A stretch of DNA of 64,000 nt from Candidatus Marinacidobacterales bacterium (GTDB lineage: Bacteria > Acidobacteriota > Vicinamibacteria > Marinacidobacterales > DATDRI01), in contig CBDCNP010000002.1 in the NCBI GenBank assembly GCA_965219415.1, positions 2,976,001 to 3,040,000 on the forward strand, read 5' to 3'. A program made the position numbers and the translations under genes. Of the stretch, positions 1 through 64,000 are shown in pieces. The notes beneath the pieces are model-generated. The model had not been told where the DNA came from, made no database searches, and worked only from the letters and a program-made list of their open reading frames with translations. Numbering within the stretch: the first letter of the stretch is position 1; every line of letters starts with the position of its first letter.

Positions 1-214
1 ACGGGCGCGACGCCAACCGCCTCGATGGTCCGGTGGAACGACTCGCAGAACTTCGAGTCCCGGTCGTGAATGAGGTATCGGCTCGAGGACAGAAAGCCGA
101 CATCTGCCATGGTCACGTTGCGAGCCACTTGAGTCATCCACTGTTCGTTCGGATGCGGCGTGATGCCGGCGACGTGGACTCGACGGGTAGCCAGGTGCAT
201 GAAGAACAGAACGT
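1..214 (-). pseudogene. Internal fragment of rve/integrase-core transposase (family C, like 62001-63068)
   Basis: Reverse strand reads VLFFMHLATRRVHVAGITPHPNEQWMTQVARN...[11 protein letters not shown]...EAVGVAP, co-linear with the intact ORF at 62001-63068; cut at 214 by an element end. Confidence 0.85.
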
Positions 215-361
215 CGTCCTGTGCCAAAACTCGGCCCTTTTGAAATAGACCACAAATCAGCAGCTTAGACGCCCTTGGAATCCGCGCAGAATCCAGGGTA
301 TTTCGCGCCGCAGGGCTGACTTCCGACCCATGGGCTGACGGATGAATAAATAGAAGGCACA
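215..361 (+). mobile_element. ~147-bp non-autonomous mini-element (ends CGTCCTGTGCCAAAAC ... AATAAATAGAAGGCACA)
   Basis: Near-identical copies at 1294-1440, 30158-30304 and 58833-58979(-); partial copies at 2832-2953 and 59456-59570. Confidence 0.85.
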
Positions 362-481
362 GCGCGGGGATGGGGGGGACCGCCTAATGGGATAACTACA
401 TTATGTCTATAACATAAAAAATAATGTGTTTACAGTAGTTTAACTGGCACTATAATTTAGCGTTGCGCGAGTTCCTGAACC

Positions 482-560
482 GATGCTTCCGCTATCAAGT
501 GTTGCTACGCCGTGTTTGAATGCTAGTGTCAGCTGGCCTGCCTGTGTCGGCGAACGCCAC
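482..560 (+). mobile_element. Partial IS1-family MITE end
   Basis: GATGCTTCCGCTATCAAGTGTTGCTACGCC... matches the start of the MITE at 41907-42151. Confidence 0.75.
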
Positions 561-734
561 AGAATTAATCTCGCTGTCTTTTCAACGTGTTCGTGCTGAC
601 AACAGAATGTATGAGGTTGTGGGTGCGCCGGGGCGTCGAACCCGGGAGGCCGGCAATTCTGCCGATCTTCTACACCTCCCCCGGCGCGCCCTCCGAAATG
701 TTGCTTCTAAGAAAGGGTTGAAAGGGTTGAAACA

Positions 735-1244
735 ATGCTGAAACTAACCTTACTCGTTGCTGCGGTCCTCGCTGGCATAGGATGCGGAGATAGCGGTGGA
801 TCGTCACCCGCCGCTCCAACTGTAGCCCCGAGCCCGAGCCCACAGTCACAACCCCGAGCAAATCTCACCCTAACCATCTACAATCTTTCCTACGTCGCCC
901 CGGGGTCCTTTGGTCCTGCCGATGTTTATTTCGATGCCGGCTTGAGAGAGACGGCCGGAACCGGCCTCGCCGTCAAAAATATTCACATGGATATTCTCAG
1001 ACCAAACGGAACTCGCGTGGAGCGCCAAACCTTCAACGAGGAAACGATCATACGGATTGCCGGCGGAAACCGCATTGAACCGAACGGCTCATATCGAGAC
1101 GTACTCGTTACAGGTGTGAGAACAAGTATCGCAAGAGGATCCACCGGATGGTTTTTTCGATTTACAGTACAATGGTTAGACGATACGGGAGCTCGGGGAG
1201 ACGACACCGCCGTAGTCCGCCTCAATAGTTGGAGCCCTCTATAA
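735..1244 (+). CDS. Putative lipoprotein
   Basis: Hydrophobic signal peptide ending AGIGC (lipobox-like), followed by a Pro/Ser-rich linker and a beta-rich domain. Confidence 0.65.
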   Translation: MLKLTLLVAAVLAGIGCGDSGGSSPAAPTVAPSPSPQSQPRANLTLTIYNLSYVAPGSFGPADVYFDAGLRETAGTGLAVKNIHMDILRPNGTRVERQTFNEETIIRIAGGNRIEPNGSYRDVLVTGVRTSIARGSTGWFFRFTVQWLDDTGARGDDTAVVRLNSWSPL

Positions 1245-1293
1245 GATGCTTGAGATCGTAGCGGGCGCTATCTATGAGATCTTGGTCGGCGGG

Positions 1294-1440
1294 CGTCCTG
1301 TGCCAAAACTCGGCCCTTTAGAAATAGACCACAAATCAGCAGCTTAGACGCCCTTGGAATCCGCGCAGAATCCAGGGTATTTCGCGCCGCAGGGCTGACT
1401 TCCGACCCATGGGCTGGCGAATGAATAAATAGAAGGCACA
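1294..1440 (+). mobile_element. ~147-bp mini-element copy
   Basis: Near-identical to 215-361. Confidence 0.85.
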
Positions 1441-1503
1441 CCTCTACACCCACATCGAGCCGCTTTTGGCCGGTGATGTTCCATTCTTGTGAATAGCCAC
1501 GAA

Positions 1504-1938
1504 CTAGGTCAGCATCTCCTCGTCGCTGTAATCCCAGGTGCGAAGTGTTCCCGGCTCGAGACGGATCATCGCAAAGTCGATTTCCTTCATACCATCGGCA
1601 TAATCGTTTCCTCGAGCCTCACCGAGATAGCGGATGGCAAGGCGTCGTAGGATGTCGAGGTCGTCAGTCGGGTACGAAACCTTAGCCTCTCCTCGTATTT
1701 CAATGCCCCGATACGGCGGCTGGCTGTCGGCTACTACGACGGATGCCATGGGGTTATGGTCGAGGTGCCTGGTCTTCACATCCTTTGCGAAGGTCATCAC
1801 CGTGAACCCGCCGTCCCTGAACTCGTGCCAGACCGGCGACAACAACGAGTGGCCGTTTTGCATGTGGGTCGCGAGAATCGCCACGGTCGAGCCGGTAAGC
1901 AGGTCGCCTAGCTCTTCGGGTTTGAGGTTCTTGCGCAT
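1504..1938 (-). CDS. Pyridoxamine 5'-phosphate oxidase-like (PPOX/F420-dependent family) protein, copy 1
   Basis: AILAT..NGHSLLSPVW...KTRHLDHNP..SVVV...GIEIRGEA pattern; GGAGG RBS; paralog at 30546-30980. Confidence 0.85.
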   Translation of the reverse strand: MRKNLKPEELGDLLTGSTVAILATHMQNGHSLLSPVWHEFRDGGFTVMTFAKDVKTRHLDHNPMASVVVADSQPPYRGIEIRGEAKVSYPTDDLDILRRLAIRYLGEARGNDYADGMKEIDFAMIRLEPGTLRTWDYSDEEMLT

Positions 1939-1969
1939 GTCGCACCTCCTGGAAAAAGATAATCTACTC

Positions 1970-2320
1970 TGTCCTGTGCCAAAACTCGGCTCTTTTGAAA
2001 TAGACCATAAATCAGCAGCTTAGTGTTTGTGTTTGCGACCGGGCCAAGGCGGCCCAAGGGTCTTGAGTTCGTTTGTATTCTTGGACACGACGGCCACGTC
2101 AGGAACAATTCGGGCTTCATCCGAGAGCCGTGGCCGTTTCACGGAACGGCGGAGGACGACGAGCTGCTGCCGAAGAGCGACATTCTCAGGAGCCAGCTCG
2201 CGACGAGCCTTGAAGCCGGAGATGAGAGCGGGAACCAACGACGAAATCATGCCGGCATGGTGCTGGCAGACCGGAGATTATTCAAGTTTGGTGCGTGCGG
2301 ATAAATAAATAGAAGGCACA
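1970..2320 (-). mobile_element. Internally deleted rve element retaining the transposase N-terminus (2020-2250) and a nested end
   Basis: Ends TGTCCTGTGCCAAAAC and AGAAGGCACA; MISSLVP...ENVALRQQLVVLRRSVKRPRL resembles the N-terminus of 43447-44496. Confidence 0.75.
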
Positions 2321-2321
2321 G

Positions 2322-2433
2322 GCGCTTACGCTCCATTTAGCGCGCAGCGAAAGTCGTGAGCGCTATTTGGGCTGTAATTTAATGCACCGTAAAGTCTAGC
2401 GTCATCTCACCAACACTTAATGGCGAAAGCACC
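2322..2433 (-). mobile_element. IS1-family terminal remnant (second end type)
   Basis: Reverse complement matches GGTGCTTCCGCCATTAAGTGTTGGTGAGATGACG..., also present near 55625-55780 and 59690-59845. Confidence 0.75.
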
Positions 2434-2471
2434 GTTCGACGAGTTTCGTCCGTTCTTCGAGAACTATCGGG

Positions 2472-2768
2472 CTATTTCTTGCTCGTCACGCTCGTGATCT
2501 TATTCTTCATCGTCTGGCTTCGGTCGGTACGCGTTCCAAGCTTGATATTCGTATGGATGCGCGGTGCGCCCATTTCGTGGACGACTTCGTGACATCGCTT
2601 CACCACGCAAAATACTTCGTCCCAATCCCCTTCGATGTTGGTGCCGTTTGCGTGCAGCTCGGGCGATAGCCCCGCGGCTTCTATGACGCGCTCGCAAGCG
2701 GCAACGTACTTCGACAGGGAGACCCCGACACCGAGCGGAACGATGCAGAGATCGGCAATGACGTTCAT
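2472..2768 (-). CDS. MTH1187/YkoF family thiamine-binding protein
   Basis: MNVIADLCIVPLG.GVSLSKYVA...ELHANGTNIEGDWD...GAPRI...KLGTRTD family pattern. Confidence 0.9.
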   Translation of the reverse strand: MNVIADLCIVPLGVGVSLSKYVAACERVIEAAGLSPELHANGTNIEGDWDEVFCVVKRCHEVVHEMGAPRIHTNIKLGTRTDRSQTMKNKITSVTSKK

Positions 2769-3099
2769 CGCAGCAGTATACTCCAAGGATCCTGGGCATT
2801 TGCCTTTGCTGGCGTTGACGCCTGGCGAGCCCGTCCTGTGCCAAAACTCGGCCCTTTTGAAATGGACCACAAATCAGCAGCTTAGACGCCCTTGGAATCC
2901 GCGCAGAATCCAGGGTATTTCGCGCCGCAGGGCTGGCTTCCGACCCCTGGGCTGCGGGTGGCGGGCGACAGGCCCACTGGGGTACGCACGGCTGGCTGGC
3001 TCAAATCGGCTGCAGGACGAGCTGCAGGCCGCGAACTGCGCACCCGCGGAAGCGCCCATTGGACTGGACTTTACGGCGCAAAAGAGCGAACGTCCGGTG

Positions 3100-3531
3100 A
3101 TGCCGCAGGATACAAGAGCTGGCCGGAGGGTCGTTCTGGACGGTTTGGACCTTCCTAGCCTGCGGCGGGCCTGGGAGCAGACCTTCGGGGCTGCTCCGCC
3201 AAGCTCGCTCTCACGCGCTCTCCTGCGCCGCGTTCTCGCGTACGAACGCCAGTGCCGGACCTATGGCGGGCATTCGGCCGCAACCCGGCGCACCCTGGCC
3301 GCCATGGCGAACGGCACACCAAGCCCCGCCCCTTCCGCAGGGTCCGTTTCTCCCGGCACCCATCTCGTCCGCGAGTGGAATGGCCGCACCTACCAGGTCG
3401 AGGTACTCGATAACGGCTATCGGTTCGACGGCAAATCCTACCCGTCCCTCACCACCATCACAAAGCGAATCACCGGCACACACTGGTCAGGACCACGCTT
3501 TTTCGGTCTGACGCCCAAGCGCAAGGCCTGA
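3100..3531 (+). CDS. DUF2924 domain protein
   Basis: PGTHLVREWNG...FDGKSYPSLT.I..RITGTHWSGPRFFGL; typical partner upstream of large serine recombinases. Confidence 0.9.
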   Translation: MPQDTRAGRRVVLDGLDLPSLRRAWEQTFGAAPPSSLSRALLRRVLAYERQCRTYGGHSAATRRTLAAMANGTPSPAPSAGSVSPGTHLVREWNGRTYQVEVLDNGYRFDGKSYPSLTTITKRITGTHWSGPRFFGLTPKRKA

Positions 3532-3532
3532 C

Positions 3533-5187
3533 ATGACGAAAATCCGCTGCGCCATCTATACCCGAAAGAGCGCGGAAGAGGGTCTCGAACAGGATTTCAA
3601 CTCCCTCGATGCGCAGCGAGAGGCCTGCGCCGCGTATGTCGCGAGCCAGAAAGCGGAGGGCTGGGTGCTGCTGCCAACCGTCTACGAGGACGCGGGGATC
3701 TCGGGAGGAACCCTGGAGCGCCCGGGCCTACAGCACTTGCTCGCCGACATCGATGCCGGTCTCGTCGAGCAGATTGTGGTCTACAAGGTCGACCGGCTGA
3801 CCCGTTCCCTCTCCGACTTTGCAAAGCTCGTCGAGCGGCTCGAGGCGGCCGGCGCGGTTTTCGTCTCGGTGACTTAGTCCTTCAACACCGCGACCAGCAT
3901 GGGACGACTGACGCTGCATATGCTGCTGTCCTTCGCACAATTCGAGCGAGAAGTCACGGCCGAGCGGATCCGCGATAAGGTCGCTGCCTCCAAGCGCAAG
4001 GGACTATGGATGGGCGGCCGCGTACCGCTCGGCTATGAGAAGGACGAGCGCACGCTGCGCATCAACGAGGCTGAGGCCGAAACGGTCCGGACGCTCTATG
4101 CGCTGTACCGAAAGCACGGAACGCTCCGGCAGGTGAAGGCCGACGCGGACCGTCTGGGACTGCGCACCAAGCGACGCTTCGCCGCGGATGGAACCCTAAC
4201 GGGCGGGCTGCCGTTCCGTCGCGGACACCTCCACTGCCTGCTGACCAATCCTCTCTACGCCGGCCGCATCCGGCACCAGAGGCGTGTCTACGAGGGCCAG
4301 CATCCATCGATCATCGCTCCGGAGCTCTGGGACGCGGTCCAAACGCAGCTGCAGGCAGGGGCTGCCAAACCAAGGAGACGCACGACGAAGGGCCATGCAA
4401 CCCGTTCCCCACTGGCAGGCAAGCTCTTCGATGAGACCGGGGACCGGCTGACGCCGAGCCACACCAAAAAGAAAAACGGGCAACGGCTCCGCTACTACGT
4501 CTCCCGGCACCTCATCCAGCACAGTGGCCAAAAGGACCTCTCCGGCTGGCGACTGCCCGCCCCGATGCTGGAACAGACCGTCGTGCATCTCATCCGACAG
4601 CATGTGGATGCCACGACCTTCTCGGCCTCGTCACTCCGACGATGCAAGAGCTCGCCTCGGTGCGTCGCTTTTTAGACGGGCTGTGTTCCGGTAGCAATAA
4701 TGATAGTGCCTCGGCAGCCAGCCTGCTCCGTTTCATCCGGCGGGTCGATATCAGCCCAGGCTCTGTGTCCATCCTGCTCGACCGCAATACGTTCGCTGAT
4801 TGCCTGTCTATGGGACCCGACCGCATTCGCGAGGATGCACTCCGCATCCACGCACCGTTCCGCTTGCGTCGACGCGGCGTCGAGACCAAGCTCGTTCTGG
4901 GCAACCCCACGAAATCCATCGACCGCACACTCCTGCGCAATATCGCCAACGCCCTCTCCTGGCTCGACCGAATCAAAGCAGGCAAAACCTATGAGCAGAT
5001 TGCCACCGAAGACGCCATCCCAACGGACCGCGTGCGCAAGGCAATCCGTTATGCATTCCTGGCTCCCGACATCGTCCGTGCCATTGTCGAAGGCCGTCAG
5101 CCCGTTGGGCTGACCTCGAGCCACCTCTTGCATCATCCACTCCCCGACGATTGGGAGAAACAGCGCGCCCTCATTGCAACGCTTTAA
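3533..5187 (+). pseudogene. Large serine recombinase, inactivated
   Basis: RCAIYTRKS...SLDAQ...KVDRLTRS catalytic motifs; in-frame TAG at 3875-3877 (VSVT*SFNT) and a frameshift or deletion near 4640. Confidence 0.9.
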
Positions 5188-5848
5188 GGTAGACCACGCT
5201 GTAAGCGAACCCGCGGCGGCTGCCACGCTCGCTCTTGGTCTCCATCAGTCGGCGAACGGCATCGCCCCTTACTGATGATGACATCGGCGGCGTGCGGGTT
5301 TTGAGTTCGTTTATGTTTTTGGACACGACGGCGTTTTCCCATTAACTGAGCGATTAGCGCTCGATTCAGCCCCGAAATGCCCTCCAATTGCATTTTGATG
5401 ACCTGTTTTGCACCGTTACTGCTTGTTTGCTGCCAAGACCCGAATAGCTCCACTTGCCCCCACTTGAGCCTTACGACTGCGATAGTCGGAAAGGTGTTCC
5501 CGTCGGCGACGCGTCCATTGATGAGGCGTAAGAGCTTTTCACTACAATGATTTACGAGCAGAGCCTCCGTCGGAGGGTTTACAACACGGCCCTCTTACAG
5601 GCGTCAAGGAGGTTGAGATTGCCGTCTAGAAAATCGGATTTAATGTCAATTCGCAAATAAGCTCGAACGACCCCCCGTCGATGAGGCGTGCGGGGACCAG
5701 CACGTGACGGATGGCTTTAAATCACTGTAGTACAAGAGGATAGAACGACGTGGGCACCAGGGCTTCTCTGAGTTTTCGCTACATTGCCCCACCACGCGCG
5801 CGGCGAAAGGGCCACATCAGACTTGAAAAACTCTATAAATACCTTTTA

Positions 5849-6121
5849 CCGAGACCGGATAGCTCCGAACTGCACCATCCGCCACCCAGTCTGGCCAATT
5901 GTGGCACTGCAGAGACGGGTGAGATTTTCCGCGCGGTTGGCGGGGTTTTGCAGGATCAGGTGGCACCAGAGACGCGCTAGAAGGGCCGAACGGGCCTCAT
6001 TTTCGGTATTGGTCTCTAATCTCGATTTCCGAGGGACAAGTTTGCGCCAAATACGGGAGCGGGTGCTGACCGGGCCGTGTGGCGGCGGAAAAGAGGTCAC
6101 CGGAGGGGCCAAGAATCGAGG
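5849..6121. repeat. ~275-bp dispersed repeat of unknown element
   Basis: Clearly homologous to 33096-33369; both copies begin CCGAGACCGGATAGCTCC. Confidence 0.8.
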
Positions 6122-6475
6122 TCGGGGAGCTACTGCGGGTGTAGAATGCGGTCGCGACGAGCACAAGGCTCCGGTCTTGAATCGTAACTTTCGAGAGGGG
6201 CGTTTGCGCCCAAGAGGGGAGCCGCTTTAGGGTTCTGGACCGCGGTGATGCGGAGCTTGCAGTGGGGGAAGATGTCGACCGCTTTTGCCTTGGTCGGCTT
6301 CCATATCCAAGAGCTGTGTCCAATGGGCGATGGAACGGTTGTTTTCGCGCATGGTGCGGCAAGGCCTGAAAAGGCTGCCCCGACGAAATGCTACACTGTG
6401 GGCACGCCTGGATGCGCGGGGGTTTGATGTAGAGAGAGGTCCTTAGGAACTGGACGAGCGAAAGCGATTTCGGTA

Positions 6476-7432
6476 GTGGTCACAAGAAACGACAAGCCAC
6501 AGACAAGTGAGAAGACCAAGGGCAAGCCTGTCGTGTTTTACAAGACAGCGCTCGGGCGGTCCATCCTCGGCCAGGCCGAAGATGTTTTCCAATCTCCTTT
6601 GTATGCAAGAGATCTTAACGGGCAGGTCGATCTCATCTTCACGTCGCCGCCGTTTCCACTGAATAGAAAGAAACGTTACGGAAACGAGCAGGGTGAGGCC
6701 TATGTGAATTGGCTGGCGAATTTCGCGCTGCTGCTAAAAAAAATACTGAAGCCTAAAGGATCCATTGTCTTGGAGCTTGGCAACGCGTGGGAAGCGGGCA
6801 GGCCTGTGATGTCAACTCTGACTCTGAAGACGTTGCTTGCTTTCCTAGAACGTGGCGAATTCACCCTATGCCAGCAGTTCGTTTGGTATAACCCGGCTAA
6901 GCTGCCCACCCCTGCCCAGTGGGTCAACGTCGAGCGCATCCGTGTGAAAGATGCTTATACGCATCTATGGTGGATGGCGCTGACAGACCGCCCTTATGCG
7001 GACAACCGCAAAGTGCTCACAAAATACAGCGAGTCTATGGAAAAGCTTCTGGAGCGGAAAAGCTATAATACCGGCAGCCGCCCGTCACAGCACCATATCG
7101 GGAAAAAGTCCTTCCTGAAGAACAATGCTGGCGCTATTCCGTCAAACCTGATTACCCTTGCCAATACCCAGGCGAGTTCGGCCTACCTAGACTACTGTCG
7201 CACCCAAAAGCTCCGGCCGCATCCCGCCCGGATGCCGACCGGGCTTGCGGAGTTTTTCATCAAGTTCCTGACCAAGCCCAAAGAGTTGGTACTCGATCCT
7301 TTTGCAGGAAGCAATACAACCGGTGCTGCGGCTGAAAAACTCGGCCGCCGGTGGCTGGCGATTGAACCTAATCAGTCATATTTAGAGGGATCGCGCGGAC
7401 GTTTCGGGGCCTTTAGTGGCTACGCATCTTAA
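6476..7432 (+). CDS. Beta-class N4-cytosine/N6-adenine DNA methyltransferase (M.PvuII-like)
   Basis: Motif IV DLIFTSPPF precedes motif I LDPFAGSNTTG; HPARMP. Confidence 0.92.
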   Translation: MVTRNDKPQTSEKTKGKPVVFYKTALGRSILGQAEDVFQSPLYARDLNGQVDLIFTSPPFPLNRKKRYGNEQGEAYVNWLANFALLLKKILKPKGSIVLELGNAWEAGRPVMSTLTLKTLLAFLERGEFTLCQQFVWYNPAKLPTPAQWVNVERIRVKDAYTHLWWMALTDRPYADNRKVLTKYSESMEKLLERKSYNTGSRPSQHHIGKKSFLKNNAGAIPSNLITLANTQASSAYLDYCRTQKLRPHPARMPTGLAEFFIKFLTKPKELVLDPFAGSNTTGAAAEKLGRRWLAIEPNQSYLEGSRGRFGAFSGYAS

Positions 7433-7631
7433 AAGGTGAGCAGTTCCCTATCATCGTGGCTGGCGGAGGTTTTCTTGCAGTTTTTCGGCTCCTCTTCCCG
7501 GCCAAGAGGAGGCCGATGCGACCGAGACAACGACCCAAAGATCGATCAGGACGATCTGGAGGGGCCACCTCAAACAGACGATCGTGTTCAGGGGGAACTC
7601 CCGCATCACGAGTTCAACGAGGACCTAACTC

Positions 7632-8825
7632 GTGGAGCTAGATCCTTCGATAGTCCCTAGACGATGGCAGGCCGAGGCCGTCGACGTTTGGGCAAAAGAA
7701 CTACGTGGTATCGCTCGCGTGGTTACCGGTGGGGGCAAGACTGTTTTCTCCTACCTGTGCTTGGAGACGTTTTTTGCAGAGCATTCGGATGGTCGAGCGA
7801 TCATTGTGGTGCCTACACTTGCACTACTCGATCAGTGGTTCGTCGACATATGTGACGCGACCGACTTGGAAGAGTCGGAGGTCGCGTGCTACTCGGGCGG
7901 TTCACGACCTGAGCAACCCGGTCGGATAAACATCCTGGTTCTGAATACAGCGCGAAGAGTCTGCCGGGAGCTTTCTGAGTTGAGCCCAACGATCCTCATT
8001 GTAGACGAGTGCCATCGGACTGGCGCCATTGAGAACAGCCGGGCACTAGAGGGCTTTCACGAAGCTACCCTCGGCCTGTCTGCTACCCCCGAGCGAGAGG
8101 CCGACGACGGCTTCGAATCCCGAATAGTTCCGGCACTTGGTCCGATTATCCATACCTACGACTATCTGCAGGCTAGGGCTGACGGTGTAATCGTAGACTT
8201 TAATCTCGTCAATATCCAAATTGCGCTTGATGGACATGACGTAAACCGGCTGCCGATCCTCTCCGAGAAGAGGGACAGCCTCGCGCGGCGAAATAGGAAC
8301 CCATCAGAGTCGGAACGGTTGCATGAGGTTGCATCAAAGAAGATTGCTACTTCTGCAGAGTACGCAATGAGAATCCCTTGGGCTGTCAAGCTAGCTTTGC
8401 ATCACCGCAGCGAGCGCGTCATCATTTTTCATGAGCGAGTCGCGTCCCTTGGAAGAATTACCGACCTTCTCTCCGAGTTTGCTCAGAACTCCGTGGCTTA
8501 CCACTCGCACCTTTCGGAATCACATCGACGCGACAACCTTCGTCTGTTTCGGCGCGGCATGGTCAATATGCTAGTGACGTGTCGTGCTCTCGACGAAGGT
8601 ACGAATGTGCCTGAAGCCAACGTTGCGATCGTTGCGCACTCAACGTCAAGCACGCGGCAACGCATTCAGCGTCTCGGGCGAGTACTCCGACCAGCACCGG
8701 GGAAGAGGCACGCAGTAGTCTACACTCTATACACTGGAGAGGATCAACAGAGGCAACTTGCAGAGGAGGCTGCCGACTTGGAAGGTGTTGCCGAGATCGT
8801 CTGGAAGCGGGGGGCCATTCAGTGA
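7632..8825 (+). CDS. SF2 DEAD/DEAH helicase (XPB/Ssl2-like)
   Basis: WQAEA Q-motif, TGGGKT, DECH, GLSATPER, LDEG.NVP, QRLGRVLR. Confidence 0.9.
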   Translation: MELDPSIVPRRWQAEAVDVWAKELRGIARVVTGGGKTVFSYLCLETFFAEHSDGRAIIVVPTLALLDQWFVDICDATDLEESEVACYSGGSRPEQPGRINILVLNTARRVCRELSELSPTILIVDECHRTGAIENSRALEGFHEATLGLSATPEREADDGFESRIVPALGPIIHTYDYLQARADGVIVDFNLVNIQIALDGHDVNRLPILSEKRDSLARRNRNPSESERLHEVASKKIATSAEYAMRIPWAVKLALHHRSERVIIFHERVASLGRITDLLSEFAQNSVAYHSHLSESHRRDNLRLFRRGMVNMLVTCRALDEGTNVPEANVAIVAHSTSSTRQRIQRLGRVLRPAPGKRHAVVYTLYTGEDQQRQLAEEAADLEGVAEIVWKRGAIQ

Positions 8826-9604
8826 CTCTGCTCATACGCCAGAACCGTACTTACGAGCAGGTCTACTATGACCAAGAGTCAGACTTTTCGGCCATCGTGA
8901 AGACCGAACTAGCCAAGATTCTTCCCGGCTTCTCGATTTTGGATTTTTCGCCGCTCATTATCGGCGATGAGGGAACTCGTCGGCGACCAGATTTGGCGCT
9001 CGTAGATCGAAACTACGAGATGTGGGCTGTCGCTGAGATCGAATTGGAGAAGCATTCACTTGAACATCACGTGATTCCGCAAGTCCAGACCTTTGCCACG
9101 GGGCGCTACGACAGGTCACACGCGACATTGCTTCATCAGAAAGACAGGACGCTGAATCTGGAAAGTTTGTGCAATCTTACCACATATCTCCCACCCGTCG
9201 TCTCGGTTGTCGTTAACTCGCGCTCGGTTCTGAGAGACGGCTGGGATATCCTTGATTCGGACTATTCGGCTTGTCTCACCTTTTTGGAGTCGTTTCGAGC
9301 AGAGAATGGAGATGTAATTTTCTCTATTTCTGGCTACCTGCCAACTGCACAGCCTAACCGAATCATAAAACTCAAGAAGCACAAGATGATGAATGCCCTC
9401 GTCTGCACTCAACCTAAGGACGTTCCGGCGGCGATTGTTGATGAAATACGGATGTACACGGGCGAGCGGCCTCACACATGGCCGATCATTAGGACGTCGG
9501 ACACTGTTGTATTTTTTGCGCCAGGTGGTTTTACAGTCCGTGCAGACCGAAATTACGAAGTTCTTAAAATAGGCGAGGGAAAATATCGGCTTTACGAGTT
9601 GTAA
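8822..9604 (+). CDS. Hypothetical protein with PD-(D/E)xK-like nuclease N-terminus
   Basis: E...RPDLALV...AVAEIEL motif spacing; 4-bp overlap with the helicase gene (translational coupling). Confidence 0.6.
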   Translation: MTLLIRQNRTYEQVYYDQESDFSAIVKTELAKILPGFSILDFSPLIIGDEGTRRRPDLALVDRNYEMWAVAEIELEKHSLEHHVIPQVQTFATGRYDRSHATLLHQKDRTLNLESLCNLTTYLPPVVSVVVNSRSVLRDGWDILDSDYSACLTFLESFRAENGDVIFSISGYLPTAQPNRIIKLKKHKMMNALVCTQPKDVPAAIVDEIRMYTGERPHTWPIIRTSDTVVFFAPGGFTVRADRNYEVLKIGEGKYRLYEL

Positions 9605-9627
9605 TTGCCAAATGCTCCTAGGGAGGG

Positions 9628-10994
9628 GGATGTGTCCCGAGGTTCGTGGAAAAAGAACGGCGCCCTCCACTCCGTCATCAGGGTATCAGATCAGGCGGCA
9701 ACCTCCGCGTGTTTGAGAACCTCGCTCAGACCTTGGTAGCCGTCGATGCGCCGTAGTTGAATCTGGCCAGAGGCGATAAGCCCAAACAGCAAAGCGACCG
9801 CAGACTCCTCGCTGGAGAACGACGCTTGGGTTTTCGTCCGGCGTCGAAACTCGCGGTTGAGATTCTCCAGAGCATTGGTCGTTCGAATCGATTTCCACAT
9901 GGCACGAGGGAATTCGTAGAAGGTCAGCAGCTGATTACCGGCCTCCTCTAGGCTTCGGACGACGGCCGGTGTGAGAGGCGTCCACTTGGCGACGAGTTCG
10001 TCATAGGCTTTGCGAGCATCGATCCCGTTCTTGGCGTAGACGATCCGGTTGTAGTCACGCCGGAGCTCACGGCGTGCGTGCGCCGGGCAATGTTCGAGCA
10101 AGTTGGCGCGCTTGTGCTCGGTACATCGCTGCACCCGGCACCCCGGCCACTTCTCGAGCGCTTTCGTCAGCCCCTTGTGGCCATCGCTAATCACTAGCTT
10201 GGGAGCCCGGAGTCCTTGAGCCTGGAGTCCCTCCAGCATGGAGCCCCAATGCGTCGAGGCTTCGCTAACCGCCAGACGCAATGACAACAGACGTTTCTGC
10301 CCGTCTGGCGTGACCCCGAGCGCGGCCAGTACGGGTACGCTGATCACACGTTTCGCCATCCGCACTTTCAGGTGGAAGCCGTCCAGGTAAACGATCGCGT
10401 AGACCTCCTCGCTGAGAGCACGGTTCTGCCATTCCTCGAAGCGCTCCTTCAGCCGGCTAACCACGCGAGACACCGCGCTCTTCGATAGGTGCTCCTCACC
10501 GAGCAGTGGTTTCAGCGCTTTGCGGACCCGGCGGCTATTCGCGCCCGACAAGTACGTCCCCAAGAGCGCCTCGTCGACCTCACGAGTCCGGCGCGCGTAC
10601 CGGGGCAACAGCTCGCTCCTGAACTCTGTCGTTTCTCCCGTTTCCTCGTCTCGCACGCGGGCTCGTGGCACCCGGAGCTCGCGTGTTCCCACCGACGTCG
10701 TCACGCGACGGGTTTCGGCTCCGTTGCGATACCCACGGCGGTCTTCCGCACGCTCGTAGCTACGACACCCCAGCGCTTGGTCGACTTCTTCCTCGAGCAC
10801 AACCTCGATCGCCTCCAGTACCCGCTTACGCAGCCGAAGTTGGACGAACTCCCGGTACTCGCTTACAGACTCCTTCGATATGGTGGTAGGCTTCTTCATG
10901 GCGTAATCCTCCTCCTCGCCTTTACAGGCGTGGTTTGGTTTTTCTTAACCGGAGGTTACGCCATTCTTATTTCCACGGGAATCGGGACAGATCC
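9628..10994 (-). mobile_element. Complete IS256-family element
   Basis: Imperfect TIRs GGATGTGTCCCGAGGTTCGTGGAAA / GGATCTGTCCCGATTCCCGTGGAAA; 8-bp TSD AGGGAGGG at 9620-9627 and 10995-11002. Confidence 0.93.
9691..10899 (-). CDS. IS256 family transposase
   Basis: GYRNG, VPRAR, VYLDG, VISDGHKGL, QRCTEH, IRTTNALENLNREFRRR motifs. Confidence 0.95.
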   Translation of the reverse strand: MKKPTTISKESVSEYREFVQLRLRKRVLEAIEVVLEEEVDQALGCRSYERAEDRRGYRNGAETRRVTTSVGTRELRVPRARVRDEETGETTEFRSELLPRYARRTREVDEALLGTYLSGANSRRVRKALKPLLGEEHLSKSAVSRVVSRLKERFEEWQNRALSEEVYAIVYLDGFHLKVRMAKRVISVPVLAALGVTPDGQKRLLSLRLAVSEASTHWGSMLEGLQAQGLRAPKLVISDGHKGLTKALEKWPGCRVQRCTEHKRANLLEHCPAHARRELRRDYNRIVYAKNGIDARKAYDELVAKWTPLTPAVVRSLEEAGNQLLTFYEFPRAMWKSIRTTNALENLNREFRRRTKTQASFSSEESAVALLFGLIASGQIQLRRIDGYQGLSEVLKHAEVAA

Positions 10995-11008
10995 AGGGAG
11001 GGACAGTC

Positions 11009-12535
11009 ATGGCACTTGAGATCAAATTTGGATATGAAAATTTCGCGAACTACAAGCGTCTCGCCTATAAGTGGTGGTTCGCATTAGCGGAATTCGTTGA
11101 TAACTCCACACAGTCATATTTTGATCATCGTGATGAACTTGCAGATGCGTATAAGGCGGAGGGGGAACGGTTCTCCGTGTTTATATCAACAGGCCAGGAC
11201 TTTGTGCGAGTATCCGATAATGCGATGGGCATGAGCCTCAAGGACTTGGAACTCGCGATGGTCGTTGGTGTACCGCCTAAAAACACGAAGGGTCGGTCGC
11301 GTTACGGACTCGGCATGAAGACTGCAGCCTGTTGGATAGGAGACAACTGGAAGATCGTAACAACCAAGCTGGACGAGCCAACCGAGTACACAGTTGAGGT
11401 GTCGGTAAACGACGTGGTGAATGGCAACGTCTCACCGCCGATGAGCCAAAGAGAAGTCTCTCCCGACGAGCACTACACCGTCATCGAAATTACCTCGCAT
11501 CATCGACCATTGCGTGGCCGAACGATCTCAAAGGTTAAGGAATATCTTAAGAGCATCTATCGAATGGATATCTCTTCGGGGAACATGTTGCTTCGATACC
11601 AAGACGCAGAACTCGAATGGAAAGGCTTCCTCAATGTCGATTTCCTACAACGCAGGGATGGTTCAGCGCACCGAGACGACTACATTTTTGAGATAAATTC
11701 TGAACCCGAAAAGAAGATCGTTGAAGGCTGGGTTGGTGTTCTCAAGAAAGGTTCGCGCGCAAAGGCTGGCTTCTCTATCCTGCATCGCAAGCGTTTGATT
11801 AAGGGCTGGCCGGATAGCTGGCGTCCTGAGAAAGTGTTCGGCGTCGGCGGCCGAAACGATTTAATTAACCAACGGGTCGTGGGGGAAGTCAACTTAGAGG
11901 ACTTTGAAGTCTCACACACTAAGGATGAAATCAACTGGAACGGTCTGGAAGAGGAACTCGTTGAGGACGGATTACTTAAAGTCTGTAAGCCGTTCATGGA
12001 GACTGCGCGAAAGGCCCGTGGTGGAATGGCGGTTGAACACGGGCCGAGCGACCTCCATGTCGATGCAGCTGTTCAGACCCTAGAACAAGAGCTCTCTACA
12101 CCCGAGTTTCTTGAAGCCTTACAGCTAGAGGAGACGCTTCCACCACTGGACCAGATTGAAGCGAGCAATCAACACGTAGTGGAGAACGCCAGGACGCAAG
12201 ATCCCGCGTTCGTCGTCGCTCTCAATGATATGACCATCCACGTCTACATAGACACGATTGGCTCACCGAACGATCCTTATTTCGTTAACGAGAATATTGA
12301 CGAAAACAAACTAGCGATAGTTGTAAACAAGCAGCACCCTCACTGGCGGATGCTCGAAGGCGAGAACTCGGTAGTAAACTACCTGCGACATTGCGTTTAC
12401 GATGGTGTCGCTGAGCATCGAGCCGCACGGATCAGAAGACTTGAGTCGGACTCAGTGAAGAGATTAAAGGACAGTTATTTGAGGGTGTCGTTCGATGTAC
12501 TACAGAGCTCCGAGGAAGAAAACGAAGAAGAATAG
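11009..12535 (+). CDS. GHKL/MORC-type ATPase (HATPase_c_3)
   Basis: ALAEFVDNS, DNAMGM, SRYGLGMKTAA Bergerat-fold motifs followed by an S5-like region. Confidence 0.88.
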   Translation: MALEIKFGYENFANYKRLAYKWWFALAEFVDNSTQSYFDHRDELADAYKAEGERFSVFISTGQDFVRVSDNAMGMSLKDLELAMVVGVPPKNTKGRSRYGLGMKTAACWIGDNWKIVTTKLDEPTEYTVEVSVNDVVNGNVSPPMSQREVSPDEHYTVIEITSHHRPLRGRTISKVKEYLKSIYRMDISSGNMLLRYQDAELEWKGFLNVDFLQRRDGSAHRDDYIFEINSEPEKKIVEGWVGVLKKGSRAKAGFSILHRKRLIKGWPDSWRPEKVFGVGGRNDLINQRVVGEVNLEDFEVSHTKDEINWNGLEEELVEDGLLKVCKPFMETARKARGGMAVEHGPSDLHVDAAVQTLEQELSTPEFLEALQLEETLPPLDQIEASNQHVVENARTQDPAFVVALNDMTIHVYIDTIGSPNDPYFVNENIDENKLAIVVNKQHPHWRMLEGENSVVNYLRHCVYDGVAEHRAARIRRLESDSVKRLKDSYLRVSFDVLQSSEEENEEE

Positions 12536-13158
12536 AAGCTTCTGTTAGAGATCAGTTGTCCAGCGTAAGGTCTGCCAGTTATTGTCGAGAGTTGTGAATC
12601 CGGGAATCGGTCCAGCGGCGTCCCCGTGGTGTCCGTACTTCCCCTGCATCCCCGGTGAGTTTACCGGATTTGGGAAGAGTAGGCCCGAAACGTTGTGCTT
12701 CAAGATCACGCTTTTCCCGGTCTCGCCCCTCCCGCGCAGCCTCGCTTGCGGGCCGCCAATCGAAGTGTCGCCGACCTCGATCGACCGAGAGTTCGGAACA
12801 TAGAGCTAATCCGAAACGGCCCAGCGCGCGGGTCTTGAGTTCGTTTGTGTTCTTGGACACGACGGCATCTCCATCATTGTTCTCCGCTTGATTTGTTCCC
12901 TGCGATCCCGTCTTGCGCCAAAACTGATCCACTGGCAACGTTGCAAGCGAGCAGTTGACGCGGCGTGGACGGTGGGAGACTGGAGTCCAATGAGGAGGAG
13001 AAAGGCAGTATCCTCCGCGGCCGAAACCAGGTGCTTTTCGCCTTGTCCGATGAACAGCGTCCGGTCCGCCGAGCCCAGTGTGAGAGATTGACGGTTCGTG
13101 AGTCCCTCGACAGTGACCGCGTATGGTGCAAATAGTACGTCGAGCTCGACGTCGGCCT

Positions 13159-13440
13159 TCATTCGATCCCGACAAGGTGCTCAAAACTCTCGCGGTTGAG
13201 AGGACAGTCCACAAGCTTGAGAAAATCAGTCCTACTAAGACCGCCACACTGCTTCGCCATCTGCGCCAGAAGCGGGTCTCCGAGCGCCTTGTAGCTTGAG
13301 CCGTGGCTCGTCCGAGTGCGGATCGGCGTCTTCTTGCCAGCCAGGGTCCTGTAGACGAAGTAGTGGTGGTGCCGTTCGTCCCGTTCGAAGCCCTTACGCT
13401 CCAAACTCGCCTCGACATCCTTCCGATTACGCGTGCTCAT
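13159..13440 (-). CDS. HicA-like toxin
   Basis: 93 aa; LERKGF...HHHYFVY...SHG...LLAQMAKQ pattern resembling the HicA dsRBD fold. Confidence 0.65.
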   Translation of the reverse strand: MSTRNRKDVEASLERKGFERDERHHHYFVYRTLAGKKTPIRTRTSHGSSYKALGDPLLAQMAKQCGGLSRTDFLKLVDCPLNRESFEHLVGIE

Positions 13441-14498
13441 CGGGCCAGCTCAAAGGTGCCGAGTAGCTGCTGCTTCAGCTCGAGTGCGTCCTCAGTCAGC
13501 TCATCGTCGCTCTCCGCCGCATACTGGCGCCACAGGAAATCAAGCTCGTCGTACAGGTCGACCTCAAGCTCCTCACGGAGTCCCGCCAGAAGCTGGATGC
13601 CAAAGGGGGCGTCCTGGAGCTCGTAGTATTGGCTCGTCTCGTCCAGCACCGGCTGGAACGACACGGGTTGCTTGGCAACGACCCGCTTATCGTCTACGTC
13701 GAAACCGTCGATCTCAATCACCGACAGATCGACCTCGATGATCTTCTCGACCTCGTTGATCCGTACCGGCTCCCTTTCGGCGTTGAGTACAACCTGCCCG
13801 ACCACTTGGATAAACTCCCTCGGTTTGTCTAGAAGCATGTCCTCGACTTCTCGATGATAGAAGCACTGTAGCTCCTGGCAGGTAGGAGGATAGTGCAGAC
13901 GCAACCTATTGCTAGAGAAGTCGATGCCGATCAGACGGCCTGTGATGGTGGTGACAGTGGCGTCGACTGTAGGTGCTGCGCTCAAGTTGTCCATGAACTT
14001 GGCGAACTTCGTTGGCACGAAAAGGTCGTAGCCAGAGCGCGACTGGAGGGTGACCTCGACGCCAGACCGCTTCGGCGGCGCCATCTTGCGCAGCGCCTCA
14101 AGGATGGAGGTCCGGTAACCGGGATGGGGCAGGACGGTGCGGATGCGCTCGCCATCTTCGTCCGCGATGGCCGACAGGAGATCGTGAAAGCGCTCGGTAA
14201 CAGCCTCGACGGCAGCAAGATCGAACAATCTCTGCGACGTGTCACCGATGACAACAGGCTCGATGTAGCTGCCTTCTTCGGGCAACTGACACAAGACTGC
14301 GTAACGCTTCTCGATCTCAGCCGACGGGCGCGCACGCTGGCGGATCTCCCTGCCCTCATGGAGCATGCCTAGAAGGTGGACGGCGCGCTGAAGCGACTGG
14401 AGAGACTGCGTCAGCACGGTCACGGACACGAAGTTCCCTTCGGTCGTCTTACCCCCGAATTTCAGCTGCAGTCCCCTGTCTTGCCGCTGAGGCATCAT
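13437..14498 (-). CDS. Hypothetical 353-aa protein coupled to the HicA-like gene (candidate antitoxin)
   Basis: ATGA overlap with the downstream gene; acidic C-terminal domain (LREELEVDLYDELDFLWRQYA) reminiscent of the HicB N-domain. Confidence 0.6.
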   Translation of the reverse strand: MMPQRQDRGLQLKFGGKTTEGNFVSVTVLTQSLQSLQRAVHLLGMLHEGREIRQRARPSAEIEKRYAVLCQLPEEGSYIEPVVIGDTSQRLFDLAAVEAVTERFHDLLSAIADEDGERIRTVLPHPGYRTSILEALRKMAPPKRSGVEVTLQSRSGYDLFVPTKFAKFMDNLSAAPTVDATVTTITGRLIGIDFSSNRLRLHYPPTCQELQCFYHREVEDMLLDKPREFIQVVGQVVLNAEREPVRINEVEKIIEVDLSVIEIDGFDVDDKRVVAKQPVSFQPVLDETSQYYELQDAPFGIQLLAGLREELEVDLYDELDFLWRQYAAESDDELTEDALELKQQLLGTFELAR

Positions 14499-14647
14499 TT
14501 CCTCCCGCTATTCTTGCGGATTCTCACCGGACGCGCCTTCGTCTTCCAGAGTAGACTGCCAACCACTCAGCATACCAAAAAAAGCGGAGCGCGGCGCGGG
14601 CTTACACCCGAACCGCGAACCCATCTAGACGATAGAAAGGTCAAGTT

Positions 14648-14945
14648 GGATCTGTCCCGATTCCCGTGGAAATAAGAATGGCGTAACCTCCGGTTAAGAA
14701 AAACCAAACCACGCCTGTAAAGGCGAGGAGGAGGATTACGCCATGAAGAAGCCTACCTGTCCATCATCATTATTAATCCGGGACTGGACTCTAGGGCCCG
14801 GACCGCGTCTGGTCAAAATATTCGAACGCCCATCGGGTCAGCAGTTTGCACCTTTCCAACGGGAAGCCGCATGAGTATTTTGACCTCACGACTAAGCTGC
14901 TGATTTATGGCCTATTTCAAAAGGGCTGAGTTTTGGCACAGGACG
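14648..14945. mobile_element. Stack of abutting IS termini: IS256 left end, rve-B end, rve-C mini-element, rve-A end
   Basis: 14648-14757 matches the IS256 left end plus MKKPT; 14758 TGTCCATCATC; 14806-14890 CGTCTGGTCAAAA..TTTTGACCTCACG; 14891-14945 ..GTTTTGGCACAGGACG. Confidence 0.85.
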
Positions 14946-15042
14946 GCCGAAGACTCTCCGCCGCAACCGCTGCTGCGGGTCGGTGGCGCGGATTGCGTGC
15001 ATAAGGCTTCAGACGTGAAAGCGGTGTCATCTTGACTGCCAT
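14946..15042 (-). pseudogene. N-terminal fragment of phage-type ParB/MTase protein
   Basis: MAVKMTPLSRLKPYARNPR...AVAAESL, cut by the element end at 14945. Confidence 0.55.
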
Positions 15043-15068
15043 TACTCGTTTCCCCAGTCGCTGCTGGT

Positions 15069-15795
15069 TCACTGGGCTAGCCACGCGCTGAAACGCTCGT
15101 TCATCGTGTCCATGTGGTCGCTCCACCACAACCAGTTGCTCTGCAGGACGCGCACGGTATTCTCTGGGTGGGTTGGCATGTGGGGGGTCATGTCGACACC
15201 GGCCTCGACGTGCGTCCCGACCAGCGGCAGGCCCGACCGGCGCACAGGGCTGTAGGCAATGTGACCGCTGACGGCCGCCATCGACTCCGCAGTTGTGGCA
15301 AACCGGACGAACTCCAACGCAGTCTCGAGGTTCCGCGTGCCAGCGACGATGCCAAGCTGGCCTGTGTCCAGCACTTGGCCGTCCCAAACGATCACGAAAG
15401 GTTGGCTCTCGATCACCTGCGCATTGAAGATGCGGCCGTTGTAAGCGGTGCTCATGACCACTTCGCCGTCTGCGAGCATTTGCGGCGGCTGCGCACCGGC
15501 TTCCCACCACACCACCTGTTCTTTGATGGTGTCGAGCTTACGAAAGGCCCGGTCTACTCCAGCTGACGTGTCGAGCGTAGTGTACACCTCACTGACTGGC
15601 ACGCCGTCGGCGATCAGCGCGAACTCCAGATTGACGAGCGGTGTGCGGCGCATCCCGCGGCGACCCGGAAAGCGCTCCAGGTCGAAGAAGTCGTCGATTG
15701 TTGCCGGTTTGTCGCCCGGGATACGCTCGGCGTTGTAGGCATAGACGGTGGAATAGAACAGTGTACCCACACTGCAGTCCAGCAGCGTGTCGGGT
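15069..15795 (-). pseudogene. PotD/PotF-like ABC transporter substrate-binding protein, 5'-truncated
   Basis: DFFDLERFPGRRGMR..LEFALIADGV..WW..GAQPPQ.LADGEV..AYNGR..ERFSAWLA; signal peptide and N-terminal third missing; abuts the CRISPR array. Confidence 0.85.
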
Positions 15796-15812
15796 CCGTA
15801 TGAGGTCCACGA

Positions 15813-17773
15813 GTGTCGCCGGGGTTTACTCCCCGGCCTTCGTTGAGCGCTCGAATGAAGATGTCTCAGGCGATCCGATGAGCTAGTGTCGCCGGGGTTT
15901 ACTCCCCGGCCTTCGTTGAGCGCTGTGCGGAGGATGCGAAGAGGCGAAGATGCCCACGGTGTCGCCGGGGTTTACTCCCCGGCCTTCGTTGAGCGCTCCC
16001 TCGCTAGTGAAACCGCAGCTCCGGTCCAAAGCCGTGTCGCCGGGGTTTACTCCCCGGCCTTCGTTGAGCGTCGCGCACCTGCTCCGGGAGAATCCCTAGC
16101 TTCGTCGTGTCGCCGGGGTTTACTCCCCGGCCTTCGTTGAGCGGTGCTCCATCAACGGGGCCTCGTATGGGCAGAGGACGGTGTCGCCGGGGTTTACTCC
16201 CCGGCCTTCGTTGAGCGGTGCTGTCTCCCGCCGGGACGGTCGTGCTGTCCAAGGGTGTCGCCGGGGTTTACTCCCCGGCCTTCGTTGAGCGGACAACGCT
16301 GTCAGGTTCCTCAAGCCGTACAGCGCCGCGTGTCGCCGGGGTTTACTCCCCGGCCTTCGTTGAGCGAGTTACCGGATTGGACGAATCCATGGACGAGATA
16401 TCAAGTGTCGCCGGGGTTTACTCCCCGGCCTTCGTTGAGCGCTCTAACCGTCCGCATTTGATAGCTTGTTTCGTCCGCAAGTGTCGCCGGGGTTTACTCC
16501 CCGGCCTTCGTTGAGCGGCCGCCGCCGCGGTCATACTTTGATTGCTCCCGATAGTGTCGCCGGGGTTTACTCCCCGGCCTTCGTTGAGCGAAGGCTCTGA
16601 CCAAGGAAGATCGCCAGGAACTCGCGTGTCGCCGGGGTTTACTCCCCGGCCTTCGTTGAGCGGCCGCCGCCGCGGTCATACTTTGATTGCTCCCGATAGT
16701 GTCGCCGGGGTTTACTCCCCGGCCTTCGTTGAGCGAAGGCTCTGACCAAGGAAGATCGCCAGGAACTCGCGTGTCGCCGGGGTTTACTCCCCGGCCTTCG
16801 TTGAGCGGGCGTCACCGACGGCATGGCCAAAATGCCAGACTCCGGGTGTCGCCGGGGTTTACTCCCCGGCCTTCGTTGAGCGCTGGCGGTCGGCTACAGC
16901 GCCGCAGAGGCGGCGGCGGTGTCGCCGGGGTTTACTCCCCGGCCTTCGTTGAGCGAGCTAGAGCATGTTCGAGAAATCACCGAACAGCGCGTGTGTCGCC
17001 GGGGTTTACTCCCCGGCCTTCGTTGAGCGGACTTAACAACGGTGATAGACCCGGCCGCGGGCGAGGAGTGTCGCCGGGGTTTACTCCCCGGCCTTCGTTG
17101 AGCGTTCATCAAATTCGCCGGGACCGCGATGCACTCGATCGCGTGTCGCCGGGGTTTACTCCCCGGCCTTCGTTGAGCGAGTAAGTTTCGCCCCGCTTGG
17201 AAACGCTGAATTGAGTGTCGCCGGGGTTTACTCCCCGGCCTTCGTTGAGCGTTCGAGCACGGGTGATGCCTTGAAAGGATCATTCTTGTGTCGCCGGGGT
17301 TTACTCCCCGGCCTTCGTTGAGCGAAGGCCGAAACGATGTCCATCCTGACAGGGAAGAGCTTGTGTCGCCGGGGTTTACTCCCCGGCCTTCGTTGAGCGT
17401 GAGCCGTTACGTCCGCAACTTTGCCATGGCGGGATGGTGTCGCCGGGGTTTACTCCCCGGCCTTCGTTGAGCGGTCCCAGGGTTTGCTCACGGGCTATCC
17501 CTTCCTCGCCGGTGTCGCCGGGGTTTACTCCCCGGCCTTCGTTGAGCGCGCTGAAGTCCGTCGTGGTTACCGATACTTCAGAAGCCTGTGTCGCCGGGGT
17601 TTACTCCCCGGCCTTCGTTGAGCGGCCAACGCCCGCCAGATGCTTGCGATTCTTGTGAAGGTGTCGCCGGGGTTTACTCCCCGGCCTTCGTTGAGCGGGG
17701 AATATTGGCGCCTGATGCTCACCTGGAACGAAACGGGTGTCGCCGGGGTTTACTCCCCGGCCTTCGTTGAGCG
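15813..17773 (+). CRISPR. CRISPR array, 27 identical 37-bp repeats GTGTCGCCGGGGTTTACTCCCCGGCCTTCGTTGAGCG, 26 spacers of 35-39 bp; type I-G (I-U)-like repeat; orphan
   Basis: Repeats counted directly; hairpin GCCGGGG/CCCCGGC with a TTGAGC 3' end; no cas genes in the window. Confidence 0.97.
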
Positions 17774-17783
17774 CTGACGCGGG

Positions 17784-18983
17784 GGTGCTTCCGCAATTAA
17801 GTGTTGGCAGCCAGCCCCTAACCGGTCTGCGTGCTAGAGTTTGAACCAGAATTCCGAAGACACAGTTCTCTCATCGTCAGGGCCGAGCCAAAGTGAAAAA
17901 TCGCAGATGTCTCAATCTCGCATGTCCGTTGCGGGGCAAAGTCAGTTCCGGAAACATCGTTCGCCACGGATTCTACCGAACCAGGTCCGGGAAACGCCGT
18001 CGATACCGGTGCGGCGAGTGCGGAAAGACGTTCTCCTCGACGAAAGGCACGCCCTACTACCGTCTCCAACATCGAAGAGCTACTTTCGATGGGGTCATCG
18101 CTCTCAGAGTCGAGGGTGTCAGCATTTCCTCGATTTCCCGGATCAAAGGGATTGCCTGGAACACCGTCGCCCGTTGGCTCGAGAAGGCAGCCCAAGTGTG
18201 TCATCGATTCAATCACAGAAGGATCGCTGGCTTCGCTGCCGAAGAGCTTCAAGCCGACGAGATTCGCACGTTCGCGGGCAACAAGAAGACACCGAGTTGG
18301 GTCTTCGTTACAATCGAAGTCTGGTCTCGGCTCTGGCCATCGACGGTGACGGGAAGGCGAAGCTACCGGAACACTCACGCTCTGTTTCGCGACCTTTCGA
18401 GACGGATGAATTTCGAGCGTCTTCCCTTGATCGTTACGGATGGATTCGAATTCTACCAGAAGGTCATCCGTCGCTTCTTCGGGCCAGCGTGTCTCTACGG
18501 CCAGGTCCTAAAAACGCGCAGGAACGATCGCATCATCAAGGTCGAACGGAGAGTGCTGCACGGAGCCGCGTGGCGATTCGAAGACGCGCTCAATAACTCC
18601 GAGGACTCTTCGACATTGAACACGTCGTTCATCGAGCGGTTGAATCTGACCATCCGGCAAAGCTCGGCATACCTTTCGAGACGAACGCTTTCCCACGCTC
18701 GCTCGACGGAGAGGCTCGATGAACACCTGGAGTTGCTCCGTTGCTATTACAACTTCGTCCGACCGCACGGAGCTCTGAAGTTCGGACGTGAGATCCGAAC
18801 TCCGGCTATGCAGGCTGGTCTGACGACGCGACGGCTCACCTTTCGAGACATCTTCTTGGCGATGACGATTCCTTTGTGGTCGCGGATCGAGGTTTTCGTG
18901 CTCAGTAGGGCGCGCAACCCGCTCTCTTCCGCACCTGTACCACTGCCCGCAGCCGCGTAGCAACACTTGATGGCGGAAGCACC
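17784..18983 (+). mobile_element. IS1-family element, 1200 bp, copy 1
   Basis: TIRs GGTGCTTCCGC(AATT/CATC)AAGTGTTG; interrupts a CRISPR spacer; no TSD seen. Confidence 0.9.
17893..18960 (+). CDS. IS1-family transposase (Zn ribbon-HTH-DDE)
   Basis: C..C..RYRCGECGKTF, LQADEI, IVTDGF, NTSFIERLNLTIR, YNFVRPH, RTPAM. Confidence 0.9.
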   Translation: MKNRRCLNLACPLRGKVSSGNIVRHGFYRTRSGKRRRYRCGECGKTFSSTKGTPYYRLQHRRATFDGVIALRVEGVSISSISRIKGIAWNTVARWLEKAAQVCHRFNHRRIAGFAAEELQADEIRTFAGNKKTPSWVFVTIEVWSRLWPSTVTGRRSYRNTHALFRDLSRRMNFERLPLIVTDGFEFYQKVIRRFFGPACLYGQVLKTRRNDRIIKVERRVLHGAAWRFEDALNNSEDSSTLNTSFIERLNLTIRQSSAYLSRRTLSHARSTERLDEHLELLRCYYNFVRPHGALKFGREIRTPAMQAGLTTRRLTFRDIFLAMTIPLWSRIEVFVLSRARNPLSSAPVPLPAAA

Positions 18984-19176
18984 GGGCGGGAGGACGATAG
19001 ACCGCACGGAGCTTCGCCATGGTATTGATGACCATTACTACCTCCCTCTCGCTGCTGGATCGAACATATCATATCATTCATTGCTCCTTCCGCCGGAACC
19101 CCACGGCTTGCGGGTAGTGGTCTAGTTTGAATTTTCTGGCCGCTGAACGGTCCGCCGTCTCGTGCTATCCTGGGGT

Positions 19177-19419
19177 ATGCCTACCCGATCAAGTAAGAAG
19201 AAGCGCCCACGAGACACTAATCAGCTCGCGAAGGCGATCGTCGACATTGCTACAGGACAAGAAGAGGACGATCTTAGCAAAGACAAGAGGCACCCAGAGG
19301 AACACAAAGGTCGATCTGGTGGAAAGAAGGGCGGCAAGGCTAGAGCATTGAGCCTTACCGAAGAGGAGCGTTCCGAGATCGCACGAATCGCGGCCAACGC
19401 ACGCTGGAAGAAGTTCTAA
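19177..19419 (+). CDS. Small basic passenger protein (KGG-repeat, histone-H1-like)
   Basis: KRPRDTNQLAKAIVDIATG...GGKKGGKARA..LT.EERSEIA..AA.ARW; a family commonly found inside IS1/IS1595 tIS ends. Confidence 0.8.
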   Translation: MPTRSSKKKRPRDTNQLAKAIVDIATGQEEDDLSKDKRHPEEHKGRSGGKKGGKARALSLTEEERSEIARIAANARWKKF

Positions 19420-19943
19420 ATTGGCACTGGTTCGGGCTCCAATTCATCCGCTTCAGTTTTTAGAACCTGCGTAGCATGACGTGGCATCATCATCACCATT
19501 CGCTCGGCTACATCATCTTCAAAATCGAGCACTAGTTGAACTGGATCGTCCGTCGCGCTAAGTTCGTTGTAGGCGTCGATATCGATTTTGAGCTGAACGC
19601 AATCACTCACGATTAACTCTCGACGCTGTGTAAATGACTTCTCCATATGCTGACGCGAAGCGAACCCTAAGCTCGCCCAGAACGAGTACTGAACGCCTCC
19701 CTTGGTTACTCTCACCGCGTGGTTGACGCGGTACCGTCGCCCCTTTCGGTCCTCTTTATACTCGGCCCGTAGTGCGCTTGCCATTTGGCCGGCCAGCACG
19801 TCGTAAGGGTCGATTGTAGGAAGCTGCAACATACCCTCTACGACGGCTCGTTCGACGGCTTCGCGGGCACTCGAAGGTTTATGCCCTGACTCACTCTCGT
19901 ATTGGTGCCAGATTTGCTGTAGGCGCTCGTTTCTGTTTGTCAT
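19416..19943 (-). CDS. Conserved hypothetical passenger protein
   Basis: GAGGGG RBS then ATG at 19943; lies directly downstream of the HTH-peptidase gene. Confidence 0.75.
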   Translation of the reverse strand: MTNRNERLQQIWHQYESESGHKPSSAREAVERAVVEGMLQLPTIDPYDVLAGQMASALRAEYKEDRKGRRYRVNHAVRVTKGGVQYSFWASLGFASRQHMEKSFTQRRELIVSDCVQLKIDIDAYNELSATDDPVQLVLDFEDDVAERMVMMMPRHATQVLKTEADELEPEPVPI

Positions 19944-19963
19944 GACCCCTCGTCTTTGAGTCT

Positions 19964-21097
19964 CTATAGGTTCGTCGTGAATGATTGGCCCCATCCGTCA
20001 GTTATAGCTCCAGGAAGAACAAACCTCCTGGTTTTTACTAAGTGTTTTGTTAGATAGTCCCAGCGCTGCAACGAATTCCGTATCTGACCAACTATTAGAC
20101 CGGGGTGGCGGTTTAGCAGACGCGCGAAGGCAAGTACATCTTTCTCATAGTAAAAGGGCTTTTTTCTCTGTAGGAACGATTGGAGACGATCCTTAGGCGC
20201 ACAAAAATCTGCGGCGGCGAAATTTGCGGAACGCTCCTCTTCGGATACTGAGTTGTCCGTTCCAGCCCTAGCACTTTCAAGATCATCGATAACCTCCTTG
20301 TCTTGGCCGTGCTTTTGCAGTACGTGCTCTATTTCGTGACGTAAGACGAACCAGAAGTTGTCGATGCGGTCGTACCGTAGAGACATTCCAATGACGGGTG
20401 ATTTTGGATCCAACCAAAAACATACTCCATCGATCGTGGCTCCTGGCAGTTTCTCGACGAGAACAAACCGGACGCCGCAATCCATTAGAATACTAGGAAC
20501 ATGGCGCGTCTCCTCCGGCGCATAGAGAAAATCAGAGAAGTTATCTAGAGCCTTTCGTAGTTGGACGCTCGAATACGGCGGCACCGAAACCGACCGAGCA
20601 ATCTGCCGTACCCTAAAAAGCCATGTAAGTTGCGCAGGTGGAATCTCTCTTTCTTCGTAAGAGCTTCTCTTGGCGGCATGTGGCATGTAAGGGATCTCGG
20701 CTGGATTGTCTACTTCGAAGAAGCGAGCCAGTTGCGATTCCAATAGGTCCGCGTCAGACTGTTCGACCCACCCTCTCTTGATCATTTCCCGGACAGGAAA
20801 TCGAGACTGCAATTGAGCACGAACGGCAACGCCGCGATCTGGTTCGTTAGCCCGTGATAGGTCATACGCTTGTTGGAGATTGGCGAAAAATTCAGCAGGC
20901 ACGTCAAGCGCCTTACCGAGAGCCTTCGCCATATCCGAGCTGATCCCCCTCTTTCCGGACAGAATTGTGTTCAACGATTGCTCGCTACAATCCAATACGA
21001 AAGCCAAGTCACGCTGAATCCAATCGCGGGCCTCCATTTCCTGCTTGATGTAGTAGCCTGGATTCCGGACCCAACTCGTCGTGCCCGTGGCAGTCAT
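19964..21097 (-). CDS. HigA-like XRE-HTH fused to ImmA/IrrE metallopeptidase
   Basis: NPGYYIKQEMEARDWIQRDLA HTH; DNFWFVLRHEIEH (HExxH) and EERSANFAA; AAGGAGG RBS. Confidence 0.9.
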   Translation of the reverse strand: MTATGTTSWVRNPGYYIKQEMEARDWIQRDLAFVLDCSEQSLNTILSGKRGISSDMAKALGKALDVPAEFFANLQQAYDLSRANEPDRGVAVRAQLQSRFPVREMIKRGWVEQSDADLLESQLARFFEVDNPAEIPYMPHAAKRSSYEEREIPPAQLTWLFRVRQIARSVSVPPYSSVQLRKALDNFSDFLYAPEETRHVPSILMDCGVRFVLVEKLPGATIDGVCFWLDPKSPVIGMSLRYDRIDNFWFVLRHEIEHVLQKHGQDKEVIDDLESARAGTDNSVSEEERSANFAAADFCAPKDRLQSFLQRKKPFYYEKDVLAFARLLNRHPGLIVGQIRNSLQRWDYLTKHLVKTRRFVLPGAITDGWGQSFTTNL

Positions 21098-21189
21098 CTT
21101 TTTAGCCTCCTTGCCATGCCACCCCCAAACCGTCAGCTTCAAAAACTGCACTCCGGGAGCTTTTTTTCGGCCACCCCCCCTACTTCGTT

Positions 21190-21486
21190 CTAGTGGTAGT
21201 CTTCGATTGCGAGTATCGTCATTTTTGGGGGTTTGATCGTCGCATCGATAGTGAAAACCATCCGATATTGTTGGTTTAGCCTAATAGACCTCTGACTTTT
21301 TCTTTCTCCCTTCAGTTTTTCGTAGTGCAAGCTCCTCCAGTTCCGCAACGTCCGCTCGTCTGGCGCGGCGCGTATCACGACCAATTTGTCACGACACGAG
21401 TTGATAACTGCAATGGGTAGTTTAACTTCACCGGCTCGGTCGCTTTCGATGAGAGCCAGCGTTCGATCCTTGAACTCAACCTGCAA
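21190..21486 (-). CDS. HigB/RelE-family toxin
   Basis: SLHYEKLKGER..QRSIRLNQQYRMVF...IEDYH C-terminus. Confidence 0.9.
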   Translation of the reverse strand: MQVEFKDRTLALIESDRAGEVKLPIAVINSCRDKLVVIRAAPDERTLRNWRSLHYEKLKGERKSQRSIRLNQQYRMVFTIDATIKPPKMTILAIEDYH

Positions 21487-21637
21487 TATCCCAATCCTCG
21501 CATCTCGCCCGCCTCGGATTAGTTCACACCTGGGATGATACCGCTGCTACTTTAAAATGTCAATTAATAAACTTAACGCAACTGATTAAACTGGACTAAA
21601 TGCTTGACAAATTAGCCGGAAAATGTACTCTCTTCTT

Positions 21638-22468
21638 ATGAATAGACTAGATACCAAACGCCGCGTGCAAGTCGTTTCAGCTCTCGTTGAAGGAAACAGC
21701 CTTCGAGGAACCGCCCGCATGACGGGTGTGTCCAGGATGACAGTCGAAAAGCTTCTGCGCGACCTAGGCCACGTCTGTGCCATGTATCAGGACGTGGCGC
21801 TCCGCGACCTTTCCTGCAAGCGAATCCAGGTCGATGAAATCTGGAGCTTCGTTTACGCGAAGCAGAAAAATGTCACGGACAAGATTCGTCAGGAGCAGGG
21901 GCCGGACGTGGGCGACATTTGGACATGGACATCGCTTTGCGCCGATACCAAGCTTGTCCCGTGCTGGCTCGTAGGGGGCCGTGACGCGGGCTATGCGACC
22001 GAGTTTATGCAAGACCTAGCGGGTCGGTTAGCGAGCCGCGTACAGCTCACGAGCGACGGGAACCGGCTGTATCTCCAGGCCGTCGAGGATGCCTTCGGTG
22101 CTAGCATTGACTACGCCATGCTGGTCAAGCACTACGGGAGTGAACCAGAAGGTCAGCGGCGTTACAATCCTGCGGTTTGTACGGGAGCTTCCAAGATGCC
22201 AGTGAGCGGCAATCCCGACAGGAAGCACATCTCGACCAGCTACATCGAGCGTCAGAACCTAACTATGCGGATGAGCATGAAGCGGTTCGCCCGTCTCTCG
22301 AACGGATTCAGCAAGAAGGTCGAAAATCATCGGCACTCTGTCGCGCTCCACTACTTCTATTACAACTTCGTGCGAATCCATTCCTCTCTGCGCGTGACTC
22401 CCGCGATGTCGGCTGGAGTCACCGACAAGCTCTGGAGCATCGAGGATATGGTGGGGCTCCTAGATTGA
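21638..22468 (+). CDS. IS1-family (ISMhu11-like) transposase
   Basis: LVEGNSLR HTH, IQVDEIWSFV, QLTSDG, ISTSYIERQNLTMR, NGFSKK, YNFVRIH; upstream TTGACA...TACTCT promoter-like sequence. Confidence 0.92.
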   Translation: MNRLDTKRRVQVVSALVEGNSLRGTARMTGVSRMTVEKLLRDLGHVCAMYQDVALRDLSCKRIQVDEIWSFVYAKQKNVTDKIRQEQGPDVGDIWTWTSLCADTKLVPCWLVGGRDAGYATEFMQDLAGRLASRVQLTSDGNRLYLQAVEDAFGASIDYAMLVKHYGSEPEGQRRYNPAVCTGASKMPVSGNPDRKHISTSYIERQNLTMRMSMKRFARLSNGFSKKVENHRHSVALHYFYYNFVRIHSSLRVTPAMSAGVTDKLWSIEDMVGLLD

Positions 22469-22500
22469 AACTAGACCACTACCGGCTTGCGGGTGTGATC

Positions 22501-23700
22501 GGTGCTTCCGCCATCAAGTGTTGCTACGCGGCTGCGGGCAGTGGTACAGGTGCGGAAGAGACCGGGTTGCGCGCCCTACTGAGCACGAAAACCTCGATCC
22601 GCGACCACAAAGGAATCGTCGTCGCCAAGAAGATGTCTCGAAAGGTGAGCCGTCGCGTCGTCAGACCAGCCTGCATAGCCGGAGTTCGGATCTCACGTCC
22701 GAACTTCAGAGCTCCGTGCGGTCGGACGAAGTTGTAATAGCAACGGAGCAACTCCAGGTGCTCATCGAGCCTCTCCGTCGAGCGAGCGTGGGAAAGCGTT
22801 CGTCTCGAAAGGTATGCCGAGCTTTGCCGGATGGTCAGATTCAACCGCTCGATGAACGAGGTGTTCAATGTCGAAGAGTCCTCGGAGTTATTGAGCGCGT
22901 CTTCGAATCGCCACGCGGCTCCGTGCAGCGCTCTCCGTTCGACCTTGATGATGCGATCGTTCCTGCGCGTCTTGAGGACCTGGCCGTAGAGACACGCTGG
23001 ACCGAAGAAGCGACGGATGACCTTCTGGTAGAATTCGAATCCATCCGTGACGATCAAGGGAAGACGCTCGAAATTCATCCGTCTCGAAAGGTCGCGAAAC
23101 AGAGCGTGAGTGTTCCGGTAGCTTCGCCTTCCCGTCACCGTCGATGGCCAGAGCCGAGACCAGACTTCGATTGTAACGAAGACCCAATTCGGCGTCTTCT
23201 TGTTGCCCGCGAACGTGCGAATCTCGTCGGCTTGAAGCTCTTCGGCAGCGAAGCCAGCGATCCTTCTGTGATTGAATCGACGACACACTTGAGCTGCCTT
23301 CTCGAGCCAGCGGGCGACGGTGTTCCAGGCAATCCCTTCGACCCGGGAAATCGAGGAAATGCTGACACCCTCGACTCTGAGAGCGATGACCCCATCGAAA
23401 GTAGCTCTTCGATGTTGGAGACGGTAGTAGGGCGTGCCTTTCGTCGAGGAGAACGTCTTTCCGCACTCGCCGCACCGGTATCGACGGCGTTTTCCGGACC
23501 TGGTTCGGTAGAATCCGTGGCTAACGATGTTTCCGGAACTGACTTTGCCCCGCAACGGACATGCGAGATTGAGACATCTGCGATTCTTCACTTTGGCTCG
23601 GCCCTGACGATGAGAGAACTGTGTCTTCGGAATTCTGGTTCAAACTCTAGCACGCAGACCGGTTAGGGGCTGGCCGCCAACACTTAATTGCGGAAGCACC
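22501..23700 (-). mobile_element. IS1-family element, 1200 bp, copy 2 (inverted)
   Basis: Near-identical to 17784-18983; transposase at 22524-23591. Confidence 0.9.
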
Positions 23701-23787
23701 AAGCCATTCATAAGCAGAAGCTTAACCCAAGAAGGGTGGCGGTCGCGAACGTTGACTGCCGAGAGACGTTCGGTTACTCTCCAAGAC

Positions 23788-23976
23788 ATGAACGAACGCT
23801 TCCGTGTCGGTGTCGACATCGGTGGGACGTTCACCAACTTCGTGCTGTTCTACAAGACCGCAGGCAACCTGAAGCTCGAGAAGACCTACCGCACGCCGCA
23901 GGATCTGCGCCAAGCTCCCAGGCATCGAACCGCAGCGTATTCGAAAGGGGCAATCCAAGAACCGGCTGGCTCGTGA
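23788..23976 (+). pseudogene. Hydantoinase/oxoprolinase N-terminal remnant
   Basis: RFRVGVDIGGTFTNFV motif followed by an early stop. Confidence 0.7.
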
Positions 23977-24016
23977 TTCCCGTGAAGGGAGATCCAACTT
24001 CTTAGGAGGGAAGCAA

Positions 24017-24424
24017 ATGGCACATAAAAACTTTAGCGTGGCGGTCGACGATCTTCCATGGGAGCCGTGGGATCTCTATTTCAAGGGCGCACCGCCCAAT
24101 CCCGAGAGCGGCGAGTACGGTGGCTGGTGCAAAGTCCTGCGACGCCCCGAAGGTGAGGACCCAGCCTGGACGTTCTTGCTGAGGATCGTCCCCCCGGCCG
24201 GAAAGAAACTCCGTTTCGCCGCCATCGCCGGTAGTAACGAAGAGGGATATCTTTTGGCTGGCAGTGCAGTCGACGCTCAGGGCCGTCGTACCCTAGAGGC
24301 GGGAAGCTACTTTTTTACAGCCGCCGGCGCTCCACACGCCGGCTTCTTGAACGAAGAGCATCTGGTCCTTGTGCACTACGACGGCGACCCGGACATCGTT
24401 CGGGAGTTAGAGGTCGTGGACTGA
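24017..24424 (+). CDS. Cupin-fold (ChrR-like) protein
   Basis: EEGYLLAG...LEAGSYFFTAAGAPHAG cupin motif; AGGAGG RBS. Confidence 0.65.
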   Translation: MAHKNFSVAVDDLPWEPWDLYFKGAPPNPESGEYGGWCKVLRRPEGEDPAWTFLLRIVPPAGKKLRFAAIAGSNEEGYLLAGSAVDAQGRRTLEAGSYFFTAAGAPHAGFLNEEHLVLVHYDGDPDIVRELEVVD

Positions 24425-24527
24425 GAGGCCTCGGGTGGATCCCACTGCAGGTCCTCAATCCGGTCAAGTTTGTGCGGAGCCCATGCCGCCGGTGTCATTT
24501 CCTTCGAAGTTGTCCCATCAACGAGTG

Positions 24528-25785
24528 TGAAGTGACCCCGCTTTCGTGGACAGGTTAAGAGTTAGGGATCAAGCGTCGCGATAGTACCTCCTTTCGAATT
24601 GGATAGGCGAGCAATAGTCGATGGCGGAGTGTCGTCGTCGCGGGTTGTACCAGCCTTCGATGAAATCGAAGGTCGCCATGCGCGCCTCAGCGTGGTAGCG
24701 AAACGACCGGCGCTCGATCAGCTCGCACTCGAGCGTCGCGAAGAAGCTCTCGCACATCGCATTGTCGTAACAGTCCCCGACCGAACCCATCGACGGTCGC
24801 ACCCCGGCCTCCCGGCATCGCTGGCCGAACGCTAGTGACGTGTACTGCGTGCCCTGGTCCGAGTGATGGATGACGTCGCCGGGCTTGCGTTGGAACAGCG
24901 CCATGTCGAGGGCGCTCAAGACGAGCGACGTCCGCAGGTGGGTAGCCATTGCCCATCCGACGATGCGTCGGCTGAAGGCGTCCAGCACGACGGCGAGGAA
25001 CAAGAAGCCCGACCACGTGGGCACGTAGGTGATATCGGCGACCCACAGGCGGTCGGGCCGGTCCACCTCGAAATTCCTGTCGACGAGATCGGGGGCGGGA
25101 CGGGCGTCGTCACAGCGAATCGTAGTGTGCGCCCTCTTGCGCCGGTGAACACCTTGAATGCCAGCCTCGCGCATCAGCCGCGCTACACGCTTGCGTGAGA
25201 CGTGGAGCTCGTGTGTCTCTCGTAGCTCGTGGAGGATCCTCGGCGCGCCGTACGTGCTCCGCGACGCGGTGTGAATCGCCCGGATCTTCTCAAGCAACTC
25301 CGCATCCGACACCGCGCGGGCCGACGGGGCACGCTCAAGCCACGCATAGTAGCCGCTGGCGGAGACGTCCAGCAGTCGGCACATCGTGGCAACCGGTAGT
25401 GAATCCTGGTTCGCCCTCACGAATCGGAAGGCTTCGGTGGTACCGACTCGGTCTCCCGAGCGAACCAGGCCGCGGCTTTTGAGAGGATCTCCCGCTCCAA
25501 CCGTAGTTGACGGTTCTCCCGTCGCAGGCGGCGGAGCTCCGCACGCTCCTCACTCGTCAGACCGTCCTGCCTGCGACCCTCGTCGAGATCCGCCTGGTTC
25601 ACCCAGTTCCGGATCGTCTGGCCCGAGGGCTCAAACTCTCGCGCCAGCTCTTCGGAGCCGCGGCCCGCTCGCACCAGCTCTACCATTTGGCGCCGGAACT
25701 CGGCCGCGTATCTGTTTCCCTGCTTTGACATCGTGGACTCCTGTCTCCCAAAGGATTAGGTGTCCACGAAAGCGGGTCAAGTCCA
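24528..25785 (-). mobile_element. Complete IS3-family element (orfA 25417-25731, orfB 24569-25420)
   Basis: TG..CA TIRs TGAAGTGACCCCGCTTTCGTGGACA / TGGACTTGACCCGCTTTCGTGGACA; 3-bp TSD GTG; WVADITYV, HHSDQG, DNAMCESFF. Confidence 0.95.
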
Positions 25786-25944
25786 GTGATCCTAAAAAAA
25801 GAAGATCGCGTACCGCTGGATCGACTTTTTGCGGAGCACAGGCTCCACCTTGCGAACAGCTTGGCTCGTCTGGGCAAGCTCGACGACCGTAAGCAGTGAT
25901 TGCGCCGGCCCGGGGAGTGGTAGTATCATTTTGGGTAGTCTCGA

Positions 25945-26685
25945 ATGAAACACATCAGACTAGTTGGGGCCTTCGTGCCAAAGAAAGATCGGTCGGAGGA
26001 ACTGCATCGCCAAGTAAACGAGCGCTATGGCGGCGAGGGTTTGACCCTCAGCGTAGGCTACCCAGAAGGGGAACCGGAGCTCGAAACAACGGAATCCGTC
26101 ACCGCGCTCAGCCTTTCTGTACCCCAGCTCATCACGGATGCCGTGAAGGCCGAGCGGGAAGGGGTGGATGGAATCGTCGTCAACTGCATGGCCGATCCTG
26201 GCGTGCGGGAGATGCGCGAGAATGTTGCCATCCCGGTGCTCGGGCCCGGCCAAACCTCGATGCATGTGGCCACCTTGGTGGGGCGACGGTTTAGTCTCCT
26301 GGTGACCAGCGAGTTCTCTGCGCGTTATTTCGAGGAACAGGCGGAGAAGGTAGGGCTGGGCGCGCGGCTCGCGTCCTGCGAAGTAGTTGGTATTCCGCCC
26401 GATGAGATAGGGGCCGATCCGGGACGAACCACAGCTTTACTGGTCGAAGCGGCCCGGAGAGCGATCTGCGGAGCGAATGCTGACACGCTGGTGCTTTGCT
26501 GCACGGGGTTCGCGTTTCTTGCCAGAGATCTCCGGAAGAAACTAGAGGCCATGAAGTTGAGAGTGCCCCTCATCGACCCGCTTGCCGTCACCATCCATAC
26601 ACTGGCGGTTCTCCTGGATGCCGGGCTCACCCACAGCCGAGTCGCTTACCCCGGTATTCGTGCGTCCCTGACCTCCAAAACATAG
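25945..26685 (+). CDS. Asp/Glu/hydantoin racemase family protein
   Basis: DGIVVNCMADPG, IPVLGPG, DTLVLCCTG, VPLIDP motifs. Confidence 0.88.
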   Translation: MKHIRLVGAFVPKKDRSEELHRQVNERYGGEGLTLSVGYPEGEPELETTESVTALSLSVPQLITDAVKAEREGVDGIVVNCMADPGVREMRENVAIPVLGPGQTSMHVATLVGRRFSLLVTSEFSARYFEEQAEKVGLGARLASCEVVGIPPDEIGADPGRTTALLVEAARRAICGANADTLVLCCTGFAFLARDLRKKLEAMKLRVPLIDPLAVTIHTLAVLLDAGLTHSRVAYPGIRASLTSKT

Positions 26686-26788
26686 GGCCGGAAGCAAAAA
26701 AGCCAGCCCTTTCGGGCCGGTGCTGTGATCCGCAAAAAAGAAGATCGCGCATATCAGGGCGTCACTGCCACTTGTGAGCGACGGTGCC

Positions 26789-27658
26789 CGTGAGGTCAAA
26801 ATACTCATGCGGCTTCCCGATGGTAGAAACGGAGCAACCCGCCAAGCCGTTCACGGGAGCGCACCTTGCGCTCGGACTGAGGTAACGGGTCGCTGGCTGG
26901 GAACAGCAGCAGATTCTCCTTGCCTTGATGATTCCTCTCATGATGATAGTAGACGACGTACTCCCTAAGCGCATGACGGAGCGACTTCTCGCCGAACAGG
27001 ATGAGCTTCGAGAGACATTCCTCTTTGACGGACTTCACCCAGCGCTCCGCGAACGAGTTCAAATCCGGGCTCCGTGCGGGCAGCTTGACGGGCGCGACGC
27101 CAACCCGTCTGCTCAAAATACTCGAACGCCGAGCGGGTCAGCAGTTTGCACCTTTCCAAGGGCCGCTTGAATCTGCCATCGCGGGTGGAGATTCTGCACG
27201 CTGTCGCCGCCGGGCCACCGACCGAAACGTCTTGGCGCGCCGGTCTTGAGTTCGTTTGTGTTTTTGGACACGACGGCGTCTTCTCACTAGCTGAGCGATT
27301 AGCGCTCGATTCGGCCCCGAAATGCCCTCCAATTGCATTTTTATGACCTGTTTTGCACCGTTACTGCTTGTTTGCTGCCAAGAGCCGAATAGCTCCACTT
27401 GCCCGTCTGGTCAAAATACTCGAACGCCCAGCGGGTCAGCAGTTTGCACGTCTACCATCACCACGAGAGGAATCATCCAGGCAAGGAGAATCTGCTGCTG
27501 TTCCCAGCCAGCAATCAGTTACCTCAGTCCGAGCGCAAGGTGCGCTCCCGTGAACGGCTTGGCAGGCTTCTACGTTTCTACCATCGGGAAGCCGCATGAG
27601 TATTTTGACCTCACGGGATGAATAAATAGAAGGCACAGCCGAGTTTTGGCACAGGACG
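26789..27658. mobile_element. Nested remnants of rve family C elements and other ends
   Basis: Two 3' transposase fragments (...RERLGGLLRFYHREAA) in opposite orientations; ends at 26789, 27106, 27274, 27404, 27615, 27637 and 27658. Confidence 0.8.
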
Positions 27659-27738
27659 GGGTGTCTCGGACAGTGAGGTCAAACGCATCCGCCGTTTGAT
27701 CTGCGAGCCGTACGGAATGGTATTGGTGATGGGGCCCG
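27659..27738 (+). pseudogene. 80-bp fragment of a PilB/GspE-type ATPase gene
   Basis: Reads GVSDSEVKRIRRLICEPYGMVLVMGP, the segment preceding Walker A in PilB/GspE. Confidence 0.55.
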
Positions 27739-27752
27739 AGCACGAGTCGGGA

Positions 27753-28187
27753 TCATCCGCCGATGCCGTCGGCAGAGAGGTAGGCGTCGAGCGAGTGGAG
27801 CTCCTGCGACAGGTCGTCGACCATGTTCCTCAACAAGTGTCGCGTCGATAGCATACCGGCGACGTTCCCCCCGCGGTCGATGATGGGAAGATGGCGAATG
27901 TGGTTGCTCGTCATCATCGCGAGAGCCTCGCGATGATGCATGTTGCTGGCAGCAACGATGGGCGGCGAGGTCATCACGTCGCGGATTGGGGTCTCATCCA
28001 AGTGGCTTCCTTTGGCCACCACACGCTTCAGGAGATCGCTAGCGGTGAAGATACCCTTCGCCGATTGGTTCTCCACCACCACGACTGCGCCGGCACCGCA
28101 GTCAACCATTGTTTCCACGGCGTGTCGGACCGTGGACTCGGTTCCGATCGTCACCGCCGGAGTCCGGGCGATCTTGAGCAGCCTCAT
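27753..28187 (-). CDS. CBS domain pair protein
   Basis: GAVVVV...GIFT..DL...VMT..P...M..NHIRHLPII...GMLS. Confidence 0.9.
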   Translation of the reverse strand: MRLLKIARTPAVTIGTESTVRHAVETMVDCGAGAVVVVENQSAKGIFTASDLLKRVVAKGSHLDETPIRDVMTSPPIVAASNMHHREALAMMTSNHIRHLPIIDRGGNVAGMLSTRHLLRNMVDDLSQELHSLDAYLSADGIGG

Positions 28188-28568
28188 AAACTGGCCTCCT
28201 TGTCTCGCACCTTCGGCGTGGCGTTGGACGCGATCCCCGTACGGGCGTTCAGTTAGGCAACCGAGAAATCAGGTATAGCGTGCCTCCTCACGAGTAGGGG
28301 GAGGGCGACTTGTAGGGCGTAAATCTTGTACACCAATAAGCGGTCGGATTTCAACTCCAAGTCACATCGCAGCGCTGCTACTTCGACGTGAAAACATCTG
28401 GGTGTGGGCTCCGAGATATTGGGTCTGGGAACTAGCTCAGGGTTCGGGTTCCGGTTGCATTCTGGTGGGTGCTTCCGCCATCAAGTGATGGAATGGACTC
28501 CTCCACTGACATAGACGGCATCGATGTGCCAAAGTCAGTCGAATACGCATCGAAAAGGAGGAGTCCGA

Positions 28569-29601
28569 ATGAAAGATACAACGATCGCTGTGGATCTTGC
28601 AAAGAACGTCTTCGAGATTGCCATCTCGGGAGAAGCGGGGAAGGTGTCCAAGCGACTCCGTGTGAGTCGACCCAAATTGGTGTCGTTCTTTGCCAAACAG
28701 AGCGCTGCCACCGTGCTTCTCGAAGCCTGCGGCTCGGCTCACTTCTGGGCAAGGACGTTCCGAAGGTTGGGACACGACGTCGTCCTGCTCCCACCTCACC
28801 TCGTGAGGCCGTATCGACGCGGGAGCAAGAACGACCGCGCCGACACGAAGGCGTTGCTCGAGGCCTACAGGAACGAGGAGCTTCTTCCCGTACCCATCAA
28901 GTCCGTGCAGCAGCACACCCTCGCTGCGCTCCATCGCCTGCGCTCAGGATGGCTCTCCACACGGACCGCACGCATCAATGCCGTACGCGGGCTCCTGCGC
29001 GAACTCGGATTCATCATCCCAAAGGGCGCTCACTTCGTCGTGCCCGCCCTCTTCGAACTCGTCGAAGACGCTGATTCTGATTTGCCCGACGTGCTCCGTT
29101 CGCATCTCCGTGATGCCTGCTCCGAGATTCGAGAACTCAAGGACAAGTGCGCTAGCATCGAGCACGAGCTCAAGGCGCTCACCAAGCAGGCTTCCTGAAG
29201 TCCAACGACTTCTCGCCATTCCCGGCATCGGACTTCTGACCGCGACCGCCATCGTGGGCTTCGTCGGCGATCTTCGCCGCTTCCCATCGGGGCGCCGCTT
29301 CTCGAGCTACCTCGGCCTAGTTCCCAAGGAAAACTCCAGTGGCGACATTCGCCGCCTCGGACGCATCACCAAGCGTGGCGACTCCTACCTCCGTATGCTC
29401 CTCACCCAGGGCGGGCGCGCCGTGCTCCGCGCGGCGAACGTCAGCAAGAGCCCGCCCGACAAGCTCCGCGCCTGGGCTCGGAAGGTCCACCGCTCGCGGG
29501 GACACAACAAGGCCGTGATTGCTGTCGCCAACAAACTCGCCCGGATCGTCTGGGCCGTCTCCACCCGCGAGAGTGAATTCCAGTCGCCGGTGGCCGCTTA
29601 G
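28569..29601 (+). pseudogene. IS110 transposase with a +1 frameshift near 29190
   Basis: IAVDLAKNVF, LEACG, KNDRADT (DEDD), IPGIG, YLGLVP..SSG, ITKRGD, VANKLARI; one extra G in CAGGCTT. Confidence 0.9.
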
Positions 29602-29664
29602 ACTTAGAGGCTCCACTTTCGTGTTTTCCTTTTTCCCTTCCAAAAGAGGCTGCGACGATACCCA

Positions 29665-29830
29665 TCCAACTGATGGCGTACCGGTCGGACCGGCGCGGGG
29701 TCAAGCCAATAGCAACACTGGCCCTAAGAGGCCGTTCAAAGTGATTGGCTCCTCGCGCGCGGATTTTCCATCATGGCCCGGAGCACCCAAGACGCTCCTC
29801 ACTGAGGCCGAAGATACGTTTGCAGTCTGA
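29665..29830 (+). ncRNA. Predicted bridge/seek RNA of the IS1111-type element
   Basis: Stem AGCCAAT/ATTGGCT enclosing AGCAACACT and TCAAAGTG (target matches); a second loop with TTCCATCAT and AGATACG (donor matches); boundaries approximate. Confidence 0.75.
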
Positions 29831-30157
29831 CCCACTCGTCACGACGCGATGGATGCGCAGCTTCGATGGAAGATTTATTAAGAAAGGGGCTTGACTAGAA
29901 AGAAAGGGGCTTGACTAGAGGAGTCCAGATATGTTGCTACGCCGTGTTTGAATGCTAGTGTCAGCTGGCCTTCCTGTGTCGGCGAACGCCACTAATAAGG
30001 ATGTCAGCGTGCACACGAAGGTATCTCTGAACGTCAGGCACCGTGTGTTCAGCCCAGCCCGTATCGCCGAAAGAACTGCGTCTCTCGAAATCAGGCTCAA
30101 ACTCTAGCACACGAGCGGGTTACGCGGCAGATACCAACACTTGATGGCGGAAGCACC

Positions 30158-30304
30158 TCCTGTGCCAAAACTCGGCCCTTTAGAAATAGACCACAAATCA
30201 GCAGCTTAGACGCCCTTGGAATCCGCGCAGAATCCAGGGTATTTCGCGCCGCAGGGCTGACTTCCGACACCCATGGGCTGGCGGATGAATAAATAGAAGG
30301 CACA
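30158..30304 (+). mobile_element. ~147-bp mini-element copy (first 2 nt clipped by the IS1 MITE)
   Basis: Near-identical to 1294-1440. Confidence 0.85.
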
Positions 30305-30367
30305 CCTCTACACCCACATCGAGCCGCTTTTGGCCGGTGATGTTCCATTCTTGTGAATAGCCACGAA

Positions 30368-30510
30368 CTAGGTCAGCATCTCCTCGTCGCTGTAATCCCA
30401 GGTGCGAAGTGTTCCCGGCTCGAGACGGATCATCGCAAAGTCGATTTCCTTCATACCATCGGCATAATCGTTTCCTCGAGCCTCACCGAGATAGCGGATG
30501 GCAAGGCGTC
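30368..30510 (-). pseudogene. Tandem partial duplicate of the PPOX 3' end
   Basis: Repeats the 3' end of the PPOX gene with copy-1 alleles. Confidence 0.85.
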
Positions 30511-30545
30511 GCCGGTGATCTTCCATTCTTGTGAATAGCCACGAA

Positions 30546-30980
30546 CTAGGTCAGCATCTTCTCGTCGCTGTAATCCCAGGTGCGAAGTGTTCCCGGCTCG
30601 AGACGGATCATCGCAAAGTCGATTTCCTTCATAGCGTCGGCATAATCGTTTCCTCGAGCCTCACCGAGATAGCGGATGGCAAGGCGCCGTAGGACGTCGA
30701 GGCCGTCAGTCGGGTGCGAAACCTTAGCCTCTCCTCGTATTTCAATGCCCCGATACGGCGGCTGGCTGTCGGCTACTACGACGGATGCCATGGGGTTATG
30801 GTCGAGGTGCCTGGTCTTCACATCCTTTGCGAAGGTCATCACCGTGAACCCGCCGTCCCTGAACTCGTGCCAGACCGGTGACAACAACGAGTGGCCGTTT
30901 TGCATGTGGGTCGCGAGAATCGCCACGGTCGAGCCGGTAAGCAGGTCGCCTAGCTCTTCGGGTTTGAGGTTCTTGCGCAT
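30546..30980 (-). CDS. PPOX-like protein, copy 2
   Basis: 144 aa; 5 amino-acid substitutions relative to 1504-1938. Confidence 0.85.
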   Translation of the reverse strand: MRKNLKPEELGDLLTGSTVAILATHMQNGHSLLSPVWHEFRDGGFTVMTFAKDVKTRHLDHNPMASVVVADSQPPYRGIEIRGEAKVSHPTDGLDVLRRLAIRYLGEARGNDYADAMKEIDFAMIRLEPGTLRTWDYSDEKMLT

Positions 30981-31230
30981 GTCGCACCTCCTGGAAAAAG
31001 ATAATCTACTCTGTCCTGTGCCAAAACTCGGCTCTTTTGAAATAGGCCATAAATCAGCAGCTTAGTGTCTGTGTTTGCGACCGGGCCAAGGCGGCCCAAG
31101 GCGGCCCAAGGGTCTTGAGTTCGTTGCCCAGCCCTTGATGGTTGTGCTCTCCATGATAATGATAGATGAACTCGGCGACGGCCCGTCGCGCGGGTCTTAG
31201 AGTTCGTTTGTATTTCTGGACACGACGCGG

Positions 31231-31548
31231 TCAATGCACTTTGTATTTCGGCGGATCGGGCTCGAAGCTCTCGGGTCGGCTGTCCACCACCGGGCCCGAG
31301 TCGGCCTCGAATCCCATCCCGGAGACGTGCACGTGCAATCGATTTTCTTCGACCGCTTTACGGAAGCGCGCCAGCAAGGTGTCTTTGATAAGGTTGCGGA
31401 AGCCGGGCACGAGCAACGAGAAGCCGAATGCGTCGGTGAAGATCCCCGGTGTCATCAGCAGTGCGCCCGCGACGAGGATCATGACGCCGTCCGCAAGCGA
31501 GCCTGCGGGGACCTCGCCACGGGCCATCTGCTTCTGAGCGCGGGTCAA
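31231..31548 (-). pseudogene. fxsA: FxsA family protein, 5'-truncated
   Basis: GEVPA.SL.DG.MILVAGALLMTPGIFTD..G..LLVP signature; N-terminus absent. Confidence 0.8.
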
Positions 31549-31665
31549 AACCGAGAGACCTTGCCGCCGTGCCTGTGCCTTCTATTTATTCATCCGCGCG
31601 CACCGAACTTGCTAAGCTGCTGATTTATGGTCTATTTCGAAAGATCCGAGTTTTGGCACAGGACG

Positions 31666-33086
31666 GGATGACCCGCCGCCAATAGCGTCTTCTGAACTCT
31701 CCGCAGAAAATCGGGTGATTTCAGCATTTCGCTACTAAAGTGAGGACCGGAGGGGAGCACCAAGTCGCATACACGTCCATTTTTATCCAGTTTGTAGAGT
31801 ATGACAGTGGCTTGTCTATCGGGAGCCTTTCCTTCGTGAGCTTCTCCTTTTGCTTGTGCCCCCCACCTCTCGGGGAACCGCCGCGCGAGCAGCCACATCG
31901 AAGCATCCGCCTTCGGCGGGGTAAACTTCGACACGATCGTAGCGTACTTGACCTTCCCGTCTTTCAACCGGCCGTTTAGGATTTCGCCGCCCTTGTATTT
32001 CACCGTCTGCTGGATAATCTTGCTCTCCCCGAGGGCGCTCCGCTCGATGTTCTCGAGGTGAACCAATTCGAAGTGTACCAGGGCCTTCCGGACGGACTCG
32101 TAAAATTCATAAAATAGGCCGCTCTCTACCTTCCCACGTGCGATCCACCTGCAAAGTGTCTCTGGGGTTATGCCAGCGGACTGCGCTGCATCCTTATAGC
32201 TCATCCCTGCTCGAACGCACCCGAGGATCTTCTCTTGGCGCTCGGGGGTGAGTTTAGTTTTCCGCCCAGCCATGCTTGGGGGAATCTTAAAATTCACGGA
32301 ATTGTCCGCTCTTGCCCTCTTTCCTGGCAATTGCGCAGTTTTATTCTCCCCCATTCGGCGCACACGTCCATTATCCGGTAGGAGCCAAATGACGGTGGGT
32401 TGTCTATCGCGAGCCTCTCCTTCGTGAGCTTCTCCTCTTGCTCGTGGCCCCCACCTATCGGGGAACCGCCGCGCGAGCAGCCACGCCGACCTCTTCCAGT
32501 TCCGCGGGCGAGACTTCGTCGCGGTCGTAGCGTACTTGACCTTCCCGTCTTTCAACTGGCCGTTTAGGATTTCGCCGACCTCGTATCTCAGCGTCTGCCG
32601 GGTGATCTTGCTCTCCCCGAGGGCGCTCCGCTCGATGTTCTTGAGGTGAACCCATTCGAAGTCTGCCAGGGCCTCCTGGACGGACTCGTAAAATTCATGA
32701 AATAGGCCGCTCTCTACCTTCCCACGTGTGATCCACCTGCAAAGTGTCTCTAGGGCTATGCCAGCAGACTCCGCTGCCGCCTTATAGGTCATCCCTGCTC
32801 GAACGCACTTGAGGATCTTCTCTTGGCGCTCGGGGGTGAGTTTGGTTTTCCGCCCAGCCATTTTTGGAATTCTACCATAGGTTTCGCTCTTGATAAAATT
32901 GACGATATAGGCCACTCTTGGCCTGCTCCCCACGCGCGAAACAGGCGTAGAACTTGGCCTTATTGACGCCTGCGACGTCTGCGACCTACCCCCGGCATCC
33001 TTAGCCAGAACGCACTCCAGGATGGTTTTTTGGCGCTCGGGGGTCACTTTGTGTCCATTATTCTCTGTGAACTCCCTGTTTTTCAC
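31666..33086 (-). CDS. Tandem-repeat protein of terminase-small-subunit-like HTH units, C-terminus clipped by an element end
   Basis: Two full units MAGRKTKLTPERQEKIL..VRAG...AWLLARRFP.RWG plus a partial N-terminal unit. Confidence 0.65.
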
Positions 33087-33499
33087 GGTTGCCAGCCGAG
33101 ACCGGATAGCTCCAAACTGCACTATCCGCCACCCAGTCTGTCCAATTGTGGCACTGCAGAGACGGGTGAGATTTTCCGCGCCGTTGGCGCGGTTTTGCAG
33201 GATCAGGTGTCACCAGAGACGCGCTAGAAGGGCTGAACTGGCCTCATTTTCGGTTTTCGTCTCTAATCTCGATTTTCGAGTGCCACGTTCGCGCCAAAGG
33301 GGGGAGCGGGCCGCTGACAGGGCCGTGCAGCGTCGGAAAAGAGGCTACCCGAGGGGTCCAGAATCGAGGCCAGGGCTACCTTGGCGTAGCCGACTAGCAT
33401 GTTCTGGTCCAGGTGCGCCTAGGCCTCCTTGATGCCCTTATCTTGTCTCGAATTGGGCCTCAGCCAGGGGTCCGCCAAGGCTTGAGCAAAGCTTCCTCC

Positions 33500-33728
33500 C
33501 GCAAAGCCAAGCTTTGAGGACCCTGTTCTCCTCAAGCAAATAGACGATAGCGGCCTGTTGGTCACGCTGGACCCGACCAGCGATGACGACCACCAACCAT
33601 GTCAAAGGCTGGATCGGCGTCCTCATAACCGAGGATTTCAGCTTCCATTGGCCAACCAAGCCTATGAACTCTAATCCGAAGCGTCCCGGCGCGCGGGTCT
33701 TAAGTTCGTTTGTGTTTTTGGACACGAC
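33500..33728 (-). pseudogene. Degenerate rve transposase N-terminus with end CGTCGTGTCCAAAAAC
   Basis: AGRVQRDQQAAIVYLLEENRVLK resembles the N-terminus of 45337-46404. Confidence 0.7.
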
Positions 33729-33736
33729 GGGAGGCT

Positions 33737-34505
33737 TCAGACTGACGGAAGATCCGACAACGATATCTTCTGGAGATCGCCATCAGGGGCGTGAGCCTTC
33801 TCCGCCGCCCGGCGAATAATCGCCTTGATGGCCTCTTCTAGAAATCGGCGGTTCTGATATGTCAGATCATTGTCCTTGCCGCTCGCCTTTCTCGCTTGCT
33901 GGCCGCCTCTCTCCGAGGAAAGGTGGCCGATCTTGTTGAGCACCTCCAACTCTATCCGATACACTTCAGATGCCAACTCCCTACACCTTTTCTTCTTCGT
34001 TGAACGTTCAAGTATGGTCAGACAGAAATAGGCCGTGCTCGCCAAAGGTTCTCTGCCCTGGAGATAACCCATGTAGCGATCATACATGGTCTGCACATCG
34101 GGGATGAGCTTGAGTCCCGATGATGGTGGCGAAGGATAAGGTTTTAAAACGGTAGCCATCACGCTTACCTTCGGTACCCCACTCGTGATGCTCACGGATG
34201 TATCCATCACACCCGGTGTCGGCTTCCGGGTCCTCAATGTGCGCCCTTTTAAACTTTAACTTGAAATGGTTCGGCCCTTCCCGAAGGCTAGCGTCGAACT
34301 CCCAAACGCGGATGTAGTCTTCAATGGCTTCCCGTGCAGCGTCTTTCGTCTCGTAGTGTTCCTTGAATTCAAAGCACACTTGCTCATTCGCGATCTCGAC
34401 ACGAAAACCTGTCTCTTCGTGATCGATTGGCTTCGCCTCACCATAATCAACCCACCGACCATGCTCGATTTGGTAAAGCAATGCGACTACATGAGGGTCG
34501 TTCAT
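33737..34505 (-). pseudogene. Conserved hypothetical protein, frameshifted near 34237
   Basis: ORFs 34080-34505 and 33737-34237 join into one coherent ~255-aa protein. Confidence 0.6.
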
Positions 34506-34647
34506 TGAACTACCCCGGGAATGCGTGCCGAGGTCCGTGGAAAAAAACGGCGCTCCTCCACTTCGTCATCACGTGGCTCTCGAGTTCCCTTCGTTCGGTT
34601 ATCATGTCTCTATCTTCGAACCATCAGCGGGATCGCTACGCCACAAA

Positions 34648-36348
34648 CTATTGATCCGCAACCGGCGACAGCACCTCGTGTAGGAGGGTGTCAAGCAGGC
34701 GGCAGCGGGTGTTGTCACCGGTGGCGATGTTCGCCTCTAAGCGGTCGCAAAGCGCCATCAGTTCATCGACCTTGGCGACGATGCGGTGTTGTTCGGCGAG
34801 GGGTGCGAGCGGGATCAAGAGACGCCGGAGACCAGAAAGCGGAACGGTCTTTTGTGCGATGCCTGTCGCACAAGCGATTGCTTGCTCGAATACCAGACGG
34901 CTTTCCATCGCACGAGCCAAGAACAACACATCAATGAGTTTGGACGGCCGCAATATTCCAATGTGGCGCTGAACGCAGAAAGGTTGATCGTCACGGACAA
35001 CGATGGGTATCCCATACGACCCAACCAGGGTGTAAAGAAGGTCACCACTTCTTGGGCGGCGAATCGGGTCAAGGGCTTCGTAGTATTCCGGCGACACGAA
35101 TCGTGACCCTGCGAACTCAATCGTTTGGCTACGGACGTTACCGATTACCAGGAAAGGGATTCCACTCTCGGTCTTCGGCGGTGGAAGATGGTCTCCATCG
35201 GTAATCGACGCACACACGGATTGGAGATCGATAATCACCCATCCCTGTGGCACATCCCATCCTGTAATTGAACTGGTCAGGTTGGTCGTCGGTTTGGTCT
35301 TCTTTCTCCCCCCCACCTTCTCTGCAGTAATCCGCTTCAACAGTTCCGACGCCGGTTCGTCCGCTCGATCCTGCTCCACCAGCATGCCGCGCACGGCGAG
35401 GTTGAGGATGGTCTGGCGCAGGCCCTTGATCTGGTCGAGGCGGGTGGTGAGCGGAGCGAAGTTTTCGAGCGCGAAGGCGGCATGGCCCTGAAACACCGAC
35501 GGGTTGGGATCGGGCGCGTTGAGTCGGGCGAGGCTCGCCGCTGCAAGCCGGTCGCGCGTCGCCTCCCGCTCGGCGCGCGCCACCTCCAGCCGGTCGCAGA
35601 GTGCCATTAGTTCGTCGACCTTGGCCACGATGCGGTGCTGCTCGGTGAGGGGCGGGAGCGGGAAAGATGAGTTAGCGAAATACTCAGTAGGCACACGCTT
35701 CTGGCCTGCTGTGCCGGTCATCTTGGGGATGCCAGCTTCAATGAAATGAGAGCATTTCAGAAAAATCAGAATGTAATCAGGATCGACGAAAAGCGGGCGA
35801 ACAATATGCAATTCGGTGGTGCCGCTTCCGAGCCCACCAGTCAAGTTCCGAAAAACTGCCGATTTCCCGTTCTCGAAACACGGTGTGATCTTTGCCAGGC
35901 CGACATCACCTTCGGCGAAGTGGGTATACCCTTTCTTGATCTCACCCCATTGCCGAACTTCATGCTCAATTGGCAAACCGTATCCAGACGCAATCAACGG
36001 CATCGGAACAAATGAAGATTGAACGTCATCGTCTACATTGTTTCGAGGACTTAACACGCCGATTTCTGCGATTTGGCTCCACCGCCAATTGACAGGCAAT
36101 GGGCATGGCATGTCTTGTCCAAGAAGAGTTGGAATTATCTTTTGTTTCTTGATCTTCCCCGTCTTCACCAACCGCGCCTTCTCCGACGCGATCCGTTTCA
36201 ACAGTTTCGACGCCGGTTCGTCGTTCAGGTCCTGCTCCACCAGCTTGCCGCGCACCGCCAAATCGAGAATGAAGCGGCGAAAGCGCACAATCGCATCCGG
36301 AGCGTCGGCGATCCGTTCGTAATGGGCCAGCAATCGATCGGCGTTCAT
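34648..36348 (-). CDS. hsdS: Type I R-M specificity subunit
   Basis: Two TRDs with repeated LPPL.EQHRIVAKVDELMALCDRLE and ILDLAVRGKLVEQD conserved regions. Confidence 0.95.
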   Translation of the reverse strand: MNADRLLAHYERIADAPDAIVRFRRFILDLAVRGKLVEQDLNDEPASKLLKRIASEKARLVKTGKIKKQKIIPTLLGQDMPCPLPVNWRWSQIAEIGVLSPRNNVDDDVQSSFVPMPLIASGYGLPIEHEVRQWGEIKKGYTHFAEGDVGLAKITPCFENGKSAVFRNLTGGLGSGTTELHIVRPLFVDPDYILIFLKCSHFIEAGIPKMTGTAGQKRVPTEYFANSSFPLPPLTEQHRIVAKVDELMALCDRLEVARAEREATRDRLAAASLARLNAPDPNPSVFQGHAAFALENFAPLTTRLDQIKGLRQTILNLAVRGMLVEQDRADEPASELLKRITAEKVGGRKKTKPTTNLTSSITGWDVPQGWVIIDLQSVCASITDGDHLPPPKTESGIPFLVIGNVRSQTIEFAGSRFVSPEYYEALDPIRRPRSGDLLYTLVGSYGIPIVVRDDQPFCVQRHIGILRPSKLIDVLFLARAMESRLVFEQAIACATGIAQKTVPLSGLRRLLIPLAPLAEQHRIVAKVDELMALCDRLEANIATGDNTRCRLLDTLLHEVLSPVADQ

Positions 36349-37802
36349 CGCATGAGCGCCGCGGCCAGGATCGCCTTCAAGCGGTCGCGCAAGGCCGCCG
36401 TTTCAGCCTCGGCAGCAGTCAGTTCCTTCAGCAGTTCCTCCGGCTCGCCGTGGTCGTCGCCTTGCACGTGCGGGTTCTTGATGTCGAGGTTGTAGCCACG
36501 CGCTTTGACCCCATCGGCCGTCACCTTCCAGGCACGCTCCGTCTCCTTCCGGCCCTCACGGTCCCTCCCACCCCACCAATCGATGCAACCTTGCAAATGC
36601 TCCAGCCGGATCGGCCGGGTCATGGAGTAGGCCTTCTGGCCCTCTGGCACGAGATGTTCGTAAAACCAGATGTCCCCGGTTGGCTCGCCCTTTTCGAAGA
36701 ACAGCAGGTTAGTGCCGATGGAGGCATAGGGCCGAAACACAGAATTGGGCAGGCGGACGATGGTGTGGAGGTTGCACTCCTCCATCAGATGTTCCTTGAG
36801 GCGTGTCTTGACGCCCTCGCCAAATAGCGAGCCGTCGGGCAGCACCACGGCGGCGCGACCAGTCGGCTTCAACAAGCGAATGATGAGAGCGAGGAACAGG
36901 TCTGCTGTCTCCCGCGTGCGGAAATGTTGCGGGAAGTTCGACTCGATGCCGTCCTCCTCCTTGCCGCCAAAGGGTGGATTGGTAAGCACGATGTCCACCC
37001 GGTCCTTCCGCTCCCAGCTGATATAGGGACGGGCCAGGGTGTTGTCGTGGCGGACGAAGCTCGGGTCCTCGATGCCATGCAGTAGCATGTTGGTGACACA
37101 GAGCATGTGCGGAAGCTGCTTTTTCTCCACTGCGCGCAACGCCGCCTGCATGTTCTGCTCATCCTCAGGTCGCTTGACGTAGCGCTCGCGCATGTGACGC
37201 AGCGAACAGGTGAGGAATCCTCCGGTGCCACAGGCGGGATCGAGCAAGCTCTCGCCAAGCTTCGGGTCAATACGGTCGACCATGAAGGCGGTGACGGCGC
37301 GGGGCGTATAGTATTCGCCGGCGTTGCCCGCCGATTGCAGGTCGTTGAGAATCTGCTCGTAGATGTCTCCGAAATGCTGGCGTTCGGTCAGGTTGTTGAA
37401 ATCGACCCCGTTGATCTTGTTGACCACCTGGCGCATCAACTGACCGGATTTCATGTAGTTGTGGGCGTCCTCGAACACGGCGCGGACGACGCGGCGTCGG
37501 TCGCCGAGATGCCCGGTCATCCGGAGGTTCTTAAAGGCCGGGAACAGGTCGTCGTTGATGAAGGCAAGCAGTTCTTCACCGGTGATGCCCTCGGGGTCCG
37601 CCGCCCAAGCGCGCCATTGGTAGCGCTTGGGGATCGGCGAGGCGTAGCCGGGCCGCATCAATCCTAGTTCCTGGTCTTGATCACCGATGATCTTGAGGAA
37701 GAACATCCAGCACAACTGGCTGATGCGCTGGGCGTCGCCATCAACGCCGGTGTCCTGGCGCATGATGTTCTGGATGGATTTGACAAGGGTACGGACGGAC
37801 AT
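36345..37802 (-). CDS. hsdM: Type I R-M methyltransferase
   Basis: GEYYTPR, DPACGTGGFL, LTNPPFGG. Confidence 0.96.
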   Translation of the reverse strand: MSVRTLVKSIQNIMRQDTGVDGDAQRISQLCWMFFLKIIGDQDQELGLMRPGYASPIPKRYQWRAWAADPEGITGEELLAFINDDLFPAFKNLRMTGHLGDRRRVVRAVFEDAHNYMKSGQLMRQVVNKINGVDFNNLTERQHFGDIYEQILNDLQSAGNAGEYYTPRAVTAFMVDRIDPKLGESLLDPACGTGGFLTCSLRHMRERYVKRPEDEQNMQAALRAVEKKQLPHMLCVTNMLLHGIEDPSFVRHDNTLARPYISWERKDRVDIVLTNPPFGGKEEDGIESNFPQHFRTRETADLFLALIIRLLKPTGRAAVVLPDGSLFGEGVKTRLKEHLMEECNLHTIVRLPNSVFRPYASIGTNLLFFEKGEPTGDIWFYEHLVPEGQKAYSMTRPIRLEHLQGCIDWWGGRDREGRKETERAWKVTADGVKARGYNLDIKNPHVQGDDHGEPEELLKELTAAEAETAALRDRLKAILAAALMR

Positions 37803-37805
37803 GGG

Positions 37806-39048
37806 CTAAGCAGTCTCCCGATAAAGGGCCGATTGAAGCTCGTGGACGGCCTCGATGAAACCCGCTCTCCCGCCGAAGACCTCGACCAACTGCACCGGCG
37901 TGCCGAGTTGGGTGAAAGGTGGGATGCGCAGCACGGTGACATCGTCGAGGTTGAACACACCCTCGTCGGCGTACTTGGCGAGCAACGCGTCGAGCACAGC
38001 GCGGGCCTGGTCTCCGTACTTGTTGAACACGTTCCGCTTCTTGACGCTGTCGGCCCGCTCGCGCCGGGTCAGCGGCTTAGCGTCGAAGGCGACATGGCAG
38101 ATGAGGTCGAAGGGGTCGAGGTCCTTGCCCAATTCCAAGGCGATGAGGTCGAGCGGCAAACCCCCGGCCTCCAACTCCTCGACGATCGCCTGCTTGCGTT
38201 CGGCGGCTTCCCAGCGCTTCAAGAAGTCGTCGAGGCCGACGAAGTGCTTCCTCAGCGCCTTTTTGGTGAAGTCGCGCAGGGATTCGGTGACGAGCTTGCC
38301 GTTCTCATCGAGATATTCCACCCTTTCGGCGACGATGGTCGCGGCGACGCCGTCCACATAGACCTTGCGCACTCCACTGGTATTCGGCACGGTGATGTCG
38401 GGCGGTTTGTCAACGCCGGTTTCGTCATCGCCCGGTTCCGGCGGTATGGGGTCATCGCCGGCGACGGTGGGCGAAGTATCTTCGGGCGGCAGGATGGGGT
38501 CGCCGTCACCCGGTTCGTATATCTGCACCGGTTCGCCGTCGAAATCCGGGTCCGCGAAATAGGTGGTTGCGCCCCGAAAATCCATCAAGGTGAAGTAGAA
38601 CTTGCGGGTGTCCTCATGTACGCGCGTCCCCCGCCCGATGATCTGCTTGAACTCGGTCATGGAGCCGACCTCGCGTTCGAGCACGATGAGCCGGCAAGTC
38701 TGCACATCGACACCGGTCGATAGCAGCCGTGATGTCGTGACCAACACGGGGTATCTGGATTCCGGGTCGATGAAGTTGCTGAGTTGCTTCTGCCCCTCAA
38801 GGTCGGCGCCGGTGATGCGCATGACGTAGCGGTGGTTCTTTTCCACCAGGTCGGCGTTTTCGTTGATGAGTGCCTGGCGCACGCGAGCAGCATGTTCCTG
38901 GTCGACACAGAAAACGATCGCTTTCTGAAAACGGTCTCCACTTTCCTTCAAGAACGCCGTGACCTTTCGGGCCACGAGCTTGGTCCGCTCATCCAGGACC
39001 AGCGTGCGGTCGAAGTCCTTGATGTTGTAGATGCGGTCCTCGACCTCC
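37806..39048 (-). pseudogene. hsdR: Type I R-M restriction subunit (EcoEI-like), C-terminal half only
   Basis: KAIVFC, LSTGVD, FKQIIGRGTR and an EcoEI R C-terminal domain; N-terminus removed at the element end at 39049. Confidence 0.92.
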
Positions 39049-39350
39049 TGTGCATCGTCAAAACTGCTCCGCCCACGAAATCAAGGACTTACGCTCCGCT
39101 TGAATTCCGGGCCGAAGACGGCGAAACTCCGCCGCTATGCTCGACGTTGTTGTCTTCCTCGTCTCACTTTGGCGTCCGTGCCATTCGGGCGATGTGTCGG
39201 CACCGCGCCGACCTGGTGTTGGAGAATGTCGCTTTGCGGCAGCAAGTGACGGCGCTGAAGAAAGAGCGCCCACGCCCACCGCTCGACGACACGGAACGGG
39301 CTTTCTGGGTTGCCCTTCGAGGTTCGTGGCCCGTGTGGGCGAGCCGCCTG
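39049..39350 (+). mobile_element. Left end plus 5' fragment of rve family B element
   Basis: TGTGCATCGTCAAAAC end; near-identical to the start of 43300-44584; followed by a second transposase N-terminal remnant (RQTYDHRLRD, minus strand, 39355-39485). Confidence 0.85.
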
Positions 39351-39611
39351 AAATAGCCGCGCCCACGTGCGTCGGGTCGATGCCGAGATCGCGACGTTCA
39401 GGAACAGGTCCGCATTACCCGTCGCGGCGATGGCATCACGCAGCCTATGGTCGTAGGTCTGGCGAACTCGGAGGGCTCTCATCATGCCCAAGCATGGCAG
39501 GGAGAAAGTCACCTGGCTAGCCGGACCCCTTGAATGCCCCCGGTATTTACAGACGTGTCGAACGTTCGCTCTCCCCACTCCAGAAGGATCGTACGAACAG
39601 CACTGCTGATC

Positions 39612-41891
39612 TCAACTTTCAGAAGGCACCTCATCGGAAGGAACGACGGGTTCCACCGACTTTTCCTTCACGGGTAACGGCCTAGGTGAATTTTCCTGAC
39701 GGAATGTATTCAAGAAGTTCATGCGGTCGTTTAGTCGAATGAGAACAGGATTGTGGCAAGTCGATGATTTACCGAACACAACGGCATGCCGCGCCTCCAA
39801 GCTGGACAAAACAGAGGCGTAGTCCCCGCCGATATAGTTCGACAGAAAAGATTTTCCCGTGTCGTCGAAGATTCGCATTGCGAAGATTGTGTTGCACTGG
39901 TTCAGAATCGTCTTTGTGACGTTCGCGGTCCGCTGGGTAACCAAGAGACACCCTAAGCCGTATTTCCGCCCCTGAAGAATTGCGCGCGCAGTTGCTGCCG
40001 TGGCTGCTTTATCGCCCTCCGCCGCGATTGAGTGCCACTCCGGGACCAGGGAGTGCGCCTCTTCGTATACGAGGCAAATTCGGGCCGTATCAGTCATGCC
40101 CATCTCCTGGGCGATCTCAAGGGCGCACTCCGAAATAATGGCCGTTATCTCACACGGTGTCAGAGATGCCATCGCAGCAGACCCCTGATATTGCCCTCCG
40201 GTCTGCTGCCAGACATCGTATTGGGTGGGGCTACACACGCGAAGGTACCTGCCGCTGTTAGGGTCCAGAAACTCACGCAGTTGCTCAGCCACCTTTGCCT
40301 TGAACTCCTTCTTGGTGCCGCCCTCCTCTTTGTCTTGATGTGATGCTCCTCGGCCACCAGTTGCGTTCAATTCGCTAAATTTCTGTTTCTCATAGTCCGA
40401 GTCGAGAAAGTCAGGCAGTTGCTCAGCGTATTGATTGGTAAGATCGAGGCAGATGACTTTGATGCTGGCTGCAATCATCCGCTCGACAAGTTCTATGGCC
40501 AGGAAGCTCTTACCGATTCCGAGGACGCCCAAGATCGCCGTGTTGTGGGTTACTGCTTCCGATATGTCGATTCCGACCGTGTAGGCCGTGCCGGGTAAAT
40601 GTCCGACAGCTTCCACTGTCGTCGCTGTTTCTTCGGTCCCCTTAAGCAGAACAGGTGCGTTTATGCGAGGCAGCCACCTGGCAGCTTCGAACTTCGTCGC
40701 ATCAGGGTTCCAACGGCCGATCTTTCGTGCTCTGGCTCTGGCATACCCGTACTTGTTTTTCTGTTGGACGATCTCCTCACGCGTGATTCCTTCAATCACC
40801 TGAAATAGTACTGGCTCACCAGCTATCTCAGCTTCGACCAAGCACCCCTCCGCTAGATCACGATCCTCGATAACCTCGAACTGCAGAGATTCGAGCGTGG
40901 TTCCTTCGTCCACAATTCCACAAAACTGTCCCATGCGTTTCAAGATCGAGGCGGAATCACTATCCGGAATATCGTGAGCGTCACGTTCTGAAATCTCAAG
41001 ACCGACGGCAACTCCGACGCCAACCGCAGCGAGTGATTCATCGATTCTCGGCTGAAGGTTCGCTGGCACCGGAAATGTGAGCGACCGAAGCAGATTGCCT
41101 TCGTCGCGACCCACATAGTTGAGGGCAACGGCCAGTGTCTGCGAACCATGGTCGTCCAAGATAAGGAGAGGCGTGCCGCTTTCTACGCTGCCAGCATCAG
41201 GTTGTCGAATTAGCACTATGCCGGGGGACTGATGCGCAGCGATCACGCCGACGATACCGCTCGACCACTTTCTTGCCACCAGACCGTGTACGATACGCAA
41301 AAGCCGCAGTGCCCCCTCGACCGGGCCAAGCGCCACAATCACTGTCCACGTCCCGAGGATAGCGAAGACTTCCATCGGTCGCTCAATGTGGAACAGCCAA
41401 ACAGCGGCGAGGATCACGGTCGTGTAAATCACCGTCGGGCTGCCGAGTGTGCGCACTATCTTGTCGAGCCCAATCAACCACGGCCGCGCCCTTAGTCCAG
41501 CGGGGGCCCGAACTAACAGGACAAAGATGGATGTGAGCAGCACGACAGCACCGAACAGACCTACGATTACGACAACTGCAACGTCAGCCGAGGCTGGAGT
41601 GATTGCCAATGACGCGGCTAGCATCGCAAGGATAACGAAAAAGCCATTGGTGGCCGCGCCGGATGGCGGAGTGAAGTGCGGATTCAGCAATCGGCTACCG
41701 AAGAGCAGGCTCGCGGTTCCGTTGTAGAACCATAGAACTTTCGCAGACGGAAGAAAGCTTGGTTGGACCACAAAATAATGAACTACCATCAAGGTGATCG
41801 CGTAGAGAACCAACGCGATCACTCGGTGTCGGGCTGTGGCTTCAACCATAATTGTTACCAAATAGGTGACGACGACGGACCAACGTACCAC
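39612..41891 (-). CDS. HerA/DUF87-type ATPase with N-terminal multi-pass membrane domain
   Basis: About 6 hydrophobic helices in the first 200 aa; HNTAILGVLGIGKS Walker A, LVYEEAH Walker B, GRKYG...TQR; start abuts an IS1 MITE. Confidence 0.82.
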   Translation of the reverse strand: MVRWSVVVTYLVTIMVEATARHRVIALVLYAITLMVVHYFVVQPSFLPSAKVLWFYNGTASLLFGSRLLNPHFTPPSGAATNGFFVILAMLAASLAITPASADVAVVVIVGLFGAVVLLTSIFVLLVRAPAGLRARPWLIGLDKIVRTLGSPTVIYTTVILAAVWLFHIERPMEVFAILGTWTVIVALGPVEGALRLLRIVHGLVARKWSSGIVGVIAAHQSPGIVLIRQPDAGSVESGTPLLILDDHGSQTLAVALNYVGRDEGNLLRSLTFPVPANLQPRIDESLAAVGVGVAVGLEISERDAHDIPDSDSASILKRMGQFCGIVDEGTTLESLQFEVIEDRDLAEGCLVEAEIAGEPVLFQVIEGITREEIVQQKNKYGYARARARKIGRWNPDATKFEAARWLPRINAPVLLKGTEETATTVEAVGHLPGTAYTVGIDISEAVTHNTAILGVLGIGKSFLAIELVERMIAASIKVICLDLTNQYAEQLPDFLDSDYEKQKFSELNATGGRGASHQDKEEGGTKKEFKAKVAEQLREFLDPNSGRYLRVCSPTQYDVWQQTGGQYQGSAAMASLTPCEITAIISECALEIAQEMGMTDTARICLVYEEAHSLVPEWHSIAAEGDKAATAATARAILQGRKYGLGCLLVTQRTANVTKTILNQCNTIFAMRIFDDTGKSFLSNYIGGDYASVLSSLEARHAVVFGKSSTCHNPVLIRLNDRMNFLNTFRQENSPRPLPVKEKSVEPVVPSDEVPSES

Positions 41892-41906
41892 GGCGAACAG
41901 CAGCTG

Positions 41907-42151
41907 GGTGCTTCCGCCATCAAGTGTTGCTACGCCGTGTTTGAATGCTAGTGTCAGCTGGCCTGCCTGTGTCGGCGAACGCCACTAATAAGGATGTTGG
42001 CGTGCACACGAAGGCGTCTCTGAACGTCAGGCACCGTGTGGTCAGCCCAGCCCGCATCGCCGAAAGAACTGCGTCTCTCGAAATCGGGCCCCAAACTCTA
42101 GCACACGAGCGGGTTACGCGGCAGCCACCAACACTTGATGGCGGAAACACC
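41907..42151 (+). mobile_element. Intact ~245-bp IS1-family MITE
   Basis: TIRs GGTG(C/T)TTCCGCCATCAAGTGTTG; the interior resembles both ends of the 1200-bp IS1 element. Confidence 0.88.
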
Positions 42152-42243
42152 CTGAGAAGGAAAGGCTTGAGCGAGAGCTCGGCCCGCGCCGCCCACCTAG
42201 AGTGGCCGTCGCTACCGACGAATGATCTGCTGCTTCAGGAGCG

Positions 42244-42421
42244 CGTCCTGTGCCAAAACTCGGCCCTTTTGAAATAGCCCATAAATCAGCAACTTAGTGT
42301 CTGTGTTTGCGGCCGTGCCAAGGGCCGAGCGCGAACAAACGACGAGATCATGCAGGCATGGTCCCGGGAGACCGGAGACCGATCAAGTTCGGGGCGCGCG
42401 GATGAATAAATAGAAGGCACA
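42244..42421 (+). mobile_element. ~178-bp mini-element (same end pair as 215-361)
   Basis: Second copy at 47000-47176; retains the transposase start MISSFVR. Confidence 0.82.
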
Positions 42422-42704
42422 ACCGATCCAGAATCGAGGCGCGGGGCTGACCGCGACGTAGCGGGCCAGCATGTTCTGGTCCAGGTAGACTTGGGCCTCC
42501 TTGATGTCCTGACTTGTCTCGGATTCGCCCTCAATCAGGGTCCGGCAACGCTTGAGAGCAATCCTATTCCTCGTCGCTCCTCGGCTCGTTCTTGATGGCC
42601 TTGAGCCAGGCATAGTCTATTCAGCTCGATGATGATCTGTGCGCTACAAGCGCCGCCCGGCGTTTCCGGTCCTTGTGCTAATTCAGGCGCGTGACATCCG
42701 GTGG

Positions 42705-42926
42705 TCATCGCTTTTCGACTTGCCTGGCTTTCATCTGCATCAATTCATCGAACTGTTTCCAATTCATGCGGCAGCCGTAGGAAACACCCTTGGGAAACCA
42801 AACCACGGATCCTTTCGATATCGTCATAGTTCCGAACATTTCACCATCGCGCTTGATCTGAAACTTCACATCGCTGCGGCCTAAACTTCGTGCCGGCAGT
42901 TCGAAGGTCACATCGTGCATCGCCAT
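42705..42926 (-). CDS. Small conserved hypothetical protein
   Basis: GAGGAG RBS; 73 aa, beta-rich (GTMTISKGSVVW). Confidence 0.65.
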   Translation of the reverse strand: MAMHDVTFELPARSLGRSDVKFQIKRDGEMFGTMTISKGSVVWFPKGVSYGCRMNWKQFDELMQMKARQVEKR

Positions 42927-43299
42927 CTTTATCTCCTCTGGTTAGGTCGCCACAGTTCCATGAACGTTTCCCACATTGCGGCCAGCCGGAACGTCTCCAA
43001 CCTCGCCGTATGGCCCGCGCCCTGGTCGGCACGCCCACCTGACCTGACCCCACGACTTGGGTGGGAAGGAGCTTTCCAAAAAAACCTTTGGGATGTCATC
43101 GGCGGATTTCTCCGCCGAATTCAACCTCTTCTTGGAAAAACCTCTTGCCGATCAATTGGCCATACTTCCCAAGTATAATTAGCTCTTGTGGACGTGATCA
43201 AAAAGCTCGTGGCCCTCTCCTCGTCAAGCGCGGCTCTAATTCTGCCTGGTCACACACCAATCTATCCGCAAAAAGAGATGACCTCAACTCGTTTCAGGG

Positions 43300-44584
43300 T
43301 GTCCATCATCATTATTTGTCCGGGACTGGACTCTAGGCCCGGACCGCCCTCGAGCACATGCTGGAGAGCGTGGTCAGCGCGCGAGGGAAGGTGCTGAGGA
43401 CGAACTTCTCGGCGACCAGCCGAGTAACGCGAGCGACCAAGCTGACTCAGGCTGCCTCTCGCCACTCGTATCGATGGTGCAATCCACCGACTCGCGGCAG
43501 TGCGACGACTTTCGCCGTAGGAGACGGTCGGTGCGTGACCGCTCTCAAGCTCGGTGTGTCCTTGTTCAGCCCCAAGTGGCAACGGTCCTCGTGATAGTAG
43601 CTGATGTAAGCTCGCACGAGCCGGATGAGATGACATGCACCGAGAACCACGACGTGCTCGAGGAGCTCGCGACGGCAGCTGCCGACCCACCGCTCCGCAG
43701 TTCCGTTTTGCCATGGGCTGCGAAACGAAGTGCGAACGGGTTTTGTGCCCGTTGCTTTGATGAACTCGATGACCGCAGCGCTAAAGATGAAGTCGCGATC
43801 GAAGATGAGATATTTCGGAGCGGTGTCGTAGGGAAACGCCTCACGCAGTTGCTGAATAACCCAAGCAGACGTCGGGTGGAACGTGGCGTTGAAGTGAACG
43901 ATGTGCCGACGGCCGTGCTCGATGACGAAGAAGCCGTACAGCAGCCGGAGCGAAGCGGTGGGCACGGTGAACAGATCCATGGCGACGATATCGTCTTTAT
44001 GGTTGCGCAAGAAAGCCATCCATCGTTTCAGTTGGTCGGGCTCCGCGGGACGCCGCGGCAGGTATCGCGACACCGTGCTCTCGGAGATGATGAAACCGAG
44101 CTTGGTGAGCTCAGCATGGATGCGTGGCGCCCCCCAGCCGTCTTGCGCCATCGTGCGGACGAGGCGACGAATCTCGGGATCAATCCGAGGTCGACCGGGA
44201 TGGCGGCGCTGCGAGATCTTTGCCCAGTACCGTCGGAATCGGTCGCGATGCCAACGGGCCACGGTGTCCGCGTGGACGATGAGCAGGCGGCTCGCCCACA
44301 CGGGCCACGAACCTCGAAGGGCAACCCAGAAAGCCCGTTCCGTGTCGTCGAGCGGTGGGCGTGGGCGCTCTTTCTTCAGCGCCGTCACTTGCTGCCGCAA
44401 AGCGACGTTCTCCAACACCAGGTCGGCGCGGCGCCGACACATCGCCCGAATGGCACGGACGCCAAGTGAGACGAGGAAGACAACAACGTTGAGCATAGCG
44501 GCGGAGTTTCACCGTCTTCGGCCCAGAATTCAAGCGGAGCGTAAGTCCTTGATTTCGTGGGCGGAGCAGTTTTGACGATGCACA
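43300..44584 (-). mobile_element. Complete rve family B IS element
   Basis: Ends TGTCCATCATCATTA / TGTGCATCGTCAAAAC; intact transposase; no TSD. Confidence 0.88.
43447..44496 (-). CDS. Integrase-core (rve) DDE transposase
   Basis: WGAPRIHAEL, AMDLFTV, YLIFDRD, SPWQNGTAERW, HEDRCHLGL. Confidence 0.92.
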   Translation of the reverse strand: MLNVVVFLVSLGVRAIRAMCRRRADLVLENVALRQQVTALKKERPRPPLDDTERAFWVALRGSWPVWASRLLIVHADTVARWHRDRFRRYWAKISQRRHPGRPRIDPEIRRLVRTMAQDGWGAPRIHAELTKLGFIISESTVSRYLPRRPAEPDQLKRWMAFLRNHKDDIVAMDLFTVPTASLRLLYGFFVIEHGRRHIVHFNATFHPTSAWVIQQLREAFPYDTAPKYLIFDRDFIFSAAVIEFIKATGTKPVRTSFRSPWQNGTAERWVGSCRRELLEHVVVLGACHLIRLVRAYISYYHEDRCHLGLNKDTPSLRAVTHRPSPTAKVVALPRVGGLHHRYEWREAA

Positions 44585-44591
44585 CGCAAAG

Positions 44592-45105
44592 ATGATGACT
44601 CCTCCACTGAGGCCCGGCATGGTACCGCGGTTTCACGAAATCGGCCATGACGTCTTTGAGGACCTGTGTCGAGAATTGGTGCAGGAGGAAGATAACGTCA
44701 CAAGCGCCGAGCGCTACGGAACGCTCGGGCAAAGCCAATTTGGAGTCGATCTACTGATTGATTACAAGGACGGCTCGCTGGGGGCCGGACAATGCAAGAG
44801 TCATCAATCCTGCGATGAGGCGCTAGTGAGGGAGGCCTGCGATGATTTCCTAAAGCATGCTGCCCATTGGAGAAGGGAGGGCATCCGAACATTCATTCTA
44901 TTCCTGGCCGCCGACACGCGGCGGACACAGTTGCACGACGAGAGGCTCAAGCAACGCGCCAGACTGGAGCAGGAGGGATTCTCGCTCCAGGTTTGGTCCG
45001 CGGCTGTTCTCAAAAAGAAGCTGCGCAAGCAACGTCAAATCGTCCGTCATTTTTTCCCTTGGCTTGAGGACTACATCTGCGGCCCTTCGGCGGAACTCGA
45101 CATCC
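44592..45105 (+). pseudogene. N-terminal restriction-endonuclease-like domain of a large defence protein, truncated
   Basis: FEDLC.EL...YG..GQ.QFGVDL...QCK motif; cut by the element end at 45106. Confidence 0.75.
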
Positions 45106-46536
45106 CGTCCTGTGCCAAAACTCGGCCCTTTTGAAATAGCCGATAAATCAGCAGCTTAGTGTCTGTGTTTGCGACCGTGCCAAGGGCCGTAGGCTCTACA
45201 ATCGTCTTGGGCGGACGGGTCGTCACCATGCAGACGACCACCTGGTCGAGAGCGAATATCCAAGCGTGTTACTGAAGCTGTGTTTCCACACTACGCCGGT
45301 CTAGCCCACCGAGGGGCGACAGTCGCCGACGACAATCTATGCGGCACGGTAGTAGTAGTTGAGAATGCCTCCAAGTCGCTCTCGCGACACGACGGGGCCA
45401 GCGTCCTTCACGCTTGCCGGCAGAGGTGTGATGAGCTCGTTGCCGATGCCTTGGTGGTTCCGTTCTGTGTGATAGTGCACTACGTATTCGGTTACCGCTG
45501 TGCGCAGGTGTCGCTCACTGAGAGGTACGAAGCGGTCGAGACACTCTCGACGTATGGAGAGAACGAATCTTTCCGCGTATGCGTTCAGATTCGGACTATT
45601 GGCGGGAAGGCGCAGGGGCTTCACGCCTGAATCTCTCAACAGCCCACGTACCGCCTCGGTGAATAGCGGGTCCCGGTCGTGGATGAGGTATCGCTTGCCA
45701 AGGAGGAAACCATCCCACATGTCAGTGAGGTTTCTTGCCACCTGCTTCATCCACTCCCCGTTGGGGGCCGACGTTATCCCACCGATGCACACGCAGCGAG
45801 TGGCAATATCGATGACAAACAGGACATGGTAGCGGACGAGGCCGAACGGGTTCACCACCTCGACGGTGAACAGGTCTGTCGCAGCGATAGCGCCCCCATG
45901 AGCCTTGATGAAGGTGCTCCACGACATGCTCTTGCCCCGCTCCGGGGCTGGCGCGATACCGTGCTCGGCGAGGATCCTCTTGATGGTGTTGCGTCCGAGT
46001 TCATGTCCGAGGTTCTTGAGAGCGCCCTGCAGGCGCGTATATCCCCACGTCGGGTTCTCTCGCGCCACGCGCACAATGAGTTCACGGATGTCCTTCGCCG
46101 TCGGAGGTCGGCCTGAACTCCGGTTCTTGCTGCCATCGTACTTGGCTGCGATGAGGCAGCGGTACCAACGCAGCAGCGTAGCGGGTGTGGCAACGGACGC
46201 AATCTCGGCCAGCACCTCGCGGCCCAAAGCCTGAGCCTTGACGGCGAGCCTGCGCCGGTCGTCGTCCGAGAGCCTGAGACGCTTGCCCCGAAGCCCGCCT
46301 CGGAGCACACGGTTCTCCTCTCGCAGGTAATCAATCACATCCTGCTGCTGGCGGTTGACCCATCCAGCCAGAACGAGCAGTAAGAATTGCACGTGGTACG
46401 TCATGATGGCTCCGAAGATAACACCCTCGGGCCAGACGATTGTGAAGCCCACGGCCCTTGACTCGGTCGCAAAACACAGACTCTAAGCTGTTGATTTATA
46501 GGCTATTTCAAAAGGGCCGAGTTTTGGCACAGGACG
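45106..46536 (-). mobile_element. Complete rve family A IS element with ~100-bp TIRs
   Basis: Both ends begin CGTCCTGTGCCAAAACTCGGCCCTTTTGAAATAG; no TSD. Confidence 0.9.
45337..46404 (-). CDS. Integrase-core (rve) DDE transposase
   Basis: [55 protein letters not shown]. Confidence 0.92.
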
Positions 46537-46751
46537 GGGTAAGGGGAGTAGCTGTTACCGGCGGCTTTCGCCAAGTGCCGGTTGTGATTCGCAAAAAAGA
46601 AGATCGACCAGAAGCACCCGACCATAAGCAGGTCTAAAATGGCGCAATCAACGCTGGATCGACTTTTTGAAAAGCACAGCTCCCTGCTGGGTGTCTTGGT
46701 CATTTCTCCGCCGTTTCCGGCATGCGGAATCAATCATCGCCGCGTCGGCCA

Positions 46752-46999
46752 TCACTCTGGACCCATCACCAAGTCCTCTAGAATCGCCACCGCGCTGCCG
46801 TGCTCGGTCGCTGCCACGGCATTCGCGAAGCGCGTATCAGCCGTCGCCAGCGTGGCGCCGATGCGATGCGCGAGCGCCAAGTAAACGCAATCGTAGACCG
46901 GCCTGTCGAGCGCAAGTGCAAGGCGGACCGCGTCCGCACAGATGAGCTCATCATCGGACCAGCGGATCGGCATTTCACGAACGGCAGCAGCCAGCACCC
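46752..46999 (-). pseudogene. VapC/PIN toxin C-terminal fragment
   Basis: ALRLA-like helix, RPVYDCVYLALA...LATAD.RF PIN motifs; 5' half replaced by the element at 47000. Confidence 0.8.
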
Positions 47000-47232
47000 C
47001 GTCCTGTGCCAAAACTCAGCCCTTTTGAAATAGCCCATAAATCAGCAACTTAGAGTCTGGTTTGCGGCCGTGCCCAGGGCCGAGCACGAACAAACGACGA
47101 AATCATGCAGGCATAGTCCCGGCAGATCGGAGACCGATCAGGTTCGGGGCGCGCGGATGAATAAATAGAAGGCACAGGACTTACCGCGAGTTGAGCGTTC
47201 CGTGGATTGTGACGAACGTCTTGAGCGAGTGG

Positions 47233-47345
47233 TGACCTGTCCCCCGAAAACTGGTTCAAATCTGAGTTAGAATCGGAACCGAGATAATGACCGTGAAGAG
47301 GAGCGGTCATGAAACGAACCCGTTTCACGGAGGAGCAGATCTCGC
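47233..47345 (+). mobile_element. IS3-family left end with orfA start
   Basis: TGACCTGTCCCCC end; GAGGAG RBS then MKRTRFTEEQI. Confidence 0.75.
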
Positions 47346-47348
47346 ACC

Positions 47349-47812
47349 GTGAGCTTGATAGCGGCCGTACTCGTTGCTTTTGGTTTAGGTTTTGACGCCC
47401 CGGCGGAGTGGGTGTCGAAGCCGTCGTCTTCTTCGATGCGCGTCGCCGTTTGGGAGCTCACCGGCGACGACGCTCCTGCCGAAGTCGTGATCTTTTATTT
47501 CGGTGAGGGGTCTGGAGGCGGTGTCGAAGCCAACCTCGCGCGTTGGTTCGGCCAGTTCGAGCAACCGGACGGCTCGAGCACGCGCGACAGAGCGACCATC
47601 ACCGAGCGCACCGTGAACGGACTCAAGCTCACTGTCGCAGACATGCGCGGGACGTTCGTTGCTCCGGTAAGGCCGGGAGCGCCGCAGCGCAACAACCGTC
47701 CTGGATACCGGATGATCGCTGCCATTGCTGAAGGAGGCGCGGGCCCGAAGCGACGGTGGCGAAATGGGAAGCGAGCGTCGAGGATTTTCTCTCGTCGCTC
47801 CGCCTCGAATAG
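47349..47812 (+). pseudogene. Conserved exported protein, small internal deletion
   Basis: GGGVEANLARWFGQF motif; frame shifts at GGGCCC near 47745 into EATVAKWE..FL.SL*. Confidence 0.6.
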
Positions 47813-47895
47813 ACGTTAAGGCGACTGGAATTTGAACCGAACGACAACTGATGCGTTCAACGACAACGCAGCCAGGCTGAGTGTGCCACGAACAT

Positions 47896-48201
47896 ATGAC
47901 CGCTAACAGTGAGAACTTGAAGCGCGCCATTCGCGGCAGCCACGCCTATCTTAACGCCAGCCCTCGAGTCGGCATAGACTACATCAGGCAGGTCATTAGA
48001 CCTGCCCTTCGTGATGCCATGAAGGAAGTCAAAGGCACTCTCTTGTCGCAGCACAATGTCGACCCCAAGGATACTAACGATGTCGTTCACTACACGAGTC
48101 TTCAGGTGCTGTTCGCCATGTTGCTCGGCAGAGCTGAGCCGAGCGGTCTTTCTGACAGATGCGGAAGTTTAAATCTCTGGGACAAGCGCAACGATTCTTG
48201 A
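47896..48201 (+). pseudogene. Possible DUF2971-like N-terminal fragment
   Basis: VVHYTS...LW...ND pattern followed by a stop. Confidence 0.35.
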
Positions 48202-48390
48202 CCGTGCATGGACTCGTTCAAAACCGCTTTCGCGTCGGACGGCATTTGTTGCAAGCCCGTCATCATCGGGAGCTAAGAGGCCGCGCTTTCATTGCTTGGC
48301 GCGAGGTAACGTGTGCCTGACGAAATCGCGAAGCGCAACAGTCAACAGGGACCAGTCTGGCTACAATGACACCAACTTGACAGTACCGTT

Positions 48391-50088
48391 ATGAACGTTG
48401 ATTTGATACTGGATATGGGTTTTCACGTAGTCGGCGGCCTGGGCATTTTCTTGCTCGGCATGAAGTTCATGCAGCAGGGCCTTCAAGTCATCGCCGGCTC
48501 CCGAATCAGACGCTTGATCAGACTGGTCACGTCCAACCGATTCCTGGCGGTGGGCATCGGGCTTTTCATCACGACCCTCGTTCAATCGAGCTCCGTCACC
48601 TCGGTCATGGTGATCGGTCTCGTCAATAGTGAATTGATGGTGCTCACCGAAGCCATCGGCGTCATCATCGGCGCCAATATCGGCACGACCATCACCGGAT
48701 GGATATTGGCGCTTAAGATCGGGCAATACGGCCTTCCGCTGCTCGGACTGGCTGCCTTCGGGTGGCTTTTCCTCAAGGCCGAAAAGCCGCGTTACTCGGC
48801 GCTTTCGATACTCGGGATCGGGATGGTCTTTTTTGGTCTCGAGCTCATGAAGGACGGTTTCGCGCCCGTTCGAGACCTTCCCGATTTCGCCGCCTTGTTC
48901 CATCTGTTCGAGGCGGTCGACTACTTCGGTGTCCTGAAATCTGCCCTCGTGGGCTGCGTCGTGACGCTCATCGTTCAGTCTTCGTCCGCCACTTTGGGGA
49001 TAACGATAGCCCTCGCCAATACGGGCGTGATCGATTTTCAAACTGCCGGGGCCTTGGTGCTGGGCGAAAATATCGGCACGACGATTACGGCCTATTTGGC
49101 GTCGCTCGGGGCGGACGACATCAACGCGAAACGTACCGCCTATTTCCACGTTCTCTTCAACGTTTCAGGCGTAGCCGTGAGCACGGCCCTGTTTCTTCCT
49201 GTATACCTGCCTTTCATCCAGAACGTTATCCTGGGCGGTGTGGATCCGAATATCCAGGACGTGGAGGGAAGCTTTCCTTACATGACGGCGGGGATCGCCA
49301 CGGTACACACCACGTTCAATGTGCTCGCCACGCTCCTGTTCCTTCCTTTCGTGACGCCCATCGCGAGCGTGCTAAAGAGACTCGTCAAAGACAAGCCCAA
49401 ACCTCCAAGAGCGAATTTGACCCATCTGAATTCCAATCTGGTCAGCTCGCCGTTGACCGCGATCGAGCAATCGCGCCATGAGATTCAGCGGACGGATCAA
49501 CATGTGAGGGACATGCTGAACGATTTGCGTCAAGTGATTTCTGACGATAGCAGCGACCGAAGCCTGGCCGACAAGATATTCGAGGAAGAGAATACGATTG
49601 ACGTCGTTCAGATCGAGGTCACGACCTTCTTGACCGACCTGCTTTCTGAAGAGCTGAGCCATGACATTGCCGAGGGGGCGCGGGCTCAATTGAGGTTGGC
49701 GGACGAGTTTGAATCGGTGAGCGACTACGTTTCGAACGTCCTCAAACTCTATCTGCGATTGCGAGAGGCCGACGTGCGGTTCACGGGCCCACAGCAAGAC
49801 GAGCTACTGGGGTTACATGACCTGATTGCCGGCTATTACGACGGCGTCCATGTGGGTCTCGAGAATCCATCCGCTGACTACTTGTCCGAGATTCGTCGAA
49901 GAAGCCGCGACATCACCAATGAAATAAGAGAGCTCAGAGATCGTCACTGGAATCGATTGTCCGAGGAAACGGTGGATCCATTGATCAGCACCTCCTATAT
50001 GGATATCGCGAATTCTTATCGCAGAATAAAGGATCACCTCCTGAACATCGGTGAAGCCGCCGTCGGCGGCAAAATCGTCAGGCGATGA
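48391..50088 (+). CDS. Na/Pi cotransporter family protein with PhoU-like tail
   Basis: Twin QSSS motifs, GANIGTT and GENIGTT; helical C-terminal domain. Confidence 0.93.
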   Translation: MNVDLILDMGFHVVGGLGIFLLGMKFMQQGLQVIAGSRIRRLIRLVTSNRFLAVGIGLFITTLVQSSSVTSVMVIGLVNSELMVLTEAIGVIIGANIGTTITGWILALKIGQYGLPLLGLAAFGWLFLKAEKPRYSALSILGIGMVFFGLELMKDGFAPVRDLPDFAALFHLFEAVDYFGVLKSALVGCVVTLIVQSSSATLGITIALANTGVIDFQTAGALVLGENIGTTITAYLASLGADDINAKRTAYFHVLFNVSGVAVSTALFLPVYLPFIQNVILGGVDPNIQDVEGSFPYMTAGIATVHTTFNVLATLLFLPFVTPIASVLKRLVKDKPKPPRANLTHLNSNLVSSPLTAIEQSRHEIQRTDQHVRDMLNDLRQVISDDSSDRSLADKIFEEENTIDVVQIEVTTFLTDLLSEELSHDIAEGARAQLRLADEFESVSDYVSNVLKLYLRLREADVRFTGPQQDELLGLHDLIAGYYDGVHVGLENPSADYLSEIRRRSRDITNEIRELRDRHWNRLSEETVDPLISTSYMDIANSYRRIKDHLLNIGEAAVGGKIVRR

Positions 50089-50210
50089 AGGTCTAGTGGC
50101 TGTCCCTTCCATTTAATCGATCCGAATGGATTTAGAGCCCGACCTCGGTAGGGTCTAGGGCTGGCGCGGTGCAAGGATGCGAATCGATGGCTGAAAGCAG
50201 CACACCATCC

Positions 50211-51641
50211 CGTCCTGTGCCAAAACTCGGCCCTTTTGAAATAGGCCATAAATCAGCAACTTAGTGTCTGTGTTTGCGACCGGGCCAAGGGCCGTGGGCT
50301 TTACAATCGTCTTGGGCGGGCGGGTCGTCACCATGCAGATGACCACCTAGTCGAGAGCGAATATCGAAACGTGTTCCTGAAGCTGTTTCCACGCTACGCT
50401 GGTCGAGCGCACCGAGGGGCTACCGTCGCCAGCAAACATCTACGCGGCACGGCAGTAGTAGTTGAGAATGCCCCCAAGTCGCTCTCGCGACACGATGGGG
50501 CCAGCGTCATTCGCGCTTGCCGGCAGAGGTGTGAGGAGCTCGTTGCCGAGACCTTGGTGGTTCCGTTCTGTGTGATAGTGCACTACGTATTCGGTTACCG
50601 CTGTGCGCAGGTGTCGCTCACTGAGAGGTACGAGGCGATCGAGACACTCTCGACGTATGGAGAGAACGAATCTTTCCGCGTATGCGTTCAGATTCGGACT
50701 ATTGGCGGGAAGGCGGAGGGGCTTCACGCCTGAATCTCTCAACAGCCCACTGTACTGCCTCGGTGAATAGCGGGTCCCGGTCGTGGATGAGGTATCGCTT
50801 GCCAAGGAGGAAACCATCCCACAGGTCAGTGAGGTTTCTTGCCACCTGCTTCATTCCACTCCCCGTTTGGGTCCGAGGTCATCCCACCGATGCACACGCA
50901 GCGAGTGGCGATATCGATGACAAACAGGACATGGTAGCGGACGAGCCCGAACGGGTTCACAACTTCGACGGTGAACAGGTCTGTCGCAGCGATAGTGCCC
51001 CAATGAGCCTTGAGGAAAGTGCTCCACGACATGCTCTTGCCCCGCTCCGGAGCCGGTGCGATACCGTGCTCGGCGAGGAGCCTCTTGATGGTGTTGCGTC
51101 CGAGTTCATGCCCGAGGTTCTTGAGTGCGCCCCGCAGGCGCGTATATCCCCACGTCGGGTTCTCTCGCGCCACGCGCACAATGAGTTCACGGATATCCTT
51201 CGCCGTCGGAGGTCGGCCTGGGCTCCGGTTCTTGCTGCCATCGTACTTGGCTGCGATGAGGCAGCGGTACCAGCGCACAAGCGTAGCGGGTGTGGCAACG
51301 GACGCAATCTGGGCCAGCGCCTCGCGGCCCAAAGCCTGGGCCTTGACGGCAAGCCTGCGCCGCTCTTCGTCAGAGAGCCTGAGACGCTTGCCCCGAAGCC
51401 CGGCTCGGAGCACACGGTTCTCCTCTCGCAGGTAATCAATCACATCCTGCTGCTGGCGGTTGACCCAGCCAGCCACAACGAGTAGTAAGAACCGCACGTG
51501 GTACGTCATCATGGAGCTGAAGATAACACCCTCGGTCCAGACGATTGTAGAGCCTACAGCCCTTGGCCCGGTCGCAAAACACAGACGCTAAGCTGTTGAT
51601 TTATCGGCTATTTCAAAAGGGCCGAGTTTTGGCACAGGACG
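50211..51641 (-). mobile_element. Second rve family A element, transposase frameshifted
   Basis: Same long TIRs; transposase split near 50855 and 50752. Confidence 0.88.
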
Positions 51642-52124
51642 GGGTCGAGCCGATCTGCCGGATGCTCCCGATCGCCCCGTCGACCTATTACGAGCAGAAA
51701 GCGCGAGAGAAGGGCCCAAGCCGCCAGTCAGTCAGCGAGAGCGAAGCGCGACGTCCAACTCTGCGGCGAGATTCGTCGTGTACGGCAAGACAACTTTGAC
51801 GTGTATGGCGTGCGCAAGGTCTGGCGTCAGCTTCGCTGTGAGGGCCGCGACGTGGCTCGATGTACGGTGGCCCGTCTGATGCGTGAAATGGGTCTCCAGG
51901 GGGCGGTCCGTAAACGTCGATTCAAGACGACGAAGCCGGATTCGAGCGGCGCTCGCCCGATGGACCTCGTGGAGCACGACTTCAACGCCACACGCCCGAA
52001 CGAGCTCTAGGTCTCGGACCTGACCTACGTTGCCACGTGGCGCGGCTTCGTGTATGTCGCCTTCGTCATCGACGTCTTCGCTCGACTCATCGTCGGTTGG
52101 CGAGCGACGACATCGTTGACTGCC
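51642..52124 (+). pseudogene. IS3-family orfB fragment
   Basis: GVEPICRMLPIAPSTYY, YGVRKVWRQL, *VSDLTYV, IDVFARLIVGW; internal stop; both ends cut by rve elements. Confidence 0.85.
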
Positions 52125-53410
52125 TGTCCATCATCATTATTTGTCCGGGACTGGACTCTAGGCCCGGACTGCCCTCGAGCACATGCTGGAGAGCGTGGTC
52201 AGCGCGCGAGGGAAGGTGCTGAGGACGAACTTCTCGGCGACCGGCCGAGTAACGCGAGCGACCAAGCTGACTCAGGCTGCCTCTCGCCACTCGTATCGAT
52301 GGTGCAATCCACCGACTCGCGGCAGTGCGACTACTTTCGCCGTAGGAGACGGTCGGTGCGTGACCGTTCTCAAGCTCGGTGTGTCCTTGTTCAGCCCCAA
52401 GTGGCAACGGTCCTCATGATAGTAGCTGATGTAAGCTCGCACGAGCCGGATGAGATGACATGCACCGAGAACCACGACGTGCTCAAGGAGCTCGCGACGG
52501 CAGCTGCCGACCCACCGCTCCGCGGTTCCGTTTTGCCATGGGCTGCGAAACGAAGTGCGAACGGGTTTTGTGCCCGTTGCCTTGATGAACTCGATGACCG
52601 CAGCGTTAAAGATGAAGTCGCGATCGAAGATGAGATATCTCGGAGCGGTGTCGTAGGGAAACGCCTCGCGTAGTTGCTGAATAACCCAAGCAGACGTCCG
52701 GGTGGAACGTGGCGTTGAAGTGAACGATGTGCCGACGGCCGTGCTCGATGACGAAGAAGCCGTACAGCAGCCGGAGCGACGCGGTGGGCACGGTGAACAG
52801 ATCCATGGCGGCGATATCGTCTTTATGGTTGCGCAAGAAAGCCATCCATCGCTTCAGCTGGTCGGGCTCCGCGGGATGTCGCGGCAGGTATCGCGACACC
52901 GTGCTCTCGGAGATGATGAAACCGAGCTTGGTGAGCTCAGCATGGATGCGTGGCGCCCCCCAGCCGTCTTGCGCCATCGTGCGGACGAGGCGGCGAATCT
53001 CGGCATCAATCCGAGGCCGACCGGGATGGTGGCGCTGCGAGATCTTTGCCCAGTACCGTCGGAATCGGTCGCGATGCCAACGGGCCACGGTGTCCGCGTG
53101 GACGATGAGCAGGCGGCTCGCCCACACGGGCCACGAACCTCGAAGAGCAACCCAGAAAGCCCGTTCCGTGTCGTCGAGCGGTGGGCGTGGGCGCTCTTTC
53201 TTCAGCGCCGTCACTTGCTGCCGCAAAGCGACGTTCTCCAACACCAGGTCGGCGCGGCGCCGACACATCGCCCGAATGACACGGACGCCAAGTGAGACGA
53301 GGAAGACAACAACGTCGAGCATAGCGGCGGAGTTTCGCCGTCTTCGGCCCGGAATTCAAGCGGAGCGTAAGTCCTTGATTTCGTGGACGGAGCAGTTTTG
53401 ACGATGCACA
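52125..53410 (-). mobile_element. Second rve family B element, frameshift near 52697
   Basis: Near-identical to 43300-44584 with one extra base. Confidence 0.88.
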
Positions 53411-53586
53411 CCCGGCAGCGGGCCGGGAAAGCCGACGCTGCCCCACTGCCGCTGGCGGGGAGTTCGACGCGGCCAGTGTCGCGGCCGGCGACCAGATGCG
53501 AGTCCTGCGGCTTCGAGCACCGGGCGCTGACGCGCTGTCCCCGCTGCGGCGCGCCGCGGCGCTGAGACCGCGCGGGGGTGCGGCTT

Positions 53587-55248
53587 CTACGTCGACTCCG
53601 CGCCGTCCTCATCGTCGAGTGGTTCGAGTTCGGCGGAGAGTTCCGCGTCCTCGGCTTCAATCTCTTCGGTGAGCGCCGGGAGCTCGAGAATTCGTGCGGC
53701 CTCGCCGTCGGGCATCCGCTCGACGGTACGAAGCTTTCGCTCCATCGCGCGGCTGCGAACACCCGTCTGCTCGATCGTGCGGCTGGCGCTGTTGAGCTGG
53801 CGCCTGACTTTATCGAGAACGCCGCCGAACTTGTCGAACTCGGTTCTCACGGCGCCCAGGATTCTCCACACCTGCGCGGCGCGCTGCTCGATGGCCATGG
53901 TCTGAAAACCCATCTGCAAGCTGGTGAGGATCGCCGCCAGCGTCGTCGGTCCGGTGATCATAACGCGATAGCGTTGCTGGAGCTCACCAACGAGATCGGG
54001 CTGGCGGAGGACTTCGGCGTAAAGACCTTCAGTGGCAAGGAACATGATCCCGAAGTCGGTCGTGGCTGGTGGTTTCAAGTACTTCTCGTTGATGGCCTTC
54101 GCCGCCGCTCTGACCGTGCGCGAGAGTGCGTCTATGGCTCTAAGCGTTGCATCGGCGTCGGCCGCTTCTGCAGCATCCTGTAAGCGCAGATAGTCTTCCT
54201 GCGGGAACTTGGAGTCGATGGGAAGCCAGACACAGGAGGTTGGATCGTCCTGCGGGCCTGGCAGGCGCACGGCGTATTCGACGGTCTCGGTTGAGTCGGG
54301 TGCGGGACGAACATTCTTTTCATACTGACCCGGAGCGAGGACCTGCGCAAGAATTGCGCCGAGTTGGACTTCACCCCATGTGCCGCGCGCCTTGACGTTG
54401 CTCAGGACTCTTTTCAGGTCGCCCACGCCGCTTGCCAGGGTCTGCATTTCACCGAGGCCCTTATGGACTGATTCGAGACGCTCGCTGACCAGCTTGAAGG
54501 ATTCGCCAAGCCGCTTTTCAAGTGTGTCGTGGAGTTTCTCATCGACGGTCTTGCGCATTTCACCGAGCTTTCTTTCGTTGCCCTCCTGCAACTCCTTGAC
54601 GCGTGTATCTAGCAGATCGCGCACCTGACGCATGCCGGCGTGGTTGGAGTCGGTCATCTCCTTGAGCTGCGCTGTCATCGTGCCGAGCTTCTCATCCAGG
54701 CTTGTCCGAATCTCGGAGAGCTTCTTCTCGTTGCCTTGCTGCAGTTCCTTGACACGCGCATCAAGCAGGCCGCGCAGCTGCTCCAGCGTGGCGTGGTTTG
54801 CATCGGCCGTCTCTTTCAGCTGGGTTGTCATTGCGCCGAGCCGCTCATCGAGGCTGGCGCGGATCTCCGAGAGCTTCTTTTCGTTGCTCTCCTGGAGTGC
54901 TTTGGCCTGAGACTCGGCGGCCGCGCGGATGCGCTCGAGCGATGCCTGGCTCGAGTCGGTCAAATCCTTCAACTGCGTGGTCATGCCGGTGAGCTGGGTC
55001 TGCTGAAGAGCGCCCATGCTCTTCAGCGAGCGGACAAGCGTCTCGTCGCCGGCTTTGAGGCCGGCAACCAGTTCCTCGCGGAGCCGGGCGGCGGTCTGCT
55101 GCGCTTCCTCGCGGCCCATCCTGAGCTCGTCTCGCACCGTGCCGGCGGCACTGTCGAATGCGCGGGATTGGCGTACGAGAACCATGGCCACGAGAACTAT
55201 GGTGGCGATGATGCCGAGGAGACCCAGTACGATGAGGCCGTTGCTCAT
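53587..55248 (-). CDS. rmuC: DNA recombination protein RmuC with expanded coiled coil
   Basis: N-terminal TM helix, KARGTWGEVQL, LPIDSKFP, FLATEGLY, GPTTL motifs. Confidence 0.93.
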   Translation of the reverse strand: MSNGLIVLGLLGIIATIVLVAMVLVRQSRAFDSAAGTVRDELRMGREEAQQTAARLREELVAGLKAGDETLVRSLKSMGALQQTQLTGMTTQLKDLTDSSQASLERIRAAAESQAKALQESNEKKLSEIRASLDERLGAMTTQLKETADANHATLEQLRGLLDARVKELQQGNEKKLSEIRTSLDEKLGTMTAQLKEMTDSNHAGMRQVRDLLDTRVKELQEGNERKLGEMRKTVDEKLHDTLEKRLGESFKLVSERLESVHKGLGEMQTLASGVGDLKRVLSNVKARGTWGEVQLGAILAQVLAPGQYEKNVRPAPDSTETVEYAVRLPGPQDDPTSCVWLPIDSKFPQEDYLRLQDAAEAADADATLRAIDALSRTVRAAAKAINEKYLKPPATTDFGIMFLATEGLYAEVLRQPDLVGELQQRYRVMITGPTTLAAILTSLQMGFQTMAIEQRAAQVWRILGAVRTEFDKFGGVLDKVRRQLNSASRTIEQTGVRSRAMERKLRTVERMPDGEAARILELPALTEEIEAEDAELSAELEPLDDEDGAEST

Positions 55249-55303
55249 GACTCGCTCCAGATTGGCAAAAGTTGCGCGCCGTTGGGTAAAGAACGCTCAC
55301 TCG

Positions 55304-55425
55304 GGATGTGTCCCGAGGTTCGTGGAAAAAGAACGGCGCCCTCCACTCCGCCATTAGGGTATCAGATCGGGCGGCAGCCTCCGCGTGTTCGAGAACCTCG
55401 CTCAGACGTTGGTAGCCGTCGATGT
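55304..55425 (-). mobile_element. IS256 right-end remnant
   Basis: Matches 9628-9750; a more degenerate copy lies near 34519-34580. Confidence 0.8.
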
Positions 55426-55832
55426 GGGAGACTAATCAAGTTCGGGGCGCGCGGATGAATAAATAGAACGCACAACCAGCAACGGCGATAATTCACCAAA
55501 TTCCTCACGCTGGAGTCGGACCTAAGTTCGGGGGAAGGTCAAAGAAGCCTTTGGAAAGGTGCAAACTGCTGACCCGCTGGGCGTTCGAGTATTTTGACCA
55601 GACGGGTTCCGTTCTGTGTGATAGGGTGCTTCCGCCATCAAGTGTTGGTGAGATGACGCTAAGACTTTACAGTGCATTAAGTTACAGTCAAAATAGCGCT
55701 TGTGACCTTCGCCGCGCGCTAAATGGAGCGTAAGTGCCCCTTTTGCAAAGGGATACGTACACATCACCAACAGTAAACAGCGGAAGCACCCATCGGATAG
55801 AGGCGACACAGTCGAAAGCACGGAGGCAAATC

Positions 55833-56087
55833 GTGAGCGACATGACACCGGAAGAAATGCAGAAAGAACTGGAGCGCTTGCAAGCTGAGAATGAAACGCT
55901 CAAGAAGCGCAGTGAAAGAGAGCTCTCCCTCAAAGTCAGCCAGAAGGGCGGCGTCTCCGTTTACGGACTGGGCCGTTTCCCGGTGACCTTATATAAGGAG
56001 CAGTGGGAGAAACTGCTCGAGATGACAGATGACATCCGCGCCTTCATTCAAGAAAACAAAGCACAGCTCAAGACCAAGGATTCGTAA
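55833..56087 (+). CDS. Conserved hypothetical protein
   Basis: GGAGG RBS; coiled coil followed by LKVSQKGGVSVYGLGRFPVTLYKEQW. Confidence 0.8.
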   Translation: MSDMTPEEMQKELERLQAENETLKKRSERELSLKVSQKGGVSVYGLGRFPVTLYKEQWEKLLEMTDDIRAFIQENKAQLKTKDS

Positions 56088-56362
56088 CTCGTTTTCTTGA
56101 GACCGCAGGCCGGCACCTAGGGTCGTCTCGGAGCGTCAGAGCTGGCCTTCGGCAAGTTGGTGCTCCGGAAACGCTCGCTGGCGCACGGAGGCAGCGGGGC
56201 GTAGGTGGACGCGTTGACTTGGATCGCTGGCGTAGATGGCTGCCAAGGTGGGTGGGCGTGAGGTCAAAATACTCATGCGGCTTCCCGACGGTAGAAACGT
56301 GGCAACCCTCCTCTCCTTCAGTCTCCATCTTCTTTCTGCATGGCTCGTTCTTCCATGCGCTC

Positions 56363-56668
56363 TTATTCGCTGAGCACACGCACAACCGCCTCGGGGTCGC
56401 GGTCGATGACGGCTAACAAGACGCGGGCGGCGCGATCTGGAACACGGCGCCCCTGTTCCCATTCCTGCACGGCACGCGCGTCGAGGCCGAATCGGTCCGC
56501 GAACTTCTGGCGACTCAACTTCATACGCTTCCGTAGCGCACGAATATGCTCTGCGGCGGGATCGTCGACAATGCGGCGCGGCAGGTCCACTTCGCCACGC
56601 ACATGGGCAAGAACCTCGCCCAAGGCTGCCTCTACCTCCCGGCCCATCGGGGTTCGTTCCTTCGTCAT
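56363..56668 (-). CDS. HigA-like XRE antitoxin
   Basis: IRALR..M.LSR.KFA.RFG.....VQEWEQGRR.PD.AARVLL; ATGA overlap with the toxin gene. Confidence 0.9.
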   Translation of the reverse strand: MTKERTPMGREVEAALGEVLAHVRGEVDLPRRIVDDPAAEHIRALRKRMKLSRQKFADRFGLDARAVQEWEQGRRVPDRAARVLLAVIDRDPEAVVRVLSE

Positions 56669-57018
56669 CGGATTGCCTCCTCTTTTTTGATCGCGGCCAC
56701 CAGCCGCGACAGAATTTTCCTGTCCACTGGAGTCAGGTCATCACGGTCGGCCTTCGCATAGACTGTCAGCATGTAGATTGCTTCCGGTCCCGCGTGATGG
56801 AAGTAAATCGTCCGGATTCCACCTCGCTTTCCCCGTCCCGATCCTGTCCAACGTAACTTGCGAATACCTCCCGTTCCCCGGAGCAAGGGCGCTCTGTCGG
56901 GATCGGCAACGATGGCCGCCTCCATTTTCTGGCGGTCCACTTCCGACATGAGCTTGCGAACGGCGCGCTCGTAAGTTCTGGTGGCGAAGATTCGCACAGA
57001 CCTTAAATTATGCGGCAT
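56665..57018 (-). CDS. RelE/HigB-family toxin
   Basis: GTGGIRKLRW..SGRGKRGGIRTIYF...LTVYAK. Confidence 0.9.
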   Translation of the reverse strand: MPHNLRSVRIFATRTYERAVRKLMSEVDRQKMEAAIVADPDRAPLLRGTGGIRKLRWTGSGRGKRGGIRTIYFHHAGPEAIYMLTVYAKADRDDLTPVDRKILSRLVAAIKKEEAIR

Positions 57019-57069
57019 TGCCGCATCGTAATCAAGAGTGGTCTCACTGACCTGCCCCCCTGAAACGGG

Positions 57070-57460
57070 CGTGAGGTCAAAATACTCATGCGGCTTCCCG
57101 ATGGTAGAAACGTAAGCAACCCGCCAAGCCGTTCACGGGAGCGCACCTGGCGCTCGGACCGAGGTAACGGGTCGCTGGCTGAGAACAGCAGCAGATTCTC
57201 CTTGCCTTGATGATTCCTCTCACGGTGATGGTAGATGACGTACTCCCTAAGCGCATGACGGAGCGACTTCTCGCCGAACAGGATGAGCTTTGAGAGACAT
57301 TCCTCTTTGAGTGAGTTTACCCAGCGCTCCGCAAACGAGTTCAAATCCGGGCTCCGTGCGGGCAGCTTGACGGGCGCGACGCCAACCCGTGAGGTCAAAA
57401 TACTCATGCGGCTTCCCGATGGTAGAAACGGAGCAACCCGCCAAGCCGTTCACGGGAGCT
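57070..57460 (-). mobile_element. Tandem 3' remnants of rve family C element
   Basis: Two CGTGAGGTCAAAATAC ends (57070, 57388) with a transposase C-terminus. Confidence 0.8.
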
Positions 57461-57625
57461 GTGCCTTCTCTTTATTCATCCGCGCGCACCGAACTCGATT
57501 AGTCTCCGGTCTGCCGGCTGTAATCCGCAAAAAAGAAGATCGCGGACCCTGGACCGACTTGTTGCGGAGCACAATCGCCTCATTTAGCAGTACTGCGGAC
57601 GGTGCTGCTGTCATACAATGACGAG

Positions 57626-57976
57626 ATGCCAAAACTAACTGTGGAAGGGTATGGCATGTTCGAGGTCGCCGAAGGGAAGCGCCTCGTGAACGCCATCGAA
57701 CACGACGCCAAGGTGGATATCATGCACGCGTGCGGCGGATTTGCACAGTGCACGACGTGTCGAGTGGAATTCATCGACGGAGAACCCCAGCGCTTCACGG
57801 CTGCTGAGAAGCAGCGACTGTCCGATCGGGGCTTGACCGGTGTCCGCTTGTCCTGTCAGATCGTCTGCGACCACGACATGAGTGTTCGAGCAGTCAGCCG
57901 ACTCGAAGGGACGGGGCGTCCAGACCCCGGTGGCACGCCGCAGGAGACGATCACTCCGCCGCCGGAGTGGACTTGA
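57626..57976 (+). CDS. 2Fe-2S ferredoxin
   Basis: HACGGFAQCTTCRV...RLSCQ. Confidence 0.9.
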   Translation: MPKLTVEGYGMFEVAEGKRLVNAIEHDAKVDIMHACGGFAQCTTCRVEFIDGEPQRFTAAEKQRLSDRGLTGVRLSCQIVCDHDMSVRAVSRLEGTGRPDPGGTPQETITPPPEWT

Positions 57977-58491
57977 GGGTCGTCGCGTCCAAAAACACAA
58001 ACGGCGTCTGGTCCAAATATTCGAACGCCCAGCGGGTCAGCAGTTTGCACCTTCCCAAAGACCCGAGGTGGTGAGTTCGTTCGTATTTTTGGACACGACG
58101 AGGCACAGGGCTGAGTCTTGGAACAGGACGGGGTCAATTCAGTCGGCTCTACTCAACTCAGGGGTAGAGATCCAGAGTGCACCGTAATCACTTGTACCGA
58201 ACCCGTCCTGTGCCAAAACTCAGCCCAGCCGGCATCGACGAAAGAACTGCGCCTCTCGAAATCAGGCTAAGACTCTAGCACGCGAACAGGTTACGCGGCG
58301 GCCGCCAACACTTGACTGCGGAAGCACCCATCGGTGCATCGGTTGCGTGTCCTTCATCATCATCATAATCGGCACCCTGAGCATCAGCGGGGGAACCGTC
58401 CGGCGCAGCGGGCTTCTGGTCAGGCTCCATCGTTGTCATCCGCCTTGATTCGGCCACGGGTGCTCCGCGATAGACGGGGCGGACACGAACT

Positions 58492-58832
58492 CTATGCAGT
58501 CGGACGCGGATGCCTCGCCGCCGATAGCGTCTTCTGAACTCTCCGCAGAAAATCGGGTGATTTCAGCATTTCGCTACTAAAGTGAGGATCGGAGGGGAGC
58601 ACTAAGTCGCATACACGTCCATTCTTATCCAGTTTGTAGAATATGACAGTGGCTTGTCTATCGGGAGCCTTTCCTTCGTGAGCTTCTCCTTTTGCTTGTG
58701 CCCCCCACCTCTCGGGGAACCGCCGCGCGAGCAGCCACATCGAAGCCTCGCAGTTCGGCGGGCTAAACTTCGACACGATCTCGGCGGACTTGACCTTCCC
58801 GTCTTTCAACCGGCCGTTTAGGATTTCGCCGC
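58492..58832 (-). pseudogene. Duplicate 3' part of the terminase-small-like repeat protein
   Basis: Near-identical to 31666-31990 but with a natural stop codon. Confidence 0.8.
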
Positions 58833-58979
58833 TGTGCCTTCTATTTATTCATCCGCCAGCCCATGGGTCGGAAGTCAGCCCTGCGGCGCGAAATAGCCTG
58901 GATTCTGCGCCGATTCCAACGGCGTCTAAGCTGCTGATTTGTGGCCTATTTCAAAAGGGCCGAGTTTTGGCACAGGACG
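58833..58979 (-). mobile_element. ~147-bp mini-element copy
   Basis: Reverse complement of 215-361. Confidence 0.85.
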
Positions 58980-59072
58980 GGGTCCGGACCGAGTTGGGTT
59001 CATCGACGGGCTCTGCAGTTATCCTCCCACGACAGGTTCTGGTGTATGCTCAGCACAACCGAGAGGGTTTTC

Positions 59073-59403
59073 ATGTCGAAGCTAACAGAGCTTCTTGTGA
59101 ATGGGGCGCGTATCCGCATCGTCGCCGACCCAGACGCCAGCCTCCTGAGTGTATTGCGGGAGCAGACCGACCTCACAGGTGCCAAGTACGGGTGCGGCGA
59201 GGGGCAATGCGGTGCCTGTACGGTATTGCTCGATGATTCCCCAATCCGGTCCTGTCTTATACCGGTTCGCGCCACGGTAGGTAGACAGATCACCACCATC
59301 GAGGGCCTGGAAAACCAAGGCAAGCTTCATCCGGTACAGGAAGCCTTTCTCGAGATGGGTGCGCTGCAGTGTGGGTACTGTACGCCGGGGATGATCCTAT
59401 CCG
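59073..59403 (+). pseudogene. CoxS/CutS-like (2Fe-2S) subunit, 3'-truncated
   Basis: GAKYGCGEGQCGACTV, ITTIEGL, QCGYCTPGMI; cut by the element end at 59404. Confidence 0.88.
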
Positions 59404-59959
59404 CGTGAGGTCAAAATACTTATGCGGCTTCCCGATGGTAGAAACGTAGCAACCCCGTCCTGTGCCAAAACTCGGCCCCTTTAGAAATAGACCACAAATC
59501 AGCAGCTTAGACGCCCTTGGAATCCGCGCAGAATCGAGGGTATTTCGCGCCGCAGGGCTGGCTTCTGACCTGTCCCTTCCATTTAATCCATCCGAGCGGA
59601 AATCGATAACCGTGATCGCTCGGCGTCTGGCTGGTCATTCGCCCTGTCCCCGGTAGGGTCGAGGGCTGGCGCGGTGCTCCGTAGGCGCGGGTGCTTCCGC
59701 CATTAAGTGTTGGTGAGATGACGCTAAGACTTTACGCTGCATTAAATTACAGCCAAAATAGCGCTTGCGACCTTCGCTGCGCGCCAAATGGAGCGTAAGC
59801 GCTTTTTTTGCAAAGGGATACGTACACATCACCAACAGCAAGCAGCGCAAGCACCCCTTTCTCAACTTGTCTGCACTCACTTCGTAGATGGCCATGGATT
59901 TCTAGAGGCATTTTAAAGCAGCCTGCTGCTAGAATGCTCGCGATGTCGAGAGGGTAAAG

Positions 59960-60328
59960 ATGAACAAGAAGCTCGTTGGGTACTGGGTGACGACCGCTTT
60001 GTTCTGCTTGGTCATGACGGCCGACGGCGTCGCGAGCCTGCTGCGTATCGAGCAGCAGCAAGCCATCATGGAAGTCCTCGGCTACCCGCCATATCTGATG
60101 ACGCTCCTCGGCATCCTCAAGCTCCTGGGAGTCGTCGCTCTTCTCGCACCTGGTTTCGCGCGTCTCAAGGAGTGGGCCTACGCTGGATTCAGTTTCGACC
60201 TCATTGGAGCCGCGTTCTCGTTTGCCGCGGCGGGAGATCCGACCCCGGCGGGCATCGCGCCTCCCTTACTCATCCTGGCCGTGGTAGCTGTGTCCTACGT
60301 CCTGCGACCCGAGTCGCGGCGGCTCTGA
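59960..60328 (+). CDS. DoxX family membrane protein
   Basis: LGYP.Y...LG..KLLG...RLKEWAYAGF.F. Confidence 0.9.
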   Translation: MNKKLVGYWVTTALFCLVMTADGVASLLRIEQQQAIMEVLGYPPYLMTLLGILKLLGVVALLAPGFARLKEWAYAGFSFDLIGAAFSFAAAGDPTPAGIAPPLLILAVVAVSYVLRPESRRL

Positions 60329-60440
60329 CCACTGTCTCGGCGTTCGCTTCGACGCCGTCCAGCCGCTAGAATCTTCCCTCCACCCGATTCCGCCGATCTT
60401 CTTTTTTGCGGATCACACCAGAAAAAGACAGTCCAGCGTC

Positions 60441-61523
60441 GTGACCGAGGCCATCGTCAACGCTGTGGCGCATCGCGACTACACGAGCCACGGCAGTGTG
60501 CAGGTGATGCTCTTCGCGGACCGGTTGGAAGTCTGGAATCCGGGCAGGTTGTCGCCGCAGCTGACACTTGAGAAGCTGCGTGTCGCGCACGGGTCGGTGC
60601 CCGGCAACCCCTTGCTGGCGGAGTCGTTGTACCTTGCCGAATACATCGAACGGATGGGCACCGGAACGCTGGACATGATCCGCCGCTGCGTCGAGACGGG
60701 CTTGCCGGAACCCGAGTTCGCCGTCACCGATGGATTCGTCACGACAGTTCGGCGGGTGCAGCGTCGCGCCGGCATTGTCACGGCGTATTGCGACCACGAA
60801 CCGGTGGCAGACGTCGACATACTGGCACTGTTTCCCAACAACACTTGGACACGCTCAACAACCGACGAACACGGAGAGGCACGTATCGAGTTGTACTCCA
60901 CCTATCTTCCGATGACGGTATTCGTGGCTGCGAAGGATTTCGCCGCACACATTGAGCACGATTGGACACCAGCGGAACGTACACTCTCCCTCGAACTGAA
61001 GGAAGTTGCCGGTGGCGGGGCCGTTATCTTCCCCGAGGCGACCGGCTACCTTCCGGGACTTAAAGGAAGACTTAATCCCATTCGGGATGCGCATGATCGA
61101 ACGTATCTCTACGCTTCCAACATCGCCATCAACGAGGGCCAACCGCAGCCGGTTCACTTCGACCTTAACGAGGATCTGCGCCTCACGGACGCAGACGAGA
61201 ACGAAATGCTTGCGCGCATCATCGATATCGTGGGCCGATCGGTACTGGTGGAATATCGTGCGACGCAGAGTCAAGCTGGGCGGCAGCCAGAGTTACAGCC
61301 AGAGTTACAGCCGGAGTTACAGTCAGAGTTACAGTCAGAGTTACAGTCAGAGTTACAGTCAGAGTTACAGCCAGAGTTACAGCCAGAGTCGCTAGAGGTG
61401 AAAGTGCTCAACCTCCTGACGGGAAGGCAGATGTCAAAGGCCGATCTGTCGAGAAACTTGGGCGTTTGGTCAAGAAATTCGTCCGTCACTTCGATCGCGT
61501 GGCACGACCCGAATACGGGTTGA
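60441..61523 (+). pseudogene. C-terminal part of AlbA/RecG-C (HATPase_c_4) ATP-binding regulator
   Basis: EAIVNAVAHRDY, DRLEVWNPG, SVPGNP, IERMGTG; N-terminus missing and HTH truncated. Confidence 0.8.
61284..61391 (+). repeat. 9 x 12-bp tandem repeat CAG(C/T)CAGAGTTA encoding Q(P/S)EL
   Basis: Read directly; in-frame linker repeat. Confidence 0.95.
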
Positions 61524-61542
61524 CACGGCCGTGTTACACGAA

Positions 61543-62003
61543 TTACTCCGGCTCAACAAGGCTACGTGTGATCGCCGACCAATACAGGAATAGGCCGACG
61601 ATACTGAGACTGCCGAAAATGAACACCGCTTCAAGGCGCCCAGACAGACCCCAAAACCAGAATGAGTCCTCGGTGCCTTCCAGGTATCGGACCAGATTAT
61701 CGGCAAACGCCGCGAAGAAGAGCATCGAGCTCCAGTAGAGCGGGCCGTGATGCTGACCGAGTGGGTTGACTTCGTCCCGGGAGGGTCTTTCCCTGGCCTC
61801 AGCAAAGGACAGATAGCCAAAGCCCGTGACTATGTAAGCGATATTGAAGCCGACAAAGATCAAGATGGGTAGTGATACTCGCCACCACGACCAGTCGCTG
61901 AAAACGGCCAGCTTAAGGAGTGCCACGATCAAAGTGAGGGCGCCGAAGACAAAGAACCCGGTGGTCTGAATTTCCTTCTCGCCGGCCGTGGCTCCAGTTT
62001 TCA
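61543..62003 (-). CDS. Small membrane protein
   Basis: Four hydrophobic segments, LKL...DWSWWRV.LP; its ATG overlaps the transposase stop. Confidence 0.6.

Positions 62004-64000: not shown

Follow-up and report, generated by a model that had tools for sequence, protein, structure and literature searches.

IS4321 and IS5075 target Tn21's terminal inverted repeats, and IS1383 may lie within repeats belonging to IS1384. The host of IS4321 and IS5075, with which we compare the present element by description, is a Tn3-type transposon and not an IS1-like insertion sequence (IS) or a MITE. The available portion of PMC11187229 reports that seekRNAs have been experimentally shown for ISKpn4 and ISPst6 and predicted for ISPa25, and that the RNA was found by experiment to be essential and reprogrammable in other IS1111 members. 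The same portion gives, as traits of the IS1111 family, extensions of 7 bp on the left and 3 bp on the right and, within the C-terminal domain, the motif GL-P----S(t)G. In the accessible part of PMC11208160, IS1111 bridge RNAs are placed in the right end with their donor nucleotides in a multi-loop, and for the IS621 bridge RNA the text notes rG:dT pairs and guide-DNA pairing that is discontiguous. A further IS110-family system, ISPpu9/MITEPpu9, carries a downstream RNA module in extra or tandem copies; it targets REP, and its Ssr9 is dispensable for transposition (PMC12288879, from the part of the article available).

ISPa25, ISKpn4, and ISPst6 target integron attC sites in Proteobacteria, whereas the element analyzed here is found in Acidobacteriota MAGs, at the tip of the repeats that bound an IS1-like IS and its MITEs, and the loops of the attC-targeting IS1111 group differ from those of its predicted RNA. 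A literature search that covered few subscription journals found no IS1111-type element targeting IS1-family ends; the supplements of PMC11187229 and PMC11208160 might include a related element.

A frameshifted IS1111-family element

The window, which is the whole 64,000-nucleotide stretch analyzed, contains an element identified by its sequence as a frameshifted copy of the IS1111 family (IS110 superfamily, DEDD recombinase; entered in ISfinder under IS110). The uncultured bacterium that carries it is assigned by GTDB to the order that also holds MAGs titled Candidatus Marinacidobacterales (Acidobacteriota). Coordinates of all features are given in Table 1. The limits of this element are common to about 30 copies in the genome at 99% identity, and it differs from one of them, copy L002, by eight substitutions and one extra base. 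A 1-bp insertion (an extra G) at about position 29189 shifts the reading frame of the transposase gene and is private to the window copy, which is dead for this reason; 29 other genome copies have an intact transposase.

A profile search with the two ORF pieces matched PF01548 (E 1.9e-12) and PF02371 (E 2e-25), in keeping with the DEDD/RuvC-like N-terminal and PF02371 C-terminal domains of the family. The intact transposase, taken from the ATG of copy L002, has 343 aa, within the 330-350 aa expected for IS1111. It scored 302.9 bits against NF033542, "IS110 family RNA-guided transposase" (cutoff 140), and its translation contains the GL-P----SG motif (YLGLVPKENSSGD). Among named proteins, the best match is a transposase of the ISPa25 family, 45.9% identical across 99% of the query, and ISPa25 has the same left end, ATGGAAT-GGACTCC, and the same right subterminal repeat as the window element.

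The subterminal repeats are 12 bp long with one mismatch (about 11-13 bp in the IS1111 family), and an exact-match scan returned a 10-nt exact inverted match of the left repeat to 29918-29927. The left terminal extension measures 6-7 nt and the right one 4-5 nt plus TG; at 5 nt plus TG, the latter is longer than the 3 bp stated for the family in the available portion of PMC11187229. Non-coding DNA totals 332 bp downstream of the transposase gene versus 81 bp upstream. A 20-bp unit near the right end is present one, two, or three times among the genome copies, with element lengths of 1425, 1445, and 1465. Some full copies are followed by partial, right-end-only copies, reminiscent of ISPpu9, but the module repeated in the present family includes the predicted bridge RNA itself. 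A sigma-70 scan of 28400-30200 found no promoter, and the two terminator-like sites in that interval were both on the minus strand and at chance level.

Table 1. Features of the IS1111-family element, its predicted RNA, and its host elements in the window
Feature	Position	Strand	Remarks
IS1111-family insertion sequence	28488-29933	+	1446 bp, one TG counted at the right end
Left subterminal inverted repeat TGGACTCCTCCA	28494-28505	+	6-nt extension ATGGAA before the repeat
Right subterminal inverted repeat TAGAGGAGTCCA	29916-29927	+	followed by GATA, then the TG core
Transposase gene, broken	28569-29601	+	pieces 28569-29198 and about 29190-29601
Non-coding right end	29602-29933	+	332 bp, predicted location of bridge/seek RNA
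20-bp tandem duplication AAGAAAGGGGCTTGACTAGA, two units	29880-29919	+	-35-like TTGACT in each unit
Bridge RNA core (predicted)	29675-29835	+	covered by model R1; contains target arm and donor arm
RNA closing stem	about 29683-29691 with 29824-29832	+	folding and comparison of relatives
Second RNA stem	29693-29700 with 29751-29758	+	folding and comparison of relatives
Target-binding arm (predicted)	29704-29750	+	outer stem AGCCAAU/AUUGGCU, inner GGCC/GGCC, internal loop between
5' target guide UAGCAACACU (predicted)	29710-29719	+	pairs with AG-TG-TTGCTA of the top strand: left flank (2 nt), core, right flank
3' target guide GUUCAAAGUG (predicted)	29734-29743	+	sense of left flank and core TCAAG-TG, one extra A
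5' donor guide UUCCAUCAU (predicted)	29766-29774	+	complement of A-TG-ATGGAA: core and left end of the element
3' donor guide AGAUACG (predicted)	29812-29818	+	sense of right end AGATA-TG, 6/7
Outer 20 bp of host MITE terminal inverted repeat (left half of target)	28468-28487	+	core TG 28486-28487
Rest of host MITE	29934-30157	+	TTGCTAC, 29934-29940, is the split repeat's inner 7 bp; other terminal repeat 30131-30157
Empty MITE, same family	41907-42151	+	intact target 41907-41933
Empty 1200-bp IS1-like host IS	17784-18983	+	355-aa transposase; exact target is the right repeat 18957-18983(-)
Second empty 1.2-kb host IS	22501-23700	-	exact target 22501-22527

Host elements

An IS1-like 1.2-kb IS and its roughly 245-bp MITEs provide the target site, namely the tip of their terminal inverted repeat. 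The window copy is hosted by a MITE and not by a full IS: with the insertion removed, this host is 244 bp long and identical at 232 positions to the empty 245-bp MITE at 41907-42151. In the IS1-like IS at 17784-18983, the left repeat is a non-target variant. Both the 1200-bp IS and the 245-bp MITEs end in terminal repeats of 23-27 bp, which fits the ~20-30 bp of the IS1 family. The host transposase matched NF033558 with E 6.6e-24 but at 84.9 bits, below the cutoff of 100; it also fell short with the IS1/IS1595 zinc domain (20 bits, below 28) and Pfam DDE_Tnp_IS1 (20-22 bits, below 24.1). Plasmid genes that carry the annotation "IS1 family transposase" are 26-30% identical to it. The target-site duplication of IS1 is 8-9 bp; no direct repeat flanks any of the three host copies examined in the window. 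A reading of the same DNA made from its letters only (the sequence-only reading) had described the element as a parasite of IS1-family ends. The part concerning the RNA and the site was borne out, but the "IS1 family" label comes from sub-threshold profiles and about 30% identity.

Insertion site and its occupancy

The element was said to split its target at a TG core, and the junctions indeed read CATCAAG-TG / IS / TTGCTAC. Sharing between both junctions and the empty site is limited to TG, with a single orientation and no further duplication. DNA upstream of 28468 varies between copies, so the repeat tip begins at that position. Empty sites had been reported at 22501 and 41907, and uninterrupted 27-mers were found at 22501-22527(+) and 41907-41933(+), with a third at 18957-18983(-). 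Near-matches with two to three mismatches start at 482, 30131(-), and 55625, and no match to the 27-mer appeared in 100 shuffles of the sequence.

Insertion of other copies at unrelated sequences had been named as the observation that would speak against a fixed target. Instead, the same 20-bp tip precedes 33/33 genome copies having a left end, and the right junction of the 30 two-ended copies is TTGCTA in 28, TTGGCGG in one, and, in one, an incomplete copy of the right end of the element itself. Occupied tips number 33 out of 511 in the genome. Occupancy was 28/115 for TTGCTA-type tips and 2/393 for other variants (p = 1.5e-17, the copies being not fully independent). When the last 10 nt of the tip were exact, 27/101 TTGCTA tips and 1/37 TTGG.. 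tips were occupied (Fisher p = 0.0014). By host class (1.2-kb IS, MITE, and others), occupancy was 15/63, 11/27, and 2/6. Selectivity among repeat variants tracks the guide-paired positions R4-R6, and the single insertion in a TTGGCGG tip (1/30) has three guide mismatches. The recognized sequence is about 12-14 nt (TCAAG-TG-TTGCT) and not the whole repeat.

Structure of the predicted bridge RNA

Comparison of relatives indicated that the non-coding right end forms a conserved, covarying three-way RNA fold. The stems named by the sequence-only reading (AGCCAAT 29704-29710 with ATTGGCT 29744-29750, and GGCC 29720-29723 with 29730-29733) are all correctly placed, and the folding that it had proposed as a check predicts them in the MFE structure (z = -3.6 and -2.3). 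Changes in the target arm among relatives are G-U-compatible or compensatory. Over the conserved structure, 91.3% of cells are paired, versus 30-46% with the partners slid, and eight pairs change on both sides, which was reached by 0/500 shuffles. A small hairpin and an AUC/GAU pairing within the donor strands, both from RNAalifold, were excluded from the structure tested.

A model built from the window element and its relatives (R1) matched ISPa25's right end along the whole model (80.4 bits, E 2e-17). At E <= 1, R1 found nothing in five distant IS110-family elements of 24-32% identity (L110, L113, L114, L115, and L119), or in L047, which is cut at a contig end. An Rfam search of 28000-30500 returned no family, the best hit being an unrelated miRNA model (E 0.11).

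To judge from its sequence, the window RNA works like a bridge RNA but has the IS1111 layout and not that of IS621. It is located in the right end, its strand order is reversed relative to the IS621 bridge RNA, and its donor strands flank a multi-loop, where IS621 has a simple internal loop. The strands are of comparable length: in IS621, which belongs to the IS110 group, the 5' strand has 8-9 nt versus 9-10 in the window RNA, and the 3' strand 4-7 versus 5-7 (PMC11208160, in the accessible part).

Predicted guide strands

TAGCAACACT at 29710-29719 had been presented as the exact reverse complement of the target, and this was confirmed over 10 nt. It is the longest antisense match to the target in the whole 1446-bp element; by simple arithmetic, about 0.06 such 10-mers are expected by chance between 1446 nt and a 30-nt site on both strands. 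The 3' target guide would pair with the bottom strand and is weaker than the 5' guide. The segment described as approximating TCAAGTG (TCAAAGTG, 29736-29743) is at the position given but matches imperfectly, since UCAAAGUG needs a one-base bulge and has 5 contiguous nt. The two target guides overlap at AGTG, and the complement of the top strand lies 5' of the complement of the bottom strand, an arrangement that, in sequence, corresponds to the seekRNA order of IS1111.

On the donor side, TTCCATCAT (29766-29774), noted earlier as complementary to the predicted circle junction, is the longest antisense match spanning that junction (9 nt), and the only longer antisense matches are the element's own subterminal repeats. 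AGATACG was likewise rightly located at 29812-29818 and agrees with the right end AGATATG at 6/7, with C where the right end has T.

Two other matches were rejected as guides. The sense 9-mer CCATCAAGT (28894-28902) lies within the coding region and was taken as chance, and TGATGGCG (29671-29678), antisense to the outer target, is unchanged in the variant element L036 despite its different target. The guide-target matches in the window alone are only suggestive; they are convincing because they are located in conserved loops and because relatives were compared.

Loops and flanks in related elements

Covariation of the loops with target sites across homologs, suggested earlier as a check, was observed in four further elements, whose stems are the same and whose loops match their own flanks. 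Over relatives at 46-94% identity, the loops differ and the flanks differ correspondingly. The longest exact runs of the 5' loop on its own target were 10, 8, 9, 8, and 6. Runs on the targets of other elements were 3-4, except for 6-7 between two elements with similar loops; for the window 5' guide, the run was 10 on its own target versus 3-4 on others. In a relative at 61% identity (G008), the 5' loop complements A-CG-CAGTTG at 9/9. A DNA search with its flank found paralogous empty sites, which the 3' loop GUCCGGACG matches at 9/9 (L126) and 8/9 (L122).

The left end and the donor guide change jointly, from ATGGAA/UUCCAU in the window element to ATGGGA/UCCCAU in G008 and ATGAGA/UCUCAU in L088. 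For the 3' donor guide, agreement with the right end is complete in the relatives at 94% identity (AGAUAUG), as it is in the 61% relative, which has AGATA-CG in guide and right end alike. The reprogrammed variant L036 is a single copy; its match depends on two G-T wobbles, the fit of its 3' strand is poor, and its pairing register relative to the crossover is one off from the window type. The G026 relative (L046, 54% identity) has the same stems, and no loop-flank match was found for this element, whose left end was not located. Three relatives have TG at the left junction and CG at the right, and in this subgroup the first core base may not need to match between donor and target.

Other genomes and RNA libraries

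In four other MAGs, the same tip was found at 41/47 copies with a recognizable left end. The remaining six belong to a single MAG and end in AGTG, with TCAAGTG / TTGCT at two of these sites. Copies outside the repeat retain a short guide-matched motif. Copies at 94-98% protein identity are present in a different family of the order, and none was found in seven genomes from the genus and family to which the window belongs. Part of the element was found in 20 sequencing runs, three of them recorded as RNA. Contigs of four runs (the three recorded as RNA and one guessed to be RNA) held only short element pieces at 90-99% likeness, with no circle junction and no defined RNA ends, and they say nothing on expression because DNA may be present in such libraries.

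Discussion

We assign a probability of roughly 0.9 to RNA-guided insertion of this IS family at TCAAG-TG-TTGCTA in IS1-like and MITE repeats. The mechanism proposed is based on published work on relatives together with the sequence presented here. An intact copy would excise as a circle in which right end, TG, and left end are joined, and transcription of the right-end non-coding region would yield a bridge/seek RNA roughly 150 nt long. The target arm would pair with both strands of TCAAG-TG-TTGCTA, the two strands around the donor arm would pair with the circle junction, and the recombinase would exchange strands at TG. As recognition falls 20 bp in from the tip of the terminal inverted repeat of an abundant IS1-like IS and its MITEs, the element accumulates in those repeats in one orientation. 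We infer transcription, circle formation, and a causal role of the RNA in specificity by analogy and from sequence. The earlier description of a natural RNA-programmed parasite appears apt, given the sites, the conservation of the RNA, and the covariation of loops with flanks.

The uniform site could also reflect one ancestral insertion multiplied by composite transposition through the IS1-like transposase, homologous recombination, or segmental duplication instead of targeted insertion. The left flank ..gaaatagacc is common to three copies and ..cgatgcagag to two, and composite mobilization is conceivable in that, after insertion, tip and left end together retain a match to the other terminal repeat (93% over 27 nt). 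However, each of two near-identical IS haplotypes is found in hosts whose interiors are unrelated (1.2-kb IS, 245-bp MITE, a third class, and the TTGGCGG tip), every host class has empty members (47, 12, and 4 in the commonest subtypes), insertion in four other MAGs is at this site as well, and copies outside the repeat keep the guide-matched motif. Some of the copies may have multiplied with their host element or in larger duplications, but multiplication in place of targeting is very unlikely.

Recognition of the repeat by the transposase protein, alone or via the host transposase, with incidental RNA complementarity, is less probable still. Such an account can point to the chance expectation of the 10-nt match (only about 0.06 in a whole-element scan), to the chance-level 9-mer in the coding region, and to the RNA of the window element being a prediction from sequence. 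It does not fit the four additional elements in which the same stems carry different loops matching their own flanks, the selectivity among repeat variants that follows R4-R6, or the experiments on other IS1111 members in the available portion of PMC11187229. We give the least credence of all to a right-end structure that serves the transposase as a regulatory RNA or terminator, like the Ssr9 module of ISPpu9. The structure does come directly after the stop codon, and the right-end-only partial tandem copies recall the separable ssr9 module (PMC12288879, part available), but the plus strand of 28400-30200 lacks a terminator-like site, the loops track target and donor sequences across relatives, and the RNA is homologous to the right-end region of ISPa25, a predicted seekRNA in the available portion of PMC11187229.

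With RNA-guided insertion as the preferred reading, this genome amounts to an experiment of nature on how specific an RNA-guided recombinase is: it has hundreds of related sites whose occupancy follows guide complementarity, with off-target insertions in a sister genome and at least one naturally reprogrammed variant. The 29 intact recombinase genes and a compact RNA make the family a candidate bridge recombinase, and because intact copies are at hand, the repaired transposase proposed earlier for a recombination assay is needless. The mechanism is already known, and our understanding of it is unchanged; what is extended is the known habit of IS1111 elements of using the end-repeats of other elements, which here takes in the IS1-like ISs and MITEs of uncultured marine Acidobacteriota.

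After insertion the host repeat keeps its outer 20 bp, and the left end of the element, on sequence comparison, restores a look-alike of the non-target repeat variant: tip plus left end and the other terminal repeat of the MITE form the 27-nt inverted match mentioned above. With the outer 20 bp kept and a look-alike repeat end, the IS1-like transposase might still move the composite. If so, composite movement would carry the RNA-guided element to new replicons, and could help explain why 94-98% copies are present in a different family, while the seven genomes from the window's genus and family yielded none. We regard it as doubtful that the IS is a hyperparasite exploiting or controlling its IS1-like hosts, more than a passenger. 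Alternatively to composite movement, the split right repeat may disable host IS copies.

Insertion site and host elements

The sequence at 28300-30100 has a left junction of ...GGTGCTTCCGCCATCAAG-TG followed by ATGGAATGGACTCC... and, ~1.45 kb downstream, a right junction of ...GGAGTCCAGATA-TG and then TTGCTAC. Exact copies of the uninterrupted 27-mer lie at three places in the window (see table), and three more places have it with 2-3 mismatches; no shuffle of the window contained a match. These exact 27-mers bear out the claim of a sequence-only reading that a repeat is split at a TG core and is found empty at 22501 and 41907. Together with both junctions, they place the element at 28488-29933, with one TG counted. 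Compared with a sister copy, the window copy has 8 substitutions and an additional G at ~29189; the resulting frameshift is therefore private to it.

Features of the element, its hosts, and its predicted guide strands in the window
Feature	Position	Remarks
Host IS, 1,200 bp	17784-18983	
Host IS, 1,200 bp	22501-23700	
MITE holding the window copy	28468-28487 and 29934-30157	
Exact uninterrupted 27-mer (empty site)	18957-18983 (-), 22501-22527 (+), 41907-41933 (+)	
Split coding region, first piece	28569-29198	match to PF01548 (DEDD_Tnp_IS110)
Split coding region, second frame	end 29601	match to PF02371
5' target strand	29710-29719	perfect 10-nt complement of AG-TG-TTGCTA
3' target strand	29734-29743	sense of TCAAG-TG with one extra A; 5 contiguous nt
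5' donor strand	29766-29774	UUCCAUCAU; complementary to A-TG-ATGGAA
3' donor strand	29812-29818	AGAUACG versus AGATA-TG

Two kinds of host were found. The right repeat of the 1,200-bp host IS is the exact target and its left repeat a variant (CAATTAAGTG-TTGG..). The host stop codon lies within the target and the insertion point just past it, so that insertion leaves the host gene intact and divides the right repeat at 20 bp from its tip. The second kind are MITEs of ~245 bp; with the IS removed, the MITE of the window copy has 232 positions in common with the empty 245-bp MITE at 41907-42151. The 355-aa host IS protein matched the NCBIfam IS1 family profile below its curated cutoff (E 6.6e-24), was also below cutoff against Pfam, and was 26-30% identical to plasmid genes carrying an IS1 family transposase annotation, which weakly suggests an IS1-like protein. 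Target-site duplications are expected for an IS1-family element, and none was present at three host elements examined (both 1,200-bp copies and the MITE at 28468-30157). The repeat proposed as target was confirmed; its attribution to the IS1 family is tentative. Adjoining the far end of the MITE, two nearly identical short ORFs (start MNSHELGQHLLVAVIPGAK..., 178 bp apart, 30353-30692) indicate a local tandem duplication.

Predicted guide RNA in the right end

The fold of the 332-bp right end was better than that of shuffled sequences (z = -3.6 for 29600-29933 and z = -2.3 for 29682-29834). Seven elements were aligned, the window element and relatives with 98%, 94%, 94% (L036), 61%, 54%, and 46% protein identity, the first three of these relatives coming from sister MAGs. 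They have a common architecture of a closing stem, a GC-rich stem, a target arm (AGCCRAU/AUUGGCU, internal loop, GGCC/GGCC), and a donor arm (UGGCC/GGCCG), in agreement with the stems claimed around 29704-29750. The specified structure had 91.3% paired cells, versus 30-46% with partners slid, and 8 pairs changed on both sides, a number reached by 0 of 500 shuffles. The alignment has only seven members, several of which are closely related, and the conservation therefore lends support without being conclusive. A covariance model of the alignment matched end to end (80.4 bits, E 2e-17) directly downstream of an ISPa25-family transposase gene on a Pseudomonas plasmid; that transposase is the best named protein relative (45.9%). 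According to an excerpt of PMC11187229, a seekRNA is predicted for ISPa25, and those of ISKpn4 and ISPst6 have been purified.

The 5' target strand, correctly described as an exact reverse complement, is the longest antisense match to the site in the whole element. The 3' target strand does approximate TCAAGTG, with the pairing interrupted by the extra A. The donor loop UUCCAUCAU is complementary to the predicted circle junction, as claimed. The match of AGATACG to the right end AGATATG carries one mismatch in the window type, which is gone in the 94% relatives, where the strand reads AGAUAUG. The strand order agrees with that described for IS1111 seekRNAs in the PMC11187229 excerpt (top-strand complement first, with overlap in the target) and is the reverse of that of IS621, for which part of PMC11208160 provides a precedent for a long 5' and a short 3' strand, discontiguous pairing, and rG:dT pairs. 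Two other matches to the target were set aside. One, the sense 9-mer CCATCAAGT (28894-28902), lies in the coding region, outside the loops, and was taken as a chance match; the other, the antisense 8-mer TGATGGCG (29671-29678) just 5' of the RNA, is probably not a guide because L036 has the identical 8-mer but a different target.

Covariation of loops and flanks

In most of the homologs compared, the loops changed with the target sites. L036, present as one copy in a sister MAG and 90.6% identical at the DNA level, keeps the stems and donor strands and has loops AACAAUCGU and UUUGCAGCG, with flanks ..CTCCAG-TG and ATTGTTA... Pairing of its 5' strand with G-TG-ATTGTT comprises 7 Watson-Crick and 2 G-T pairs; its 3' strand fits poorly, and the pairing register relative to the crossover is shifted by one from that of the window type. 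In the 61% relative, of which there are two copies, the loops are CAACUGCGU, a 9/9 complement of A-CG-CAGTTG at its own right junction, and GUCCGGACG, equal to empty paralogous sites at 9/9 (L126) and 8/9 (L122) positions. In the 46% relative (L088), the 5' loop is complementary to A-CG-ATCCTT at its own right junction, and the 3' loop contains GUCUUUG, matching its own left flank GTCTT-TG. Five elements were compared in a cross-table. The longest exact runs of the 5' loop with its own target were 10, 8, 9, 8, and 6, versus 3-4 with the targets of other elements; the similar loops of L036 and ISPa25 were the exception. The 3' loop discriminated less well (5, 3, 4, 7, and 5 versus 2-4), and no loop-flank match was found for the 54% relative in G026. 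On the donor side, guides changed together with the left end (ATGGAA/UUCCAU, ATGGGA/UCCCAU, and ATGAGA/UCUCAU) and the right end (AGATA-CG/AGAUACG and ATACA-CG/AUACACG).

In genome G034, TTGCTGCGATCGTT, a two-mismatch relative of the target predicted from the loops of L036, is repeated dozens of times, and the predicted pattern had 115 matches with ≤2 mismatches versus 55 for a reversed control; these repeats may be the real target family of the variant. The junction dinucleotide also varies. In L044/L045 (the 61% relative, G008), L088, and L120 (ISPa25), it is TG on the left and CG on the right, and the G008 empty paralogous sites have CG. The window type has TG at both junctions, yet its 3' donor strand reads CG. 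The difference could stem from how a heteroduplex was resolved, from a subsequent mutation, or from a first core base that need not match.

Distribution and independence of copies

The genome of the window (8.05 Mb, 3 contigs) contains 30 full or nearly full copies with 99% identity, plus fragments; 29 copies encode an uninterrupted 343-aa transposase. A scan with the repeat's outer 20-mer (≤4 mismatches) found 511 tips, 33 of them adjoined by the left end of the element; all left ends adjoin a tip, and insertion at unrelated sequences, named beforehand as a refuting outcome, was not seen. The right end is also present in 30 of these 33 copies and is followed by TTGCTA in 28, by TTGGCGG in one, and by a partial right end of the same element in one.

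Shared descent of occupied sites was weighed against separate insertion. DNA outside the tip varies between copies, except in two small groups with a common flank. The 30 copies comprise two almost identical haplotypes and an older lineage, which includes the window copy, and each haplotype occurs in host classes that have unrelated interiors and many empty members. From this distribution we put the number of separate insertions at ten or more; independence of the copies is substantial, though not full. One common flank (..gaaatagacc) is found at three occupied sites (G000:C3:4353084, 5113835, and 5599451), with the 1.2-kb IS behind two and a MITE behind one, a possible sign of recombination between copies of the IS or of a site where host elements prefer to land.

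A full copy followed by a partial one (gene end and RNA region only) occurs at G000:C3:3315125-3316853 and at L033, L035, and L040 (= L058, L075, and L065). The G000 junction, AAAAG-AG-GCTGCGAC inside the right end, resembles the target AAG-TG-TTGCTAC, and the arrangement looks like self-insertion into a pseudo-target. The partial right-end copies are comparable to the separable RNA module of ISPpu9.

Selectivity among repeat variants

Most tips are variants, which makes the genome a natural competition experiment. With three truncated copies left out and copies not fully independent, 27/101 TTGCTA tips with the exact last 10 nt were occupied versus 1/37 TTGG.. tips (Fisher p = 0.0014); over all tips, the counts were 28/115 for the TTGCTA type versus 2/393 for others (p = 1.5e-17). 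None of the 298 tips with a variant left half and TTGG.. was occupied. The host repeats form a very large family with several variants, the commonest being CCATTAAGTG-TTGGTGA (n = 92).

Occurrence in other genomes

A protein search of 60 related genomes gave matches at E ≤ 1e-30 in seven. None was found in the seven genomes searched from the window's own genus and family, and another family of the order had copies with 93-98% protein identity, a distribution that suggests recent horizontal spread. In a scan of species-representative genomes, close relatives were confined to MAGs titled Candidatus Marinacidobacterales. Sixty loci were examined; excluding L036 (= L066) and L088, 47 had a recognizable left end, preceded in 41 by the same repeat tip. 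The six exceptions, from one MAG, all end in AGTG, and two read TCAAGTG then TTGCT. This suggests that recognition is of the ~12-nt stretch under both guides and not of the repeat itself; the six sites are possibly degenerate repeats. In contigs from two marine-sediment libraries, a left end closely related to the element's (28487) is joined to a different upstream sequence, a hint that the environment holds additional variants with other targets.

Published work already covers the mechanism, the family, the RNA location and layout, and targeting of other transposons' end-repeats. The observation behind the proposed RNA-programmed targeting of IS1-like ends is real, and the interpretation holds with the qualifications given. 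The element comes with an unusually informative natural data set.

Right-end repeat and candidate junction promoter

A 20-bp unit, AAGAAAGGGGCTTGACTAGA (29880-29919), carries a -35-like TTGACT and is present once in two 1,425-bp copies, twice in most copies, and three times in one 1,465-bp copy. A TTGAC immediately 5' of the right subterminal repeat is kept in the window element and four relatives, including ISPa25. In the predicted circle, TTGAC would lie 18 nt before TGGAAT, which is preceded by TG (TG-A-TGGAAT of the left end); read in this way, the two motifs would form a candidate promoter across the circle joint.
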